Source of the DNA: Candidatus Helarchaeota archaeon
GTDB taxonomy: Archaea > Asgardarchaeota > Lokiarchaeia > Helarchaeales > RDOG01
Assembly: GCA_019058315.1 (NCBI GenBank)
Contig: JAHPZH010000006.1
Coordinates: 128,001 to 192,000 of the forward strand
Direction of reading: 5' to 3'
DNA length: 64,000 nucleotides
Position 1 is the stretch's first letter, and each line of letters opens with the position of its first letter. The position numbers and the translations under genes were made by a program. Shown in pieces: positions 1 to 64,000 of this stretch. The notes under the pieces are model-generated. The model did no database searches, had not been told where the DNA came from, and saw only the letters and a program-made list of their open reading frames with translations.

Positions 1-78
1 AATAAATTATTTGAATTAAAATAGTTCTTTTTAGTTTGCATATAAAGCATTTAAGTCTTTGAAACTCCTATTTTTTTT

Positions 79-552
79 ATGAAAAAAAAATTCTCTTTAG
101 TAGGTTTCTCTGGAACATTTGGACCTCTTCATATTGGACACAAACAACTGTTTAGAAAAGCATTTGAGGTTAGCGAGAAAGTGATGGTAGGAATTACAGA
201 TGATTCCATGACAATAAAAAAAGAGTGTGCCGAATTAATAGCACCATATTCGGAGAGAAAAGCAGCAATTATAAATTTTTTAAAAGAAGAAGGATATTCA
301 GAAAATGTAATTTTTATAAAATTAACTGATAATTATGGTCCAGCTATTGAGGACAAAGGGTTAGAAGCATTAATTCTAAGTAAAGAGACTGCCTATATGG
401 GAGATAAAATAAATGAAATTCGAAAAGAACGAAATTTGAAACCTTTAGATTATGTCACTGTAGATTTAATTCTTGCAAAAGATGGAAAACGCATTTCTTC
501 AACCCGAATTAGAAAAAAAGAGATAGATCCTGATGGAAATGTTTTAGAGTGA
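79..552 (+). CDS. coaD: Phosphopantetheine adenylyltransferase, archaeal/eukaryotic type
   Basis: GTFGPLHIGH (HxGH) motif, D-x-YGPA, INEIR and RISSTRIR motifs of the archaeal PPAT family. Confidence 0.9.
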   Translation: MKKKFSLVGFSGTFGPLHIGHKQLFRKAFEVSEKVMVGITDDSMTIKKECAELIAPYSERKAAIINFLKEEGYSENVIFIKLTDNYGPAIEDKGLEALILSKETAYMGDKINEIRKERNLKPLDYVTVDLILAKDGKRISSTRIRKKEIDPDGNVLE

Positions 553-611
553 AGTTTTAATGTTATTTTTTATTATTCAATGTATTGAATTTTTAATATA
601 GTTGAAATTAA

Positions 612-2159
612 ATGTCTAAAAATCTTATAGCAGTATCAGAAGCTGAAATAACAATCCTTAAAAGTTTGAAAAAACTCGGAGGAAAAGCTAGTCCCGAACA
701 GATTGCTGACCATGCTAATTTACCTTTAATTAAAGTTAAATCAAGTAAATCCTTTCTTTGGGATAAAGGATTAATAGATTTTAAAGATTCGGAGATAATC
801 AATTATTACGCAACTAATGAGGGAGTTAATTATGCAATTAGTGATTTACCTGAAATTCAAATAATTAATTTTCTAAAAAATAATCCCAAATCTAATATAC
901 AAAGTATGAATAAAAAAATAGAAAGGCAAATTCTCAATATTGGGATAAAATGGGCAAAGAAAAAAAAATGGATCTCAACAATTAAGGAAGATAATGAAAC
1001 TAAATTTGTTCTTACAAAATCAGGGAAAAAAATTAACCTACCTCTCGAATCAAAAATATTAAAAATCTTTTCATCAGCTGAGATTAGTCACACTGAAGAA
1101 TCTTTAATGGATGCATTTCCAAGTTTGAAAACAAATATATCGCCTCTTACAGAATTGAAAAAAAGAAATCTAATTAAATCTAAAAAGAAAGTTAAATCTA
1201 TTTTCATAATTAAAGATTTCAATTTCAATGATTTAACTACTAAACAAATAACAAAATTAACTAGAGATGATATATTAAGCGGTTCTTGGAAATCTGCAAA
1301 AATAAAACCATATAATATTTCTAGTTCACCTCCCGTAATTTATCCTGGAAAGAAACAACCCTATTTAGAATTACTCGATGAAGTTCGTGAAATACTTGTT
1401 GGAATGGGCTTTCAAGAAGAAATTGGCCCTATTGTAGAGGCAGAATTCTTCAATTTTGATGCATTATTTCAAGCTCAAGATCATCCTGCACGTGAAATTC
1501 ATGACTCTTATATTCTAAAATTTCCCCAATTTGCAAATCTTAAAAGGAATTCTTATATAACAAATGTAGAACAAACGCATGTTGATGGTTGGGAAACTGG
1601 ATCAATTGGTTGGGGGTCATTTGATTTTGAATTGTCTATGAGATTAATTCTTCGTACACAAACTACTGCTGTTTCAATTAGAAAGCTTATTGAAGTTAAT
1701 GAACCTCCTATCCGCATGTTTTGTCTTGATAAAGTATTTAGACCTGATGTCTTGGATGCAAAGCATGCTGTTGAATTTCACCAACTTGAAGGAATAGTTC
1801 TTGGTGAAAATTTAAATTTAAGACAATTATTAGGTGTTCTTTCACAATTTGGAAAAGAATTAGGGTTTGAAGATATTAAATTTAAACCTGGGTATTTCCC
1901 ATTTACTTGCCCTAGTGTAGAAGCTTTTGTTAAGCACCCAAAGCTTGGATGGATTGAAATTCTCGGCAGTGGTCTATTTCGTCCCGAGGTTTTGATCCCA
2001 CTGGGTGTTGATTATCCCAAAGTTCAATGCATCGCATTTGGAATCGGAATTGGTCGTTTAGCAATGATTAGACTAGGTTTAGATGATATCAGAGAGCTTC
2101 ATTCTCAGAATTTGAATTATTTACGAAATACATCAGTAGTAATTTCGAAAAAAATGTGA
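612..2159 (+). CDS. pheS: Phenylalanyl-tRNA synthetase alpha subunit
   Basis: FNFDALFQAQDHPARE, FRPDVLDAKH..EFHQLEG, GYFPFT and AFGIGIGRLAM class II motifs; archaeal N-terminal extension. Confidence 0.97.
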   Translation: MSKNLIAVSEAEITILKSLKKLGGKASPEQIADHANLPLIKVKSSKSFLWDKGLIDFKDSEIINYYATNEGVNYAISDLPEIQIINFLKNNPKSNIQSMNKKIERQILNIGIKWAKKKKWISTIKEDNETKFVLTKSGKKINLPLESKILKIFSSAEISHTEESLMDAFPSLKTNISPLTELKKRNLIKSKKKVKSIFIIKDFNFNDLTTKQITKLTRDDILSGSWKSAKIKPYNISSSPPVIYPGKKQPYLELLDEVREILVGMGFQEEIGPIVEAEFFNFDALFQAQDHPAREIHDSYILKFPQFANLKRNSYITNVEQTHVDGWETGSIGWGSFDFELSMRLILRTQTTAVSIRKLIEVNEPPIRMFCLDKVFRPDVLDAKHAVEFHQLEGIVLGENLNLRQLLGVLSQFGKELGFEDIKFKPGYFPFTCPSVEAFVKHPKLGWIEILGSGLFRPEVLIPLGVDYPKVQCIAFGIGIGRLAMIRLGLDDIRELHSQNLNYLRNTSVVISKKM

Positions 2160-2269
2160 ATTTTTAAGTCCAGCTTAAGAATAATATTTGTCTACATCTA
2201 CACTTTAAAAAACATATTTTTTATTTTTCATAACATTAATTATGAGAATTTTAAACAAAAACTTAATTT

Positions 2270-4474
2270 TTGGTGAAAATTATTAAAATTGAATCATTAA
2301 AGATCCCAGAATCAGTAAAAAATATTTTAAAACAGGAAAAATATATTGAGCTTTACCCTCCTCAAGCAGAAGCGATAAAAAAGGGAGTGCTAAATGGAAG
2401 AAATTTAGTTCTTGCAATACCAACTGCATCTGGTAAAACTCTAATTTCTGAGTTAGCTATGTTAAAATCCATAATAGAAAAAAATGGAAAGGCAGTTTAT
2501 CTAGTTCCATTACGTGCTCTAGCAAATGAAAAATATGAAAGTTTTAAAAAATGGGAAAAAATAGGTGTGACGGTGAATATTTCCACTAGTGATTATGATA
2601 ATAAAGACCCATGGCTAAAAAAATATCAATTAATCATAAGCACAAACGAAAAATTTGATTCTTTGATAAGACATCAAGTAAAATGGATTAATGATATAAC
2701 TGTATTTGTCTTTGATGAAGTTCATTTAATGAATGACCCTCAACGAGGACCTACTTTAGAAATTTTAATTACGACGATAATGCAATTTGTTAAAAATGCA
2801 CAAATTATTGCTCTTAGTGCTACAGTACAAAATGCAGAACAAATTGCTGAATGGCTGAATGCATCAGTTGTCATTAGTGATTGGCGCCCAGTTAAATTAA
2901 ATGAGGGAGTATATTTCGATGATTCTATTTATTTTTCGGATAAACAAGTAAAATTATCAAAGATTTATTCAGATCCTATTGTTGATATAGTAGTTGATAC
3001 GATTAAAAATAAAAAACAAGCTTTAATATTCACAGATACGAGACGTTCTGCTGCTGGAATAGCAAACAGAATTTCAAAATATATTCTTAAATATTTGAAA
3101 ATATCAGATCGAAGGGCGCTAGAATCAATCGCAAATCAAATTTTATCTATAGGAGAGAAGACCAAGATTCGCCAAAAATTAGCTGATCTAATCATTAAAG
3201 GCGTAGCATTTCACCATGCTGGTCTTATTTCAGGACAGCGAAAACTAATTGAAACATCTTTCAAAGATAATAAAATAAAAATTATATGTGCCACTCCGAC
3301 TTTGGCAGCAGGGGTTAATTTACCTGCCCGAAGAGTCGTTATTTCTAAATATACTAGGTTTGATGTTAATTTTGGCCCACAACCTATTCCAGTTTTAGAA
3401 TATAAACAATTTGCGGGAAGAGCTGGAAGACCAAAATATGACACAGAAGGCGAGTCAATATTGATTTCTAATACCGAAAATGAAAAAGAGTTTCTAATGA
3501 ATAATTACATATTAGGTGAACCAGAACCAATTAATTCCAGATTAATACAAGAATCTGTTTTGAGAACTCATATATTAGCATTAATAGCACGAGGTACAGG
3601 ACTAGCAAAAAAAGATATTGAAAATTTTATAGAAACTACTTTTTTGGCACATCAAAGTATTTTTGATGATTTTTATTCAATAATAGATAATGTGATTGAT
3701 TTTTTAATGGATGAAGAATTAATTGAACAAAAAAATAATCTTCTTATTCCTACAAAATTAGGAAAAAGAATTGCTCAGTTATATATTGACCCCAAAAGTG
3801 GAATAATTTTAAAAAATGCGATTTTAAATCTTAATGATGCCAATATTAATACAGTAGGAATTTTACACTTAATAACGCGAACCGAGGATATTCCTAAGTT
3901 ATATTTGAGAAAAAAGGATTATGAAGAATTAAAACCATTCATTATTAAACACTTGGACGACTTTTTCTTTGATATTGAAGAAAATGAATGGATTTTTTCT
4001 GAAATGAAAGTTGCTTCTTTAATATATCTATGGATAAACGAAGTAGATGAAAATACAATAATATCTAAGTTTGGTATTGGTTCAGGAGACATCCATAGAT
4101 ACGTTGAATTATATGATTGGTTAATTTATGCTTTTCATGAAATTGCTAAATTATATAAAAGAACGAAATTGAAAGAATTTGTGAAAAATTTACAAATGAG
4201 AATAAAATATGGTATTAAAGAAGAATTATTAGAATTAGTTAGTTTAAAAGGGATAGGTAGGGTTAGAGCCAGAATTCTTAATAATCATGGATATACTTCA
4301 ATTGACTTATTGAAAAAAGCTAAAGAGAAAGATCTAATGAGATTAGAATATTTTGGTCCTGAATTAATAAAATCCATTTATGAACAAATAGGAGTGACTA
4401 TTGGGAAATTAACATCAAGTTCTACACAAGATAAACTTAAATTAAACCAAAAAAGCATTGATGACTATATTTAA
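2270..4474 (+). CDS. hel308: Ski2-like SF2 DNA helicase Hel308/Hjm
   Basis: PTASGKT, DEVH, SAT, FHHAGL, TLAAGVNLPAR, GRAGRP, C-terminal HhH (LKGIGRVRAR); ends in a PIP-like QKSIDDYI. Confidence 0.95.
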   Translation: MVKIIKIESLKIPESVKNILKQEKYIELYPPQAEAIKKGVLNGRNLVLAIPTASGKTLISELAMLKSIIEKNGKAVYLVPLRALANEKYESFKKWEKIGVTVNISTSDYDNKDPWLKKYQLIISTNEKFDSLIRHQVKWINDITVFVFDEVHLMNDPQRGPTLEILITTIMQFVKNAQIIALSATVQNAEQIAEWLNASVVISDWRPVKLNEGVYFDDSIYFSDKQVKLSKIYSDPIVDIVVDTIKNKKQALIFTDTRRSAAGIANRISKYILKYLKISDRRALESIANQILSIGEKTKIRQKLADLIIKGVAFHHAGLISGQRKLIETSFKDNKIKIICATPTLAAGVNLPARRVVISKYTRFDVNFGPQPIPVLEYKQFAGRAGRPKYDTEGESILISNTENEKEFLMNNYILGEPEPINSRLIQESVLRTHILALIARGTGLAKKDIENFIETTFLAHQSIFDDFYSIIDNVIDFLMDEELIEQKNNLLIPTKLGKRIAQLYIDPKSGIILKNAILNLNDANINTVGILHLITRTEDIPKLYLRKKDYEELKPFIIKHLDDFFFDIEENEWIFSEMKVASLIYLWINEVDENTIISKFGIGSGDIHRYVELYDWLIYAFHEIAKLYKRTKLKEFVKNLQMRIKYGIKEELLELVSLKGIGRVRARILNNHGYTSIDLLKKAKEKDLMRLEYFGPELIKSIYEQIGVTIGKLTSSSTQDKLKLNQKSIDDYI

Positions 4475-4565
4475 AAAAAATAAATTCCAATTTAATAGAG
4501 ATTTTAACAATGTTCTTAGCCAATTCAGTTTTTTACTAATAATGAATAAATTTGGAGTATAAGGT

Positions 4566-6227
4566 ATGCCAACTTTAAATTTCAGTTATAATGATTTATG
4601 TAAATTAATAGGAAAGAAAATTGAAAAAAAACAGCTTGAAGAGCTAATATTATTAAATAAAGGTGAGGTAGAGGACTGGATAGATGATGAAATGACTGTA
4701 GAGGTAACGAGTGATAGAGTAGATTTATTATCTGTTGAAGGTATTGCAAGAGCTATAAAAGGTTTTTTAGAAATCGAATTGGGCATACCCAAATATCCAG
4801 TTCAAAAATCAAATGTAAAACTTTCAGTTGATGAAGCGGTAAATCAAGTAAGACCATTTGTCGTAAGTGGAATAATAGAAGATGTAGAATTAACAGATAC
4901 AAGTGTTGCTCAACTCATGCAAATGCAGGAAAAATTACATACAACTCATTGCCGTAATCGTCGGAAAGCATCGATAGGAGTACATGATTTGGATAAAATT
5001 AAACCTCCAATTACATACACAGCTAAAAAACCAGAAGATATATATTTTATTCCGTTACAAGAATCTAAAGCTATGGATGGAAATGAAATCCTTCGCAAAG
5101 TTAAAAAAGGGATTGAATATGCACCCCTCATCCAAAATTCTCCAGTATATCCACTAATTATAGATTCTGAAGAAACTATTCTTTCACTTCCTCCTATTAT
5201 AAATTCTGTAGATACAGCGGTAGATCCAGATACAAGAAATTTATTTTTTGAAATTACTTGTTTGGATGAGCAAGTAGCACTTATTGCATTGAATGTTCTT
5301 CTATGTAATATAAGTGAAAGAAGAGGAACTATAAAAACAGTTGAAGTAGAATATCATGATGGTCGAATTATAAATCTTCCAGATTTAACCCCTCAAACAA
5401 AGACTCTCCACTTAGATTATACAAATCAAGTCCTTGGTTTAAAATTGAATTTAAAAGAACTTAATAAATTGATTAAAAAGTCTAGAATGGAAGCAAATCC
5501 AAAGGATAAAAATACTGTCGAAGTTTTAGTACCATCTTTTAGGTCAAATATTCTTCATGAAATTGATTTAATCGAGGATATTTCAATTGCATATGGCTAT
5601 AATAAGTTTATAACCGATTTACCCCAAGTCATTACAATAGGTAAAGAAAGTAAAAAAGCGATATTTACTCGAAAAATCAGGGAATTAATGGTCGGTTTTG
5701 GATTTCAAGAAGTATCTAATTATATAATGACCAACAAGGAATATTTATTTTCAAATATGAATTTAAAAGAAGATGAAATAGTAGAAATCGCAAATCCAGT
5801 CAGTACAACCTATTCTGTACTTAGAAATAGTCTCATCCCTAGTATGCTAAATTTCCTGAAAAATAATTTACATGCTGTATATCCTCAAAAAACCTTCGAA
5901 ACTGGTGATGTAGTTATTGTTGATAAAAAATCTCAAACAAAAACTAATACTTTAAGCAGATTATGTGCAGCTATTACGAGTTTTTCAATTTCCTTTGAAA
6001 ATATTCAAGCAATATTATTTTCACTTTTTCAAAATCTAGACTTAAAAAACATAAAATTAGAATCCGTCGAACATAATAGTTTCATTCAAGGGCGCGTTGC
6101 CGAAATTCATGTAAATAATAAAAAAATTGGAATAATTGGTGAAATTTCCATACCCGTACTTAAAAATTTCGCCTTAGAAAATCCTGTTGCATTATTTGAA
6201 ATTAATTTAGATAATTTATTGAGTTAA
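4566..6227 (+). CDS. pheT: Phenylalanyl-tRNA synthetase beta subunit
   Basis: MPT start, DRVDLLSVEGIAR, QEKLH, SLPPIINS, DLIEDISIAYGY; archaeal size (553 aa). Confidence 0.97.
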   Translation: MPTLNFSYNDLCKLIGKKIEKKQLEELILLNKGEVEDWIDDEMTVEVTSDRVDLLSVEGIARAIKGFLEIELGIPKYPVQKSNVKLSVDEAVNQVRPFVVSGIIEDVELTDTSVAQLMQMQEKLHTTHCRNRRKASIGVHDLDKIKPPITYTAKKPEDIYFIPLQESKAMDGNEILRKVKKGIEYAPLIQNSPVYPLIIDSEETILSLPPIINSVDTAVDPDTRNLFFEITCLDEQVALIALNVLLCNISERRGTIKTVEVEYHDGRIINLPDLTPQTKTLHLDYTNQVLGLKLNLKELNKLIKKSRMEANPKDKNTVEVLVPSFRSNILHEIDLIEDISIAYGYNKFITDLPQVITIGKESKKAIFTRKIRELMVGFGFQEVSNYIMTNKEYLFSNMNLKEDEIVEIANPVSTTYSVLRNSLIPSMLNFLKNNLHAVYPQKTFETGDVVIVDKKSQTKTNTLSRLCAAITSFSISFENIQAILFSLFQNLDLKNIKLESVEHNSFIQGRVAEIHVNNKKIGIIGEISIPVLKNFALENPVALFEINLDNLLS

Positions 6228-6240
6228 TATTTTTTATAAA

Positions 6241-6948
6241 ATGGTGTTTTTTATTTCTGTGCAAGGTTTAAATTTTATAAAATTATGCCAAAAAATTGTC
6301 CAGAATTCAAAGAAGAATTTTTGGAGACTAAGAAAATACAAGTTATCCCCAAAGACCAATATTATTTCAGTCTCTAAAAAATTGAAAGTTGCCCCTGTGC
6401 TTATTATTCGTGAAATTCTTAAAAGAAGAGAGTATTCTAGAAACGATATTAATAAAATTTTAAGAAAAGAAATTCCTGCACCATCAGAATTAGAAGAATT
6501 AATCGATTTAGCTTGCAGAAATGATCCAGTATATTCTCCTTTAGGGCTGGAACTTTCTCGAGAGCGTGGAGAAGAAGGAGAAAATCTGATCAAATTGTGG
6601 TTAGAATCAAAAGAGTTGAAATTTGAGCGAGATTTAGGTAGTGGTATTTCCTTTCCCGATTTCTATTTAGAAAAACCGATAAATATCTTTGGAAATCATA
6701 TTGATTGGATTGAAAGCAAATGTTATTTTGGCGAAAAAGACGAATTAATTGAAGATGAAGAACAGTTTAAAAGATTCGATTCAATGGGAAAAGGAGTAAT
6801 TATTTATTGGTTTGGATTTGAGAAAAAAACTAAACGATTTATGATATCTGGAATGGATTTCAGAAAACTTCTCCCAGATCAATTAAAATCAAAAGTCGAT
6901 TCATTACTTAACTTTGTACCTAAAGAATTTAATCATTTAATAAATTAG
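6241..6948 (+). CDS. CDIN1/C15orf41-like (TPD domain) PD-(D/E)xK nuclease
   Basis: DPVYSP..G..GE, FPDF, WIESKCYFG, QF and GKGVIIYWFGF match the TPDF...WIESKASFG...GPGLVIYWYGF signature of human C15orf41. Confidence 0.85.
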   Translation: MVFFISVQGLNFIKLCQKIVQNSKKNFWRLRKYKLSPKTNIISVSKKLKVAPVLIIREILKRREYSRNDINKILRKEIPAPSELEELIDLACRNDPVYSPLGLELSRERGEEGENLIKLWLESKELKFERDLGSGISFPDFYLEKPINIFGNHIDWIESKCYFGEKDELIEDEEQFKRFDSMGKGVIIYWFGFEKKTKRFMISGMDFRKLLPDQLKSKVDSLLNFVPKEFNHLIN

Positions 6949-7108
6949 ATATCAAAAATCTAAATTATTTACTTGTTCTTTTTATAAAAATTCGGTTTTC
7001 TTTATTTTTTATTATTAAAGTCGAAAATTAAATTCATTTGCGTTATTCTAGGAGTTTTTAACTGTTTCTCAAATAAAATTTGTGAAAATTATTAAATAGT
7101 GAAAATTA

Positions 7109-7696
7109 TTGGAAGATAAATACATTTTTGAAATACAAGAAAAACAGCAGAAGATTGAAGCTGTAAAACAAGATTTTGAACGAGAAGTATTAAAAAAGAT
7201 TGGAGATGTACTAATACACGAAATAGGTAATATAATTGAGAAACATAATCTTGAACATGGTATTCAGCATTATAAAATTTTCAATATTGCATTTCCAAAT
7301 TATTTAAAATTAATGTTTAATCTATTTAATAAGAACAATTTGTTAAGTGAAACTGCATTATTTTACGTTTTTTTGAATCTTAAAAATTTACCAACAGAAT
7401 ATGAAAAAAAATATGAACAAAACATTCAAATAATTTTAAAAATTCTCAAGGATTCCTCAGATATTAAAAATTTAATTTTAGTAAGTTCAGAAAATACTAA
7501 TGATACACAATTTTGGGTAAAAGTTCAAGTTCCAAAAAAATTAGCGCCTCAATTGGAACAACTGGGAGATAATGCCTCATACTTTTTAATTTATGGAGTT
7601 TTAGCAATAATTAAATGGCTAGATCTATTAAGCCCAAAATTTCTACCAGAATTTAATAATTACGAAAAATATTTTCAAAATTATTTAATAAGTTGA
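7109..7696 (+). CDS. Hypothetical protein (possibly two ribbon-helix-helix-like segments)
   Basis: 195-aa ORF with genome-typical composition; no firm family motif. Confidence 0.6.
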   Translation: MEDKYIFEIQEKQQKIEAVKQDFEREVLKKIGDVLIHEIGNIIEKHNLEHGIQHYKIFNIAFPNYLKLMFNLFNKNNLLSETALFYVFLNLKNLPTEYEKKYEQNIQIILKILKDSSDIKNLILVSSENTNDTQFWVKVQVPKKLAPQLEQLGDNASYFLIYGVLAIIKWLDLLSPKFLPEFNNYEKYFQNYLIS

Positions 7697-7700
7697 AAAA

Positions 7701-8408
7701 TTAAGTCAATTTAACGACAGCTGTTCCAGCTATTGATTGCCGTTCTCTCTTCATTTCAAATTCTATAATTTTATTTGAATTTTCTTTTTTTAATTCAACA
7801 ACTATTTTTTCATTTGGATTTGCCCAAATCTTGACGGCTCCTTCTTCAATACTTAAAAAATTTACTTTCTCAACACCTTCAGCTTCGAAATCAATTATTT
7901 TTTTGATATCTTTAATTTTTTCGTCTTCAAACTTGTAATTTAATTTAAAATTCAATTTTGCATTTAATAAATTCTTTTTTAATGAATCCTCATCAATTTT
8001 TTCATCTTTTAATAATAATTGTCCAAAGATAAGTGGTGTATAGGTGTATTGTTTTAATTCTAAATTCACAGTTTTATCGGTCTCATTTTTTTCTATAATT
8101 TTTGCTCGACTAACAATTGTATCTTTGGGACGACAACTTCCAATAAATTTTATTTCGATTTTTTCAATAGCTTCTGATGAATTCGCCCAATCTGTTAAAG
8201 CTTGTTGCATATAAGCTGCAAAAAATAATCCATGAGCGATAACACCATTTAAACCAGTCCGCCATGCTGCCCAATCGTCCATATGAATGGGATTTCTATC
8301 ACCAGATGCATAACCATATTCTCTTATCATCTTACGATTCAAAGATTCTTTAACAAGTGGTGTGATTTCATCCCCTACTTTAATTTCATTAAACTTTGGT
8401 AGAACCAA
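7701..8408 (-). CDS. MaoC-family (R)-specific enoyl-CoA hydratase/3-hydroxyacyl dehydratase with ~90-aa insertion
   Basis: Hydratase-2 motif YGYASGDRNPIH plus GVIAHG. Confidence 0.85.
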   Translation of the reverse strand: MVLPKFNEIKVGDEITPLVKESLNRKMIREYGYASGDRNPIHMDDWAAWRTGLNGVIAHGLFFAAYMQQALTDWANSSEAIEKIEIKFIGSCRPKDTIVSRAKIIEKNETDKTVNLELKQYTYTPLIFGQLLLKDEKIDEDSLKKNLLNAKLNFKLNYKFEDEKIKDIKKIIDFEAEGVEKVNFLSIEEGAVKIWANPNEKIVVELKKENSNKIIEFEMKRERQSIAGTAVVKLT

Positions 8409-8515
8409 AAAATCATCTCTGTAAATTTAATTAAATTCATTTAAAATAAAATAGAGTAATTTAAATTATAAAATATTTTTGATTTTTTTATAAAATTAAA
8501 AAAAAGAAAATATAA

Positions 8516-9199
8516 TTATTTTATAGCTACAGTTCCAGTTCCTACTATTGAGTCTCTATTCCTAACTATTCCGAATTTGAATTTTTCACCCTTCTTTTTA
8601 CCGATAAATTCTGCAGTTACTTTATCCTTGCCTGCTCTAAGCCAATCGCGTACAAGAGGCTCATCAGCCATTAAATCTTTCCGACGAGTGTCAATACCTT
8701 TTGGCTCAAATATTAATTCGTGTTTCTTTTCACCTGTCGCCGTAAAATCAATATTGATTTTAATTGGAGTCTCTGCCAATACCTTTAGGATTTCTTCATC
8801 GCTCAAATTAGATTTTGCTTTACCTCTTAAATAATAGGTTTTTGTTGTGGTAATTATATCTAAATCAGCCAGTTTTTCGCCGTCTTTTTCATATTTCTTT
8901 GTAACAATGGCCTTAAATTCTACAATATCTCCAGGTCTGGTCATACCAGTCATTCGTCCACCGTATTTCCTAACATTTTCGGCGCCAACCCAATCAACTA
9001 ACATTTTACCAATCATCGCATGAGTATATAATCCATGTGCTATTACTCCTTTATTGAATAAACCGGCAAATTCGTCCTGATGAATAGGGTTCTGATCTCC
9101 TCCAGCGTCAGCATAAACTTTAAATTCTGCTCTCATTAAAGGTCCGTATGTCATTGAAGTTCCCATTTCTCCTTCTTTAAGTTCATCCCAATTTACCAT
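8516..9199 (-). CDS. MaoC-family dehydratase paralog with ~90-aa insertion
   Basis: YADAGGDQNPIH and GVIAHG; start reassigned to ATG 9199 (MVNWDE), which has a GGAGATG SD and avoids overlap with the upstream gene. Confidence 0.85.
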   Translation of the reverse strand: MVNWDELKEGEMGTSMTYGPLMRAEFKVYADAGGDQNPIHQDEFAGLFNKGVIAHGLYTHAMIGKMLVDWVGAENVRKYGGRMTGMTRPGDIVEFKAIVTKKYEKDGEKLADLDIITTTKTYYLRGKAKSNLSDEEILKVLAETPIKINIDFTATGEKKHELIFEPKGIDTRRKDLMADEPLVRDWLRAGKDKVTAEFIGKKKGEKFKFGIVRNRDSIVGTGTVAIK

Positions 9200-9210
9200 A
9201 ATATCATCTC

Positions 9211-9681
9211 CTAATCTTGAAGGTTGAAACCTCCTTTTTGACAAACTACTCCGATTTCAGAAATACAGACTGTCTTACCAACTTTTGATTCATCGCTACT
9301 CGCCACAACTTTTGATACAGCTTCTAAAGCCATAACAAGCATTCCATTTGATTTTACTTCGATACTTTTTATACTCGGAACAGTTTCTACCTTATCTCCA
9401 TCCTTAAGAGGTGGGGCACCTTTTGGAAAAGTATATACTTGTCCTCCATGCAGAATTGCTAAAGGATTGGTAATAATACCCGATCCATCCGCATTTTTTG
9501 CACTCCCAGCACCTCCAAGAGCTGGAAAAACGTACGCATTCGCATAAGCTGGATGTGCAATGGGATCATCTCCAAAAAATTCAGGTTGTGTAGCTCCAAT
9601 GCTTTCAGCAAACGCAACTAATTTTTTCTTCTTAATTTTAAATTTAGTTCCTTTCAAAGTTTGACCAATTAATCCCGACAT
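9211..9681 (-). CDS. MaoC N-terminal-like (HadA/FAS1-type) non-catalytic hot-dog subunit
   Basis: FAESIG..P and ILHGGQVYTF..PL..GD motifs; lacks DxNPIH. Confidence 0.75.
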   Translation of the reverse strand: MSGLIGQTLKGTKFKIKKKKLVAFAESIGATQPEFFGDDPIAHPAYANAYVFPALGGAGSAKNADGSGIITNPLAILHGGQVYTFPKGAPPLKDGDKVETVPSIKSIEVKSNGMLVMALEAVSKVVASSDESKVGKTVCISEIGVVCQKGGFNLQD

Positions 9682-9959
9682 TGTTAATCAACTCAAAATT
9701 ATTTTTTATTTGCTAATGTTTTTCAATACTATTTTGAGATTTTAATTTTTTTTGTCATATTTCGAATATATGAAGTCAAGGAAATGGGAAGATTTCTCTA
9801 AAAAAAATATTAAAAAGTAAATACTTTTGAAAAAATTTTTATCCAACTAATCAAATATTATATTTGGATGAAGGAATAATCTTCTTCATCGAGGACCAAT
9901 TGAAAAAATGATGATATTTGGTGCAAAAAAAGAAGTACATCCGGACAGAAACTACTACT

Positions 9960-10160
9960 AATCCATAGATGGGCTCTTCTTGATGATAATGGTGAGTGCC
10001 TAGAGATGAAAGGAAGTCAGCTTACCCAGGTGGAATACAAGTAGTTTCCTTTAAGCTGGTGGTAATCCCTACATGAGAGAACTTGCCAGAGGATTGGACT
10101 AATGTCTAACAGTGAAGGTAGGAGTTAGTGTTTAGGGGTACAGCCAGCTCCCCTTTTTTT
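9960..10160 (+). ncRNA. Candidate structured non-coding RNA / orphan IS110-type non-coding end
   Basis: About 45% GC by hand count (9941-10153) in an AT-rich intergenic context, no good ORF, several complementary segment pairs, ends in a T7 tract. Identity is inferred. Confidence 0.45.
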
Positions 10161-11016
10161 AATTGACAAGGATATCAAGACAAACATGATTTACATGGGG
10201 ACGATAAGATTTTATAAATTCTATATGGTCTAATTTAGCCTTTTTATTCATTTCTTTGTTAATAGAAGAAACATCTTCTAATAAAATTTCGGGAGGATCT
10301 GAATCTCTTAAAAGTCCTTCATAATGAATTATGCATTTTTCTGGATTTAATACCTGAAATGCAGTGGGTAATGCATCTTTAGGGGATGGCAATAATCCCA
10401 TAATTATTCTATCTGCTTTTTCTTTGATTTTCAAAGCCTCAGTCTTACAATCTCCTAAAATTGGAATAATTTTATCCGAAACTTTATTAATTTGAATATT
10501 TTCAACTAAGTAATTATAAGCAATTGGATTCATTTCAAAAGCAAATATCTTTTTTGGATTAGCTAATCTTGCAATATTAAGGCAAAAATAACCTATTCCA
10601 GCAAAAAAATCAAAAATAATTTCATTTTCTTTAACTAATTTGGGATATCTTTTTCGCTCATTTATGTTTCCTTTAGCAAACATTATTTTACTTACATCCA
10701 GTTTATACAAGGTCCCATGTTCTTTATGAATTGTTTCAGTTGACTTTCCGACGACTAATTCAATTTGTGGAGTTCGAAATTGACTATAAATTGCACCTTT
10801 ATTGAGACAAATAGCATCGCAATTCGAAACAATATTTTGAACAGCTTCAGCAATAACTTTCTTATTTTTCCATAATTGGTTCTTAAGGTTTAATATAACA
10901 ATTGTACCAATTTGTTGGAAACCCGAAGGAAGGAATTTCATCTCATTTTCATTTAAAATTCCTTTTAACGCTTCTCGCAACTTTTTTTTAAAAGAACTCT
11001 TCACTTCAATAACCAA
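10159..11016 (-). CDS. taw2: Trm5/Taw2-family tRNA-modifying SAM-dependent transferase (wyosine pathway)
   Basis: IHKEHG..YKLDVSKIMFAKGNINER, DFFAGIGYF, ADRIIMG, IIHY. Confidence 0.8.
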   Translation of the reverse strand: MVIEVKSSFKKKLREALKGILNENEMKFLPSGFQQIGTIVILNLKNQLWKNKKVIAEAVQNIVSNCDAICLNKGAIYSQFRTPQIELVVGKSTETIHKEHGTLYKLDVSKIMFAKGNINERKRYPKLVKENEIIFDFFAGIGYFCLNIARLANPKKIFAFEMNPIAYNYLVENIQINKVSDKIIPILGDCKTEALKIKEKADRIIMGLLPSPKDALPTAFQVLNPEKCIIHYEGLLRDSDPPEILLEDVSSINKEMNKKAKLDHIEFIKSYRPHVNHVCLDILVN

Positions 11017-11070
11017 TTTCCATCTAATGAAGGAAAATAGATGAATCTAAATTATAAATTATTTTTCTCG

Positions 11071-11715
11071 TTAATTTATTTTAGAAATAAGTCTGTTAAT
11101 TTCTTCTAATGCTTCATCTAATTTATTTTTAGAGATAAATTTTTTGAGATTTTTGTTTTGTTCTAAACTTTTAAGAAAGTCTTCTCTTTCTTTTTGGTTT
11201 TTTAATAGAGCAAAAATCCTATTTCGTGCATAATTTTGGACCTTTAACCATAATATGTCTTCATCAGATATTAAATCATGTATTTTATCTTTTATTTGTC
11301 TTGCTAACCTAGGACTTTGTCCTTTGGTAGAAACCGCAATTAAAATATCATCTTTTTCGAAATGAGCAGGAATAATAATATCCGATAGTTGATATCTTTG
11401 TGCAATATTTACTAGGATCCCTCTAGATTTAGCTATATCTGCTATTTTTTTATTCAATTCTAAATCATTAGTAGCGATGGAGATTAAATATGTGTTTTTA
11501 AGCCATTTTTCGATATTTTTTTCATTAACTTTCTCATTAATCAACTCAATTTTGTCTTGTTTATGTAAATCTTTAATAATTTGAGTAAATGATTCACTTA
11601 TTATAGTAACTTTACCCCCTCCATCAATAAATTTTTTAATACGACGTTCACCTACCTTTCCTCCCCCAATAACTAAGATCTTTTTATTTTTTATATTCAA
11701 AATAACAGGTAACAG
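11071..11715 (-). CDS. sirC: Precorrin-2 dehydrogenase (CysG-B/SirC type)
   Basis: ILVIGGGKVGERR, IAVSTKGQSPRLA; probable CTG start at 11715 giving MLPVILNIKNKK (track start TTG 11700). Confidence 0.88.
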   Translation of the reverse strand: MLPVILNIKNKKILVIGGGKVGERRIKKFIDGGGKVTIISESFTQIIKDLHKQDKIELINEKVNEKNIEKWLKNTYLISIATNDLELNKKIADIAKSRGILVNIAQRYQLSDIIIPAHFEKDDILIAVSTKGQSPRLARQIKDKIHDLISDEDILWLKVQNYARNRIFALLKNQKEREDFLKSLEQNKNLKKFISKNKLDEALEEINRLISKIN

Positions 11716-11725
11716 TTAAATCACT

Positions 11726-12124
11726 TCATAAATCAATTACAGCTTGAATACGGTCCTTTACAATTTCTACTATCCTCGAATCTATTCCTAAAGTCTCTGC
11801 ATAAATTAATTTAATTGTTCTCCCCGCGAAATTTATGTTTTTTATATTTTCGGATTCTAAACCCAGCATTTTCGGAATATCTTCTTTAGTATGAACACCA
11901 TGTGATAAAAATACGGGAATTATAATTATTTTTTCAATATCCTTACTTAAATTGGAATAAATTTTTTTATTAAGTGCTTCTTTTCCATCAGTCATAAAAG
12001 CAAAATCTATTTGATAAGTTAAGTAGTCTGAAGCAACCAAATCCCTCAATTTTTTAAAATTTTCTTCTGCATAAGGTAATGAACTGCCATGTCCAAGAAG
12101 TATTACTTTAACATTTTTTTTCAT
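11726..12124 (-). CDS. cbiX: Short class II sirohydrochlorin chelatase (CbiXS/CfbA family)
   Basis: LLGHGSSLPY and PVFLSHGVHTKEDIP motifs; single domain, 132 aa. Confidence 0.88.
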   Translation of the reverse strand: MKKNVKVILLGHGSSLPYAEENFKKLRDLVASDYLTYQIDFAFMTDGKEALNKKIYSNLSKDIEKIIIIPVFLSHGVHTKEDIPKMLGLESENIKNINFAGRTIKLIYAETLGIDSRIVEIVKDRIQAVIDL

Positions 12125-12181
12125 AAAAAAAGTTGTAAAACTGGCATTTATTAATTTTATATTTAGGAGTTATGAGAAAAA

Positions 12182-13315
12182 TTGGAATTTATATACAAGT
12201 ATTGCAACCCTAATATCCGGGATTTAGAACGTCCGTTGCATGGTGGAAATATATTTGAAAAATATTCCAAAAATTTGAATGAATGGAAAGATTTAATTGA
12301 TTTTAGTACTAATATTAATCCTTTAGGTCCTTCTAAAGAAGCCCTCAATGCAATTCAAAACAATTTATGGCAAATTTCATATTATCCAGAAACTACTTCA
12401 CGATTATTACGTGAAGAAATTTCAAACTTCTTTAATAAGCAAATTTCTCCAGAATCAGTTATTGTTTGTTCTGGTCTTACTGAATTAATCAATTTAACAG
12501 CAGAAGTTCTTATACAACCGAATAATGAGGTTTTAATACCAGTTCCGACTTATGGAGAATATAGTTGGGCTGTCAAAAAATATGGAGGTAACCCAAGGTT
12601 TCATTTTCTAAAAGCAGAAGAAAATTTTCATATGGATAAGTTAATTGATTCTATTCATCCAAATATTAGAGCTATTTATTTATGTAACCCCAACAATCCA
12701 ACTGCGTATCTTGAAAATCCTAAATTATTAAGTGAAATTATTGAATTTGCATATAAAAATAGGACTTTTGTTTTTGTAGATGAGGCATTTATCGATTTTT
12801 GCGATTCTAATTCATCTCTTGTTAATAAGATAAATAATCATCCAAATTTGATTGTTTTTAGGAGTTTTACAAAATTTTTTGCTTTGACAGGACTTAGAAT
12901 TGGTTATGGATTAGCTAATAAAGAAATTATTAAATTATTGATGAAAGGAAAATTATCGTGGAACGTAAACTGCTTAGCTCAGATTGGGGCTATAAATTCT
13001 TTAAAAGATCAAAATTATATCCAAAATACATTAAAAATAATTAATAAGGAACGAGAATTTTTATTGAATTCTTTAAAAAATATTAAAAATATTAAGGTAT
13101 TTCCATCAGCCACCAGCTATATTTTATTTCAATTAAATTCAGAAATAGATTCTGGGATTTTTGAAGAAAAATTAATGCAAAAAAGAATTATGATAAGAAA
13201 TTGTAGTAGTTTTGAAGGTCTAGATAATTCATTTTTTAGGATTGGTATTAAAATGCGAACAGATAATACAAAATTAATTAAAAATATCAGAACCATTTTA
13301 GATGAGGAATATTAA
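12182..13315 (+). CDS. cobD: L-threonine-O-3-phosphate decarboxylase
   Basis: HGGN, DFSTNINPLG, CNPNNPT, DEAFIDF, RSFTKFFALTGLRIGY (PLP Lys); cob context. Confidence 0.9.
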   Translation: MEFIYKYCNPNIRDLERPLHGGNIFEKYSKNLNEWKDLIDFSTNINPLGPSKEALNAIQNNLWQISYYPETTSRLLREEISNFFNKQISPESVIVCSGLTELINLTAEVLIQPNNEVLIPVPTYGEYSWAVKKYGGNPRFHFLKAEENFHMDKLIDSIHPNIRAIYLCNPNNPTAYLENPKLLSEIIEFAYKNRTFVFVDEAFIDFCDSNSSLVNKINNHPNLIVFRSFTKFFALTGLRIGYGLANKEIIKLLMKGKLSWNVNCLAQIGAINSLKDQNYIQNTLKIINKEREFLLNSLKNIKNIKVFPSATSYILFQLNSEIDSGIFEEKLMQKRIMIRNCSSFEGLDNSFFRIGIKMRTDNTKLIKNIRTILDEEY

Positions 13316-13369
13316 ACAAAAAATAAATAATTAAATTTATCAAATAATAAGAATTTTTAAGGGATTATA

Positions 13370-14443
13370 TTGGATTTTTTCAAATTTCTGTTTGATTTCT
13401 TTATTTTTCATTTAATAGTTCTATTAAGTGCTCTTATTTTTGATTTAATACTGGGAGATCCTCCTAGTCGATTGCATCCAGTTATATGGATTGGGAAACT
13501 TATTAATTCTCTAAAATCAAAATTAAAAAGTAATTCACCCAATACTCCTAAAAGGGATAAATTAAAAGGGTTTTTAATAACTTTTCTTTCTCTCATTATT
13601 TTTTTGGCTCCTCTTGGAATCGGATTTTGGCTGATAAAGAAATTTCTTATTGAATATTTAGAAATTTATGGGATATTGGTTTATATTTTAGTTATTGCAG
13701 TATTTTTTAAATCTTCATTTGCTATACGTTGTTTGAGAGATTCTACAATTCCAATTGCAAGAGAAATTGAAAATGGGGACTTATTAAAAGCAAAAAGTTA
13801 TCTAAATATGATAGTAAGGCGTGATCCTAAAGAATTAACTGAAGAACTAGTGATTTCTGCAACAGTCGAGTCTATTGCAGAAAGTTCAGTGGATGGTATA
13901 ACTTCTCCGATATTCTTCTTTTTCCTTTTTAATTTAATCGGTTGTTTTTTTGGGATTGAATGGACATTCTTAGGGGTTCTAGGAGCAATTGGATTCCGAA
14001 TTATTAATACATTAGATAGTATGGTTGGTTACAAAACTCCAGAATACATAAATATTGGTTGGTTTTCTGCAAGATCAGATGATGTTCTCAATTTTTTACC
14101 CGAACGATTAACAACAATCTTAATGATTTCTGCCACATCCATATCCCGTCAAAATTCAAGTGATGCCTTTAGAATTCTACGTAGGGATAGAAATAAAATA
14201 GAATCTGTAAATGCAGGGTGGTCAATGTCATGTATGGCTGGAGCTCTTGAAGTTCAACTTGAAAAACCCGGATACTATCAATTAGGAGATCCTATAAAAG
14301 GTTTAAAAGCTAATCATATCAAAATAAGTCTAAAAATAATTTTTATAACTGTAATCCTATTCCTAATTTCCATGATATTTATTATTTTTGTAATTCAATA
14401 TTTCTGGTTTGACATTATGTTAAAGGATGTAATTATTTGGTAG
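13370..14443 (+). CDS. cbiB: Adenosylcobinamide-phosphate synthase
   Basis: GDPP..HPV.WIG, ATVESIAES, INTLDSMVGY, NAGW, LEKPGYY; membrane protein. Confidence 0.93.
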   Translation: MDFFKFLFDFFIFHLIVLLSALIFDLILGDPPSRLHPVIWIGKLINSLKSKLKSNSPNTPKRDKLKGFLITFLSLIIFLAPLGIGFWLIKKFLIEYLEIYGILVYILVIAVFFKSSFAIRCLRDSTIPIAREIENGDLLKAKSYLNMIVRRDPKELTEELVISATVESIAESSVDGITSPIFFFFLFNLIGCFFGIEWTFLGVLGAIGFRIINTLDSMVGYKTPEYINIGWFSARSDDVLNFLPERLTTILMISATSISRQNSSDAFRILRRDRNKIESVNAGWSMSCMAGALEVQLEKPGYYQLGDPIKGLKANHIKISLKIIFITVILFLISMIFIIFVIQYFWFDIMLKDVIIW

Positions 14444-15567
14444 TTAAAAAGTTGGAATCATGTATCAAGGGAATTGAAATTTCTCTTTCCGAAGAAGATA
14501 TTATCGTAAGATCCTCTGATCCACTAAATATATTAAGTTCTGCAGTTTTAAATGGCGGTCTCGCAAAATCAAAATATATAATCAATCATTATGTTCCAAA
14601 GGATTATGATCACCAGATGCCAGAAGAATTATTATTACAAACAGCCAAAAAAAATGGACTAGATGAGACATGCATTGGTTTAATGACTGCTGTTAAAATG
14701 GAAAATGTTATTGTAGAAAATTTTGATTCAGAGGATTTTAAAATATGCGTTATTGTTACTGCGGGTACCACTAATAGTATTCAGGCAGGACAATATATTA
14801 CAGATGAAAAGAATAAACATGGGACAATTAATATTATACTAATTACAAACGTTCATTTAAATTTACCAGCTATAGTCAACATTTCTCAAGTTATTACGGA
14901 AGCAAAAACATTGGCATTATTAAATCTTGATATAAGAAGTCAATACGGAGGATATGCAACAGGTACAACTACAGATTCGATCATAATTGCATGCCAAGAA
15001 AGGGGTCCTAAAATAAAATATGCAGGCACCGCAACCATGATTGGCTCGAAAATTAGCAATTTAATTGAGATAGCTGTTAAAAAAGCTATAATTAAAAGAG
15101 AAAGTAAAAAACCAGATAGAGATATAATATTTCGGTTAGAAGAAAGAGGAATTGAAATTTCTGATCTAATTGAAACAGCTATGGAATTATATATCCCCCA
15201 TCCTGGAGTAGAAACTAAAGAAAAAGCACGAATAGCACTGGAAAAAAGCCTAAATAAATTCTTAAAAGACCCAAATGTGGCAATTCTATTAATGGCAGCA
15301 TATAGAATGCAAGAAGACGGCGAACGAGGATTAATTCCTATGATATCCAAAGAAAATTTTGCAAAAGATCCGGTTTATATTGTTGCAGATGAAATATTAG
15401 GAATGGCAATTTCAAATTATATTGCTGGAACAAGGGGTATTTTTGAGTTTTATAGATTCGATTCTCAAAAACCAGGAATTTTGAAAAAAAAAGGGGTTTT
15501 TATTGATGATATAATAGGTGGTTTGCTTGCTGGTGTTTCTTCTTTAATGTATTCTGATGGAGTTTAA
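14437..15567 (+). CDS. cbiS: Bifunctional adenosylcobinamide amidohydrolase (CbiZ) / alpha-ribazole phosphatase (CobZ) fusion
   Basis: N-terminal SSAVLNGG, GLMTA, GTINI, TEAK, ATGTTTD; C-terminal D.NV, ADEILG..I..YIAG, KPGIL, DD.IGGL.AG. Confidence 0.85.
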   Translation: MVVKKLESCIKGIEISLSEEDIIVRSSDPLNILSSAVLNGGLAKSKYIINHYVPKDYDHQMPEELLLQTAKKNGLDETCIGLMTAVKMENVIVENFDSEDFKICVIVTAGTTNSIQAGQYITDEKNKHGTINIILITNVHLNLPAIVNISQVITEAKTLALLNLDIRSQYGGYATGTTTDSIIIACQERGPKIKYAGTATMIGSKISNLIEIAVKKAIIKRESKKPDRDIIFRLEERGIEISDLIETAMELYIPHPGVETKEKARIALEKSLNKFLKDPNVAILLMAAYRMQEDGERGLIPMISKENFAKDPVYIVADEILGMAISNYIAGTRGIFEFYRFDSQKPGILKKKGVFIDDIIGGLLAGVSSLMYSDGV

Positions 15568-15569
15568 AT

Positions 15570-16394
15570 ATGAAGATATTCAAAGGCTTTCGTAATACTC
15601 TTGCTTTTTTATCCAAGATTCCAGTGGGAATGGATATTGAAAGTATGGATGATATAGCAAAACACATGTGGTTATTCCCTATTGTAGGAATCTTGATTGG
15701 TATAATTCCTGGGATTATTGGATTTATTTTACAATTTTTTTTACCAAAATTATTAATTGGTCCTTTAATCTTGGGCCTAATTCTCCTGTTGACTGGTTTA
15801 CATCATACTGATGGTTTATTAGATTTTGGAGATGGGATTATGGCACATGGTACACCTGAGAAAAAATTAGAAATTATGCATGATGTGAATACCGGAACTG
15901 GTGGGATAGTATTAGGATTAGTTATATTATTGATAACAGCAGTTTCTTATTCATATTTAGATATATTTATAATATTTGGTGTAATTATTGCAGAAATATC
16001 TGCAAAATTAGCTATGTTAGAAGTAGCATCATTTTCTAAAACTACTGCAGAAGGTTCTAAAATGGCAGAACCTTTTGTTAAATTGACAAAACCCTATCAT
16101 TTCTTTTTATCCTTGATTATAACTATAATTTTACTTTTCTTATTGAACTACGGTATTAGATTAATGATTTATTTTCTTTGGGGGATTTGGTACTTTTCAT
16201 ATTTTGAGTTTTTAATTCAGTCATTTATAATATTAGTTGGTAGTTGTATTCCTTCATTATTTATATATGGAATTGCAAAAAGGAATTTTAAAGGGATGAG
16301 TGGAGACACTTTTGGAGCAATAAATGAAATCTGTAGGATGTCTACATTAATTCTATTAGTTATTTTGATACAAGTACGCATTTTGGTGTATTAA
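15570..16394 (+). CDS. cobS: Adenosylcobinamide-GDP ribazoletransferase (cobalamin synthase)
   Basis: TGLHHTDGLLDFGDG, IMHD..TG.GG, GMSGDTFGA..E. Confidence 0.93.
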   Translation: MKIFKGFRNTLAFLSKIPVGMDIESMDDIAKHMWLFPIVGILIGIIPGIIGFILQFFLPKLLIGPLILGLILLLTGLHHTDGLLDFGDGIMAHGTPEKKLEIMHDVNTGTGGIVLGLVILLITAVSYSYLDIFIIFGVIIAEISAKLAMLEVASFSKTTAEGSKMAEPFVKLTKPYHFFLSLIITIILLFLLNYGIRLMIYFLWGIWYFSYFEFLIQSFIILVGSCIPSLFIYGIAKRNFKGMSGDTFGAINEICRMSTLILLVILIQVRILVY

Positions 16395-17009
16395 ATGAAA
16401 GTAACTTGTATTATAATGGCCGGAGGAAAGAGTACAAGAATGGAATCTCACAATGAGAAAAACATTATTCCAATTTTAGGAAAACCAATGATTGAATATG
16501 TCATTGAGGCAGCCAATGAATCAAATGTGAAAAAGATCATTATTGCAACTAGCCCTAATGCTCCAAAAACTTCAAATTTAATAAAAAAATTCGATCTAGA
16601 AATATTTGAAACAACTGGCAAAGGATATCACGAGGATTTGAGACAAATTCTTGAGAACTTTGACCTTGGAATAGTATTAATCATTTCAGGAGATTTTCCT
16701 TTAATCTCAAGTAGTGATATCAATCGAATATTAACATTTCATGAAGAATCAAAGAAACCATCCCTATCTGTAATGGCTAGAGTTGAAGATTTCGAAAAAT
16801 TTAATTTAAAACCAACTTACATAATGAATTATCAAGAACAAAATTTAGTTCCTGTTGGAATTAATGTCATTGATGGAAGAAAAAATACTAAAGAATGGCA
16901 AGAAGAAGCCATTATGATAGTAAACGAGCCTCAATTTTTGATAAATGTGAATACAAAAAAGGATTTAGAGATTGTTGAAAAATATTTAATTGAATCTAAA
17001 AAAAAATAG
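16395..17009 (+). CDS. cobY: Adenosylcobinamide-phosphate guanylyltransferase
   Basis: IMAGGKSTRM, GKPMI, T.GKGY..DL, GINV, NVNT..DL. Confidence 0.88.
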   Translation: MKVTCIIMAGGKSTRMESHNEKNIIPILGKPMIEYVIEAANESNVKKIIIATSPNAPKTSNLIKKFDLEIFETTGKGYHEDLRQILENFDLGIVLIISGDFPLISSSDINRILTFHEESKKPSLSVMARVEDFEKFNLKPTYIMNYQEQNLVPVGINVIDGRKNTKEWQEEAIMIVNEPQFLINVNTKKDLEIVEKYLIESKKK

Positions 17010-17022
17010 GAGATGATATTGA

Positions 17023-17331
17023 ATGCCTATTACAATTACTGGCGTAGAGACTAAGAGAAAACCAGCTACTGGAGTTTCAGTTGTTTGGGACGAAGGTCAG
17101 TTTGTTTTCATAGTAGCCCCAAAGGGATTAGTGGCTTGTGGTGCTATTGATGTCGAGGTTTTAGATAAATTTAATTTTGCAGTTACTGTTTCAGAAGGAA
17201 CTGTAGAACAACCCCTAGTTACCCCTGATGACCTTTTAAAAGCAAATGTGATGAAATTAACAAAAAAGGCAGAGGAATTAGGAATTAAAATTGGTATGTC
17301 AGGGAAAGAAGCGCTTGATAAATTAGTTTAA
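17023..17331 (+). CDS. YunC/DUF1805 family protein
   Basis: KGLVACGAID and A.ELGI..GM.G.EAL motifs. Confidence 0.85.
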   Translation: MPITITGVETKRKPATGVSVVWDEGQFVFIVAPKGLVACGAIDVEVLDKFNFAVTVSEGTVEQPLVTPDDLLKANVMKLTKKAEELGIKIGMSGKEALDKLV

Positions 17332-17342
17332 ATTAAAATGAG

Positions 17343-18548
17343 TTGATGAAAATTTCAAAATTAAAAATTGGCATAGTAGGATTGGGAAGGATTTTTTCCT
17401 TAAATGTCTTAGGATACGTCAATAATCCTGATTGTGAATTATATGCTTTTTGTGATCGGGATAAAAACGCTTTAAAACAAGCGTCAGAGGAATTTGGAGC
17501 TAAAAAAACTTATACGGATTTCAATGAATTTATTAAGGATGATAATATCGATTTGGTTGATATATTAACTCCGCATAGTCAACATGAGTGGATGTCTGTT
17601 GCAGCGGCAGAAGCTGGTAAGCACATTTCCTTGCAAAAGGTTCCTACTTTGACTTTGAGTTCATTTGATAGAATCGTTAATGCAGTGAATAAAGCAGGAG
17701 TAAAATTTCGAGTTTTCGAAAATTTTCGTTTTCATCCTCCATATCAACGACTTATGAAACTCGTAAAAGATAAAACGATTGGAAAACCCTATGCCGTTAA
17801 TATGAGAATGTGGTCTGGTGTCAAACAATTATCATCTTGGAAGGTCTCAATATTGAAAACTTGGCGATGGCGATATACTGAACGAGAAAATTATTTAATG
17901 CCAACACTTTTCGATGATGGATATCATAAACACTCTGTTATTCAATGGTTTCTTAAGGATATCAAGAGTGTGCAAGCTTGGAAAGGAAATTTTAAAATTT
18001 ATGGAATTCTACCAGTGGATAGTCCATCCGTGGTCATTTATAAGGGGAAAAAAGGAGAAAGATTTGGAACTTGGAATGTTAGCATGTCTCCATTCATCCC
18101 AGTTCAATCTGATTATTATGGATGTGATGAAGCATTAGAGGTCCATGGGAAAAATGGTCTTGCATGGGTGCAAGGTTGCACGGGTAATATGTTCGTTGGG
18201 TGTGATGAAGGTGGACCCGGAAAACCTGGGGTATATTGGATTAATAAAAAGGGAGAATGGAATTCAGATACATCTATGGAATCCAATTGGAAGCACAGTT
18301 TTATTCTTTGTTCGAAGCATTTCATAGATGCCATAAAAAATGACACTGAAGTCATTTTAGATGCGAAAACTGCAAGATATATCCTTCAGATTTCTCTGGC
18401 AATGATTAAATCGTTACGATCTGGCTTTATTGATGTTCCAGTTGCCTCAATCAAAGATGGAATTGGGGATGATCTAATTCAAGAAGAATTTGACGATTCT
18501 GCCATCTTTGATAATATTCCTGAAGGTGTAGACATCGACGATTTATAA
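17343..18548 (+). CDS. Gfo/Idh/MocA-family NAD(P)-dependent oxidoreductase
   Basis: IGIVGLGRI, D.V.ILTPHSQH, GKHISLQK, ENFRF, DDGYH. Confidence 0.85.
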   Translation: MMKISKLKIGIVGLGRIFSLNVLGYVNNPDCELYAFCDRDKNALKQASEEFGAKKTYTDFNEFIKDDNIDLVDILTPHSQHEWMSVAAAEAGKHISLQKVPTLTLSSFDRIVNAVNKAGVKFRVFENFRFHPPYQRLMKLVKDKTIGKPYAVNMRMWSGVKQLSSWKVSILKTWRWRYTERENYLMPTLFDDGYHKHSVIQWFLKDIKSVQAWKGNFKIYGILPVDSPSVVIYKGKKGERFGTWNVSMSPFIPVQSDYYGCDEALEVHGKNGLAWVQGCTGNMFVGCDEGGPGKPGVYWINKKGEWNSDTSMESNWKHSFILCSKHFIDAIKNDTEVILDAKTARYILQISLAMIKSLRSGFIDVPVASIKDGIGDDLIQEEFDDSAIFDNIPEGVDIDDL

Positions 18549-18590
18549 TATATTAGCACCAATTAAAAAATTAAAAAATAAAAAGAGAGT

Positions 18591-19085
18591 TTAACCTAAA
18601 ATATATCCAATATTTTTAACAAGATCTCTTCTTTGTTTTCTTTGTTCGTCGTTTTCTATTGAATTTACGGCTTGACCATCAACCACTCCAAGTATAGATT
18701 TTCCTAAATTTGTCTTTCCTACAATTATTTGAGTTGGGTTAGCAGTAGCAACATAAATATTGCAGACTCCGGGTACATTCTTTATTGCAGTTAATACATT
18801 AATAGGATAGGCATTTTGCATAATGATAACAAATATATGACTGGCACCTATGTTTAAAGCATTTTTTGCCGCTAGCTTGCCAATATTTTCATCAGTTCCA
18901 TTATAACGAACTAATTTTGGATCTGCCTCATTCATGGCTACTCCACATTTAATTCCAGGAGTTGTTGTTAGTAAAGTTCGAAATATATTATCAACGGTAT
19001 AAATCGAAAAGTTAGCTTGGCCCACAATACACTGCATTTCTTTACCTTTTTCAATATCAACAATAATAGTTTCCATTTTAATCAC
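18591..19085 (-). CDS. Adenosine-specific kinase/DUF355 family protein
   Basis: IVGQANF, GVAMNEA, IGASHIF, AYPINVL, ATANP, ILGVVDG. Confidence 0.85.
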   Translation of the reverse strand: MIKMETIIVDIEKGKEMQCIVGQANFSIYTVDNIFRTLLTTTPGIKCGVAMNEADPKLVRYNGTDENIGKLAAKNALNIGASHIFVIIMQNAYPINVLTAIKNVPGVCNIYVATANPTQIIVGKTNLGKSILGVVDGQAVNSIENDEQRKQRRDLVKNIGYILG

Positions 19086-19443
19086 AATTTTTATTAATTT
19101 AATATACTCCTATTTAAAATTTCTAAAAAAATTACATAAATCGAAAATTTGAGTTTTATTAGAAATGAACTGTGAAAATAAAGTAATATAATATGAAAGT
19201 AAAATTTTCTTATTATCTTTTATTTTTTAAAATTACTGGGACAAAAACTAAAATTACCAGACAATTAGTGTTTTCATTTGTCTTTAGATTTTTAAAAGGA
19301 TTGCAAATTTTCCTTAATTCATTTTTATCCAGTTCGTCTAATATTTTGTCATCCCAAATCATATTTATTACATTGCTGTATGAAACAGAAAAAACTAAGT
19401 AATATATACATATAGTTCTATATGATTTACAGAACTACTTGAA

Positions 19444-20079
19444 TTATTGAGTTGCTTGAATTTGGGATATGAATTCAGAAAGGGGAACCTCAAATTCTTC
19501 TAAAGATTGAATTTCGCCTTTTTCAAAAAGTATTTGTCTTGTTAATAACCAAAAAATTAATGCTAAAGCTTTCTTTCCTCTATTATTTGTGGGAACAATT
19601 AGGTCTAAATTTATTGAGTTGTTATCTGTATCGCATAAACCAACTGTTGGAATTTTTGCTATAACGGTCTCTTTCAAAGCTTGCCTATCTGCTCTTGGAT
19701 CTGTGATAATTACTAGATCAGCTTCAACATATTGGTAGGATGTATGATTAGTTAGAGTTCCCGGAACAAATCTACCAGCAACAAAATGGGAACCTAATAA
19801 TTCTGAAAATTTCCTTATTGGTTGATGACCATATCTACGCGCTGAAACAATTAAAACTTTCATTGGATCATATCTAGAAATGTAACGAGCAGCTACGCGT
19901 AATCTTTCGTCAGTTTTTCTTATATCTATTACATATAGACCGGATCTAGTAATTCTATAAATGAAAGGAATCATATCTTGGGTTTTAATTTGGGTTCCAA
20001 TATGTATTCCAGCAGCTAAATATTGATCACGTGGTACCAATAAATTATCTTCTTTTTTTTCTGCCATGACAAGCTTCAC
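19444..20079 (-). CDS. rps2: 30S ribosomal protein uS2 (true start probably ATG 20067)
   Basis: YLAAGIHIGT, GRFVPGTLTN, DP.AD.QA, PTNNRG. Confidence 0.97.
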   Translation of the reverse strand: MKLVMAEKKEDNLLVPRDQYLAAGIHIGTQIKTQDMIPFIYRITRSGLYVIDIRKTDERLRVAARYISRYDPMKVLIVSARRYGHQPIRKFSELLGSHFVAGRFVPGTLTNHTSYQYVEADLVIITDPRADRQALKETVIAKIPTVGLCDTDNNSINLDLIVPTNNRGKKALALIFWLLTRQILFEKGEIQSLEEFEVPLSEFISQIQATQ

Positions 20080-20179
20080 GTATATTAAATTATAATTACT
20101 ATTTTATTAAAATATGGGATTTTATTAAATTCTTCGCATAAAAATGCTACTCCATTAAATAGGAAAATGAATTTATTAT

Positions 20180-21436
20180 TTAAAAATCGCCACTATTTTC
20201 CGTATTTTCATTTTTTAATAATTGATTAATTTCTATGACATTTAAATTAGCTGGTTTTTTTGTTAAATCAGCTATTCTTACCCCAATTAAATAATTTACT
20301 CCTTTATCAATTGATATATCAACTAATCGTTGTGTAATAAGACCATCAAAGACAATAGCTTTTATTTTTTCACTGTAAGTGGGTAATTTATCCGCTATTT
20401 CAGAAACACTGACTTCATCAATGGGTTTGAATTCTTCATCGAATAATTTTGCACGTAATGTTTGTTGTATCGCCTTAGATTCATTTTTTAAAATTTCAGG
20501 TAAATCTGGAATTATAACCTGTTTTTGTTTCTCTTTTTCTCCTTTTTTATGATGTTTTGACCTTTTTACCTTTTTTCCTTTTTCTTTTTGTTTTTCTAAT
20601 TGGTGATCAAAGGCTTCCACGGGAATTTTATTTCTAAGAGCTTTAATTATTTCTTTCCTAGTTAATTCTTCAACTTCTTTTCCCATTGGGGCTCGAGCAA
20701 TAAAATCAATATCACCTCGTTGTTTAAGCTCTTTTACAATCAATTCTCCACCCCTATCACCATCAACAAACGCAATAATTGTCTTTTTTTGAGTTAAATC
20801 CACAATAGTTTGCGGGATGTTTGTACCTTCTACAGCAATTATATTTTTATATCCATATTTTAATAGATTTAAAACATCTGCACGTCCTTCTACCACAATT
20901 AAAGTTTCAGCTTGATCTATTTCTGGACCAGCTGGTAGATCTTCAGAACCATATTTTTGAATTTCTTCTATTCTAACAGACTTTATAACTTCATCTGAAA
21001 TTTCCTGACTTTCAGGAACTACTTTTTCTTCCCAAGTTTTTAATAATTCTGCTGCTCTAGCAATAACCATCTCTCTTTTCGACTTTCTTATATCTTCAAG
21101 CTTGTTAATACTTATCGTAGCTGAACAAGGACCAACTCTATCGACTGCTTCTAAACCTGCAGCTAGAATAGAAGTCTCTACTTTATTTAAACTGGATGGA
21201 ATAATAATTGTTCCAGTTGACTTGCCTCCTTCTGATGTAACTTCGACTTGAATTCTACCAATCCTACCAGTTTTTTGGAGTTCTCTTAAATCTAAATCAT
21301 CACCCAATAAACCTTCAGTTTGTCCAAAAATTGCACCTACTATATCGGGTTTCTCTACAATTCCTTCAATTTCCACATCTGCTTTAATGATATATTTTGT
21401 AGTACTTATTTCATCACGAGTTTGAATTTTAACCAC
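20180..21436 (-). CDS. dnaG: Archaeal DnaG (TOPRIM; exosome-associated primase-like protein)
   Basis: GAIFGQTEGLLG, LQKTGRIGRI, VVEGRADV, DGDRGG. Confidence 0.97.
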   Translation of the reverse strand: MVKIQTRDEISTTKYIIKADVEIEGIVEKPDIVGAIFGQTEGLLGDDLDLRELQKTGRIGRIQVEVTSEGGKSTGTIIIPSSLNKVETSILAAGLEAVDRVGPCSATISINKLEDIRKSKREMVIARAAELLKTWEEKVVPESQEISDEVIKSVRIEEIQKYGSEDLPAGPEIDQAETLIVVEGRADVLNLLKYGYKNIIAVEGTNIPQTIVDLTQKKTIIAFVDGDRGGELIVKELKQRGDIDFIARAPMGKEVEELTRKEIIKALRNKIPVEAFDHQLEKQKEKGKKVKRSKHHKKGEKEKQKQVIIPDLPEILKNESKAIQQTLRAKLFDEEFKPIDEVSVSEIADKLPTYSEKIKAIVFDGLITQRLVDISIDKGVNYLIGVRIADLTKKPANLNVIEINQLLKNENTENSGDF

Positions 21437-21778
21437 CTACTATGTTATTTAATTTGTAAATTAATTTTAAACGTAAAGTTAATACGCTAAATAAAATAAT
21501 CAAAAATAGAAATGTTCCTATAAATTATACTAATTAAAGTAAAACTCACTTTAATTAGTTCCCTCAAACATAAACTTCTTTTTTTTTGGATTTTATTTGA
21601 TAAATTCCTTACTTGATTATGAATTTTAATTATATTTTCAAGCTTTATTTTCAAGTTTAAGTGAAGAGTGATAATAATTAAGGTGACAAATCTATTATTG
21701 AATTATTTTGAATATTAAATGATTATTATTCAAATATTAAATTAACAACTTATGCTTTTATATATTACTTATTTTTAC

Positions 21779-23179
21779 CTAAAAAATTGCAGAATAACCC
21801 CGTCTTCAGACGGGGGACGAATGCAATAACAATATAGTATTTTTTTTCAATTATCAAGAAGTCTCTAGAGGTTTAAATAGAATACTTAAAATAGCATAGC
21901 TGATGAAGTTATATAGGGCAGTTAAGGTTAGGTTGTATCCCAATAGAGAAGAGAGAGCATTGTTAGATCAAAACTTTGGATGCTGTCGGTTCATCTATAA
22001 TAAGATGTTAGAGGAGAGGATTAAAGTGTATAAGGAGTTAAAGGATGACAAAGAGGCTCTTTATGGCTATAAGTATAAAACAGAGAGGGAGTATAAAGGG
22101 CAGTTTCCGTTTTTAAAGGAGGTTGATGCAAAGGCACTACAATCAGAGTGGAGACATCTAAAATCTGCTTATAATGGGTTTTTTAGGAATATTAAGAAGG
22201 GGATAAGGAAAGGATTTCCGAGATTTAAGTCTAAGAGGTCTAAGCAGTCCTACACCACGTTTAATATTAATAACAACTGTAAGCTAGATTTTAGAAACAT
22301 GAGATTAAAACTGCCCAAGATAAAGACATGGATACGATATCGCGATAATCGTATGTTTCATGAGTAAATACATCACATAACGGTCTCGAAAAATAGGTCT
22401 GGAAATTATTTCGCCTCCATTTTGATAGAGACCGAACATACCATTCTCCCAAAACAGGTTATAAGAGAGAAGAATATTATCGGCTTTGACATGAGTGCTT
22501 CTAATTTTCTGATAGCCAAAGAGGTAGAACTCTCAAGTCCCCGATGGTATAGAACTGAAGAGGGTAAGTTGAAAAAACTACACCGAGCGTTGAGTAGAAA
22601 GAAAAAGGGAAGTAGTAATCGTAACAAAGTAAGGGTGAAACTAGCCCGCCTATATGAGAAGATAGGAAACCGTAAACTGGATTGGGTACATAAGCTAACG
22701 TTTTGTATGAGTCAGCATTTTGAGGGAATAATATTAGAAAACTTGAACATTAAAGGAATACAACAGTTCAATTCGGGTGTATCTAAATCGGTCACACTTG
22801 ATTTTTCTTGGAATCAATTCATACACATTCTAAAATATAAGATGGAAGATAGAGGAGGGCATCTTGTATTAGTAGATCGTTATTTTCCAAGTTCCAAACT
22901 TTGTTCTAAATGCGGTTTCAAAAGCAAAGATGTAAAACTGACCGATAGAGTTTGGACATGTCCTAAGTGTTCTGCTCACCACGATAGAGATATTAATGCC
23001 TCTATCAACATTAAAAAAGAAGGATTAAACTGCCTCAAAAATAATCATATCAAAATCATTAATGATGATGATGCCGCAGGAACTGCGGTCGATGCGTTTG
23101 GAGAGGACATTAGACTGATGCTGTATCAGCAGTCTTCGGTGAATTACGAATCCCCTCCCTTTAGGGCGGGGTAGTTCAA
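21779..23179 (+). mobile_element. IS200/IS605-family element, TnpB-only (IS1341-like), non-autonomous
   Basis: Left hairpin CCCCGTCT-TC-AGACGGGG (21798-21815); right end GAAT + CCCCTCCCT-TT-AGGGCGGGG + TAGT-TCAA (TCAA 23176-23179); visibly higher G content than host. Left boundary approximate. Confidence 0.88.
21903..23174 (+). pseudogene. tnpB: RNA-guided endonuclease TnpB interrupted by one in-frame TAA at 22365-22367
   Basis: The two track ORFs are in the same frame and read through as ..FHE*IHHITVSKNRSGNYFASIL..; HTH (RLYPN, FGCCRFIYN), RuvC GFDMS / ILENL / DRDINAS, CSKC-CPKC Zn finger. Confidence 0.92.
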
Positions 23180-23218
23180 TAAAAGAGTTTTGAATAAAAA
23201 AAGGGATTTTCTTTTTTA

Positions 23219-23761
23219 TTACTTTTTAGATGGCTCAAGAAATCGAGTTGAAATTTTAATTTCCTTTTCCAAGTCTCTCAACGGAAGCCAATTAACAACC
23301 TTAAAAACTTCAGTAAATATAGATGAAGCTCGTCGAGGCTCATTTATTACACCATCTATTGGTTTTATCTTATTTCTAATAAAATTATTTAATTCGTTTG
23401 GTGTTTTACATGTAATTTGAACCAAAATATCAAAATTGCCATATGCAGAACCTACGACTTGTATTTCTTCATATTCTGCTAATTTATTTGCTACTTCACG
23501 TAATTTTTCAGGTCTTGTGTTAATGCCTACCCAAGCAACTATATTTAATCCCAGTTTTTCAGGATCCAACAAAGCAGAAAAAGCTTTGATAATTTTATTC
23601 TTTATAAGCCGTTTAACTCTATTATGGACAGTACTAGGGGCAATTTTTAATCGTTTTCCAATCTCATGATAAGGAATTTTGCAGTTACTTTGTAAAAAAA
23701 ATAATATTTTTCTATCAATATCGTCTAATTTAACAGCTTTTTCTGACAACTTCTTTCCCAT
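23219..23761 (-). CDS. Lrp/AsnC family transcriptional regulator
   Basis: LDDIDRKIL..LQ, PSTVHNRVKRL...II, RAM domain with G.FD. Confidence 0.93.
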   Translation of the reverse strand: MGKKLSEKAVKLDDIDRKILFFLQSNCKIPYHEIGKRLKIAPSTVHNRVKRLIKNKIIKAFSALLDPEKLGLNIVAWVGINTRPEKLREVANKLAEYEEIQVVGSAYGNFDILVQITCKTPNELNNFIRNKIKPIDGVINEPRRASSIFTEVFKVVNWLPLRDLEKEIKISTRFLEPSKK

Positions 23762-23765
23762 TTAG

Positions 23766-23797
23766 AATTGAATATTATTCAATTGAATATTACTCAA
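23766..23797. promoter_or_regulatory. Tandem palindromic operator immediately upstream of the Lrp gene
   Basis: Perfect 9-bp inverted repeat AATTGAATA-T-TATTCAATT (23766-23784); AATTGAATATTA recurs 15 bp later. Confidence 0.5.
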
Positions 23798-23944
23798 ATT
23801 TTATAAATTTAAATTTAATTTGTATTAAGAGGAAACTATGGAAAAATAGAAGAAAATAGGAATTTATACTAATTGAGTCTGAAAAAATGGAAGAAACTTT
23901 AATAAATTTGTGATTATTGAAATTAATTTTTTATTAAAAATTTA

Positions 23945-24613
23945 TCATTTAAGAACTTGAATTAATTGTGCGTATAAATTCTGGATATTCTGATTGATTG
24001 TGCCTTGAATCATTTGGATATTTTGATCAACTTTGAATTTGAAATTCTCTCCTGTGGATGTCTCGATTTGGACAATGCCAGCACTTGTTCTTGAAATAAA
24101 TGCATCTGGAAATTCGTGAAGAATACTTATTAAAAATATTCCTGCTAATGCTTCATCTTTAATGTTTAATGTCGTGGTTGTTGATACTTGTCCTTGAGGT
24201 TGTGCTTGAGCTTGTCCAGCTTCTTGAAATTCAACTATATGTGTAGATGTGCTGTGTGGTATAACATTTATAGAATCCATCATTGCAAGGAAATTTTGAT
24301 GATTCTGCATCATTTCAGCATCTGTTCCGGCATCTATTGTGCGTTCATCCATTATGATTATATTACCTATATTTTGACCTAAAACTTCTCCATCAACCTT
24401 ATATCCTTTTGTCGTAAATTTTTCAGTTACCTTGTCTGGTTGTTTTCTAGTCTTCATGGTAACGGAGTTACCCATCCATACCCACATAGTCTGATGATAT
24501 TCAGATATCAAAACTACTGCTCTTCTATGGTCTTTTATATATTTTTGTTCAAATCGTAAATCTCTGATCATCCCCATTCCTCCAAACTCACACATTACCA
24601 TTAAATTACTCAT
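23945..24613 (-). CDS. Gelsolin-like domain protein with Q-rich linker and unknown C-terminal domain
   Basis: AVVLISEYHQTMWVWMGNSVTMKTRK resembles the gelsolin strand-WxWxG-helix core. Confidence 0.55.
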   Translation of the reverse strand: MSNLMVMCEFGGMGMIRDLRFEQKYIKDHRRAVVLISEYHQTMWVWMGNSVTMKTRKQPDKVTEKFTTKGYKVDGEVLGQNIGNIIIMDERTIDAGTDAEMMQNHQNFLAMMDSINVIPHSTSTHIVEFQEAGQAQAQPQGQVSTTTTLNIKDEALAGIFLISILHEFPDAFISRTSAGIVQIETSTGENFKFKVDQNIQMIQGTINQNIQNLYAQLIQVLK

Positions 24614-24777
24614 TTAATATCCTTCCGATAATGAAAATTATCAAATTTATTATTATTATTTTTTTATAATCTAATTTTTAAACCAAATATACTTAAAAAC
24701 ATTTGATTTAAATACTTTTAAAAATAAATCGATAAAATTTTTGTTGTAGAAAACCCAATAAATTGGAGTGAAAAAAA

Positions 24778-27408
24778 ATGGAACAAGGAAAGGATAAATC
24801 ACAAAAATTCATCTTATGGTTTGACGAAACTGGAATTGAAGATGTGCCGCTAGTCGGAGGAAAAAATGCAAGTCTAGGTGAAATGATACAAAAAACTGGA
24901 GTTCCCGTGCCCTATGGTTTTTCACTTACTGCTTATGCATATAGACATTTTATTAAAGCTAATAATTTAGAGAGTTTTTTAAAAGAGACTTTAGAAGGGT
25001 TAAAACCTGGGGATACGAAGAGCTTGGCTGAAAGAGGGGCAAAAATTCGGAGAAAGATTAGGGAAAGCGAACTTCCTAAGGATTTGGAGGATGCATTAAG
25101 AAAAGCTTATAAAGAATTAGGTGAAAAAATTAACGATCCGCAGCCCGATTGTGCCGTTAGGAGTTCTGCAACTGCTGAAGATCTCCCGGATGCAAGTTTT
25201 GCTGGTCAGCAAGAGACTTTTTTACATGTAAAAGGAATTGATAACATTCTAAAGTCAACTTTAAACTGCATAGCCTCCTTGTTTACTGATCGTGCCATTC
25301 ATTATAGAATGGATAAAGGATTTGACCATTTTTCCATAGCCCTTAGTGTTGGAGTTCAAATTATGGCTAGAAGTGATATTGGTGCAGCAGGAGTTATTTT
25401 TTCTATCGATACAGAAAGTGGCTTTGAAAACGTTGTATATATAACCGGCAGCTGGGGTCTTGGCGAATATGTTGTTCAAGGTAAGGTAAACCCTGATCAA
25501 TACTACGTATTTAAACCGACATTAGGAATTATAAGTAAAAAAGCAGGTTATAAAGATATTAAACTGGTATATGACGAATTTGAAGGTGTAGCGGAAAAAG
25601 ATGTCCCTCGAGATAAACAATATCAAATCATTCTTAATGATGATCAAATTAAAGAATTGGCGAAATATTCAATAGAGATTGAAAAACATTATGGTCGCGC
25701 TATGGACATTGAATGGGCTCTCGATGGAGTGACAAATAAATTGTTTATTTTACAAGCTCGACCTGAAACAGTACATTCGATCACATCAAAAAATATTCTA
25801 GAATTCTATAAATCAAATCTTACCGATGAAGAAAAGCAAGCTAGATTGATTATAACAGGAGAACCTGTAGGAAGAAAGATTGGTGCAGGAATTGCTAATG
25901 TAGTTGGAGATATAAGGGAAATTCACACATTTAAAGAAGGAGAAATTTTAGTAACTGAAATGACAGATCCCGATTGGGAACCTATCATGAAAAAATCTGC
26001 TGCGATCATTACAGATCGAGGTGGAAGAACTTGTCATGCTGCTATTGTTTCTAGAGAACTAGGTATTCCATGTATTATAGGAACAGGTAATGCCTCCCAC
26101 ATTTTAAAAGATGGTGATGAAATTACTGTAGATTGTAGTGAGGGTATTGGTAATATATTTCGAGGAATCATTTCTTATGAAATTGAAAAGATTGATATCG
26201 AAAAAGTACCAAAAACTAAAACTCAAATTCTTATGAATGTAGGTATCCCAGAACAAGCATTCGAACAAGGTAAATTACCAGCAGATGGTGTCGGATTAGC
26301 TCGTCTAGAATTTATAATTAATAGCCATATCACAATTCATCCGTTAGCGTTAATTCACTATAATAGCTTAAAAAAATATGTAGAAAAGAAAGAATATGAA
26401 CCAGAACTAGATGAAACTATAGACAAACTTGCCTCTATTGAAGTTGAAGCGGTTAAGGAAGAACTTGATAAAAAGATAAATAGAGTTACTAAAATCAAAA
26501 AAGTTCTTAAGACAATTGATGAATTTACACCAGGTTATGAGAATAAAGCAGATTTCTTTGTGGATAAACTTGCTGAGGGAGTTGCTCGAATTGCAGCCGC
26601 ATTTTTCCCCAGAGAAATCATTGTTCGCCTCTCTGACTTCAAAACAAATGAATATGCTAATCTTATTGGTGGTTTTATATATGAACCCCCTGAAGATAAC
26701 CCGATGATTGGCTGGCGGGGAGCAAGTCGTTATTATGCTGAAGATTTTCTTCCTGCTTTTCGCTTAGAATGTAAGGCTTTAAAGAGAGTTAGAGATGATA
26801 TGGGCTTAACGAATGTAAAAATAATGTTGCCGTTTACCAGAACACCGCAAGAAGGTAAAAAAGTCATTAAAATCATGAATGATGAAGGTCTTGTACAAGG
26901 GCAAAATCAGTTACAAATTTATGTTATGGCTGAAATACCTTCAAATATCATACTTGCAGACGAATTTTCGCAAATATTTGATGGTTTCAGCATTGGAAGT
27001 AACGATTTAACACAATTAACACTAGGTTTAGACCGTGATAGCGAGTTAGTCATGCATATTTTTGATGAACGTGATCCTGCAGTAAAAAAGAGCTTGAAAA
27101 GTTTAATTGAAACTGCACATAGTTTTAATAGGAAAGTTGGAATTTGCGGACAAGCCCCTTCTGATTGGCCATCAATTGCAGCGTTTTTAGTCGAATCCGG
27201 TATAGATAGTCTAAGTTTAAACCCCGATACTGTTGTTAAAACAAGAGCATTAGTTAGAGTTGTAGAATGGGCAAAAGAAAATAACAAAATTTATACAAAT
27301 TTGAGTCTCGATGAAATAAAATCCATCGAAGGAATGACAGAAGGATTAGCAAAAACTGTTAAACAATTAATTGAAATCGAAAAGAAAGTAGATGAATCTA
27401 AAAAATAA
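24778..27408 (+). CDS. ppsA: Phosphoenolpyruvate synthase
   Basis: VGGKNASLGEM, VRSSATAEDLPDASFAGQQET, GGRTCHAAIVSRE (phospho-His), SIGSNDLTQ, GICGQAPS. Confidence 0.97.
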   Translation: MEQGKDKSQKFILWFDETGIEDVPLVGGKNASLGEMIQKTGVPVPYGFSLTAYAYRHFIKANNLESFLKETLEGLKPGDTKSLAERGAKIRRKIRESELPKDLEDALRKAYKELGEKINDPQPDCAVRSSATAEDLPDASFAGQQETFLHVKGIDNILKSTLNCIASLFTDRAIHYRMDKGFDHFSIALSVGVQIMARSDIGAAGVIFSIDTESGFENVVYITGSWGLGEYVVQGKVNPDQYYVFKPTLGIISKKAGYKDIKLVYDEFEGVAEKDVPRDKQYQIILNDDQIKELAKYSIEIEKHYGRAMDIEWALDGVTNKLFILQARPETVHSITSKNILEFYKSNLTDEEKQARLIITGEPVGRKIGAGIANVVGDIREIHTFKEGEILVTEMTDPDWEPIMKKSAAIITDRGGRTCHAAIVSRELGIPCIIGTGNASHILKDGDEITVDCSEGIGNIFRGIISYEIEKIDIEKVPKTKTQILMNVGIPEQAFEQGKLPADGVGLARLEFIINSHITIHPLALIHYNSLKKYVEKKEYEPELDETIDKLASIEVEAVKEELDKKINRVTKIKKVLKTIDEFTPGYENKADFFVDKLAEGVARIAAAFFPREIIVRLSDFKTNEYANLIGGFIYEPPEDNPMIGWRGASRYYAEDFLPAFRLECKALKRVRDDMGLTNVKIMLPFTRTPQEGKKVIKIMNDEGLVQGQNQLQIYVMAEIPSNIILADEFSQIFDGFSIGSNDLTQLTLGLDRDSELVMHIFDERDPAVKKSLKSLIETAHSFNRKVGICGQAPSDWPSIAAFLVESGIDSLSLNPDTVVKTRALVRVVEWAKENNKIYTNLSLDEIKSIEGMTEGLAKTVKQLIEIEKKVDESKK

Positions 27409-27485
27409 AAATATTTCTTTTTTTTAATTTCAATATATTAAATAAATTTATTTTTTAACAAATAAACGATTAAAATTTATTTTTT

Positions 27486-27884
27486 TTATTCTGAACCACC
27501 AGATAATTCTAAAATAACATCATGTGTAAGACTACGCCATTTTATTATATGCTCTACAATTTGAAATTCTTTTCTCTCATCAAATGGATCATCTTGTTTA
27601 AGCCGTGTAATCGTGTTAAGCAACCGATTCATCTGTATCAAAATTGGCATGAGATTTTTTGTTATTTCATGGTTTGGAAGACTTGTAAATTGAATAAGTC
27701 TTTCCCTAGAATCAGCTAATGCGAAATATACCTTTCTAACTGGTTCATGTAAATGAATAATATTAAGAGCTTTATCTAATGGAGTAAGAATTTTCATTGC
27801 AAGCCGTAAATATTCGTTTCTTGAACCTTCTGGGTTATGCGAATTTGAATTAACATTGTTGTTTTTTAATTCTTCATTGTCCAT
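27486..27884 (-). CDS. Hypothetical helical protein
   Basis: 132-aa ORF with GAGGA SD; no recognised motif. Confidence 0.65.
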   Translation of the reverse strand: MDNEELKNNNVNSNSHNPEGSRNEYLRLAMKILTPLDKALNIIHLHEPVRKVYFALADSRERLIQFTSLPNHEITKNLMPILIQMNRLLNTITRLKQDDPFDERKEFQIVEHIIKWRSLTHDVILELSGGSE

Positions 27885-28052
27885 TTGATAAATTCCTCTT
27901 TAGAATGATATTATCCCTCTCATATAAATATTAATTAATAGGAATTTGAATCGGAAAACTAAAAAACATTGGATTTTTTTATCTTTATAACTTAATTAAG
28001 AATTCAATAAAATAAATTCTAATTAAAATATTCTTTTATTGAGGCTTGTATA

Positions 28053-28610
28053 ATGCCAAAACGTCCATGGAAAAGTTACAGACCAGTATCTGGAAAACCT
28101 TATATTCCAAAATGGAAAAAAACTGGAAAAGGAAGAAGATATACCATAAAACATATCCCTGAATCTAAAATCAGAATGTTTACTATTGGTAAAGAAGGTG
28201 ATTATGATTATATTCTGACAATGTTCTCCCTTGAAACTGCACAAGTAAATCATCTATCATTAGAAGCTGCCAGAATAGCTTCCAATAGGTATTTAAGAGA
28301 GAAAATCGGTCGGGACAACTATCTAATGAGAATTCTACCCTACCCTCATCATGTTGTCAGGGAACATAAAATGATGGCATTTGCTGGAGCTGATCGCCTT
28401 CAAGACGGAATGCGGCGTGCTTTTGGAAAGCCGTTCGGAAGAGCCGCTAGAATTAAAAAAAATCAGAAATTAATGATAATAAAAGTTCATAAAAATGACC
28501 TAGAAAATGCCAAGCATGCCATGAAAAGAGCTAAAATGAAATTTCCTATGCCTTGTAGAATTAGTATTGAAAAAATTAAACAAAAAAATGAAAAATCTGA
28601 AACCCAATAA
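28053..28610 (+). CDS. rpl10e: 50S ribosomal protein uL16 (L10e)
   Basis: LEAARI..NRY, YPHHVVRE, AGADRLQDGMR.AFGKP. Confidence 0.97.
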   Translation: MPKRPWKSYRPVSGKPYIPKWKKTGKGRRYTIKHIPESKIRMFTIGKEGDYDYILTMFSLETAQVNHLSLEAARIASNRYLREKIGRDNYLMRILPYPHHVVREHKMMAFAGADRLQDGMRRAFGKPFGRAARIKKNQKLMIIKVHKNDLENAKHAMKRAKMKFPMPCRISIEKIKQKNEKSETQ

Positions 28611-28646
28611 AAATTTATAACTATTTTTTATCGATTTAGGTAATAC

Positions 28647-29117
28647 CTAAGGTTTTAATTTCTCGATTTCAATAAGATTTTTTTTAATAGCCTCATTTAA
28701 CAAGCTATCTCTTAATTTGTCTTCGTATTCTTCTTTATATATTATTTTTTTAATACCCGCATTCAAAATTAATTTTAAACAATGTGCACAAGGCGATAAA
28801 TTACAATAAATTACAGCTCCTTCTATACGAGTACCATTCTTCGCTGCTTGGACTATCGCATTAGCTTCTGCATGAGCACCTCGACAAAAACCCGTATTTG
28901 ACTGGAGATTATTCAATGATTCTTTGTGTTTTTCAACATTACATCCGACTTCTTTATCGCAACAATGTGCTAAGCCTCGAGGAGGACCATTATATCCAGT
29001 AGATAATATAGTTTTATCTCTAATAATCACAGCCCCAACTTTATAACGGACACATTTAGACCGTTCAGAAATAACATCGATTATTTTAAAAACCCATTTA
29101 TCAAATTCGGAAGACAA
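28647..29117 (-). CDS. dCMP deaminase (ComEB family)
   Basis: RSKC, VGAVI, TGYNG, HAEANA, PCAHC. Confidence 0.92.
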   Translation of the reverse strand: MSSEFDKWVFKIIDVISERSKCVRYKVGAVIIRDKTILSTGYNGPPRGLAHCCDKEVGCNVEKHKESLNNLQSNTGFCRGAHAEANAIVQAAKNGTRIEGAVIYCNLSPCAHCLKLILNAGIKKIIYKEEYEDKLRDSLLNEAIKKNLIEIEKLKP

Positions 29118-29307
29118 TTAAGCCGCCTCTAGTTATGGAGTCTTATTTTATTACGTAATTAAAAAATTAATAATTGAAATTAATATCCAATTCTCATTTC
29201 GAATAAAAATTTTATTTCAATGATATGTAATAATTAATTTATTAGAAATTTTTTAAAATAATTTATTTTTATTTATTTAAAATCAACAATTCACTTTAAG
29301 AGTTACA

Positions 29308-29934
29308 ATGTCAAAGAAACAGAAAAAAATAAAATATGACTTTGAATGTCAACGTTGCGGAAAATGTTGTTCACTTTATTGTATTCCATGTACTAATAAC
29401 GATATTCATCGAATTCTGAATTTCTTAAAACTTCCTCCTGAAAGAGCCTCAGATTTTTTTGAATTGGTCGAACCAGATGAGGAAATTCTTGAATCATACG
29501 AAGATGTTCCCAAAATTCTTGTAGAAGATATCGGTTCTGAAAATTTGGTACTTGTAATTAAATCTGATATTGTTGAAGAATATTGTTATTTTTATGATGA
29601 TGAAAAAAAATGCACAATTTACCCTGTTCGACCATTAGTTTGTCGTTTTTTTCCATTTGTTTACGAATATGAGGAAGATTCAGAAGCTGATCTCATTGAT
29701 AATCAACAAGATATCTCATTTTCAGTTTATGAAGATAGTAATTATTGTAAAGGTATAGGTCAAGGAAAAGAGTTTGATATTAATAAATTAAAAGAAGTCA
29801 CAGTTCAGACCATAAAAGAGGATATGGAATTTGAAAAAAAAGTAAAGATCTGGAATGTTAAAGTCATTTTTAATCAAATTAAAAATTGTGAAGAAAGGGA
29901 TTTTCTAAATTATATTTTAAATAAAGGAGATTAA
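29308..29934 (+). CDS. YkgJ-family Cys-cluster (CxxCxxCC) protein
   Basis: FECQRCGKCC...C...CTIY..RPLVCRFFP...C. Confidence 0.88.
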   Translation: MSKKQKKIKYDFECQRCGKCCSLYCIPCTNNDIHRILNFLKLPPERASDFFELVEPDEEILESYEDVPKILVEDIGSENLVLVIKSDIVEEYCYFYDDEKKCTIYPVRPLVCRFFPFVYEYEEDSEADLIDNQQDISFSVYEDSNYCKGIGQGKEFDINKLKEVTVQTIKEDMEFEKKVKIWNVKVIFNQIKNCEERDFLNYILNKGD

Positions 29935-30659
29935 CTCCTTTTTCTCTTCATACTCAAATGAATGTATCTTAAAACACCATTTAAAGTGTATGCTTCGCGC
30001 CCCGAAATAAAACTCCTTCCAATTATATTCTTGAATATTCGCTCTGCATTTATTTTTCTTTTTTCATTAAAATGTGCCCAGTTCGAATTTAAATATTCTA
30101 AAATTAAATCAAAAAAAGTAAAAAGGGTTTGTTTCTCTATTAAATTTGCCTTTCTATTCTGAATATTTTGATCTATTTCTTTTAATTTGAATAGTTCATA
30201 AAGTAAAACACAACAAGCATGAGATATATTAAGAGTTGGATAATTTTTTGAAGCTGGAACATGGACACAACAATCACAAATTTCCATTTCTTTATTAGTT
30301 AATCCTGTTCCCTCCCTCCCAAATAGAATTCCAATATTACCATCAAAATTTTTTAAATTATCTCTTAATTGTTCTGGTCCAATACATATTCTTAACACAT
30401 TATAATCACCAGATGGCCTTGCAGTTGTTCCTATTAAATAATCAAATTTAGGAAGTTCGGTTAAATTTGAAATTTGTATTAAATTTTCAAGCAAATCCCT
30501 TCCATGCATAGCACGGGCGTATACAGTATTACTATGTACATCTATTTGAGGATTTATTGCTATTAATTTTTTAAAATCAAAATTCTTCATTAATCGAACT
30601 ATTGCCCCTAAATTTCCCTCATTCTCGGGTTCTACTAAAATAACAGTTACATTTAACAT
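29931..30659 (-). CDS. trmJ: tRNA (C32/U32)-2'-O-methyltransferase, SPOUT
   Basis: LVEP..EGNLGA..RLMKNF, FGREGTGLTN.E, YPTLNISHA. Confidence 0.92.
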   Translation of the reverse strand: MLNVTVILVEPENEGNLGAIVRLMKNFDFKKLIAINPQIDVHSNTVYARAMHGRDLLENLIQISNLTELPKFDYLIGTTARPSGDYNVLRICIGPEQLRDNLKNFDGNIGILFGREGTGLTNKEMEICDCCVHVPASKNYPTLNISHACCVLLYELFKLKEIDQNIQNRKANLIEKQTLFTFFDLILEYLNSNWAHFNEKRKINAERIFKNIIGRSFISGREAYTLNGVLRYIHLSMKRKRS

Positions 30660-30964
30660 AAAATCACTTTTTTGATAAATTCACTAGATATGTTTTTTGT
30701 TTAATAATCGGATTAAGATTCAGATAGATATTGTAAAAGTTTTTTTTTAAACAACTGATATAATTAAATAAAGATTAATTTTTATTGGAATTTATATTTT
30801 CTTTTATTTCAATAAAGAATAGTAATGGCATGTTACCTAATTAGTATAAGTATTCTGTCACTATTTAGTCAATTTACGAATATTTTAAAAAAATTAATTA
30901 AGTATCTCACGTTAGAAAAGTACAAAGAATGAACTTATATTTCATCACTTAAAAGGTGTAGATT

Positions 30965-32644
30965 TTGTTTAAAGAAGAAACCTTGAAAAAAGTTGAAGAA
31001 ATGAAAAAAGAATGGTCTGAAAGTTTCAAAAAGTCAAAAGAACGTAATATTAACTTTGTAACTGATTCTGGAATTCCTGTTAAACCAATTTATACTCCCC
31101 TTGATATCAAGGATAATAATTATGCAAAAATCGGATTCCCTGGTCAACCCCCTTTTACGAGAGGTGTATATCCTTCGATGTATCGTGGAAGATTTTGGAC
31201 GATGAGGTTATTTTCTGGTCATGGCACTCCTGAGGAGACAAATGAGCGTTGGAAATATCTTTATAAAGAAGGAGAAACAGGTTTTAGTGCAGCTGTTGAT
31301 GGACTTACTTTTAATGGTCTTGATCCTGACGATCCACGTGCTGATCCTGAAGTGGGAACTACTGGAGTTCCTCTTTATTGTATCGATTCCATGTTTGCTT
31401 TGACGAAAGATCTCCCAATTGATAAAATTAGCGTAGCATTAGTAGTGGAACCTTTCTCTGCAGCACCCGTATGTGCTATGTATTTCAATATGGCGAAAAT
31501 GAAGGGTCTTGATATTACAGCTTTAATGGGAACAACTCAGAACGATATATTAACCATGACTATAGGGTATGTCCCTTATAAGAACGTGTCACCACCTAAT
31601 TTACTTAGGCTTGCTTGTGACTTTATAGAATGGTGTACACCTCAAAAAAATGTTCCTAGATGGCATCCTATAAATTTCACTACATATAATTATCGTGAAG
31701 GAGGAATTGATGCAGTTCAAGAACTTGGTTTTGGTTTCGCAAATGCCATAGCTCATATTGATGAGTTGATTGCTAGAGGTTGGAAAATAGATGACTTTGT
31801 GAACCGTCTTGCTTTCCATTTAGCTGCTCATAAAGATTTTTTCGAAGAAATTGCTAAATATAGAGCAGCCAGAAGAATTTGGTATAAATTAATGGAAAGA
31901 TATGAAGCAAAAAATCCAAAATCTTATCAATTTAGATTTCATATTCAAACTGCGGGAAGTTCTTTAACTGCTCAGCAACCAATGGTCAATATTATAAGAA
32001 CTACAATCCAAGGATTAGCAGCTGTTCTCGGAGGCTGCCAAAGTATGCACACAAACTCTTTTGATGAAGCTGTATGTTTACCTAGCAAGGAAGCTGTATT
32101 ATTAGCTTTAAGAACACAACAAACTATTCAAGAAGAAAGTAGAGTTGGACATACTATTGATCCACTTGGAGGTTCATATTATATTGAATGGCTAACAGAT
32201 GAGCTCGAAGAACGAGTTTGGAATTATTTAGATAAAATTAAGGAAGCAGGTGGAGTAGTAAAGGCTTTAGAAAGTGGTTGGCTTTACAGAGAAATGAGAG
32301 ACGCATTTAAAAAACGCCAGACAAATGTTGAAAAAGGAGAAGAAGGTGTGATTGGTATTAATCGTTATGTTATGGAAGGTGAAAAATTGGACGATAATTG
32401 CTTTGTTTTTCGAACTAATCCTAAAGCTGCACAAATTGAACAAGATAGAGTAAAAAAATTAAGAGAAAAAAGAGATAATAAAAAATTAAATGAATTGTTA
32501 GATGCTCTTCGTAAAGTTGTTGAAAAAGGAGAGAATATTATGCCTATTGTCATGGAAGTTACTAAGGAAGGTGGTACTGTAGGTGAAGTTTGCAACATTT
32601 ACCGTGAAATTCTTGGAACTTGGGACCCACCCATTGTAATATAA
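30965..32644 (+). CDS. B12-dependent acyl-CoA mutase, substrate-binding large subunit (divergent specificity)
   Basis: PG.PPFTRGVYPSMY, WTMR, QND, FFEEIAK.RAAR, HIQTAGSSLTAQQP, QSMHTNSFDEA, DPLGGSYYIE. Confidence 0.93.
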   Translation: MFKEETLKKVEEMKKEWSESFKKSKERNINFVTDSGIPVKPIYTPLDIKDNNYAKIGFPGQPPFTRGVYPSMYRGRFWTMRLFSGHGTPEETNERWKYLYKEGETGFSAAVDGLTFNGLDPDDPRADPEVGTTGVPLYCIDSMFALTKDLPIDKISVALVVEPFSAAPVCAMYFNMAKMKGLDITALMGTTQNDILTMTIGYVPYKNVSPPNLLRLACDFIEWCTPQKNVPRWHPINFTTYNYREGGIDAVQELGFGFANAIAHIDELIARGWKIDDFVNRLAFHLAAHKDFFEEIAKYRAARRIWYKLMERYEAKNPKSYQFRFHIQTAGSSLTAQQPMVNIIRTTIQGLAAVLGGCQSMHTNSFDEAVCLPSKEAVLLALRTQQTIQEESRVGHTIDPLGGSYYIEWLTDELEERVWNYLDKIKEAGGVVKALESGWLYREMRDAFKKRQTNVEKGEEGVIGINRYVMEGEKLDDNCFVFRTNPKAAQIEQDRVKKLREKRDNKKLNELLDALRKVVEKGENIMPIVMEVTKEGGTVGEVCNIYREILGTWDPPIVI

Positions 32645-32671
32645 ATTGAATAAATAAGTGAGGTCAATATT

Positions 32672-33070
32672 ATGACGCGACCAATAAGAGTCTTAATGTC
32701 GAAACCTGGTGTAGACGGCCATTGGCGAGGGATCGTCGTAGTAAGTCGTGGTTTGAGAGATGCAGGAATGGAAGTGATATTTGGAGGCTTTCAATCAGTA
32801 GATCAAATTGTAGAATCTGCTATTCAAGAGGATGTTGATATAATTGGTCTTAGTATTCATTCAGGAGCCCACGTAGCATATACTCAAAGAATTGTAAAAT
32901 TATTAGAGGAAAAAGGAGTAAAAAATAACTTTATGATTTTAGTTGGCGGAGTCATCCCTGCAGTAGACGTACCTAAATTAAAAGAGATCGGGGCTGCGAA
33001 TGTATATGGTCCTGGAACAATTATAAAAGATGTAACTGATTTCATAGAAGGAAACATTAATCTAAAATAA
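32672..33070 (+). CDS. Acyl-CoA mutase cobalamin-binding small subunit
   Basis: KPGVDGHWRG (DxHxxG), GLSIHSG, VGGVIP, GPGT. Confidence 0.93.
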   Translation: MTRPIRVLMSKPGVDGHWRGIVVVSRGLRDAGMEVIFGGFQSVDQIVESAIQEDVDIIGLSIHSGAHVAYTQRIVKLLEEKGVKNNFMILVGGVIPAVDVPKLKEIGAANVYGPGTIIKDVTDFIEGNINLK

Positions 33071-33302
33071 AAATTCAATATTTTATTAAATCTTAAATAT
33101 TATTTCTCCTTATTTTTTTCGAAATCTAATAATAATTAAAAATTTTTAGACAATTCAATATTAGACATTATTTATTTGTTAAATTTCTTTAATATTTTCA
33201 TAATATAAATTAAGAATTTTGAATCAAACAATGTTTAGATACTTTCAAAAATTCTAAAGCGTTAGTCTTTTAAAGAAGTGCTTATATTCTTGGTGCAAAA
33301 TT

Positions 33303-34280
33303 ATGGCACAATTAGACAAGATCGAAGAATTAGTTACTAGATTAAAAAATAAAGATAAAATAGCGTTAGCAAGACTAATTTCAATCGTTGAGAATAGCCC
33401 TGAAATTGCAAAGATTATTTTTAAAAATATTGATCATTTATTAAAAAGCGCTTACATCATTGGAATTACTGGATCACCGGGAGTTGGTAAAAGTACGTTA
33501 GTAGGTAAAATAGCAAAAAAACTAATGGACCAAGGTAAATCTGTAGGCATCATAAGCGTAGATCCAAGCTCACCATACAGCGGCGGTGCATTCCTTGGGG
33601 ATAGGATTCGCATGACAAATCTAACTATGAATCCAAAATTATATATGAGGAGTCTGGCTTCAAGAGGAGTAACAGGGGGACTTTCAAGGGCGACATTTGA
33701 TATCTGTCTTCTTATGGAAGCCTTTGGCAAGGATATTATATTAATTGAAACTGTTGGAGCAGGGCAATCCGAAGTAGATATTATAAAATTAGCTTATACT
33801 AATATTGTTATCGTAGCTCCAGGTATGGGTGATTCCATTCAAATTCAAAAAGCTGGAATTTTAGAAATTGCTGATATATTTGTTGTGAATAAATGTGATT
33901 TGGGTGGAGATGATATAATAGCTCAATTTAATATGATGCTTGATGATGCAATTACCTACTCTGGTCTGACTGGATGGCGACCCTCCGCAATTCAAACAAA
34001 TGGACTCACTGGAGAAGGAATAGATGAATTAATAGAAGAAATGTGGAATCATAAGGAACATGTAGAACTGAGTGGCATATTGGATGAGAAAAGGAAAACA
34101 ATGATCAAAAACAAAATCATCGATCTAATAAAATATGAAGTTGAAAAATATATACTATCTGGTTTAGTAAATGAAAATGAACTAAAAGAAATGGTTTCAA
34201 ATATATTTAACGAAGAATTTAGTATATTTGAGGGGGCTGAAAGTATAATCGAGAAATTTTTTTCAAAATTAAAAAAATAG
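33303..34280 (+). CDS. meaB: MeaB/ArgK GTPase metallochaperone
   Basis: GITGSPGVGKST, DPSSP.SGGA.LGDRIRM, ETVGAGQSE, VNKCD. Confidence 0.95.
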   Translation: MAQLDKIEELVTRLKNKDKIALARLISIVENSPEIAKIIFKNIDHLLKSAYIIGITGSPGVGKSTLVGKIAKKLMDQGKSVGIISVDPSSPYSGGAFLGDRIRMTNLTMNPKLYMRSLASRGVTGGLSRATFDICLLMEAFGKDIILIETVGAGQSEVDIIKLAYTNIVIVAPGMGDSIQIQKAGILEIADIFVVNKCDLGGDDIIAQFNMMLDDAITYSGLTGWRPSAIQTNGLTGEGIDELIEEMWNHKEHVELSGILDEKRKTMIKNKIIDLIKYEVEKYILSGLVNENELKEMVSNIFNEEFSIFEGAESIIEKFFSKLKK

Positions 34281-34291
34281 GTGTTTCTTAA

Positions 34292-34825
34292 TTGTCCCGT
34301 AGAAGATTAGAAAGGGGATTACTGCAAATTTATTTCGGATCAGGAAAAGGAAAAACAACTTGTGCTCTAGGACAAGGATTTAGAGCTGTAGGTCATGGAT
34401 TCAAAGTTTATATGATCCAATTTATGAAAGGGGAAATAAAATATGGAGAAATAAATTCAATAAAAAAAACGGAAAACTTTGAAGTTAAGCAATTTGGGAG
34501 AAAAGAATTAATTGCTGAAGCCGATAATTTCGATGTTGAGGAAGGAAAAAAAGCATTAGAATTTGCAAAGCAGATAATAATGAGCGATGAATATGATATA
34601 GTAATATTGGATGAAGCTGGATACGCAGTTTATATGAACATCATTGAGGTGGATGAATTAATCGAGATAGTTAAAACTCGACCTCCCCAAGTTGAGATTA
34701 TAATTACGGGAAGAAAAGTCCATCCTAAACTAAAACTAATTGCCGATTTAATAACAGAAATGAGGTTAATCAAACATTATTATGTTACTCAAGGTATTAA
34801 AGCTCGTTTTGGTATAGAATATTAG
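34292..34825 (+). CDS. cobO: Cob(I)alamin adenosyltransferase (CobA/CobO/BtuR type)
   Basis: GSGKGKTT, IQFMKG, ILDE, ITGR, ADLITEM..IKH, GIEY. Confidence 0.92.
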   Translation: MSRRRLERGLLQIYFGSGKGKTTCALGQGFRAVGHGFKVYMIQFMKGEIKYGEINSIKKTENFEVKQFGRKELIAEADNFDVEEGKKALEFAKQIIMSDEYDIVILDEAGYAVYMNIIEVDELIEIVKTRPPQVEIIITGRKVHPKLKLIADLITEMRLIKHYYVTQGIKARFGIEY

Positions 34826-34937
34826 GAAATTAAGACCGAAAATTTATTAATAATTAAGAGATTTATAGAAAGAAACATAAATCATATTAAATGTAAGCTT
34901 TATCTTCAATTTTCACTTTTTAAAAAAGACACTTATA

Positions 34938-37349
34938 TTGAAAAATTATAAATTTAAAATTATGAATAAGAAGAAAAGAAATATTCTTTTTTCCATTTTA
35001 ATTTTAACTTTAATTCTTTTCCCATTATTTCAGATAATATTTAACATTATCCCTTCAAATATAATTGAACTTGACAAGAAAATTCGAATAATACCTAAAT
35101 ATTATGACGAACAAATTATAGATATTAATAATCAAGGAAGTTCGATTAAATCTGAAGATAAAATAGATCCTTATATAGAAAATTTATTAGTTACGGAAAA
35201 TTTAGAAGAATCTATACCAATAATTATTTATTTAAATTTCCAACCTGCTGAAAAAATTTCATTAGTGCTTAAATTTGAGAAAAAATTAAAACAAAATAAT
35301 GCTTTTTACAAAAAATTATATGAATTGACTAAAGAACAAATTCAAGAATCTCAAAATAAGATTGTTAACAAAATTTTGAGGTACGAGGGAAAAATAAAAC
35401 ATAGATATTCTATTATTAATGCAATTTCGGTAGATATACCACTAAAATATATTAAACCTCTATCCCAAGATCCTAATGTTACGAACATTTGTTTTGATCA
35501 TCTATTAGAGATTAATTTAGTAAACAGCGTACCTTCAATAACTGAAGACTCATCTAATCCTAATAATAATTGGAATTATTCTTACAATGGATCAAATGTT
35601 GTGGTGGCAGTTTGTGATAGTGGAATTAATGAGGCTCATACCGCTTTAGTTGGTGTTGTAATTGATGGGTATAATACATTTACTGGTGGTAGAGCTGCAA
35701 ATGATGATAATTGGCATGGTACTTATGTCGCTGGAATAATTGCAAATAGAGATCCAATAAATCATGGTGTAGCCCCAAATGTCAGCTTAATAAATGTAAA
35801 AGTATTTGATAATACTGGAACAGGACCTAGTTCAAATTTAATGGCAGGAGCTGAGTGGGCGCTTACTAAGGCTGTTAAAAAGCCGGATATAATTAATTTT
35901 AGTGGAGGTACAGCTACAACTTCATACGATGGAATGAGTTCATTAACCATTTTTATTGATGCGATTACTTCTATGTATGATGTACTTTGGATAAATGCAG
36001 CTGGGAATACACCAGCAGTAATTGAACTTCCTGCTGATGCATATAATTCAATTGCAGTAGGTGAGCTTACAGATTCTTCTACACGTGATACAAATAGAAA
36101 TAATGATATTTTGAAAGGCTCAAGTTCTAGAGGACCTACATTAGACGGCAGAATTAAACCAGATATTGTTGCATTGGGAACAAATATTAATTCTACATGG
36201 TATACAGGGGGATGGAATAATGGTCAAGCTGGAACCAGTTTTGCAGCCCCTCATATAAGCGGTGCAGCTGCATTAATTTGTGATTATTTAAACAGAAATA
36301 CAAATCTAGCAAAAAGCTATTATCCTTTAGTCATCAAAGGATTATTACTACATACAGCTGATGACTGGAGCATTAGTGGACCAGGAAGTGATGGACCAGA
36401 TTATACAACTGGATGGGGCTATGTTAATTTAGCTAATTTATGGAATTTAACTCAACAAGGAGTTGCTATCGAAACAAATGCTCTTTCATATGATCAAGTA
36501 AGATTTAACTTACCATTTTATTACAATTTAACATTGAGTCAAAATGAAATCTTAAATATCACTTTAGTATGGAATCGACATGCTGTAAGCGAGGCTGGTC
36601 TTGTTTTTGTTTGGGGTAATGGCAGACCAAATAATTTAAATCTATATCTTTTAAACTCTCACAAAACAACAGTTAATAGCTCTACAGATTCAAAAAATAA
36701 TATAGAACAAATTTCATATAAAGTACCAGAAAATGGAACCTATTATCTTAAAATTGTTAGCAAAGATTCACAATATTTTGCAGAAGAACCTTATGCTTTG
36801 ATTTCTACACATAATTTAACTAGGTTAAATCCATCTGGTCCTCGTCTTTTGTATTATTCATTATCACCTTTATTCGATGTCGATTTAGATTATTTATTTT
36901 TCAAAAGTTTTGATGTATTTGAGAAAGTTTCATTATATCTTTTTGCCTATGATGAGGATGGATTACTCGGTGGAACTTTTAATATGCCTTTAGTTCGAAC
37001 ATTTTTAGATCTTATCCCACCTATTGATATTTATTTTCCAATTTTTCAAATTTTTCCAAATATATTGTATTTTGATATGATTCTAAATGATCTATTTTTA
37101 GAACAGGGCTTTGATAAATTCAACAAAATGTTCTTAGATGGCTCAATTTGGGCATCATTTACAATTTTTGATGCACATCCAATTGCTCCATCCAGTTCTA
37201 CCTTTTATTGCATTCTTGATTATCACGGTTTTATTTGGAATTTTTCAATTAGTTCGATTGCCCTTCTCAGTCTTCTAATTATCATAGATTACGTTCGGGA
37301 GAGAAGGGCTAAAAAAAGTATGCTTAAAATGTTTGACAATAAAAAATAA
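34938..37349 (+). CDS. Membrane-anchored subtilisin-like S8 protease
   Basis: Catalytic triad VCDSG / WHGT.VAG / GTSFAAPH; N-terminal signal/TM, propeptide, PPC-like domain, C-terminal TM with basic tail. Confidence 0.92.
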   Translation: MKNYKFKIMNKKKRNILFSILILTLILFPLFQIIFNIIPSNIIELDKKIRIIPKYYDEQIIDINNQGSSIKSEDKIDPYIENLLVTENLEESIPIIIYLNFQPAEKISLVLKFEKKLKQNNAFYKKLYELTKEQIQESQNKIVNKILRYEGKIKHRYSIINAISVDIPLKYIKPLSQDPNVTNICFDHLLEINLVNSVPSITEDSSNPNNNWNYSYNGSNVVVAVCDSGINEAHTALVGVVIDGYNTFTGGRAANDDNWHGTYVAGIIANRDPINHGVAPNVSLINVKVFDNTGTGPSSNLMAGAEWALTKAVKKPDIINFSGGTATTSYDGMSSLTIFIDAITSMYDVLWINAAGNTPAVIELPADAYNSIAVGELTDSSTRDTNRNNDILKGSSSRGPTLDGRIKPDIVALGTNINSTWYTGGWNNGQAGTSFAAPHISGAAALICDYLNRNTNLAKSYYPLVIKGLLLHTADDWSISGPGSDGPDYTTGWGYVNLANLWNLTQQGVAIETNALSYDQVRFNLPFYYNLTLSQNEILNITLVWNRHAVSEAGLVFVWGNGRPNNLNLYLLNSHKTTVNSSTDSKNNIEQISYKVPENGTYYLKIVSKDSQYFAEEPYALISTHNLTRLNPSGPRLLYYSLSPLFDVDLDYLFFKSFDVFEKVSLYLFAYDEDGLLGGTFNMPLVRTFLDLIPPIDIYFPIFQIFPNILYFDMILNDLFLEQGFDKFNKMFLDGSIWASFTIFDAHPIAPSSSTFYCILDYHGFIWNFSISSIALLSLLIIIDYVRERRAKKSMLKMFDNKK

Positions 37350-37406
37350 AAATATTTTACTAATCAATCAAATTTAATTATTATTATTGTTCGATTTAAG
37401 GAAAAA

Positions 37407-38009
37407 TCATTTTTGAACTGTTAATAATACTAATTCTTCAAAAAAAAATTTTTTACGAGCTTTTATTTTGACGCTAAAGTCTCGAGCTTTTAAAAAATCA
37501 ATAGTCTTTTCATAGTCAGAGAGAGATGTCTGAATCATTTGAACTCTACCCTTTCTTTTTAGATAATTATTAAATTGTATTAGAAACTTATCAATAATCT
37601 CTCTTCCAGTCTCTCCCCCATCCCAAGCCCTTTCTAACCATTCATTCTGCTTATTATTACCAGATATTGGTAAATATGGCGGATTAAATAAAATTAAATC
37701 ATACTTTTCATCATTTCTTATTGGATCAAATAAATTTCCAGTTCTAATCTCAATCATATCTGTTAATTTATTCAATTCAACGTTTTTTTTTGCACAATTA
37801 ACAGCTATAGGCGAAATATCTGTTAGAATGACTTTGTTCGCGTTTTTCGCAGCAATAATTCCCAATATACCACACCCAGTTCCAAGATCCAAAACAAAAT
37901 CCCCTCTATTTACCTCTAAATTATCCAATAATAGAAAAGTATCATCCGAGGGAAGATAAGTATCATCAAAAATATAAAATATCCGATTTTTATACTCTAT
38001 TTGTCTCAA
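37407..38009 (-). CDS. hemK: HemK2/PrmC-like release factor glutamine methyltransferase
   Basis: Y.P.DDTFLL, LDLGTGCG, FNPPY, WDGG..GR. Confidence 0.9.
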   Translation of the reverse strand: MRQIEYKNRIFYIFDDTYLPSDDTFLLLDNLEVNRGDFVLDLGTGCGILGIIAAKNANKVILTDISPIAVNCAKKNVELNKLTDMIEIRTGNLFDPIRNDEKYDLILFNPPYLPISGNNKQNEWLERAWDGGETGREIIDKFLIQFNNYLKRKGRVQMIQTSLSDYEKTIDFLKARDFSVKIKARKKFFFEELVLLTVQK

Positions 38010-38015
38010 TTGATT

Positions 38016-38876
38016 TCAAGACCTGCTGAGTTTCTGATATAACATATTCGATAGTTCAACAATGTTTTCTGGTGTTAATTCCCGTATTCTATTTCTAATG
38101 CATGAAATATTTGAAATTAATTCATCAATTTTGCTCTCATTCATTTGTTTCTTTAAAAAACCCTTTAAAACCTTTTCTAATACCTTATTTTTTTGGTTAA
38201 AAAGCGAATTCACCAATTTATTATAGAAATCCACATTTATAATCTGTATTTTATTTGATTTTGGGAGGATTTTTACTAGTGCAGAATCCACTTTTGGAAT
38301 TGGGAAAAAAAAAGTATTTGGGACAATTTTTAATATTTCTATGTCTGCGTGAATATAAGAATTTACAGAAATCCTACCATATGCTTTTGAGTTGGGTTTA
38401 GCTATTAAACGTTCTGCAAATTCTTTTTGCAATGTAATAATAGCCATTTTATAATTTGTCTTAAATAATTTAAATAATAAAGGAGAAGAAATGTTATATG
38501 GAGGATTCGAAATTACTTTTTTATCTTCAAAGAGAGAATCATCCAATTCTAATATATCTGATTGAATGATTTCGACATTTTTATAAGGTGAAAGTCGATT
38601 TCTTAAAACTTCAATTAAGTTTTTATCAATTTCAATTGCAATTACTTTTTTCACTTTTTGAACTAATGAAAGAGTTAGAATACCTAATCCAGCACCTATT
38701 TCCAAAACATAATCATTTTGAGTTAAATTGGCAAATTTTAAATGCCAATCTATTAAAATTGGATTAATTAAAAAACTTTGAGAAAATTTTTTTTTAGGAT
38801 ATAGTTTATATTTCTTAAGAATTGTCTTCAATTCAGTAATAGCATCCCCATCTTTATCTTCCTTATGAGATATCAC
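38016..38876 (-). CDS. rsmA: 16S rRNA dimethyladenosine transferase KsgA/Dim1
   Basis: SQSFL, VLEIGAGLG.LT, SNPPYNISS, QKEFAERL, P.PKVDS. Confidence 0.94.
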   Translation of the reverse strand: MISHKEDKDGDAITELKTILKKYKLYPKKKFSQSFLINPILIDWHLKFANLTQNDYVLEIGAGLGILTLSLVQKVKKVIAIEIDKNLIEVLRNRLSPYKNVEIIQSDILELDDSLFEDKKVISNPPYNISSPLLFKLFKTNYKMAIITLQKEFAERLIAKPNSKAYGRISVNSYIHADIEILKIVPNTFFFPIPKVDSALVKILPKSNKIQIINVDFYNKLVNSLFNQKNKVLEKVLKGFLKKQMNESKIDELISNISCIRNRIRELTPENIVELSNMLYQKLSRS

Positions 38877-38890
38877 CGAAACACCTGTAT

Positions 38891-40000
38891 TTAAGTATAA
38901 ACTGGAATTTTTGAAATTTTAAAGTTGGGTTTTGGTCCTACAGTAACTGGTCTCAATGGATTCCCGAAATACATCCATTGGATTACAGATATTATATCTT
39001 GATCTTCAATTTTTATGTTATTTTTTTTATTTAATTCGGAAATTTTTCCTTGTTTACTAGCTGGAAGAGTTTCAAATAAAATTTTATCAACTGTTAGTTT
39101 TGCATCCCCCAAAGTAGATTTTTTTGCTAACAAATCCAAAATCCCATATTTGTAACCATCGCTTGTGAAACAATTTTCCCAAGTATCATATTCAATTTTA
39201 TTATTATATGTTAGAGAAGTAGCCCCTATATATACCGATAGAGCTCTCATTGCTTCACGGACAAATGGACCGAAATTTGCTGTATAACAAGCCTCTGAAA
39301 AAATAAAAGGGTAGCATTGAAATTGAATTTTGCGAAAATCTTTATATGTAAAAAATGCTTTCGGGGGACTCCCGCCAAACCACTCTTTTGCATTGCCATG
39401 AACTCTATCAAAAAAAGTTCCATCTGAATATTGTAATATCATTTCAGCCTTTTCTAATAATGGTTCCATTATTTTCAATGATTGTCCTTTTATACCGCTC
39501 CACATAAAAACCTTAAAATCTAATTCTTGTAAAGCTTGAACAGGTTTTTCTGATTTTTTTGGAGTAGTATCTACGACGACAGCTAAATTTGAATCCCCAT
39601 AATTAAATCTGATATGATTTTGTAAGGTTTTTTCTCCTCCATAAATTCTCCCTATTTTTAAATTAAATTCTCCAATTTGTTCAAAAATTATATCTGTATA
39701 CGCAGGAGATTTTTTATGAGTGTATTCTAATGAAGGAAATTGTATTGCGTCTCCTATTATCAAGACATTGTCCGCATTTTGAGTATCCGCCTCTTTTTCA
39801 ATCCTTTTATTCGCCTTAAAAATGTTTTCTAACTTAATTTCTGACGTTTTTAAAGAATTCACCTTACAAAATTTCCTAATAATCTCATTTTTATTGTCAG
39901 GGTGATTATCTGGATTCCAAACTATAAGAAGTTTGTTAAGCTCTCTCGAGGAAACAATTTTTAAGTTATATTGAGACAAATCTAATTTTTTGCTTTTCAT
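38891..40000 (-). CDS. Gingipain (C25)/caspase-fold cysteine peptidase-like protein, no signal peptide
   Basis: VLIIGD..P, YTD, IGRI, VHG, FSEACYT, YIGAT, W.YFGNP appear in C25 order. Confidence 0.65.
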   Translation of the reverse strand: MKSKKLDLSQYNLKIVSSRELNKLLIVWNPDNHPDNKNEIIRKFCKVNSLKTSEIKLENIFKANKRIEKEADTQNADNVLIIGDAIQFPSLEYTHKKSPAYTDIIFEQIGEFNLKIGRIYGGEKTLQNHIRFNYGDSNLAVVVDTTPKKSEKPVQALQELDFKVFMWSGIKGQSLKIMEPLLEKAEMILQYSDGTFFDRVHGNAKEWFGGSPPKAFFTYKDFRKIQFQCYPFIFSEACYTANFGPFVREAMRALSVYIGATSLTYNNKIEYDTWENCFTSDGYKYGILDLLAKKSTLGDAKLTVDKILFETLPASKQGKISELNKKNNIKIEDQDIISVIQWMYFGNPLRPVTVGPKPNFKISKIPVYT

Positions 40001-40110
40001 TAAATGAGACCTATCAACTTATTTTATTTTATTTGGATTTTTTCTAAGATAAATTTTATTATTTTAAAAATATTAATTTAAACAAAAATATAAGATTTGA
40101 TGAATAAGAT

Positions 40111-41442
40111 ATGGAAATAGCAAAAGAAATTTTACTAAAATACCCGCTTTGTGATAGCTGTTTAGGCAGACAGTTTGGTTTACTTGGTTTTGGCCTTGAT
40201 AATGAAACAAGGGGCAAATCTATAAAAAATGTTCTTGTTTTAGAAAGTTATAAAAATTTAATAAAAGATAAAACTGATAAAAATGAAATAAATTTATTGA
40301 AAGCTTTAGCAACTAATGGAATGAGCGAGTTTGCCCAAAATAGTTTAAAAAAATTAGGACATACATACGAATTATCCGATAAGAAATGTTTTTTATGTGA
40401 GGGGATTTTGGAAAAAGATTATCTACTTAAATTAACTTCACTAGCAATTGAAAAGTTAAAAAATTTGGAATTTCAGACTTTTTTAGTAGGTTCTGTAATT
40501 GATAATGACTTGATTGAAAAAGAAGATATGCTCCGAGCATCATTTAATTTAAGTTACGGGGAAGCTTTAAAGAGTGAATTAAATAGACTAATAGGGATTA
40601 TGGTAAAAGAAAAAATTAATAAAGAACCTAATCTAGCTAATCCAGAAATTGTTATTTTAGTTAAACCAAATGAAAAAAAAGTTGAAATAAAAATTAATCA
40701 ATTATTTATAAGTGGAAAATATTGTAAGCTGGAAAGAAACATCCCACAAACACTCTGGATATGTAAAAATTGTGAAGGTCAAGGATGTGACGAATGTGGG
40801 GGCACAGGAAAGAGATATGAAACCTCAGTTTCTGAACTAATATCTGAAAAAATTTTGCAGAAAACTCAAGGTACAGATGCAAAATTTCATGGAGCAGGTC
40901 GTGAAGATATTGATGCCTTAATGTTAGGTAGTGGTAGGGAATTTGTGATAGAAATAAAAGAACCGAAAAAGAGATATTTTGATTTAAAAAAGTTAGAAGA
41001 AGAAATCAATATTTTTGCTAAAGGAAAAATAAGAGTTAACGACTTAAAAAAGAGTGATAAGGATAAAATAAGACGAATTAAAGCATTTGCACAATTTGCT
41101 GAAAAAACTTATAAAGCAATTGTTGAACTGGATTCACCTATACCAAGATCTAAATTAGATGAAGTAGAAAAATATTTTGATGGCATAACTATAAAACAGA
41201 GGACTCCAACAAGAGTTTTGCATAGAAGGGCTGATAAAACTCGAGTTAAAAAAATCTTTAAAGTTAAAATAAGTATTCTAGAAAAAAATCTAATAGAACT
41301 AATTATTAAAACTCAAGGTGGAACCTATATTAAAGAGCTAATTTCTGGTGATGATGGAAGGACTAAACCAAGCATTTCAGAATTTTTGAATATGGAACTC
41401 GTTTGTAAAAGCCTAGATGTTCTGTCAGTTGAAGAAAAATAA
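40111..41442 (+). CDS. pus10: tRNA pseudouridine 54/55 synthase Pus10
   Basis: LCDSCLGR, THUMP, HGAGREDID, QRTP.RV.HRRAD, GGTYIKEL.SGD.GRT.PS. Confidence 0.96.
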   Translation: MEIAKEILLKYPLCDSCLGRQFGLLGFGLDNETRGKSIKNVLVLESYKNLIKDKTDKNEINLLKALATNGMSEFAQNSLKKLGHTYELSDKKCFLCEGILEKDYLLKLTSLAIEKLKNLEFQTFLVGSVIDNDLIEKEDMLRASFNLSYGEALKSELNRLIGIMVKEKINKEPNLANPEIVILVKPNEKKVEIKINQLFISGKYCKLERNIPQTLWICKNCEGQGCDECGGTGKRYETSVSELISEKILQKTQGTDAKFHGAGREDIDALMLGSGREFVIEIKEPKKRYFDLKKLEEEINIFAKGKIRVNDLKKSDKDKIRRIKAFAQFAEKTYKAIVELDSPIPRSKLDEVEKYFDGITIKQRTPTRVLHRRADKTRVKKIFKVKISILEKNLIELIIKTQGGTYIKELISGDDGRTKPSISEFLNMELVCKSLDVLSVEEK

Positions 41443-41568
41443 ATTCTGGACTCTTTAATTTTGGAAAAATTTAATAGGGACTTTTTCTTTTTTATAATCA
41501 TTAAAAATTATTAATAATAATAATCACTTATTTTATTAATCATTTAATTTTATAAGGAATTTAAACCA

Positions 41569-41880
41569 ATGAGAAAGTCTAAAGGTTACAAACACCGCCA
41601 TACAAAAAATCTTTTAAGAAAACGCCCTCGAGAAAGAGGAATAGCACCATTAGGACGTAGTGTACTTCAAAAATATAATACTGGAGATTATATTGACATT
41701 ATAATCGATCCTAGCGTTCATAATGGTCAACCACACTATCGATTTCATGGTAAAACGGGAATAATTAAAGAAATCAGAGGAAAAGCGTTAATTATATCAT
41801 TAAAAGATGGGAACAAAGAAAAAACAATAATAAGTCGCAAGGACCATGTAAGATTAAGTAGATGTATTAGTAAAACGTAA
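41569..41880 (+). CDS. rpl21e: 50S ribosomal protein eL21
   Basis: SKG, IDPSVH.G.PH.RFHGKTG. Confidence 0.96.
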   Translation: MRKSKGYKHRHTKNLLRKRPRERGIAPLGRSVLQKYNTGDYIDIIIDPSVHNGQPHYRFHGKTGIIKEIRGKALIISLKDGNKEKTIISRKDHVRLSRCISKT

Positions 41881-41905
41881 CAAATTTTTATAATTTGGTG
41901 AAAAA

Positions 41906-42265
41906 ATGGAGAAAAAAATCATCGAAGAAAAAAATTTAACTTTAGGTGAAGTAAAAGAAATATTAAAAGCACGTGAAGAAAAAGATACTGAGTTATCTTA
42001 TGTTCAACGTATTACTTTAGACTATATAAATAAATTTTCTAGGTTCGATGCAGAACAATCTCGTCAGTTCATAAATGATTTAAAATCAAAATTTGGAATA
42101 GAGGAGAAATTTGCAATCCAAATTGTAAATTTAAGCCATCTACCAGAAACAGAAGAAGAACTGGACTTAATCTTTGATCGAGCTGATCAACCACCAACTG
42201 ATGAACAAAAAAAAGGTATGCTTCAACTGATTAATGAATATAAGACTCGGACAGAATTTTTATGA
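41906..42265 (+). CDS. rpo4: RNA polymerase subunit Rpo4/F
   Basis: EVKEIL, ELSY.Q..TLDY..KF, AIQIVN..P; conserved position after rpl21e. Confidence 0.9.
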   Translation: MEKKIIEEKNLTLGEVKEILKAREEKDTELSYVQRITLDYINKFSRFDAEQSRQFINDLKSKFGIEEKFAIQIVNLSHLPETEEELDLIFDRADQPPTDEQKKGMLQLINEYKTRTEFL

Positions 42266-42385
42266 TGTAATGAATAATATTAAAAATAGCTTAGGGGCTT
42301 AAATGGGGATTACATGAAAATTATAAAATGACTTATTAATCTTATTTAGAATTTTAAGGAAGCTGATTTTTAGGAAATTATTAAA

Positions 42386-43000
42386 ATGTATAATAAACAT
42401 CATTCTGAAAAAGTTAAAGATCTTAGCAAAAAGAAATATGAAGAATATGCTGTAGTACTTGACTTCTTAGCTAGAGGAAAACAAAAACCTCGTGATAAAG
42501 TACCTCTATATGCAAAAGAACCTATAGTACAAGCAGTTGGTGAAGGATTCTTTACACTTTTGGAACTCGTCCCCTATAAATTTACTTCATTTACAATTCG
42601 TGAAAGGATATTCATTGGAAAAGGAGATAAAAGAAAAAAGATTGACCATGTAAAAAAAAGGATTTCTCACGATTCCCTAACAGCATCAGCTAAATTTGAA
42701 TTACTTCCTGTGATAGAGAAAATTATTAACAGAGAAGAAAAAAGGTTTTTGAATTTTTTCAATACAGCAAAGCCGATCACAACAAGAATGCACCAATTAG
42801 AACTCTTACCAGGAGTGGGAAAAAAATTAATGTGGGATATTATTAATGAACTAAAAAAAGGCCCCTTTTCTGATTTTGAGAACCTCAAGCAACGAGTAAA
42901 AATATTAGACCCCAAAAAGTTGATTGCAAAAAGGATCTTAACCGAAATTCAAAATGAAACCGAAAAACATCGCATTTTTACCCGACCCCCGCCAAGTTAA
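42386..43000 (+). CDS. DUF655 predicted RNA-binding protein
   Basis: EEYA.VLDFL, QAVGE.FFTLLE, FFN.A.PITTRMHQLELLPGVGKK. Confidence 0.93.
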   Translation: MYNKHHSEKVKDLSKKKYEEYAVVLDFLARGKQKPRDKVPLYAKEPIVQAVGEGFFTLLELVPYKFTSFTIRERIFIGKGDKRKKIDHVKKRISHDSLTASAKFELLPVIEKIINREEKRFLNFFNTAKPITTRMHQLELLPGVGKKLMWDIINELKKGPFSDFENLKQRVKILDPKKLIAKRILTEIQNETEKHRIFTRPPPS

Positions 43001-43123
43001 TCAAATCGAACGACTTCATAAAACTAATTATCCTACTTCCTCAAATTCTAAAATAGTTTTTATTAATTTTTTTTATTAAATTCATAGTGAAACCAATAGT
43101 TTTTTAAAAACTGAGGTTATCTC

Positions 43124-44209
43124 TTGGATAACATTTGCAAACAAAAAATTCGCTTATTATGTGAAGGAGTCAGTGTCGAAAAAGATATAGATAAAGGGAG
43201 AAAAAGTGGTGCAGGACCTGCTGGTGGATCATTTTTCCAACTTAGAGATAGCACTATAAATTTGCCATTATGGCCAAAATTTGCGCAAGCTTCAAAATTA
43301 AAATTAGTTAAAGATAATAATAATTGGAAAATCATTGAGAATGATGAATTATATTGTAATTTAATTAAAATTCCTCCCCCAAAATTCTATTCTCTGAAAA
43401 CTAAAGATGGAATTTTAATGAAAAAAATAGCACTCCTTCATGGAAAGGATTGTTTAGCAACAACAATTTATCAAAAATGTGTCTATTGGAAGCAAAATTT
43501 ACAATGCAAATTTTGTGGAATAGAACTTAGTTTTAGAGAAAGCGATACAATATTAAAAAAATCTCCAAACCAAATTTTAGAAGTTCTACTTAAGGGATTA
43601 GAAGAAAAAAGGGTAAAACATGTGACTCTGACAACAGGAACACTTCAAAAACGTGAAAAAGAAATTCAATTATATTCAGAAATTTTGGAAAAATTAAAAT
43701 CTAACGTAGAAATACCCATACATATTCAATTGGAACCAACTAAACGAAAAAATCTTGAAAAATTAGCGTCAAAAGGTTTAGATACTATAGGGATTCATAT
43801 AGAAAATTTTGATGAAAATATACGCCGTAGAGTATGTCCTGGTAAATATAAATCAGCAAATATTGAGATGTACAAAAAATCTTGGAATGAAGCGGTTGAA
43901 ATTTTTGGAGAAGCTCAAGTATCATCTTATGTAATTATCGGATTAGGGGAAGATGATGAATCAATAATTAAAGGGTCAGAATGGTTAATTAGAAGAGGAA
44001 TTATTCCTTTTATAGTTCCTATAAAGCCAATAATCGGAACGATTTTTGAAAATTATACTCCTCCTTTTACTGATAGAACTTTGAATATTTGCCATAAAGT
44101 TGCAGACTTGTTTAGAGAATATGGATTAAGCCCATTTAAGAATAAAGCTGGTTGTGTTCGTTGTGGTGGCTGTTCACCAATAAATGAAGCAATTAAGTAT
44201 TTAAAGTGA
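43124..44209 (+). CDS. Radical SAM protein, MSMEG_0568-like family
   Basis: R.SGAGP, IALLHG.D.LATT..Q.C, Cx8CxxC (CVYWKQNLQCKFC), C-terminal KAGCVRCGGCS. Confidence 0.85.
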   Translation: MDNICKQKIRLLCEGVSVEKDIDKGRKSGAGPAGGSFFQLRDSTINLPLWPKFAQASKLKLVKDNNNWKIIENDELYCNLIKIPPPKFYSLKTKDGILMKKIALLHGKDCLATTIYQKCVYWKQNLQCKFCGIELSFRESDTILKKSPNQILEVLLKGLEEKRVKHVTLTTGTLQKREKEIQLYSEILEKLKSNVEIPIHIQLEPTKRKNLEKLASKGLDTIGIHIENFDENIRRRVCPGKYKSANIEMYKKSWNEAVEIFGEAQVSSYVIIGLGEDDESIIKGSEWLIRRGIIPFIVPIKPIIGTIFENYTPPFTDRTLNICHKVADLFREYGLSPFKNKAGCVRCGGCSPINEAIKYLK

Positions 44210-44215
44210 AAAAAT

Positions 44216-45040
44216 TTAGCTTTGCAAAATCAAGACTAAAAAATATATCATTAATAGATTACCTATAATAATTCCAACATCTTTTATACCCGGAGAAGGA
44301 ACCTTTGGACGTCTAAAAACATATATAGGTCCTGCAGGGGCAAAAGATAAAGGAACTAAATAAATATCAGCTAATAATAGAATTGTAATACTGATAAGAA
44401 TTATAGTCAATATTGAGGCTATTTGAACAACTATTTGAATGGTTCTAAGTGAATATTTTTGAATCGCTTCTTGATCTATAGCTTCATGAGTAACTTGTGA
44501 AGAAAAAGTGAAAACAAAAAAAGCAGCTAAAAGAGCTATTTCTCCCCAAAAAAATCTTTTACCCAAAATAAACAATCTAAAAATTCTATCTATACGCAGA
44601 AATTGTAATGGAGCATAATTAGATGCGATTTTTATAATTAAATATGGAAAAATTACGTGAGATGTAACTAAAACAATCTTATTTGTAATAGGATACGGCT
44701 TTAATTTTATACAATATAAAACCACTAAAATTATAGAACTTAATGCTAAACATAAAATTACTAGATTTAATAATAGTGCTCTTGATAATAACACAATTCC
44801 TAAACCAAAAGAAACTAACCCTATCGTAGCAAGTTCTTTATCTCGAAAAGGGATATCTCTATCTTTGTCCTTAATATCATTCAATAAATTACCAGTAATA
44901 CCTAGAAATCCCCATCCGAAAATGATATCTAAATAATCAAAGATATTTAAAGAATTTATATAAATTGCTAATAAACACGGTAAAATAACAGAAAATAGGT
45001 AATCCAATCTTAAAAGTTCAATTCTATTCAATAAATTCAC
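44216..45040 (-). CDS. UbiA-family prenyltransferase-like membrane protein
   Basis: LLR at N terminus, GNLLNDIKDKDRD (NDxxD), multiple TM helices. Confidence 0.7.
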   Translation of the reverse strand: MNLLNRIELLRLDYLFSVILPCLLAIYINSLNIFDYLDIIFGWGFLGITGNLLNDIKDKDRDIPFRDKELATIGLVSFGLGIVLLSRALLLNLVILCLALSSIILVVLYCIKLKPYPITNKIVLVTSHVIFPYLIIKIASNYAPLQFLRIDRIFRLFILGKRFFWGEIALLAAFFVFTFSSQVTHEAIDQEAIQKYSLRTIQIVVQIASILTIILISITILLLADIYLVPLSFAPAGPIYVFRRPKVPSPGIKDVGIIIGNLLMIYFLVLILQS

Positions 45041-45150
45041 ATTTAAGTTTTACATTTGAATAAATTTTTTTATGTAATAAGATTTACAGATAAGAATTTT
45101 ATAACTAAATTTTGTTTTTAATCATTAGATAATTTTTTTGAGGAAGATGT

Positions 45151-46491
45151 TTGAAAAAGAGACCTCCTTTAAGTTCCTTTTTTTCACCTAAGAGTGTTGC
45201 AATTATAGGTGCTTCAGCTAAAGAAGGTAAATTTGGATATCAAATTATTAAAAATTTAAAGAATATAAAGTATAATGGAAAAATTTTTCCAGTAAATAAT
45301 AATAATAAAGGAAATATACTTAATCTGATTACATATAAGTCTCTTGAAGAATTACCAGAAGTTCCAGAATTAGTTGTAATCATCTTACCACCAAAAGAAG
45401 CTTTGAAAGCTGTTTATAAAAGTCTAGATTATGGAATAAAAAATATAATGTTAGAAAGCTCTTTTATTTCAGAAGAAATTGAAGATGAACTTCGTAATGC
45501 TAGTTGTCAAATGGGATTTAGAATTATGGGTAGCAATTCCATTGGTTTAATTAATTTTAATGATAGATTTTCGACATCAATAATCCCTGTACGCTGTAAA
45601 ATCGGTAAAGATGCACAAGTAGGTTATATTGCTCAAAGTGGAGGGCTGGCAGGTGGTTGTGGATGGTGGAAACCCCACACTGGCTGTGGTTTCAGTAAAG
45701 TTATTCATCTTGGTAGAAGTTGCGATATTAATGAAGCAGAAGTAATTGAATATCTAACTGAGGATGATAATACTAAAGTAATTACACTATTTCTAAAAAA
45801 GATCTCCGACAGAATAATAAATAAAGTAAATATTTGTGCAAAAATCAAACCGATTATTTTTTTGAAAATAGATAATTCCCCGCCATTTACTAAGTTAGAA
45901 AAAGCAGGAGCAATTCCTGTAACTATATATCAAGACTTATTTGAGATATCAAAAGCGTTTATCCAAGCACCTCTTCTAAAAGGAGAAAATATTGGTGTAA
46001 TTGGACCAAGTTCAGGAGCATTATCTTTAATTACAAGCAAACTAAAAGAGTTTAATTTAAAAGTTGCAAAAAATTTAAGCCCAGAAACAGAAAAAATATT
46101 GCGAGACAATGTTCTTCATAAAGAAAGTAAAATTTTAAACCCTGTTGACTATTGGCCTCCTACTAGATTTGATGGCGAAGAGGTTGGAAATAAGTATAAA
46201 GCAGCTACTGAAGCGTTACTTTCAGATAAGAATGTAGATGCGGTAATTATTATTTTAGAACTATTTAGAGAGATTGAATTTGATGTAGTGAAAGCTTTTT
46301 CGGGTTTAAAACAGAAATATCCTACAAAACCCATAATTGCAGCATGTGTTCAAGTAGAAACTGACGTACTACAAAGAGTTTTAGATGGTTTATCTGAACT
46401 TAATATGCTAATTTATGATTTTAATATTGAAAAGAGTGTCCAAGCGTTGAGTTCGTTACGTAAATTTGAATTAATCAAAGAAAAACAATAA
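45151..46491 (+). CDS. ADP-forming acyl-CoA synthetase alpha-like protein lacking the catalytic His segment
   Basis: FFSPKSVAIIGAS..GK.G, MG.NSIG, AQSGG, NPVD; SHTG loop absent. Confidence 0.85.
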   Translation: MKKRPPLSSFFSPKSVAIIGASAKEGKFGYQIIKNLKNIKYNGKIFPVNNNNKGNILNLITYKSLEELPEVPELVVIILPPKEALKAVYKSLDYGIKNIMLESSFISEEIEDELRNASCQMGFRIMGSNSIGLINFNDRFSTSIIPVRCKIGKDAQVGYIAQSGGLAGGCGWWKPHTGCGFSKVIHLGRSCDINEAEVIEYLTEDDNTKVITLFLKKISDRIINKVNICAKIKPIIFLKIDNSPPFTKLEKAGAIPVTIYQDLFEISKAFIQAPLLKGENIGVIGPSSGALSLITSKLKEFNLKVAKNLSPETEKILRDNVLHKESKILNPVDYWPPTRFDGEEVGNKYKAATEALLSDKNVDAVIIILELFREIEFDVVKAFSGLKQKYPTKPIIAACVQVETDVLQRVLDGLSELNMLIYDFNIEKSVQALSSLRKFELIKEKQ

Positions 46492-46506
46492 TAACCGCGT
46501 AATTTT

Positions 46507-47121
46507 ATGTTTTTTTTTAAATGCTTTAAATGTGGAAAATGTTGTCATAATGTGAAATCAGAGGGGTACGAAAGATACATACCAGTCTATCTAGATGAAA
46601 TTTCGAAATTGGAAAATCTAGCTTTGAAAAATAAAGTAAAAAATAATTTGGAACCTGATTTGTTATATCCTGATATCTTGAATAAAAGATTGATTGTTGT
46701 GACTTATGTCCTAAAATTTAAAGACGTTTGTGCATTCTATAATGAAAAATTAGGTTGTACTATATATAATGATCGCCCTATTACTTGTAAATCTTATCCA
46801 GTTTCAATATGGAAGGAACATATTAATTATATGATGAAAGTAAATACCGATTGTAAATTTGTCGAAAAGAATATCGGTCTTATCTCCCCAAAAAATTATA
46901 GCGAATTAGAAACTTTCTTTCCAAAAGAATATAAACAAGCTAAAAAATTGATGATAAAAGGTAAAGAAATACTATACAGAATAATTGAGCTTGAACAACA
47001 AAAAAAAATTGATGTAGGATATTTAAGTGGAAAACTTGATTTCTTCTATGATGTAGAAAAAGCAGAGGTAGAATATAAAAATTGGGAGAAAATAAACTTA
47101 TATGATATAGAATTGGATTAG
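46507..47121 (+). CDS. YkgJ-family Cys-cluster protein
   Basis: FKCFKCGKCC...CAFY...CTIY.DRP.TCKSYP...C. Confidence 0.85.
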   Translation: MFFFKCFKCGKCCHNVKSEGYERYIPVYLDEISKLENLALKNKVKNNLEPDLLYPDILNKRLIVVTYVLKFKDVCAFYNEKLGCTIYNDRPITCKSYPVSIWKEHINYMMKVNTDCKFVEKNIGLISPKNYSELETFFPKEYKQAKKLMIKGKEILYRIIELEQQKKIDVGYLSGKLDFFYDVEKAEVEYKNWEKINLYDIELD

Positions 47122-47134
47122 TACTTGAACTATT

Positions 47135-48163
47135 TTAGACTTTAACGATTACTTTTAATATATCTTTGGACTTTGCACTTTTAAATGCATCAACAATTTT
47201 ATCTAAAGTAAAAATTTTAGAAATTAAAGGTTCTAAACTAATATTACCACTATTAATTAATTCAATTGCTTTATGAAATGGACCACACCGGCTAGTAAAT
47301 ATATTAATTTCTCTTACAACTAAATCAGTTACATTTATTGGAGAGAGTGTACCATGAGTACTTTTAATATGGATTTTTCCTCTACTCCTGGTTGATTTAA
47401 TAATTTCTATCAGAGCTTTTGCTGAGCCCGTTGCATCAATTGCTATATCTGTTCCAATTTCATTGGTTAATTTGGCGATTTCGTCTGAAATGTTTTCAAC
47501 TTCATTATAATTTATTATATTTTTTGCCCCTAATTTTTCAGCGATCTTAATTCGGTTTTTATGTTTTCCAACAAGAATTATGTTAATATTTTTTAGTTTC
47601 ATCGATTTTAAAACTTGAAAAATTAATAATCCTAATTTTCCCAGACCAAATATGGTAATATTCTTATCTTCGCTCTTTATGGGCATTATTTCAAAAGTCT
47701 GGATAGCTGCAGCTAAAGGTTCAATAAATGTAGCTTGTTCAAAAGATAAATCATCAGGTATATGATGGATTAATGAATAGTTAATGGCAATTTTTTCAGC
47801 TAGAGCTCCATTAATATCAATTCCCAAAGCTTTTCTATAAATACAATGAGTGGGCATTTTATTTAGACAAAAATAACATTTACCACAAATATTTGTATTG
47901 ATTTCACTAGTAACTCTAGTTTTTAAAAGATCATTTTGAAGATTTTTATCCAAATTTTTGTCTATATCAATTATAGTTCCAGAAAATTCATGACCTGGAA
48001 TAATAGGAACTGGAACTGGTAAATTTCCATCAACAATAGCTATATCAGTTCCACAAATTCCAACTGAATCGACTTTTATCAGAACTTGATTATCCTTTAA
48101 TATAGGATTGTTTATATCTTCTTTATACTGAATCTTATTTCCATCAAAAACTGCCGCTTTCAT
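47135..48163 (-). CDS. Zinc-dependent medium-chain alcohol dehydrogenase
   Basis: GICGTD, PGHEF, CGKCYFC..C, EPLAAA, GLGKLG, SRCGPF. Confidence 0.92.
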   Translation of the reverse strand: MKAAVFDGNKIQYKEDINNPILKDNQVLIKVDSVGICGTDIAIVDGNLPVPVPIIPGHEFSGTIIDIDKNLDKNLQNDLLKTRVTSEINTNICGKCYFCLNKMPTHCIYRKALGIDINGALAEKIAINYSLIHHIPDDLSFEQATFIEPLAAAIQTFEIMPIKSEDKNITIFGLGKLGLLIFQVLKSMKLKNINIILVGKHKNRIKIAEKLGAKNIINYNEVENISDEIAKLTNEIGTDIAIDATGSAKALIEIIKSTRSRGKIHIKSTHGTLSPINVTDLVVREINIFTSRCGPFHKAIELINSGNISLEPLISKIFTLDKIVDAFKSAKSKDILKVIVKV

Positions 48164-48266
48164 TAAAAATTACCTTAATTTCTTTTATTTTAAGTAAAGA
48201 ATCGTTTATTAATTTATAATTTAATTAAATAATAATATCTTTATTAAAGTGATTTAGGCGAAAGAA

Positions 48267-48740
48267 ATGAAAATAAGACTAGCTAAATCCACAGATTTGC
48301 CAAATATCGTTTCATTATGGTGGGAAATGCAAAAATTTCATTTTAAATATGATGAGTTTTTTTATCACACTAAGCCAGAACAAAATGCAAAGGAGATGTC
48401 AACAGAATATTTTAAATATAGCATTAAAGAGAAAAATCACATTCTGATTGTTATTGAAAAAGATAAAAAACTTATTGGGATGCTTCATTGTGAGATCTCA
48501 ACTCGTCCTCCTGTTTTAAAAGAAGAAAAAGAAGCTCAAATAGTAGAAACTGTAGTTACAGCACAATATAGAGGGCAAAGACTATTTCAACAAATGTTTG
48601 ACTATTTGAAAAAAGAACTAAAGTTGCGAAATATTCGATTTTGTATTTTATCTGTTGATAAGGACAATACGAGGGCAATTAAAGCTTATTTAAATTCTAA
48701 TTTTAAAGAACGTCAAAAAAAGATGATATATAAATTATAA
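48267..48740 (+). CDS. GNAT-family N-acetyltransferase
   Basis: IR.A..D, V..QYRGQRL, L.V..DN..A..AY...F. Confidence 0.85.
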   Translation: MKIRLAKSTDLPNIVSLWWEMQKFHFKYDEFFYHTKPEQNAKEMSTEYFKYSIKEKNHILIVIEKDKKLIGMLHCEISTRPPVLKEEKEAQIVETVVTAQYRGQRLFQQMFDYLKKELKLRNIRFCILSVDKDNTRAIKAYLNSNFKERQKKMIYKL

Positions 48741-48993
48741 GAGTTTTTTATTATCTGTAATTTAAATTAAGAAAAAATAGCTAGACAATTATTAGTAATC
48801 TTGATTGGGTCAATTAGTTATTTTATTCGATCTTAAGCAAACATTAGAGTATTTAATTGATTAAAATTAAAAAATCTCTTTTTATATAACAGATTCCCAA
48901 ATTTAGGGTGGTTTAAATATGATCCTATTTGAAAAAATTGCACTATCCATTCTATTTTTCTATTGAAAAGTTTAGGAAAACGGAAGTGATTTT

Positions 48994-51309
48994 ATCAGTA
49001 AAAATAAAAAATTAGGAATTGCTTTAATTGGGATCTTAATATTAGCCGGTAGTATTGGTGGCTGGTACTATTATTCATCAACAAAACAAGAAGACTTTTC
49101 ATATCTTGCAATCCTTCCTCTGCTACTTCCACCAATGCCAACTCCAATAGTTTTCATAGATAATTCAGCAATCTACAATCATGAGCATGGAATTGCCATA
49201 TTTGCTGGAAGTTACACTATTAAAGATCAAACGGCACCATTTACACCTAATTTACCACCTTATGAAATTCCATTAGTTGGTAAAATAGAAGTAACAAATA
49301 CTACAGTAGATAATTCATCCACCTATTCAACGAGTTCTTTCAAATATATTAACTTATTTATGGACGCAAAGCTCTCTTTAATAAATGTAAATGCCCCAAA
49401 CTTAGAAATTAATTTATTTGGTGATGCTCATCTAACCGTTCAAAATAGTACTATTGGGACAATTATTGCTAGACAGTCCTCAACTGTAACCGTTAGAAAT
49501 TCAACTGTCAATAAAATATATGATGCACTATCTAGTTTATTAAATATTTATTTAGCACTAAATGTGGACCCATTAGGACTTGATAGTGTCATAAATATCG
49601 AAGAAAATTCAACTATTTCTCTTATTCAGATAGCTGAAGGAGGAGATCTTGATATTTCTGATAGTATTATCTATAATTTGACAGCCTCAAGTGTTGATGT
49701 AGATCATAAGGCACAAGTAACTGTTGATAATATAAATGTAGTAAATGAATTTATACTAGGCCAAAATACTGAAGGCAACATAGTAAATTTAACTAATACG
49801 GGATTGACTTTATTACAAGGGGACGCGTATGCACATTTTATTGATATGAATACTGTGATGTTAGGTGTAATACAAGGAGCAACGTGCTTAATAAATAATT
49901 CAAACATTGGAATGTTACAAGATGGTATAGTAGGATTATCTGGAGTAACAATAGTTAAAAATTACCAAATAACAGGCTCTTATGGTATCAATTACATTAA
50001 TAACACAATCATTGATGGATTTACAAGTGTCGGAGTTAGACAATTTTCATCAATTGCGGCTATAACACCAGCAGGTCCTGGTTCTACAGTAGTAATAGTT
50101 GAAGATTGCGCTAATTCTTTTACTAGTATATTAGCTGCTGAATATGCCAACATAACAATGAAGAATGTTTCAACTAGTTATTTGATAGGTTTGGGTAACT
50201 CCATTATACAAGCAGAAAATATGACAATATCAGCTTTACAGTCAACTGATAGTGCTCAAGTGAATATTATTAATTCTGCGATAACAGGAATGTATATTCC
50301 ATTAGATCTCGGAGGCGGAGTAATCTTAAGTATGCCTATATGCGCAGTTACTGAAAAGAATTCTAAATTAGAATTAACAAATGTGACAGCAAATGCTTTA
50401 AGCGCTTATGATAGTTCTGAATTATTATTGGACAATGTTTCTATTTCAATATTGGAAATTGCTACATTGGGAAAAGTTAGGATAACTAGTTCTTATTTAA
50501 CTGGTGGTGGTCAAACAGTGCTCGGTGCTATAAAAATTCACGATATTCCTAGTGTAGGTAACGAAGCAGGTGATGTTATAATTGAATATGCAATAATTGG
50601 CTTAGCATCTATTTTTGGATCAGCAAATGTTACTCTCCAAAATTGCTATTTTGGTGCTACTGGAGCATTATTATATGGTGTTGTTGTTAGTGGTGCAAAT
50701 ACTGTTAATATAAATACAGGTGTAATAAGTGGCACTTGTTCGAACTATACTAAAATTGACGCTGCTACAAAAGCCACAATCTTTGCTGCATTTTTGAATA
50801 ACATCGAGATAAATGATACTGCTACAGTTAATATTAATAATTATGTATCGATTCCTGGTCTCGCTCAACTAAATTATTCAATTAATGCTTATCATAATGC
50901 TAAATTGAATGTAGAAAATGGAACATTGGGTCTAGTTAGATTATTCAATGACACAACAACTAAAATTAATTCTACTGAAGTAGTTATGCCAAGTAATACA
51001 GGTATTGCAGCGATACTGGCTGCAAATAAAGCTTATTTTGAAGCAAATAATTCCGATATAAAAGCAATTCTGTGTTATAGAGAAGAAAAATCAACACAAT
51101 ATGCTGCAAAGGTAACAAACTCTGATGTCTATATGGCGTATTTGCTAGGTTACACAAGATTAAGACTTGAAACTGTTACAGTCTATCTTTATGCTATTGT
51201 TATGGCAGGGGTAGATAATCGCGTATATGCTTTAGAAGTAATTAATAGTACATTTTTCCCTGCATTTGGAGCTACTCTTAGCGCAATTAGTTGGGCCCCA
51301 ACAGCCTAA
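48994..51309 (+). CDS. Membrane-anchored extracellular beta-helix/solenoid-like protein
   Basis: N/S/T/I/V-rich repeats such as SSTVTVRNSTV; frame is open upstream of ATG 49135 to TAG 48973 and encodes KNKK plus a TM segment; candidate ATC start at 48994. Confidence 0.7.
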   Translation: MSKNKKLGIALIGILILAGSIGGWYYYSSTKQEDFSYLAILPLLLPPMPTPIVFIDNSAIYNHEHGIAIFAGSYTIKDQTAPFTPNLPPYEIPLVGKIEVTNTTVDNSSTYSTSSFKYINLFMDAKLSLINVNAPNLEINLFGDAHLTVQNSTIGTIIARQSSTVTVRNSTVNKIYDALSSLLNIYLALNVDPLGLDSVINIEENSTISLIQIAEGGDLDISDSIIYNLTASSVDVDHKAQVTVDNINVVNEFILGQNTEGNIVNLTNTGLTLLQGDAYAHFIDMNTVMLGVIQGATCLINNSNIGMLQDGIVGLSGVTIVKNYQITGSYGINYINNTIIDGFTSVGVRQFSSIAAITPAGPGSTVVIVEDCANSFTSILAAEYANITMKNVSTSYLIGLGNSIIQAENMTISALQSTDSAQVNIINSAITGMYIPLDLGGGVILSMPICAVTEKNSKLELTNVTANALSAYDSSELLLDNVSISILEIATLGKVRITSSYLTGGGQTVLGAIKIHDIPSVGNEAGDVIIEYAIIGLASIFGSANVTLQNCYFGATGALLYGVVVSGANTVNINTGVISGTCSNYTKIDAATKATIFAAFLNNIEINDTATVNINNYVSIPGLAQLNYSINAYHNAKLNVENGTLGLVRLFNDTTTKINSTEVVMPSNTGIAAILAANKAYFEANNSDIKAILCYREEKSTQYAAKVTNSDVYMAYLLGYTRLRLETVTVYLYAIVMAGVDNRVYALEVINSTFFPAFGATLSAISWAPTA

Positions 51310-51468
51310 ATCCTTTCTTTTTTTTTTAAAATAATATTTTGAATTTTTTTCTATTTTTTTAAATAATTTTAAGCTATTTTTTTTAACTAATATAGTTGTG
51401 CTGGACATTCACTTAAATGTTTAATATTTTACTTTCTATTTTATTTTAAATTTAAAAATTGGATTAAT

Positions 51469-54075
51469 ATGGATAAAAAAACCGAAAAAAAATTTAGTTG
51501 TGTTATCGTCCCTTCAATCAAGACTATTTTAAAATCGAAAATATTATTTTTTCAGACACAAAAACGTCAAAGAACAATTAATATAACACCCTTTATGGAT
51601 TTAAAGGTTGAATTCCATTTTATTAACGAAAATAATTTAAGACCTTTAAAAATTAAACACCCTGATGGCCTTTATATGCAACATAAACCTTTTATGAAGC
51701 TATTAAAGGATGCTGAAACAATATATGTGCCTGAAAAATTTCGTGATAAAATTTTAGATATTTCAAATATGCTCAAATCATATCAATTGAATCATGAAAT
51801 AAAACAATTTTGTAGGCTATGTTTATTAAAAAATAAAGTATCTATACTTGACGATAAAAATTCAATATTAAGTTATAATGAATTCCTTTGTCCCAACTGT
51901 GCATTAGACGAATTAATGAATGAATTAAAATTTCTTGGTTTTAAACCATCAAAACCCTTTCTAGATCGGATGCAAAATATATTATTGGATTTAAAGGATC
52001 TTAAGAAAGTCCTTCCTATACTTAAACCAAATTTTGATGCTTTTAAAAATCAAGAATTGACATTTTATAATGAAATTAAGGCAAGCACTAAAAAATCAGG
52101 TTATTCAAAGGTTGAAGATTTAAATATTCCTGAAGAATTTATTGAAGTTCTCAAAAAAAGTGGTTATGAAGAGTTACTACCTGTTCAAGATTTAGCAATT
52201 CAAAGTGGTTTATTTGAAAATAAAAATTTGTTAATTGTCTCATCGACTAGTTCTGGAAAGACATTAATTGGTGAACTGGCAGGAGTTGCTAAAATTATTA
52301 AAGAACGAAAATATAAGAAATCTAATGGGTGCTTAGTTTTTTTAAACCCATTAAAAGCAATGTGTAATCAACAAAAATTAAGATTCACTGAAAGATATTC
52401 AAAATTGGGAATAAAAATTGCAATTAGAGTTGGGATGTCCCAATTAAATGTCAAAAATGAAGATTTAGTTATTGTAGATGACGATTTTGAAGCCGCGGAT
52501 ATAATAACTGCAACTTATGAAGCATTTGATTATTTATTAAGGAAAGGTAATATAAAAAATGAAATAAAGCAAATTTCAACATTAGTTTTTGATGAATTTC
52601 AAATGATTGGGGATGAAGAAAGGGGTCCCATATTAAATGGTTTAATATCACGAATAAAAATATTATTTCCAGATACTCAAATAATTGGTTTATCTGCAAC
52701 TATTAAAAATGTCAGAGAAGTAGCTAAAAAATTTGATCTAATTCCAATTATATATAACGAACGCCCTGTTACTCTTGAACGTCATCTAGTTTTATGTAAA
52801 ACAGAACATGACAAACTGTTTAATCTTGCTAAACTTATTCGTGGAGAATATAAACATAGAAGTTCATTCAAATTTTATGGATCATCTATAGTATTTACTA
52901 ATTCCAGATTAAGATCACATTTAATATCAAATGAATTATCGAATAAGCATGGCTTACATATAGTTGCTTATCATGCTGGTTTATCTTATTTTCAAAGAAA
53001 AGCAATAGAATTTGCATATGAACATGGACAATATCAGGCTATTATAACTACCTATGCATTAGGAGCTGGATTCGATTCACCAGCATCTCAAGTTATTTTT
53101 GAATCTTTATTTATGGGCATAAATGCGATTACTCCAAATGAATTTCACCAAATGTCTGGTCGTGCTGGTCGTTATAAAATGCATGATATGGGAAAGGTTA
53201 TACTCTTGGCAGAAATTGGAAAAACGCTTCATGCAGAAAAAATGAGTGAGGATCAAATCGCACTTTTCTTATTAGAAAGTCAACCAGAAGACTTGGATCC
53301 TCTATATGAACCAGAAAAAATTATTGGAGAGGTTTTAGCTTCAATCACCACAGGTTTAAAGAATTTTGACGAAATTGAAAGTTTTTATGATAATATATTT
53401 AATGCAGAAGAAAATCTAAATGTTATATTGGAAAATCTTGAATCAAAAAAGCTAATTTATAAAGAAAATGAAGCATTTTACGTTTCTAATTTAGGTAAAG
53501 CTATTGCTCTATCTTTCTTTACCCCAGAGGAGGCACTCTTAATAATTAAAGAATTGAAATTAAATTTAGATCCTTTAAACATTGCTATAACTTCAGATTA
53601 TTTTGAAAATATCTATATTTCTGAAAAAATTAGAAATGAAATGACTAAAATATATAAAACTCAAATTCCAGCAAGATTTTTTTCCTCCACTATTATTGAT
53701 TTTGCTGAATTATTGAAAAAACGTAAAAAAAATGCACCACCATGGCTTTTAGACCTTGTTATGAAATGGTATTTCAATTTTTTTAATTGCGAATGTGAAG
53801 ATAGACCATATTGTGAATGTCAATATTTAAAATCTGACCAAAAAATTGTGGAATTTCGATTTGAAGGATTAAGTCCTACGGAAATTAGCAATAAAATGGA
53901 AAAAGAATTTGGATTAACAGTCTATGCTGGTGATATATTTAGATTTCTAGATAATTTAATCTATAAACTTAATGGAATTAGCATGATAGCTGAGAGTATC
54001 GGCTTAATAGAAATAAAAGAAAAAATAAATAATCTAAAAAGAAGAATAGAAAATCCTTCAGGATTTAATGGTTAG
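51469..54075 (+). CDS. Archaea-specific SF2 DEAD/DEAH helicase (COG1202/DUF5814 type)
   Basis: LLPVQ, STSSGKTLIGELAG, DEFQ, SAT, YHAGL, PASQVIFESL, QMSGRAGR, C-terminal CxC..PYCxC and Y.GDI. Confidence 0.9.
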   Translation: MDKKTEKKFSCVIVPSIKTILKSKILFFQTQKRQRTINITPFMDLKVEFHFINENNLRPLKIKHPDGLYMQHKPFMKLLKDAETIYVPEKFRDKILDISNMLKSYQLNHEIKQFCRLCLLKNKVSILDDKNSILSYNEFLCPNCALDELMNELKFLGFKPSKPFLDRMQNILLDLKDLKKVLPILKPNFDAFKNQELTFYNEIKASTKKSGYSKVEDLNIPEEFIEVLKKSGYEELLPVQDLAIQSGLFENKNLLIVSSTSSGKTLIGELAGVAKIIKERKYKKSNGCLVFLNPLKAMCNQQKLRFTERYSKLGIKIAIRVGMSQLNVKNEDLVIVDDDFEAADIITATYEAFDYLLRKGNIKNEIKQISTLVFDEFQMIGDEERGPILNGLISRIKILFPDTQIIGLSATIKNVREVAKKFDLIPIIYNERPVTLERHLVLCKTEHDKLFNLAKLIRGEYKHRSSFKFYGSSIVFTNSRLRSHLISNELSNKHGLHIVAYHAGLSYFQRKAIEFAYEHGQYQAIITTYALGAGFDSPASQVIFESLFMGINAITPNEFHQMSGRAGRYKMHDMGKVILLAEIGKTLHAEKMSEDQIALFLLESQPEDLDPLYEPEKIIGEVLASITTGLKNFDEIESFYDNIFNAEENLNVILENLESKKLIYKENEAFYVSNLGKAIALSFFTPEEALLIIKELKLNLDPLNIAITSDYFENIYISEKIRNEMTKIYKTQIPARFFSSTIIDFAELLKKRKKNAPPWLLDLVMKWYFNFFNCECEDRPYCECQYLKSDQKIVEFRFEGLSPTEISNKMEKEFGLTVYAGDIFRFLDNLIYKLNGISMIAESIGLIEIKEKINNLKRRIENPSGFNG

Positions 54076-54117
54076 GAGAAATTAAAAAAAGTTCTTAAAA
54101 TTTTTAAAATACTAATT

Positions 54118-55713
54118 CTATCGAAAATATTGAATTAATCCATAAATTAATTCAATTCCACCAAAAATCCAAAATGGAACACTTAACCAATAAAACTCTG
54201 GAACTAAAGTCGTAGCTCCAATAATTGTAAAAATTAAACCGATAGTAATTCCCATTATCCCAAATCCAATATCATAAAATCCGCTTTTTCTGGGATCTTC
54301 ACTTGGAAATCTCCTTATTTTGATAATTGAACCAATTACAGGGAAAGTTAGGACAACAGGAAATAGAACTAATGCAATTACAGTAGGTGTTAATATTTCA
54401 ACACTTAGACTGATATTTGGAGATCCTATGGTTTGAAAGATGCCAGTTGCATTAAATAGAATAATAGTAAGGAAAATAAAAGTAATAAGACGATAAATCA
54501 TACTTACTACGGTAGATCCTAAAACTTTAGAAATATTTGGAGATACTGCAACTGCGGCTAAACTTTGTTTCGCTTTTAAATTTTGTTCAAACCGCTCTTC
54601 TATATATAATTGTAAATGTTGAGCATCATCATCATCCAATAATTCATCGCTCCTTTTTTTCCTTAGTTTATACTGTTCTTTTTCTAATTTCTTTCTTTTT
54701 TCCATCATCTCTCTTAAATAATCAAAAGCCTCACTTGAAAAGAATCTTCTTACTGATATTGAATGAATTTCTACAGTTGGTTCTTTTTCTTCAATTTTAG
54801 CTTCCTTTATTTTTTCAATTCGTGTTTCCAATTTATCAATCTGCATTTGTAATCTTTTACTTCTTTCTCTTGTTGGAAAATATATTTCTTGAAAATAACT
54901 AGTTTGGAGACTTATTTCTAAAAAGATTAAAGCAAAGAATGTGGACAAGAATTCAGGACTAATTAAATATGTTGAAATTGGTGTATAATAATACGCATAA
55001 ATTAAAAGCCCAATTACATTTTGTAAATCTTCTGGAATTAGACTAGAAAAGTATAATAAATTTAATATTGTATGGTAAATATATGGTCTTAATCGTATTG
55101 ATAACGAAAGATTGGATAGATCCATTATAATAAATAAAAAATCTGGAAAATAAGGTTGTATAAACGTATTGATAAAGACGCTACTTATGATTATTAGGAA
55201 GAAATAAAGAACAGCTGTCATTTTTTTCTTTATAATTGAATGAATTAAAAAGGCAGAAAATACTACCAACAACCCAATAAATGCAATACTCACAAACAAT
55301 CCTATTAAATTAGCTAGATCTGGAGTTACTACCCAAGTCATAAAAAAATTATCAAATAATTCAACAAATATTGGAGTTATTGCTGCCATTAATATAATCA
55401 TTACGATAAAAATAAAGCTCACAATACTCCAATTTGAATTTCTGGTGTATACAAAATATATTAAAAATATAATTGATGAAATCAAAAAAATGATAAATAT
55501 AGATCGATAAAAAGATGTAAAAAAGGGAAAATTCGGTACTCCTGCCATTGTAAAGAGCATAGTCCCTAAATATCCACAAAATTGAATAAATGCAGAGAAA
55601 TTGAAAACATTTGCGGAGAAAACAGATGAAAGTCCTGCTACTGCAAATATATAAGTTATTATTGTTAAAATTAAAAGCATAATTACTGAACTGAAGAATT
55701 TATTCTGCTCCAT
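54118..55713 (-). CDS. Polytopic membrane protein with cytoplasmic coiled-coil loop
   Basis: Many TM segments flanking a charged helical region; start overlaps the DUF58 stop by one base. Confidence 0.75.
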   Translation of the reverse strand: MEQNKFFSSVIMLLILTIITYIFAVAGLSSVFSANVFNFSAFIQFCGYLGTMLFTMAGVPNFPFFTSFYRSIFIIFLISSIIFLIYFVYTRNSNWSIVSFIFIVMIILMAAITPIFVELFDNFFMTWVVTPDLANLIGLFVSIAFIGLLVVFSAFLIHSIIKKKMTAVLYFFLIIISSVFINTFIQPYFPDFLFIIMDLSNLSLSIRLRPYIYHTILNLLYFSSLIPEDLQNVIGLLIYAYYYTPISTYLISPEFLSTFFALIFLEISLQTSYFQEIYFPTRERSKRLQMQIDKLETRIEKIKEAKIEEKEPTVEIHSISVRRFFSSEAFDYLREMMEKRKKLEKEQYKLRKKRSDELLDDDDAQHLQLYIEERFEQNLKAKQSLAAVAVSPNISKVLGSTVVSMIYRLITFIFLTIILFNATGIFQTIGSPNISLSVEILTPTVIALVLFPVVLTFPVIGSIIKIRRFPSEDPRKSGFYDIGFGIMGITIGLIFTIIGATTLVPEFYWLSVPFWIFGGIELIYGLIQYFR

Positions 55714-57035
55714 TAGATTAGCCCCATCCCCTTCCTTTTTGCTTTCAAGAATTCAGATATTATTGTAGGAAAGTAATCCGCAGGTGAAACATTTATTACA
55801 CTTACTTCTAGACGAGCCAAAGATCGAATGGTAGTCATTCTTTTTTCCCACAACTCTTCTGCGATTGCCTGTGTAAGTGCTATATCTACTGGTCTTAACT
55901 CTTCAGGTCTTGCTTCAAACCATGGACCAAAAGGACTTATAATTATTATATTGTGATCATATGACCTTGCAAGTTGTATAGCTTTTAAAAATTCATCCTT
56001 TATATCTTCCATATCAGTTAATAAGAAAAAAAAACTGCTTTTAGGAAGTCTTTTCACCGCAAAATCCATCGCTTCATATAAGACTTTTTTTCCTGATGCC
56101 TGAACTTTAGATAAATTATCTAAAATTTTAAAAAAATTATCACGACCTGGTTTTGGAGGTAAATAATAATGCATTTTATCAGAAAAAATTAAGAGTCCTA
56201 TAGAGTCTCTTCTTTCTTGGGCTAAATTTGCAAGTAATACACTTGCTCTAATTGAATATTCAAGTTTATCTTCTTCTATTTTTCCTCTTGACATAGAACT
56301 CGAAGCATCTAATAGAATTAGAAATCGAATATTTTTTTCTGATTCAAATTCTCTCACCATGTGTTTTCCCGTTCTTGCTGTTGCTTTCCAATCAATTCTT
56401 CTATATTCATCTGCTGTGATGTAAGGACGAATTCCATAAAATTCAGATCCATATCCTTTTTGTCTGGTTGCATGAGTTCCAAACATTAGACCTTGACGTC
56501 GTCGACTGGCAAATGCTTTCATCCTTCGGACATCCTCATAACTCGGATATACTATAATTTCTGTAATATTTCTAACTTTAGATGATTCAAAGTGAAAACC
56601 CAAACGATCTCTTATAATAACTTGTATAGGACCTAAGTTATATGCGCCTCTGTTTTTTGCCATTAGTACATAAGAAAATTCTATTTCCTGGCCCGTATCT
56701 AAACGTGTATCTATCCAATTTTCTCCTAATGCTAAGATAAAATTTTCTGGATAGATATCATGAACTTCAATAAATTCATAGCTTCTTTTTCCTATATTTC
56801 TTAATTTAACTGTCACATGTAAAAAATCGTTGGCAAATACCTTTTCCTTGTCCAAAGTTCTTTCAAATTCTATATCTTTCATATCAACAGAATATTCAAA
56901 TAATGGAATTGAAATTACGGTGCTCAAAACACAAAAAATACCTAGAAATATTAAATAGTAATTCGTTAATGAAAAACCTAATAATAGAAAAAAAAGTCCA
57001 GCAAGAATTAGAATCCTAGCCCGAATTGTTAACAT
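55713..57035 (-). CDS. DUF58 (vWA-like) MoxR partner protein
   Basis: N-terminal TM, RG.Y.LGP, EFYGIRPY..D..RRIDWKATAR, MVREFE, LLDASSSM (MIDAS-like), TD. Confidence 0.92.
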   Translation of the reverse strand: MLTIRARILILAGLFFLLLGFSLTNYYLIFLGIFCVLSTVISIPLFEYSVDMKDIEFERTLDKEKVFANDFLHVTVKLRNIGKRSYEFIEVHDIYPENFILALGENWIDTRLDTGQEIEFSYVLMAKNRGAYNLGPIQVIIRDRLGFHFESSKVRNITEIIVYPSYEDVRRMKAFASRRRQGLMFGTHATRQKGYGSEFYGIRPYITADEYRRIDWKATARTGKHMVREFESEKNIRFLILLDASSSMSRGKIEEDKLEYSIRASVLLANLAQERRDSIGLLIFSDKMHYYLPPKPGRDNFFKILDNLSKVQASGKKVLYEAMDFAVKRLPKSSFFFLLTDMEDIKDEFLKAIQLARSYDHNIIIISPFGPWFEARPEELRPVDIALTQAIAEELWEKRMTTIRSLARLEVSVINVSPADYFPTIISEFLKAKRKGMGLI

Positions 57036-57058
57036 CGATAAATTTGCCTCAAAATATT

Positions 57059-58009
57059 TTATGTTGGGACAGTTACTTCATTGAGCATATCAGAAATCAC
57101 TTTATCTAAAGATAATCCTCCTAGCTCTACTTCGGGTTTTAATATTATTCGATGTAAAAGGACATGCTTTGCGATGGCTTTGATATCGTCAGGCGTACAA
57201 TAATCTCGTCCTAATATAGCCCCTCTAGCTTTAGCTCCTTTTAATAATGCTATAGAAACTCTAGGACTTCCTCCAAGAAGAACTCGAGGTTCATTTCTCG
57301 TTTTAAATACTATATCTTTAATAAAGTCCATAATATCTTCATCAACGTGTATTGTTTTAACAGCTTCTTGCATAGCTGCAATTGTCTCTTGATTTGTCAC
57401 ACTTTCAACTTCAACTTCTTTTGGATTATGCATCATTTTTATTAGATCAACTTCTTCTTTTTCAGTGGGGTATTCTACCATAAGTTTGAATAGAAATCTA
57501 TCTACTTGAGCTTCGGGTAGAGGATATGTTCCTTCCATCTCGACTGGATTTTGTGTTGCTACCACCATAAAAGGTGGAGCTAAAACATGTCTATTTCCTT
57601 CTATGGTCACTTGTTTTTCTTGCATGCATTCGAGGAGAGCTGATTGTGTTTTTGGTGGTGCCCTATTAATTTCATCAGCAAGAACTATATTTGCAAAAAT
57701 AGGACCTTTTCTTAACACAAAATCCCCAGTTTTTGCATCTAGTACATTTGTACCTATAATATCTGCAGGTAACATATCAGGAGTAAACTGGATTCTTTTA
57801 AAAGAACAACCAAGCACTTTAGCAAAATTTTTTGCCATGTGTGTTTTTGCAACGCCAGGGACACCTTCAAGAAGAACATGTTCATTGCAAAGTAATGCAA
57901 TAAAAATATTCTGGATAACTTCTCCTTTTCCTACAACTGCCTTTCTAACTTCTGATAAGATTCTTTGTGCGTTATCTCTGACATCTTTTATTGATAAAGT
58001 CAAACTCAT
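57059..58009 (-). CDS. moxR: MoxR-family AAA+ ATPase
   Basis: LEGVPGVAKT, RIQFTPDMLPAD, LADEINRAPPKTQSALLE, ATQNPVE.EGTYPLPEAQ.DRF, G.SPR. Confidence 0.96.
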   Translation of the reverse strand: MSLTLSIKDVRDNAQRILSEVRKAVVGKGEVIQNIFIALLCNEHVLLEGVPGVAKTHMAKNFAKVLGCSFKRIQFTPDMLPADIIGTNVLDAKTGDFVLRKGPIFANIVLADEINRAPPKTQSALLECMQEKQVTIEGNRHVLAPPFMVVATQNPVEMEGTYPLPEAQVDRFLFKLMVEYPTEKEEVDLIKMMHNPKEVEVESVTNQETIAAMQEAVKTIHVDEDIMDFIKDIVFKTRNEPRVLLGGSPRVSIALLKGAKARGAILGRDYCTPDDIKAIAKHVLLHRIILKPEVELGGLSLDKVISDMLNEVTVPT

Positions 58010-58051
58010 CTTTAAAATCTTCCTTATATATTTTTTATAATATTTCGATTT

Positions 58052-59779
58052 TTATTTTATTTGATCATAACACCATTTCATTTCATTAAATGCTTGCAAA
58101 AATGTAGTTGGATTTGTTATTTTCATCAATTTTTTATCAACACGTTCAAATTTAGTTAAATCACGTTTTAACCTAGTAATATTAACGTGTGGTTTAATAT
58201 CCTTGATAATTTCAATAATTTGATTAGGATCATAACTTCTTATGTTAATACTTTGAATTATATTTCTTTTAAATCGTCTATATAATAAACTAATAGCCTT
58301 ATTATATTGTCTTTTTCTTTTAAACCATTTCATTCTTTCACTAAATATGGATTCACCCTTTGTTTTGACAATTTTAGATTTTTTAATGATTTTTGTTTTT
58401 TCAATCTTTGGTATCCATCTACTAACAAGGGCATAAAATAACAAAGGTAATACAGGGACTAGTAATATAAATCCAGAAGATGCATTTATAAATCGTAATA
58501 TTAAACCAAAGAAGGAAGGAAAAACCTTTTGTTGCTTTGATTCATCAAAAACAACAAAATGAGGTGTATTATTAGCCAGATTATTAAGTAAATTCATAGC
58601 AAACTTATCGTTATCATATTCTTCTGAAAAAGCAAATAAATTAGTAAAAATTTGTGGTTGTGTGGTGATTATTATTCTCTGATTGGCACTCACGCATGAA
58701 ATCCAAAAAGAACCATTAGAATCCATTATATCATGGAAATAATTCGCATTAGCATCTACCCATGATGTTGGATTAGTTTTGGCAATTATTTTTGATGTAG
58801 TAATATTAAATTGATTATTTAACATATCTAAGATTGCTGCATTAATTTCATAGGTATTGCTAATATCGAAAGGTACTCCTGTAATATTTTCTATTGCATC
58901 AAACAAAGGATTTTTTTCTCCAGACTTTAATAAATTTTCCCAGCCGGATATACCAAAGTCGATACCTAAATTTAATGGAGTAGGTCTTGTAACTAATATC
59001 TTATCAACTTCATCATCTTTATCATTATAAGGATCTCCATTATAAGGATATCTTATATCTGTTATAATCATTCCATAAGGTATCTCATTAACTAATAAAT
59101 TTTCTAAAAATACTGCATTATTCGAATTATTATCGTCATATATTGCGGCAGAATAAATACCGTTCTCAATCCAATAAGAAAATTTTGGAGATTTTAGTGG
59201 TACTTCATTAAAAATAAAATTTGTTAATTTATTCGGATCTGTGAAAAAAGGATCCTCAAGCACTTTTGATATATTAAATCCAGCCCTTGTAAAGTTTAAG
59301 AATAAATCATACATTGTTTCTTTTACAGGGTCTACAAAATAACTACTCATTAAATTATTTAATAAAATGAGTTCTGAACCAGTGCCAAAATTAGATGCTA
59401 GTAATAGTTTACCCCCATTTCCAACAAAATTGAGCAATGTTATTATTTCAAATGGATCAAAAAATTGCACTGGTGCTATTTCAACAAGTATTGTATTCTT
59501 GCTTGGTAAAATATACAATGAATTCAATGATGATGTAATTGTTAATGGAATATGCCCAGATTCTGCAGCAGCTTTATAAAAAAATATTGAACTTCCTTTT
59601 AAACCATTATTAAAAATCGAATAATCATTTTCTTGTATAAAAAGATTTTCAAAAGGTGATAAAACGAAAGGTAGCAAAGAAATACCAAAAACTACAAAAA
59701 GAATAATTGTTTTACCACCTATACGACCTTCTTTTTCTTTCTTTTTTTTCTTTTCCTTTTTTTTAGTTTTCTTTTCCAT
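58052..59779 (-). CDS. DUF4350-like membrane-anchored protein
   Basis: DYSIFN.G..G.S.F, FV.NGG.LLLA.NFG, P.IFTN, VVFDES; TM anchors at both ends. Confidence 0.7.
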   Translation of the reverse strand: MEKKTKKKEKKKKKEKEGRIGGKTIILFVVFGISLLPFVLSPFENLFIQENDYSIFNNGLKGSSIFFYKAAAESGHIPLTITSSLNSLYILPSKNTILVEIAPVQFFDPFEIITLLNFVGNGGKLLLASNFGTGSELILLNNLMSSYFVDPVKETMYDLFLNFTRAGFNISKVLEDPFFTDPNKLTNFIFNEVPLKSPKFSYWIENGIYSAAIYDDNNSNNAVFLENLLVNEIPYGMIITDIRYPYNGDPYNDKDDEVDKILVTRPTPLNLGIDFGISGWENLLKSGEKNPLFDAIENITGVPFDISNTYEINAAILDMLNNQFNITTSKIIAKTNPTSWVDANANYFHDIMDSNGSFWISCVSANQRIIITTQPQIFTNLFAFSEEYDNDKFAMNLLNNLANNTPHFVVFDESKQQKVFPSFFGLILRFINASSGFILLVPVLPLLFYALVSRWIPKIEKTKIIKKSKIVKTKGESIFSERMKWFKRKRQYNKAISLLYRRFKRNIIQSINIRSYDPNQIIEIIKDIKPHVNITRLKRDLTKFERVDKKLMKITNPTTFLQAFNEMKWCYDQIK

Positions 59780-59795
59780 TGATTAAAAACACCAA

Positions 59796-60179
59796 TTAAC
59801 TCTTTGGAACTACTTCAACTCTTACAAGTTCCCCAACAATTACTTGGAATAATTTACCAAACATTCGATTAGCCTCTGAATATGCACTAGGTGATATACT
59901 GTGACTAGAATACCTTGCTTCTTCATATAAAGTTGTAAATGGATAAACAAGGGTAGGATCTAATTTTGTATCCTTTATAATTCCCATAATAAATTCTCTA
60001 AAGGTTTGACTTTTTGTTGGAGCTTTGTTTAAATGCCCCTTAATTAATTCTATAAAGATTTGATAGGAATATATCACAGCCTCTCTAAATCTTTTTCCGT
60101 CGATTAAGGATTTTAATTGTTTTTCTACTTTTTTAACATCAATTGCTTTTGTTTTTAATCTTCTACGAGATCTTGCCAT
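59796..60179 (-). CDS. Stand-alone DUF4129 domain protein
   Basis: EAVI..Y, T.REF, FT.LYEEARYS.H. Confidence 0.82.
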   Translation of the reverse strand: MARSRRRLKTKAIDVKKVEKQLKSLIDGKRFREAVIYSYQIFIELIKGHLNKAPTKSQTFREFIMGIIKDTKLDPTLVYPFTTLYEEARYSSHSISPSAYSEANRMFGKLFQVIVGELVRVEVVPKS

Positions 60180-60206
60180 TTTTTATCATATCCAAATATT
60201 TTATTA

Positions 60207-63200
60207 TCATTCTATTTTAGGTATATTATTCTCCATTGGAGGTATTTCAGGCTCAGGTTCTTCTTCCTCAATTTCTATTTGTTCAAGTTCAAATGATTTT
60301 CTTATTAACTTTTCAAATAATTTATATGTATTCGTATAAATGGATTGAGTAATTAAATGATTTGAAAAGCGAGCTTCTTCATAATTCGTGGTGAATGGAT
60401 ATATAAGATTAGGATCTAATTCTATTTTGGTTACTAATGAAGTCATCAATTCACGAAATGTTAAACCGGGAAGAGGTGGTTTTTTTAATTTTTCTAAAAT
60501 TTTACTAAAGAAAATTTGGTAGAGAAAAACTATCGCTTCCTTATATCTATTTCCATCAATTAATGATTTTAATTTTTTTTGAAAATTACTAATCTGGATA
60601 GATTCTATAAACCTTTCAATTTGTAATTTTCGATGATACAATTTTCCAATAATAATAACCACAACTACCACTACTGCAATTATAACGATAATCCAGACCC
60701 AATTATAATTCTCAGGTTGCGTATAACCTAATATGGTAATTTCATTGGACTCATATGCGGAACTTCCCTCAAAATACGCTTGAAATGTAAACACAGGACC
60801 AATAATAGGCATTATAAAGATAAATTCTCCACTTGAATCAGTTTTAAAATTTCCAATAGTCTGACCAAACATTTTTAATTCAACTGATCTCCCCATAATT
60901 TTTAACGAATTATTAGCATCATATGCTTTTCCAATAACTACCACAAAACTTCCTACAATTACTATTGGAGTTGGAGTCGAAAGTTTAACACGCGGGTCTG
61001 AAAAAATATTGATATTTCGTGTTAAGGATGTATTTAAATAATATCCCGAACTATTAAAGACCACTGTAATATTATGATTACCAACTGCTGCTATTGGGAT
61101 AGTACAATTAATTATAAAATAACCATTAATTCCTATTATAGGAGGGATGATAGATAATTGGGTTGAATTCATGAAAATACTTATATAATTCTTATATCCT
61201 GGAATTTGTTGGTTTATATTATCAGTAATTCTACCACTAATAATAATAAACTCACCCACACGGAAAGAATTGTAATTAAAACTTAATTGCTTAATAGCAC
61301 TAGTGGTATTAATTGAAATAGTATTTGAAATATCTCCTTGTAAAATGAAATAAATCGGATTTGTGATTGTTGCATTTATTATATATGTTCCTAGAATATA
61401 CGAACTCGGAATTATAAAAGTTATATTGAAATGACCTGTCTCATTTGTTATTGTTGATTGAATTGACTGATTATTAAGCAGAATTAAAATTTGCTCATTC
61501 GATATATTAAATGCCGAATCATTATGTGTAACTTGCCCAGAAATGAAAAGTGCAGTAACTCCCCTAAATACTGAGTTGGGGGTAACATTAGAAATGGAAA
61601 TGTTTACCCAAATATACTTTAATGTAATAAAATTTGATATATCATCTTGCCAAATATAATATGAAGAGTTTGTTGTGGTAGCATTAATTAAATAAATACC
61701 CGGAGTTGCAGTTATTGGAATTATAAAAGTTGAGTTAAAATATCCAGTGCTATTTGTTGTAGTATTTACAACATTCGTATTATTAAGCAGAATTTCAATT
61801 ATTTCTCCGTTTGGAATTGTATTTAAGGACCCATTTATTAAAACACGTCCAGATATGAAGAGTTGCGTTTTTCCCATATAAACAGTGTTAGGAGTTACAT
61901 TAGATATTGAGAAGTTCACCCAAATAGGATTGACTTGAATAATATTGGATATATCATCCTGCCAAATATAATACGAAGAATTAGTCGTTGTAGCATTAAT
62001 TATGTAAATACCAGGAGTTTGAGTTATAGGAATGATAAATGTTGAGTTGAAATGACCAGTGCTATTTGTAGTAGTATTTACAATATTCGTATTATTGAGT
62101 AGAATAGCAATTATTTCCCCTGCTGGAATAGTATTGGAAGTACCATTAATTAAGACACGTCCAGATATAAAAATTGGATCTACACCCCTAATCACTGAGT
62201 TGGGGGTGACATTAGATATCGAGAAGTTCACCCAAGTAGGATTGACTTGAATAATATTAGATATATCATCTTGCCAAATATAATATGAAGAGTTTGTTGT
62301 TGTAGCATTAATTATGTAAAATCCGGGAGTTTGAGTAATTGGAACGATAAAAGTTGAGTTGAAATGACCAGTGCCATTTGTAGTGGTATTTATAATATTC
62401 AAATTATTTAGTAAAATTGAAATTACCTCCCCAGCTGCAATAGTATTAGAAGTACCATTAATTAAGACACGTCCAGATATAAAAATTGGATTTATACCTC
62501 TAACTACTGAAAGGGGAGTTACATTATCAATTGAAAAGTTCAAAAAAGTTGGATATAAAGTGAGATTATTCCAATTTGTGTCATCTTTAAAAGGATAATA
62601 TGTAATATTTGTGGTTGTGGCGTTTACTGTATAGAGTCCTGGAGAGACTGATAATGGAATTATAAATGTTTTATTAAAATATCCTGTCATATTTGTGGTT
62701 GTATTTATAGATATAGGAGAATTATTAAATAGAATTGAAATTACTTCATTCGAAATATTCATTTGTCCATCTTTATGAACCACTCTTCCCGAAATAAAAA
62801 CGTTTGTTACTCCTCTTCTTGGATCGAGTGGATTGACTTCGAATATGGTGAAATTAACACGAATAACTGCTGGAGGATCGGGAATTACAGAAGAATTCAT
62901 AAAATAGGGAGAGGTAATTGAAGTATTAACTTTGATTGTAACATTTACACCCGCTTCATGATCTGAAGGAATAAAATATGTTATTGAGTAAAATCCATTT
63001 GCAATGGTTGTATTTGTTCCAACAAAGAATTCTCCCGATGAATTTGTCTCATAAGCATTGACAATTTGACCCGGTAGTCCAGTTCCATTATCTAACAATA
63101 AATTCCCATAAATAGTAAAATTTTCACCAAGAGGTAATACTGAGGGATTGAAATTTTTTGTCAAAGAAGTGTTAGCCATTAATATTAAGTCAAATTCACT

Positions 63201-64000
63201 GCTATTTGATTCACTTCCTACAATAGATCCGACAGATAAATCTGGAAATGGAAATGGAAAATCAGCAAAAAATGTACCATTAAAATAAGCGTGAATATGA
63301 TAAATTCCAACATCATAACTGATTGGAATAGTTCCGCTTGTATTTATTTGAAATATTCCATTAACATCTGTAATTCCAGAACCAATTAATTGGTTAGTCT
63401 CATTTATATATAATTTTATTAACCCTCCTTCAACTGTTCTGGTATTCACATCATCTGTAAGATTACCTTTAATTGTTAAAGCAATAATATTGTTCCTAAG
63501 TAGAGATAAATTTGTATAAGAAGATGCGAGGGTTCCATTGATTTCAGTAATATAAACTTGAGTTGTACCTCTACAAGTAACATATATTGGAGAATTGTTA
63601 GTTATTGCTAACCATGAAGCATTAAATCTATGTGGACCAACAAGAGAACTATCAAAAAATCGGTTTATAAATGTTGATTCATTATTATTACCAACTTGAG
63701 CAAATCCTAAATATGTATTATTAGTATAATCACTGAAATTTATATTTATAATTGGCTCGAGAGCGGTTCTGTTGACAGGTGCGTAATTTTTTAAGAGTTG
63801 GGCTTTTAATTCAAAAAAATCTGTATTTCTATTTTGGTGGTTAACCGGAGTTACATTAGCATATAGATTTAGATCGAAATGATCAGTTTCCATTCTGTCA
63901 TCATTTATTCTCATTGGAATAAGATAATTCCATAAGTATGGAACTGGGGTAGGATCAAATTGAACCCAATTCCCACCACTTGAACTATCGGGGATCCAAA
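60207..64000 (-). CDS. Large transglutaminase-domain surface protein with Ig-like repeats, TM helix and C-terminal DUF4129 (5' end outside window)
   Basis: Frame is open from 63914 to the window edge and reads WIPDSSSGGNWVQFDPTP (transglutaminase W..FDPT motif); NxT/S-rich beta repeats; TM WVWIIVIIAVVVVVVIII; YEEARFSNH. Confidence 0.85.
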   Translation of the reverse strand, partial: WIPDSSSGGNWVQFDPTPVPYLWNYLIPMRINDDRMETDHFDLNLYANVTPVNHQNRNTDFFELKAQLLKNYAPVNRTALEPIININFSDYTNNTYLGFAQVGNNNESTFINRFFDSSLVGPHRFNASWLAITNNSPIYVTCRGTTQVYITEINGTLASSYTNLSLLRNNIIALTIKGNLTDDVNTRTVEGGLIKLYINETNQLIGSGITDVNGIFQINTSGTIPISYDVGIYHIHAYFNGTFFADFPFPFPDLSVGSIVGSESNSSEFDLILMANTSLTKNFNPSVLPLGENFTIYGNLLLDNGTGLPGQIVNAYETNSSGEFFVGTNTTIANGFYSITYFIPSDHEAGVNVTIKVNTSITSPYFMNSSVIPDPPAVIRVNFTIFEVNPLDPRRGVTNVFISGRVVHKDGQMNISNEVISILFNNSPISINTTTNMTGYFNKTFIIPLSVSPGLYTVNATTTNITYYPFKDDTNWNNLTLYPTFLNFSIDNVTPLSVVRGINPIFISGRVLINGTSNTIAAGEVISILLNNLNIINTTTNGTGHFNSTFIVPITQTPGFYIINATTTNSSYYIWQDDISNIIQVNPTWVNFSISNVTPNSVIRGVDPIFISGRVLINGTSNTIPAGEIIAILLNNTNIVNTTTNSTGHFNSTFIIPITQTPGIYIINATTTNSSYYIWQDDISNIIQVNPIWVNFSISNVTPNTVYMGKTQLFISGRVLINGSLNTIPNGEIIEILLNNTNVVNTTTNSTGYFNSTFIIPITATPGIYLINATTTNSSYYIWQDDISNFITLKYIWVNISISNVTPNSVFRGVTALFISGQVTHNDSAFNISNEQILILLNNQSIQSTITNETGHFNITFIIPSSYILGTYIINATITNPIYFILQGDISNTISINTTSAIKQLSFNYNSFRVGEFIIISGRITDNINQQIPGYKNYISIFMNSTQLSIIPPIIGINGYFIINCTIPIAAVGNHNITVVFNSSGYYLNTSLTRNINIFSDPRVKLSTPTPIVIVGSFVVVIGKAYDANNSLKIMGRSVELKMFGQTIGNFKTDSSGEFIFIMPIIGPVFTFQAYFEGSSAYESNEITILGYTQPENYNWVWIIVIIAVVVVVVIIIGKLYHRKLQIERFIESIQISNFQKKLKSLIDGNRYKEAIVFLYQIFFSKILEKLKKPPLPGLTFRELMTSLVTKIELDPNLIYPFTTNYEEARFSNHLITQSIYTNTYKLFEKLIRKSFELEQIEIEEEEPEPEIPPMENNIPKIE
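61300..62855 (-). repeat. Five tandem intragenic ~312-bp (104-aa) repeats
   Basis: Units start at 62855, 62540, 62228, 61916 and 61604; shared FISGRV..NG, NTTTN.TG.FN.TF.IP, INATTTNSSYYIWQDDISN. Confidence 0.92.

Follow-up and report, generated by a model that had tools for sequence, protein, structure and literature searches.

The window analysed here, a 64,000-nt stretch lying on contig 6 of a Candidatus Helarchaeota archaeon assembly, contains a 477-nt intergenic gap (9682–10158) bordered by two protein genes, and the question raised by this locus is what kind of element the gap houses. A preliminary description had placed in it, at 9960–10160, an orphan structured non-coding element, possibly the bridge-RNA-like end of an IS110 transposon that has lost its recombinase. 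The plain observations behind that proposal were borne out: the GC-rich stretch between AT-rich flanks is real (0.42–0.45 across 9950–10150 versus 0.21–0.29 in the flanks), the reported lack of a credible ORF holds on both strands of 9847–10158 (none of 30 aa or more), the T7 run said to end the element can be read directly from the sequence, and no transposase is adjacent, the neighbours being MaoC-like dehydratases and a Trm5/Taw2-like methyltransferase, both encoded on the strand opposite to that of the element. The assembly itself is archaeal (5.8 Mb, 12 contigs, 94% complete, with archaeal LSU and SSU rRNAs present), and the element occurs in it as a single copy.

Standard annotation says little about this gap. 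A search of the whole window against Rfam at gathering thresholds returned no family, and ARAGORN found neither a tRNA nor a tmRNA in the window. A permissive Rfam search gave a weak HgcG match at 9827–10044 (11.4 bits, E = 0.93), which later proved to be a correct pointer to the family. Single-sequence folding energy showed no gain over shuffled sequences (z = -0.06 for the + strand, +0.89 for the - strand), and the support for structure described below is therefore comparative rather than thermodynamic.

From this comparative evidence, the + strand between about 9866 and 10160 very probably specifies one small RNA of about 295 nt that carries three tandem archaeal box H/ACA motifs (Table 1). 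The RNA is predicted to direct pseudouridine formation in LSU rRNA; its transcription, its assembly into an RNP and the modifications themselves are what we infer. Since a promoter-like box sits at a fixed distance before a conserved leader, the transcript most likely spans this interval, with its start probably within the leader. In the upstream consensus of 71 homologues the box reads aaaaa.ttTttta and keeps a constant distance from the leader, and in the present genome the corresponding A/T-rich box presumably acts as the promoter. At the other end, a run of T5 or longer occurs within 45 nt past hairpin 3 in 32 of 72 homologues. The conserved unit thus begins about 95 nt earlier than the preliminary description had it, near 9866, so that its interval covered only hairpins 2 and 3.

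Table 1. Features of the three-hairpin RNA and of the genes bordering its gap (positions in the window).
Feature	Position	Strand	Details
MaoC-like dehydratase gene, operon member	9211–9681	-	borders the gap on the left
A/T-rich BRE/TATA-like box	9830–9844	+	about 22 nt ahead of the conserved leader
5' leader, conserved GAUGA..GGAAUAA (C-box-like)	9866–9880	+	71-homologue consensus Gggaaaa..atga.ggAa.A
H/ACA hairpin 1	9881–9939	+	P1 9881–86/9930–35; P2 9895–9901/9915–22; ACA 9937–39
Hairpin 1 guides	5' 9887–94 (CAUCGAGG); 3' 9923–29	+	pocket strands
Hairpin 1 K-loop	9902–14 (GA...UGAUGA)	+	sequence reading
H/ACA hairpin 2	9962–10039	+	P1 9962–66/10030–34; P2 9976–81/10010–16; ACA 10037–39
Hairpin 2 5' guide	9967–75 (AGAUGGGCU)	+	pocket strand
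Hairpin 2 tandem G·A motif, symmetric GAUGA/GAUGA	9982–86/10005–09	+	sequence reading
Hairpin 2 3' pocket strand	10017–29; guide ACCCAG 10024–29	+	pocket strand
H/ACA hairpin 3	10066–10142 (with outer helix 10054–10149)	+	P1 10066–71/10133–38; P2 10082–87/10117–22; ACA 10140–42
Outer stem enclosing hairpin 3	10054–59/10144–49	+	extra outer helix
Hairpin 3 guides	5' 10072–81 (CAUGAGAGAA); 3' 10123–32 (AGUUAGUGUU)	+	pocket strands
Hairpin 3 apical part with tandem G·A pairs	10088–10116	+	sequence reading
Oligo-T (T7)	10154–10160	+	probable archaeal transcription terminator
Trm5/Taw2-like methyltransferase gene	10159–11016	-	borders the gap on the right, convergent to the RNA

The three hairpins share a common plan, established from the alignments, in which a lower stem (P1) is followed by a large internal loop, an upper stem (P2) of 6–7 bp and tandem G·A pairs, with an ACA box 3' of P1. 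The tandem G·A pairs (K-turn or K-loop) that characterize archaeal H/ACA sRNAs can be read, as putative motifs, in all three hairpins: after 7 positions as GA/UGA in hairpin 1, after 6 bp and one bulge as GAUGA/GAUGA in hairpin 2, and after 6 bp and an A·A as GA/UGA in hairpin 3. This places the distal G·A pair 8–9 positions from the base of P2; the published position is 9–10 bases (PMC7075261). The 3' (A)UGA of the motif is conserved in the alignments. In hairpin 3 of three orthologues belonging to family f3, GGAU replaces this (A)UGA. An ANA box follows each hairpin, 14 nt from the start of the 3' guide in hairpin 1, at 13–14 nt in hairpin 2 and, atypically, 17 nt from the top of the pocket in hairpin 3, and an ACA or AUA at these places is conserved in the homologues.

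Homologues were found in several ways. A BLAST match in one relative (G006) turned out on inspection to be a full-length homologue. Seven further BLAST matches of 30–40 nt to 9890–9937, from searches of 40 relatives, were set aside as chance, the four that were inspected being unrelated low-complexity sequence. A motif pattern allowing 2 mismatches, run across the class, returned mostly noise, with controls similar in count, but nevertheless yielded true homologues in G003 and G005 (family f3) and in five f4 genomes. The nine sequences then available can be aligned over about 300–340 nt and have the three hairpins and the promoter-like box in common, and most of them have the 3' T-run as well. 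Within this alignment the conserved blocks are short single-stranded motifs, and the intervening stems vary in sequence while staying complementary.

An exact pattern of three conserved motifs separated by two gaps was then searched for in a collection of 185,579 species, and the unit was recovered from 91 species-level genomes. Nearly all of these are titled Promethearchaeota, Promethearchaeia, Hel-, Hermod-, Hod- or Odinarchaeota, Sifarchaeum or 'uncultured archaeon'; two of the 91 bear bacterial titles. When covariance models were run on 81 loci, hairpin 1 was matched in 73, hairpin 2 in 80 and hairpin 3 in 81, always in the same order and orientation, with the proviso that the conservation of ATGGGCTC, AYGAGAGA and GWGTTAGTG in these 81 loci is partly by construction, since these motifs formed the search pattern. 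Because the exact pattern had fixed the motifs of hairpins 2 and 3, the survey was redone from the hairpin 1 model alone. This model matched 39 of 151 genomes sampled across the phylum, among them 23 of the 25 in family f4 and members of four other families, with one copy per genome in nearly all phylum genomes matched. Of 29 loci found in this way, 28 have hairpin 3 following hairpin 1 and 24 have hairpin 2, and these loci keep GAGAG, GUUAGUG, GGGCUCUU and ACCC, with GAGAG and GUUAGUG nearly invariant. The flanking genes vary by lineage, and the RNA itself is kept.

The stems were evaluated against 500 shuffles. In alignments of about 70–76 distinct sequences per hairpin, which were fitted to the models and so favour structure, the fraction of paired cells was 90.0% for hairpin 1 (73.4% shuffled), 94.2% for hairpin 2 (70.9% shuffled) and 90.3% for hairpin 3 (81.4% shuffled), and both sides of the pair had changed in 11 of 12, 6 of 8 and 9 of 12 pairs, respectively, including all 6 pairs of the hairpin 2 lower stem. 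For the percentage paired and the covariation score the observed value was reached by 0 of 500 shuffles in every hairpin, for the remaining whole-structure measures it was attained by 0 to 19 of 500, and slid controls gave 15–52% paired, far below the observed values. The effect is so large, and the pair types so many and distinct, that the stems are secure despite the model-fitted alignments. The pocket sequences are fixed while these stems covary. The covariation called for in the preliminary description is thus strong in all three hairpins, though not in the helices it had drawn: neither its proposed pairings (10009–22 with 10142–56, 10021–26 with 10117–22, those within 10026–59, and 10063–68 with 10091–96) nor its alternative set (AAAGGAA/TTCCTTT and CAGCTT/AAGCTG) coincide with covariation-supported helices. 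GGTAGG at 10117–22, for example, pairs with CTTGCC at 10082–87 as P2 of hairpin 3 and not with 10021–26.

Candidate targets were sought in the genome's own LSU rRNA (C5:105496–108654, - strand) and in the 16S rRNA of three relatives, as its own 16S is cut at a contig end (model positions 4–828). That the pocket strands of hairpins 1 and 2 are complementary to LSU rRNA is a direct observation. In hairpin 1, CAUCGAGG and GCAA pair with GGCUUGC[UU]CCUCGAUG, forming 12 Watson-Crick pairs that flank an unpaired UU at U2706 of the LSU; when 300 shuffled guides were compared with all of LSU plus SSU, only 1 equalled this. The homologue in G006 also forms 12 bp (6 + 6) at the same site, through a different 3' guide, GCAAGC. 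By alignment to the E. coli sequence, U2706 corresponds to E. coli 2496, which lies in the peptidyl-transferase centre where helix 89 ends, and this is very probably the site that hairpin 1 targets. In yeast, Ψ2865, the equivalent of E. coli 2496, is guided by snR46.

In hairpin 2, ACCC(AG) and (G)AUGGGCU pair with GAGCUGGGU[UU]AGACCGUC at LSU 2795/2796, equivalent to E. coli 2585/2586, forming 12–13 bp that were equalled by 1 of 300 shuffled guides. The ACCC lies a constant 13 nt ahead of the ANA box in all homologues inspected. The predicted target of hairpin 2 is therefore probably U2795 or U2796 (E. coli 2585 or 2586). The borders of the pocket and the choice between U2585 and U2586 are uncertain, because 3–7 unpaired guide nucleotides lie between P2 and ACCC and because GGCU can pair with AGYC internally; when GGCU/AGYC was kept paired, no target site was consistent between species. 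In the f3 orthologues the guides (AACCC and ACGAUGGGC) are shifted by one base along the target, so that UA stays unpaired, and this favours U2586. Eight sequences are without the AG, and 5 of these 8 have an extra A able to pair with U2585; three other sequences have the extra A together with the AG. A U-to-C change in the 5' guide turns a G·U with G2592 into a G-C. These natural variants are what a real pairing would predict.

The case for hairpin 3 is of a different kind. Its arms can form GUUA/UAAC and GAGAG/CUCUC in GUAAC-UAUAA-CUCUC of helix 69, a match of 4–5 + 5 bp (9–10 in total) that leaves 4–5 target bases unpaired and is no better than that of shuffled guides. Since the complementarity is not above shuffles, the target leans on the near-invariance of the guide arms, the 17-nt ACA spacing and published precedent, and by this analogy hairpin 3 would rather likely act on U2130 and/or U2132 (E. 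coli 1915 and 1917) in the helix 69 loop, in an atypical 'UNUN' mode. A fit at E. coli U1921 (4 + 4 bp) was judged weaker than the UNUN mode at 1915/1917, and other 16S and LSU matches to GUUAGUG were dropped, the second arm being missing. The target segments are identical in the relatives checked, domain V having been recovered from three and helix 69 from two of four.

For hairpin 2, a second site within the same rRNA has to be weighed. The equivalent of E. coli 2554 is pseudouridylated in eukaryotes; it is not among the archaeal sites cited here. With GGGC taken as guide, the A-loop uridine U2764 (E. coli U2554) ranks first both in the RNA of the window and in each of the five f4 sequences, through AAUGGGC/GCCCAUU (7 bp) and CAG(Y)(U)/(G)(G)CUG (4–6 bp) with UAC left unpaired, and an unpaired UNN is tolerated in Pyrococcus (PMC2377435). 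However, the distance from CAG to the ANA box is 17–19 nt and varies between species, whereas that of ACCC is a constant 13 nt; the CAGY segment is missing in the f3 and f21 orthologues; variants with ACGGGC keep the G2592 pairing at the U2585/6 site and would break the pairing with the A-loop; and the orthologous motifs of Afu4, Pf7 and Pho40 and of sR-h45 have been assigned to the U2586 equivalent (PMC2377435, PMC7075261). An overlong and variable distance to the ACA, together with the ACGGGC variants, makes the A-loop register the less likely one, so that an H/ACA guide whose Lokiarchaeia-type hairpin 2 targets U2764, instead of or besides U2585/2586, is unlikely. The lengthened 3' strand of the Lokiarchaeia type, with CAGY(U) before ACCCAG, could give hairpin 2 two registers, one on the UUU tract and one on the A-loop.

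The RNA can be compared with known guides. The sRNAs Afu4, Pf7, Pab40 and Pho40 each contain three H/ACA motifs (Muller et al. 2008, PMC2377435), of which motif 1 guides Ψ2588 of Pyrococcus abyssi 23S rRNA, motif 3 guides Ψ2016 in stem-loop 69, and motif 2 of Afu4, Pf7 and Pho40 is expected to act at the equivalent of 2678, which is modified in Haloarcula (PMC2377435). Archaeal H/ACA guides follow rules of a 5–6 bp helix and 14–15 nt from ANA to U, with an unpaired UNN tolerated in Pyrococcus (PMC2377435). Hairpins 1 and 2 comply with these rules. Setting the Pab35 targets 2549, 2697 and 2672 against the E. coli RluB/C/E sites gives a numbering offset of 92, by which 2588 becomes E. coli 2496 and 2678 becomes E. 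coli 2586, exactly the sites of hairpins 1 and 2.

The Asgard RNA resembles this euryarchaeal group, found in Archaeoglobus and Thermococcales and represented in Rfam by the HgcG family (RF00064), in having three tandem H/ACA motifs per RNA with a K-turn or K-loop and ACA boxes, and in that the 5' guide of motif 1, CGAGG, adjoins P2 and addresses the uridine to which hairpin 1 is assigned, where helix 89 ends, with motif 2 expected at the E. coli 2586 equivalent and motif 3 at stem-loop 69. The HgcG order of targets (helix 89 end, UUU tract, stem-loop 69) is recovered for motifs 1 and 2 by complementarity, and motif 3 would fit it by analogy. Scored with the Rfam HgcG model, the orthologue of Helarchaeota Hel_GB_A gives a full-length alignment of 30.1 bits (E = 7e-5) that sets motif 1 against hairpin 1 and motif 3 against hairpin 3. 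The preliminary description had asked for an Rfam comparison; it yielded nothing at the gathering score, which for RF00064 is 77 bits and was reached neither by the window (11.4 bits) nor by the best orthologue (30.1 bits), while the permissive hint of HgcG held up through that orthologue.

Unlike the HgcG family, the RNA is AT-rich and comes from another phylum, its hairpin 3 is set inside an extra outer helix so that the ACA lies at an internal junction, hairpin 2 has 3–7 additional nucleotides in its 3' pocket strand, and a conserved 5' leader motif is present. Therefore, on the combined evidence of targets, geometry, the HgcG alignment and the protein genes described below, we file it as a divergent Asgard (Promethearchaeota) orthologue: the RNA is homologous to the HgcG/Pab40 family and would work as its members do, but by Rfam's own threshold it does not belong to it.

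A second known guide is close in specificity. In Haloferax volcanii, the 5' stem-loop (SL1) of sR-h45 directs Ψ2605 in the UUU tract (Majumder et al. 2020, PMC7075261), and its SL2 makes Ψ1940 and Ψ1942, both in helix 69, the target forming an unpaired UNUN whose uridines lie 17 and 19 nt away from the ACA (PMC7075261). The order of specificities in SL1 and SL2 corresponds to that of hairpin 2 and then hairpin 3; SL1 targets the UUU tract between helices 90 and 93 and is followed by an AUA or ACA box, and some Asgard orthologues have AUA after hairpin 2; and the long ACA spacing of the helix 69 guide, published as 17/19 nt (PMC7075261), is matched by the 17 nt of hairpin 3. Unlike the Asgard RNA, sR-h45 consists of two stem-loops joined by a 56-nt linker, without a counterpart of hairpin 1, and the two were compared by architecture and targets. 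Eukaryotic H/ACA snoRNAs, such as yeast snR191 and human U19 for helix 69, serve the same, universally conserved LSU positions with the Cbf5/dyskerin machinery (PMC7075261, PMC2377435), but they consist of two hairpins with H and ACA boxes, bind Nhp2 without needing K-turns and have these specificities on separate snoRNAs. No paper describing H/ACA sRNAs of Asgard archaea or Lokiarchaeota turned up in the library searched, which is weak evidence of novelty.

The proteins with which such an RNA would work are encoded in the same genome. A Cbf5 gene is present (TIGR00425 equivalog, 461 bits against a cut-off of 238), as are genes for Nop10, Gar1 and L7Ae. L7Ae would bind the K-turn or K-loop of each hairpin, and Cbf5-Nop10-Gar1 the ACA box together with the lower stem. 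Both internal-loop strands would base-pair with LSU rRNA, one on each side of an unpaired uridine, and Cbf5 would convert this uridine to pseudouridine. We infer this mechanism because the known H/ACA family works in this way.

Two other explanations of the locus fare poorly against the H/ACA reading. The position of the RNA, with a MaoC-like dehydratase operon on one side and a Trm5/Taw2-like gene on the other, might suggest some other structured RNA, such as a cis-regulatory leader or an antisense element for the neighbours, or a decayed protein gene. However, both neighbours lie on the opposite strand, the RNA is ended by its own T-run ahead of the convergent gene, the neighbouring genes change between lineages while the RNA is kept, the stretch is ORF-free, and the changes are compensatory in stems rather than codon-like, all of which makes these explanations very improbable.

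Least credible of all is the IS110-type bridge RNA, or orphan non-autonomous IS110 guide cassette, which shares with this RNA only a general look (GC-rich, structured and non-coding, with large internal loops and no adjacent same-strand ORF) and which is contradicted by the absence of any DEDD_Tnp_IS110 (PF01548) match in the 5.8-Mb, 94% complete genome, by a single copy where a mobile element would be multi-copy, by a unit with covarying stems kept vertically in the genomes of 91 species, from several families of the phylum, by loops that are complementary to rRNA at uridines rather than to IS ends, with ACA boxes after them at the spacing of H/ACA guides, by the presence of K-turn motifs, and by the significant alignment of an orthologue with HgcG. 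The copies near IS110 genes for which the preliminary description had suggested searching the genome did not appear, the element being single-copy and no IS110 gene being found there, and the likeness it drew to leaders that precede archaeal IS110 genes did not prove reproducible. Its fallback suggestion fared better in part: the locus does specify a host-encoded, trans-acting structured guide RNA, one that belongs to the long-known box H/ACA class and not to a transposon cassette.

In kind and mechanism this RNA is ordinary; it is a newly recognised, previously unannotated RNA of a known family. Its recognition removes a false lead, as an orphan bridge RNA is not present here, and fills an annotation gap, because Rfam is silent at the locus though the RNA occurs in at least 91 Asgard species genomes. 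The finding suggests that a three-motif guide for three of the most conserved rRNA pseudouridines, at the helix 89 end, in the U2585 region and in helix 69, already existed before Euryarchaeota and Asgard archaea diverged. The sites named here are also testable predictions of rRNA modification for the prokaryotes most closely related to eukaryotes, and a broader Rfam family could be seeded with the three covariance models and their alignments.

A minor observation concerns the two ends of the RNA. Many f4 orthologues carry a D-box-like CUGA in their tail. There is a slim chance that one of two further features applies, either the dual-register pocket of the Lokiarchaeia-type hairpin 2, or a closure of the whole RNA by the leader and the CUGA tail as an extra L7Ae-binding K-turn.

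The predicted three-hairpin H/ACA guide sRNA of the window begins with a conserved 5' leader in which a likeness to a C box was seen, and many of its orthologues from family f4 end, 3' of the last ACA, in the D-box-like sequence AUGCUGA (tails after hairpin 3 of the loci L138, L116, L103, L070 and L087). CUGA is absent from the tail of the window RNA. The C-box-like leader and the D-box-like tail might together form a terminal C/D-like K-turn. Such a K-turn has been reported for the archaeal sRNA Pab21.

A further motif resembling hairpin 3 was found in genome G024, where it lies separately, about 500 nt downstream of a complete three-hairpin RNA, and may be a duplicated single-hairpin paralogue. 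In the window itself, the small AT-rich hairpin that matches a CRISPR repeat family is probably either a chance hit or a terminator belonging to the upstream operon.

Features of the RNA, its surroundings and the rRNA genes of the window genome (G000)
Feature	Location	Strand	Remarks
Conserved 5' leader	window 9866-9880	+	consensus GGGAAAA..AUGAUGGAAUAA; window version GGAUGAAGGAAUAA
Extra hairpin-3-like H/ACA motif	L156:691-772 (genome G024)	-	48 bits, with GAGUUAGUG and ACA
Small AT-rich hairpin UUUUCAAUACUAUUUUGAGAUUU	window 9720-9742	+	weak Rfam CRISPR-DR45 match, 21 bits, E = 0.51
Three consecutive MaoC/hot-dog dehydratase-like genes	window 7701-9681	-	upstream of the RNA
16S rRNA gene, partial	G000:C12:50-897		cut at contig end, model positions 4-828 only
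23S rRNA gene, complete	G000:C5:105496-108654

The 16S and 23S rRNA genes of the window genome are on different contigs; they may be unlinked, or their operon may have been broken in assembly. Among the relatives, the 23S sequence of genome G064 (L055/L057, G064:C216) diverges from all others directly after GACCGUCGUGAGA; from there on it is AT-rich and unrelated, which points to an intron or insertion in the rRNA around E. coli position 2600. In another genome, G069, helix 90 of the LSU rRNA is separated from the A-loop by an insert some 30 nt long. Two contigs with the Asgard sRNA, L090 (DATKTW010000174.1) and L123 (DATKTP010000169.1), bear the titles of bacterial MAGs (Nanopelagicaceae, Deferrimicrobium), and these records are probably mislabelled or mis-binned.
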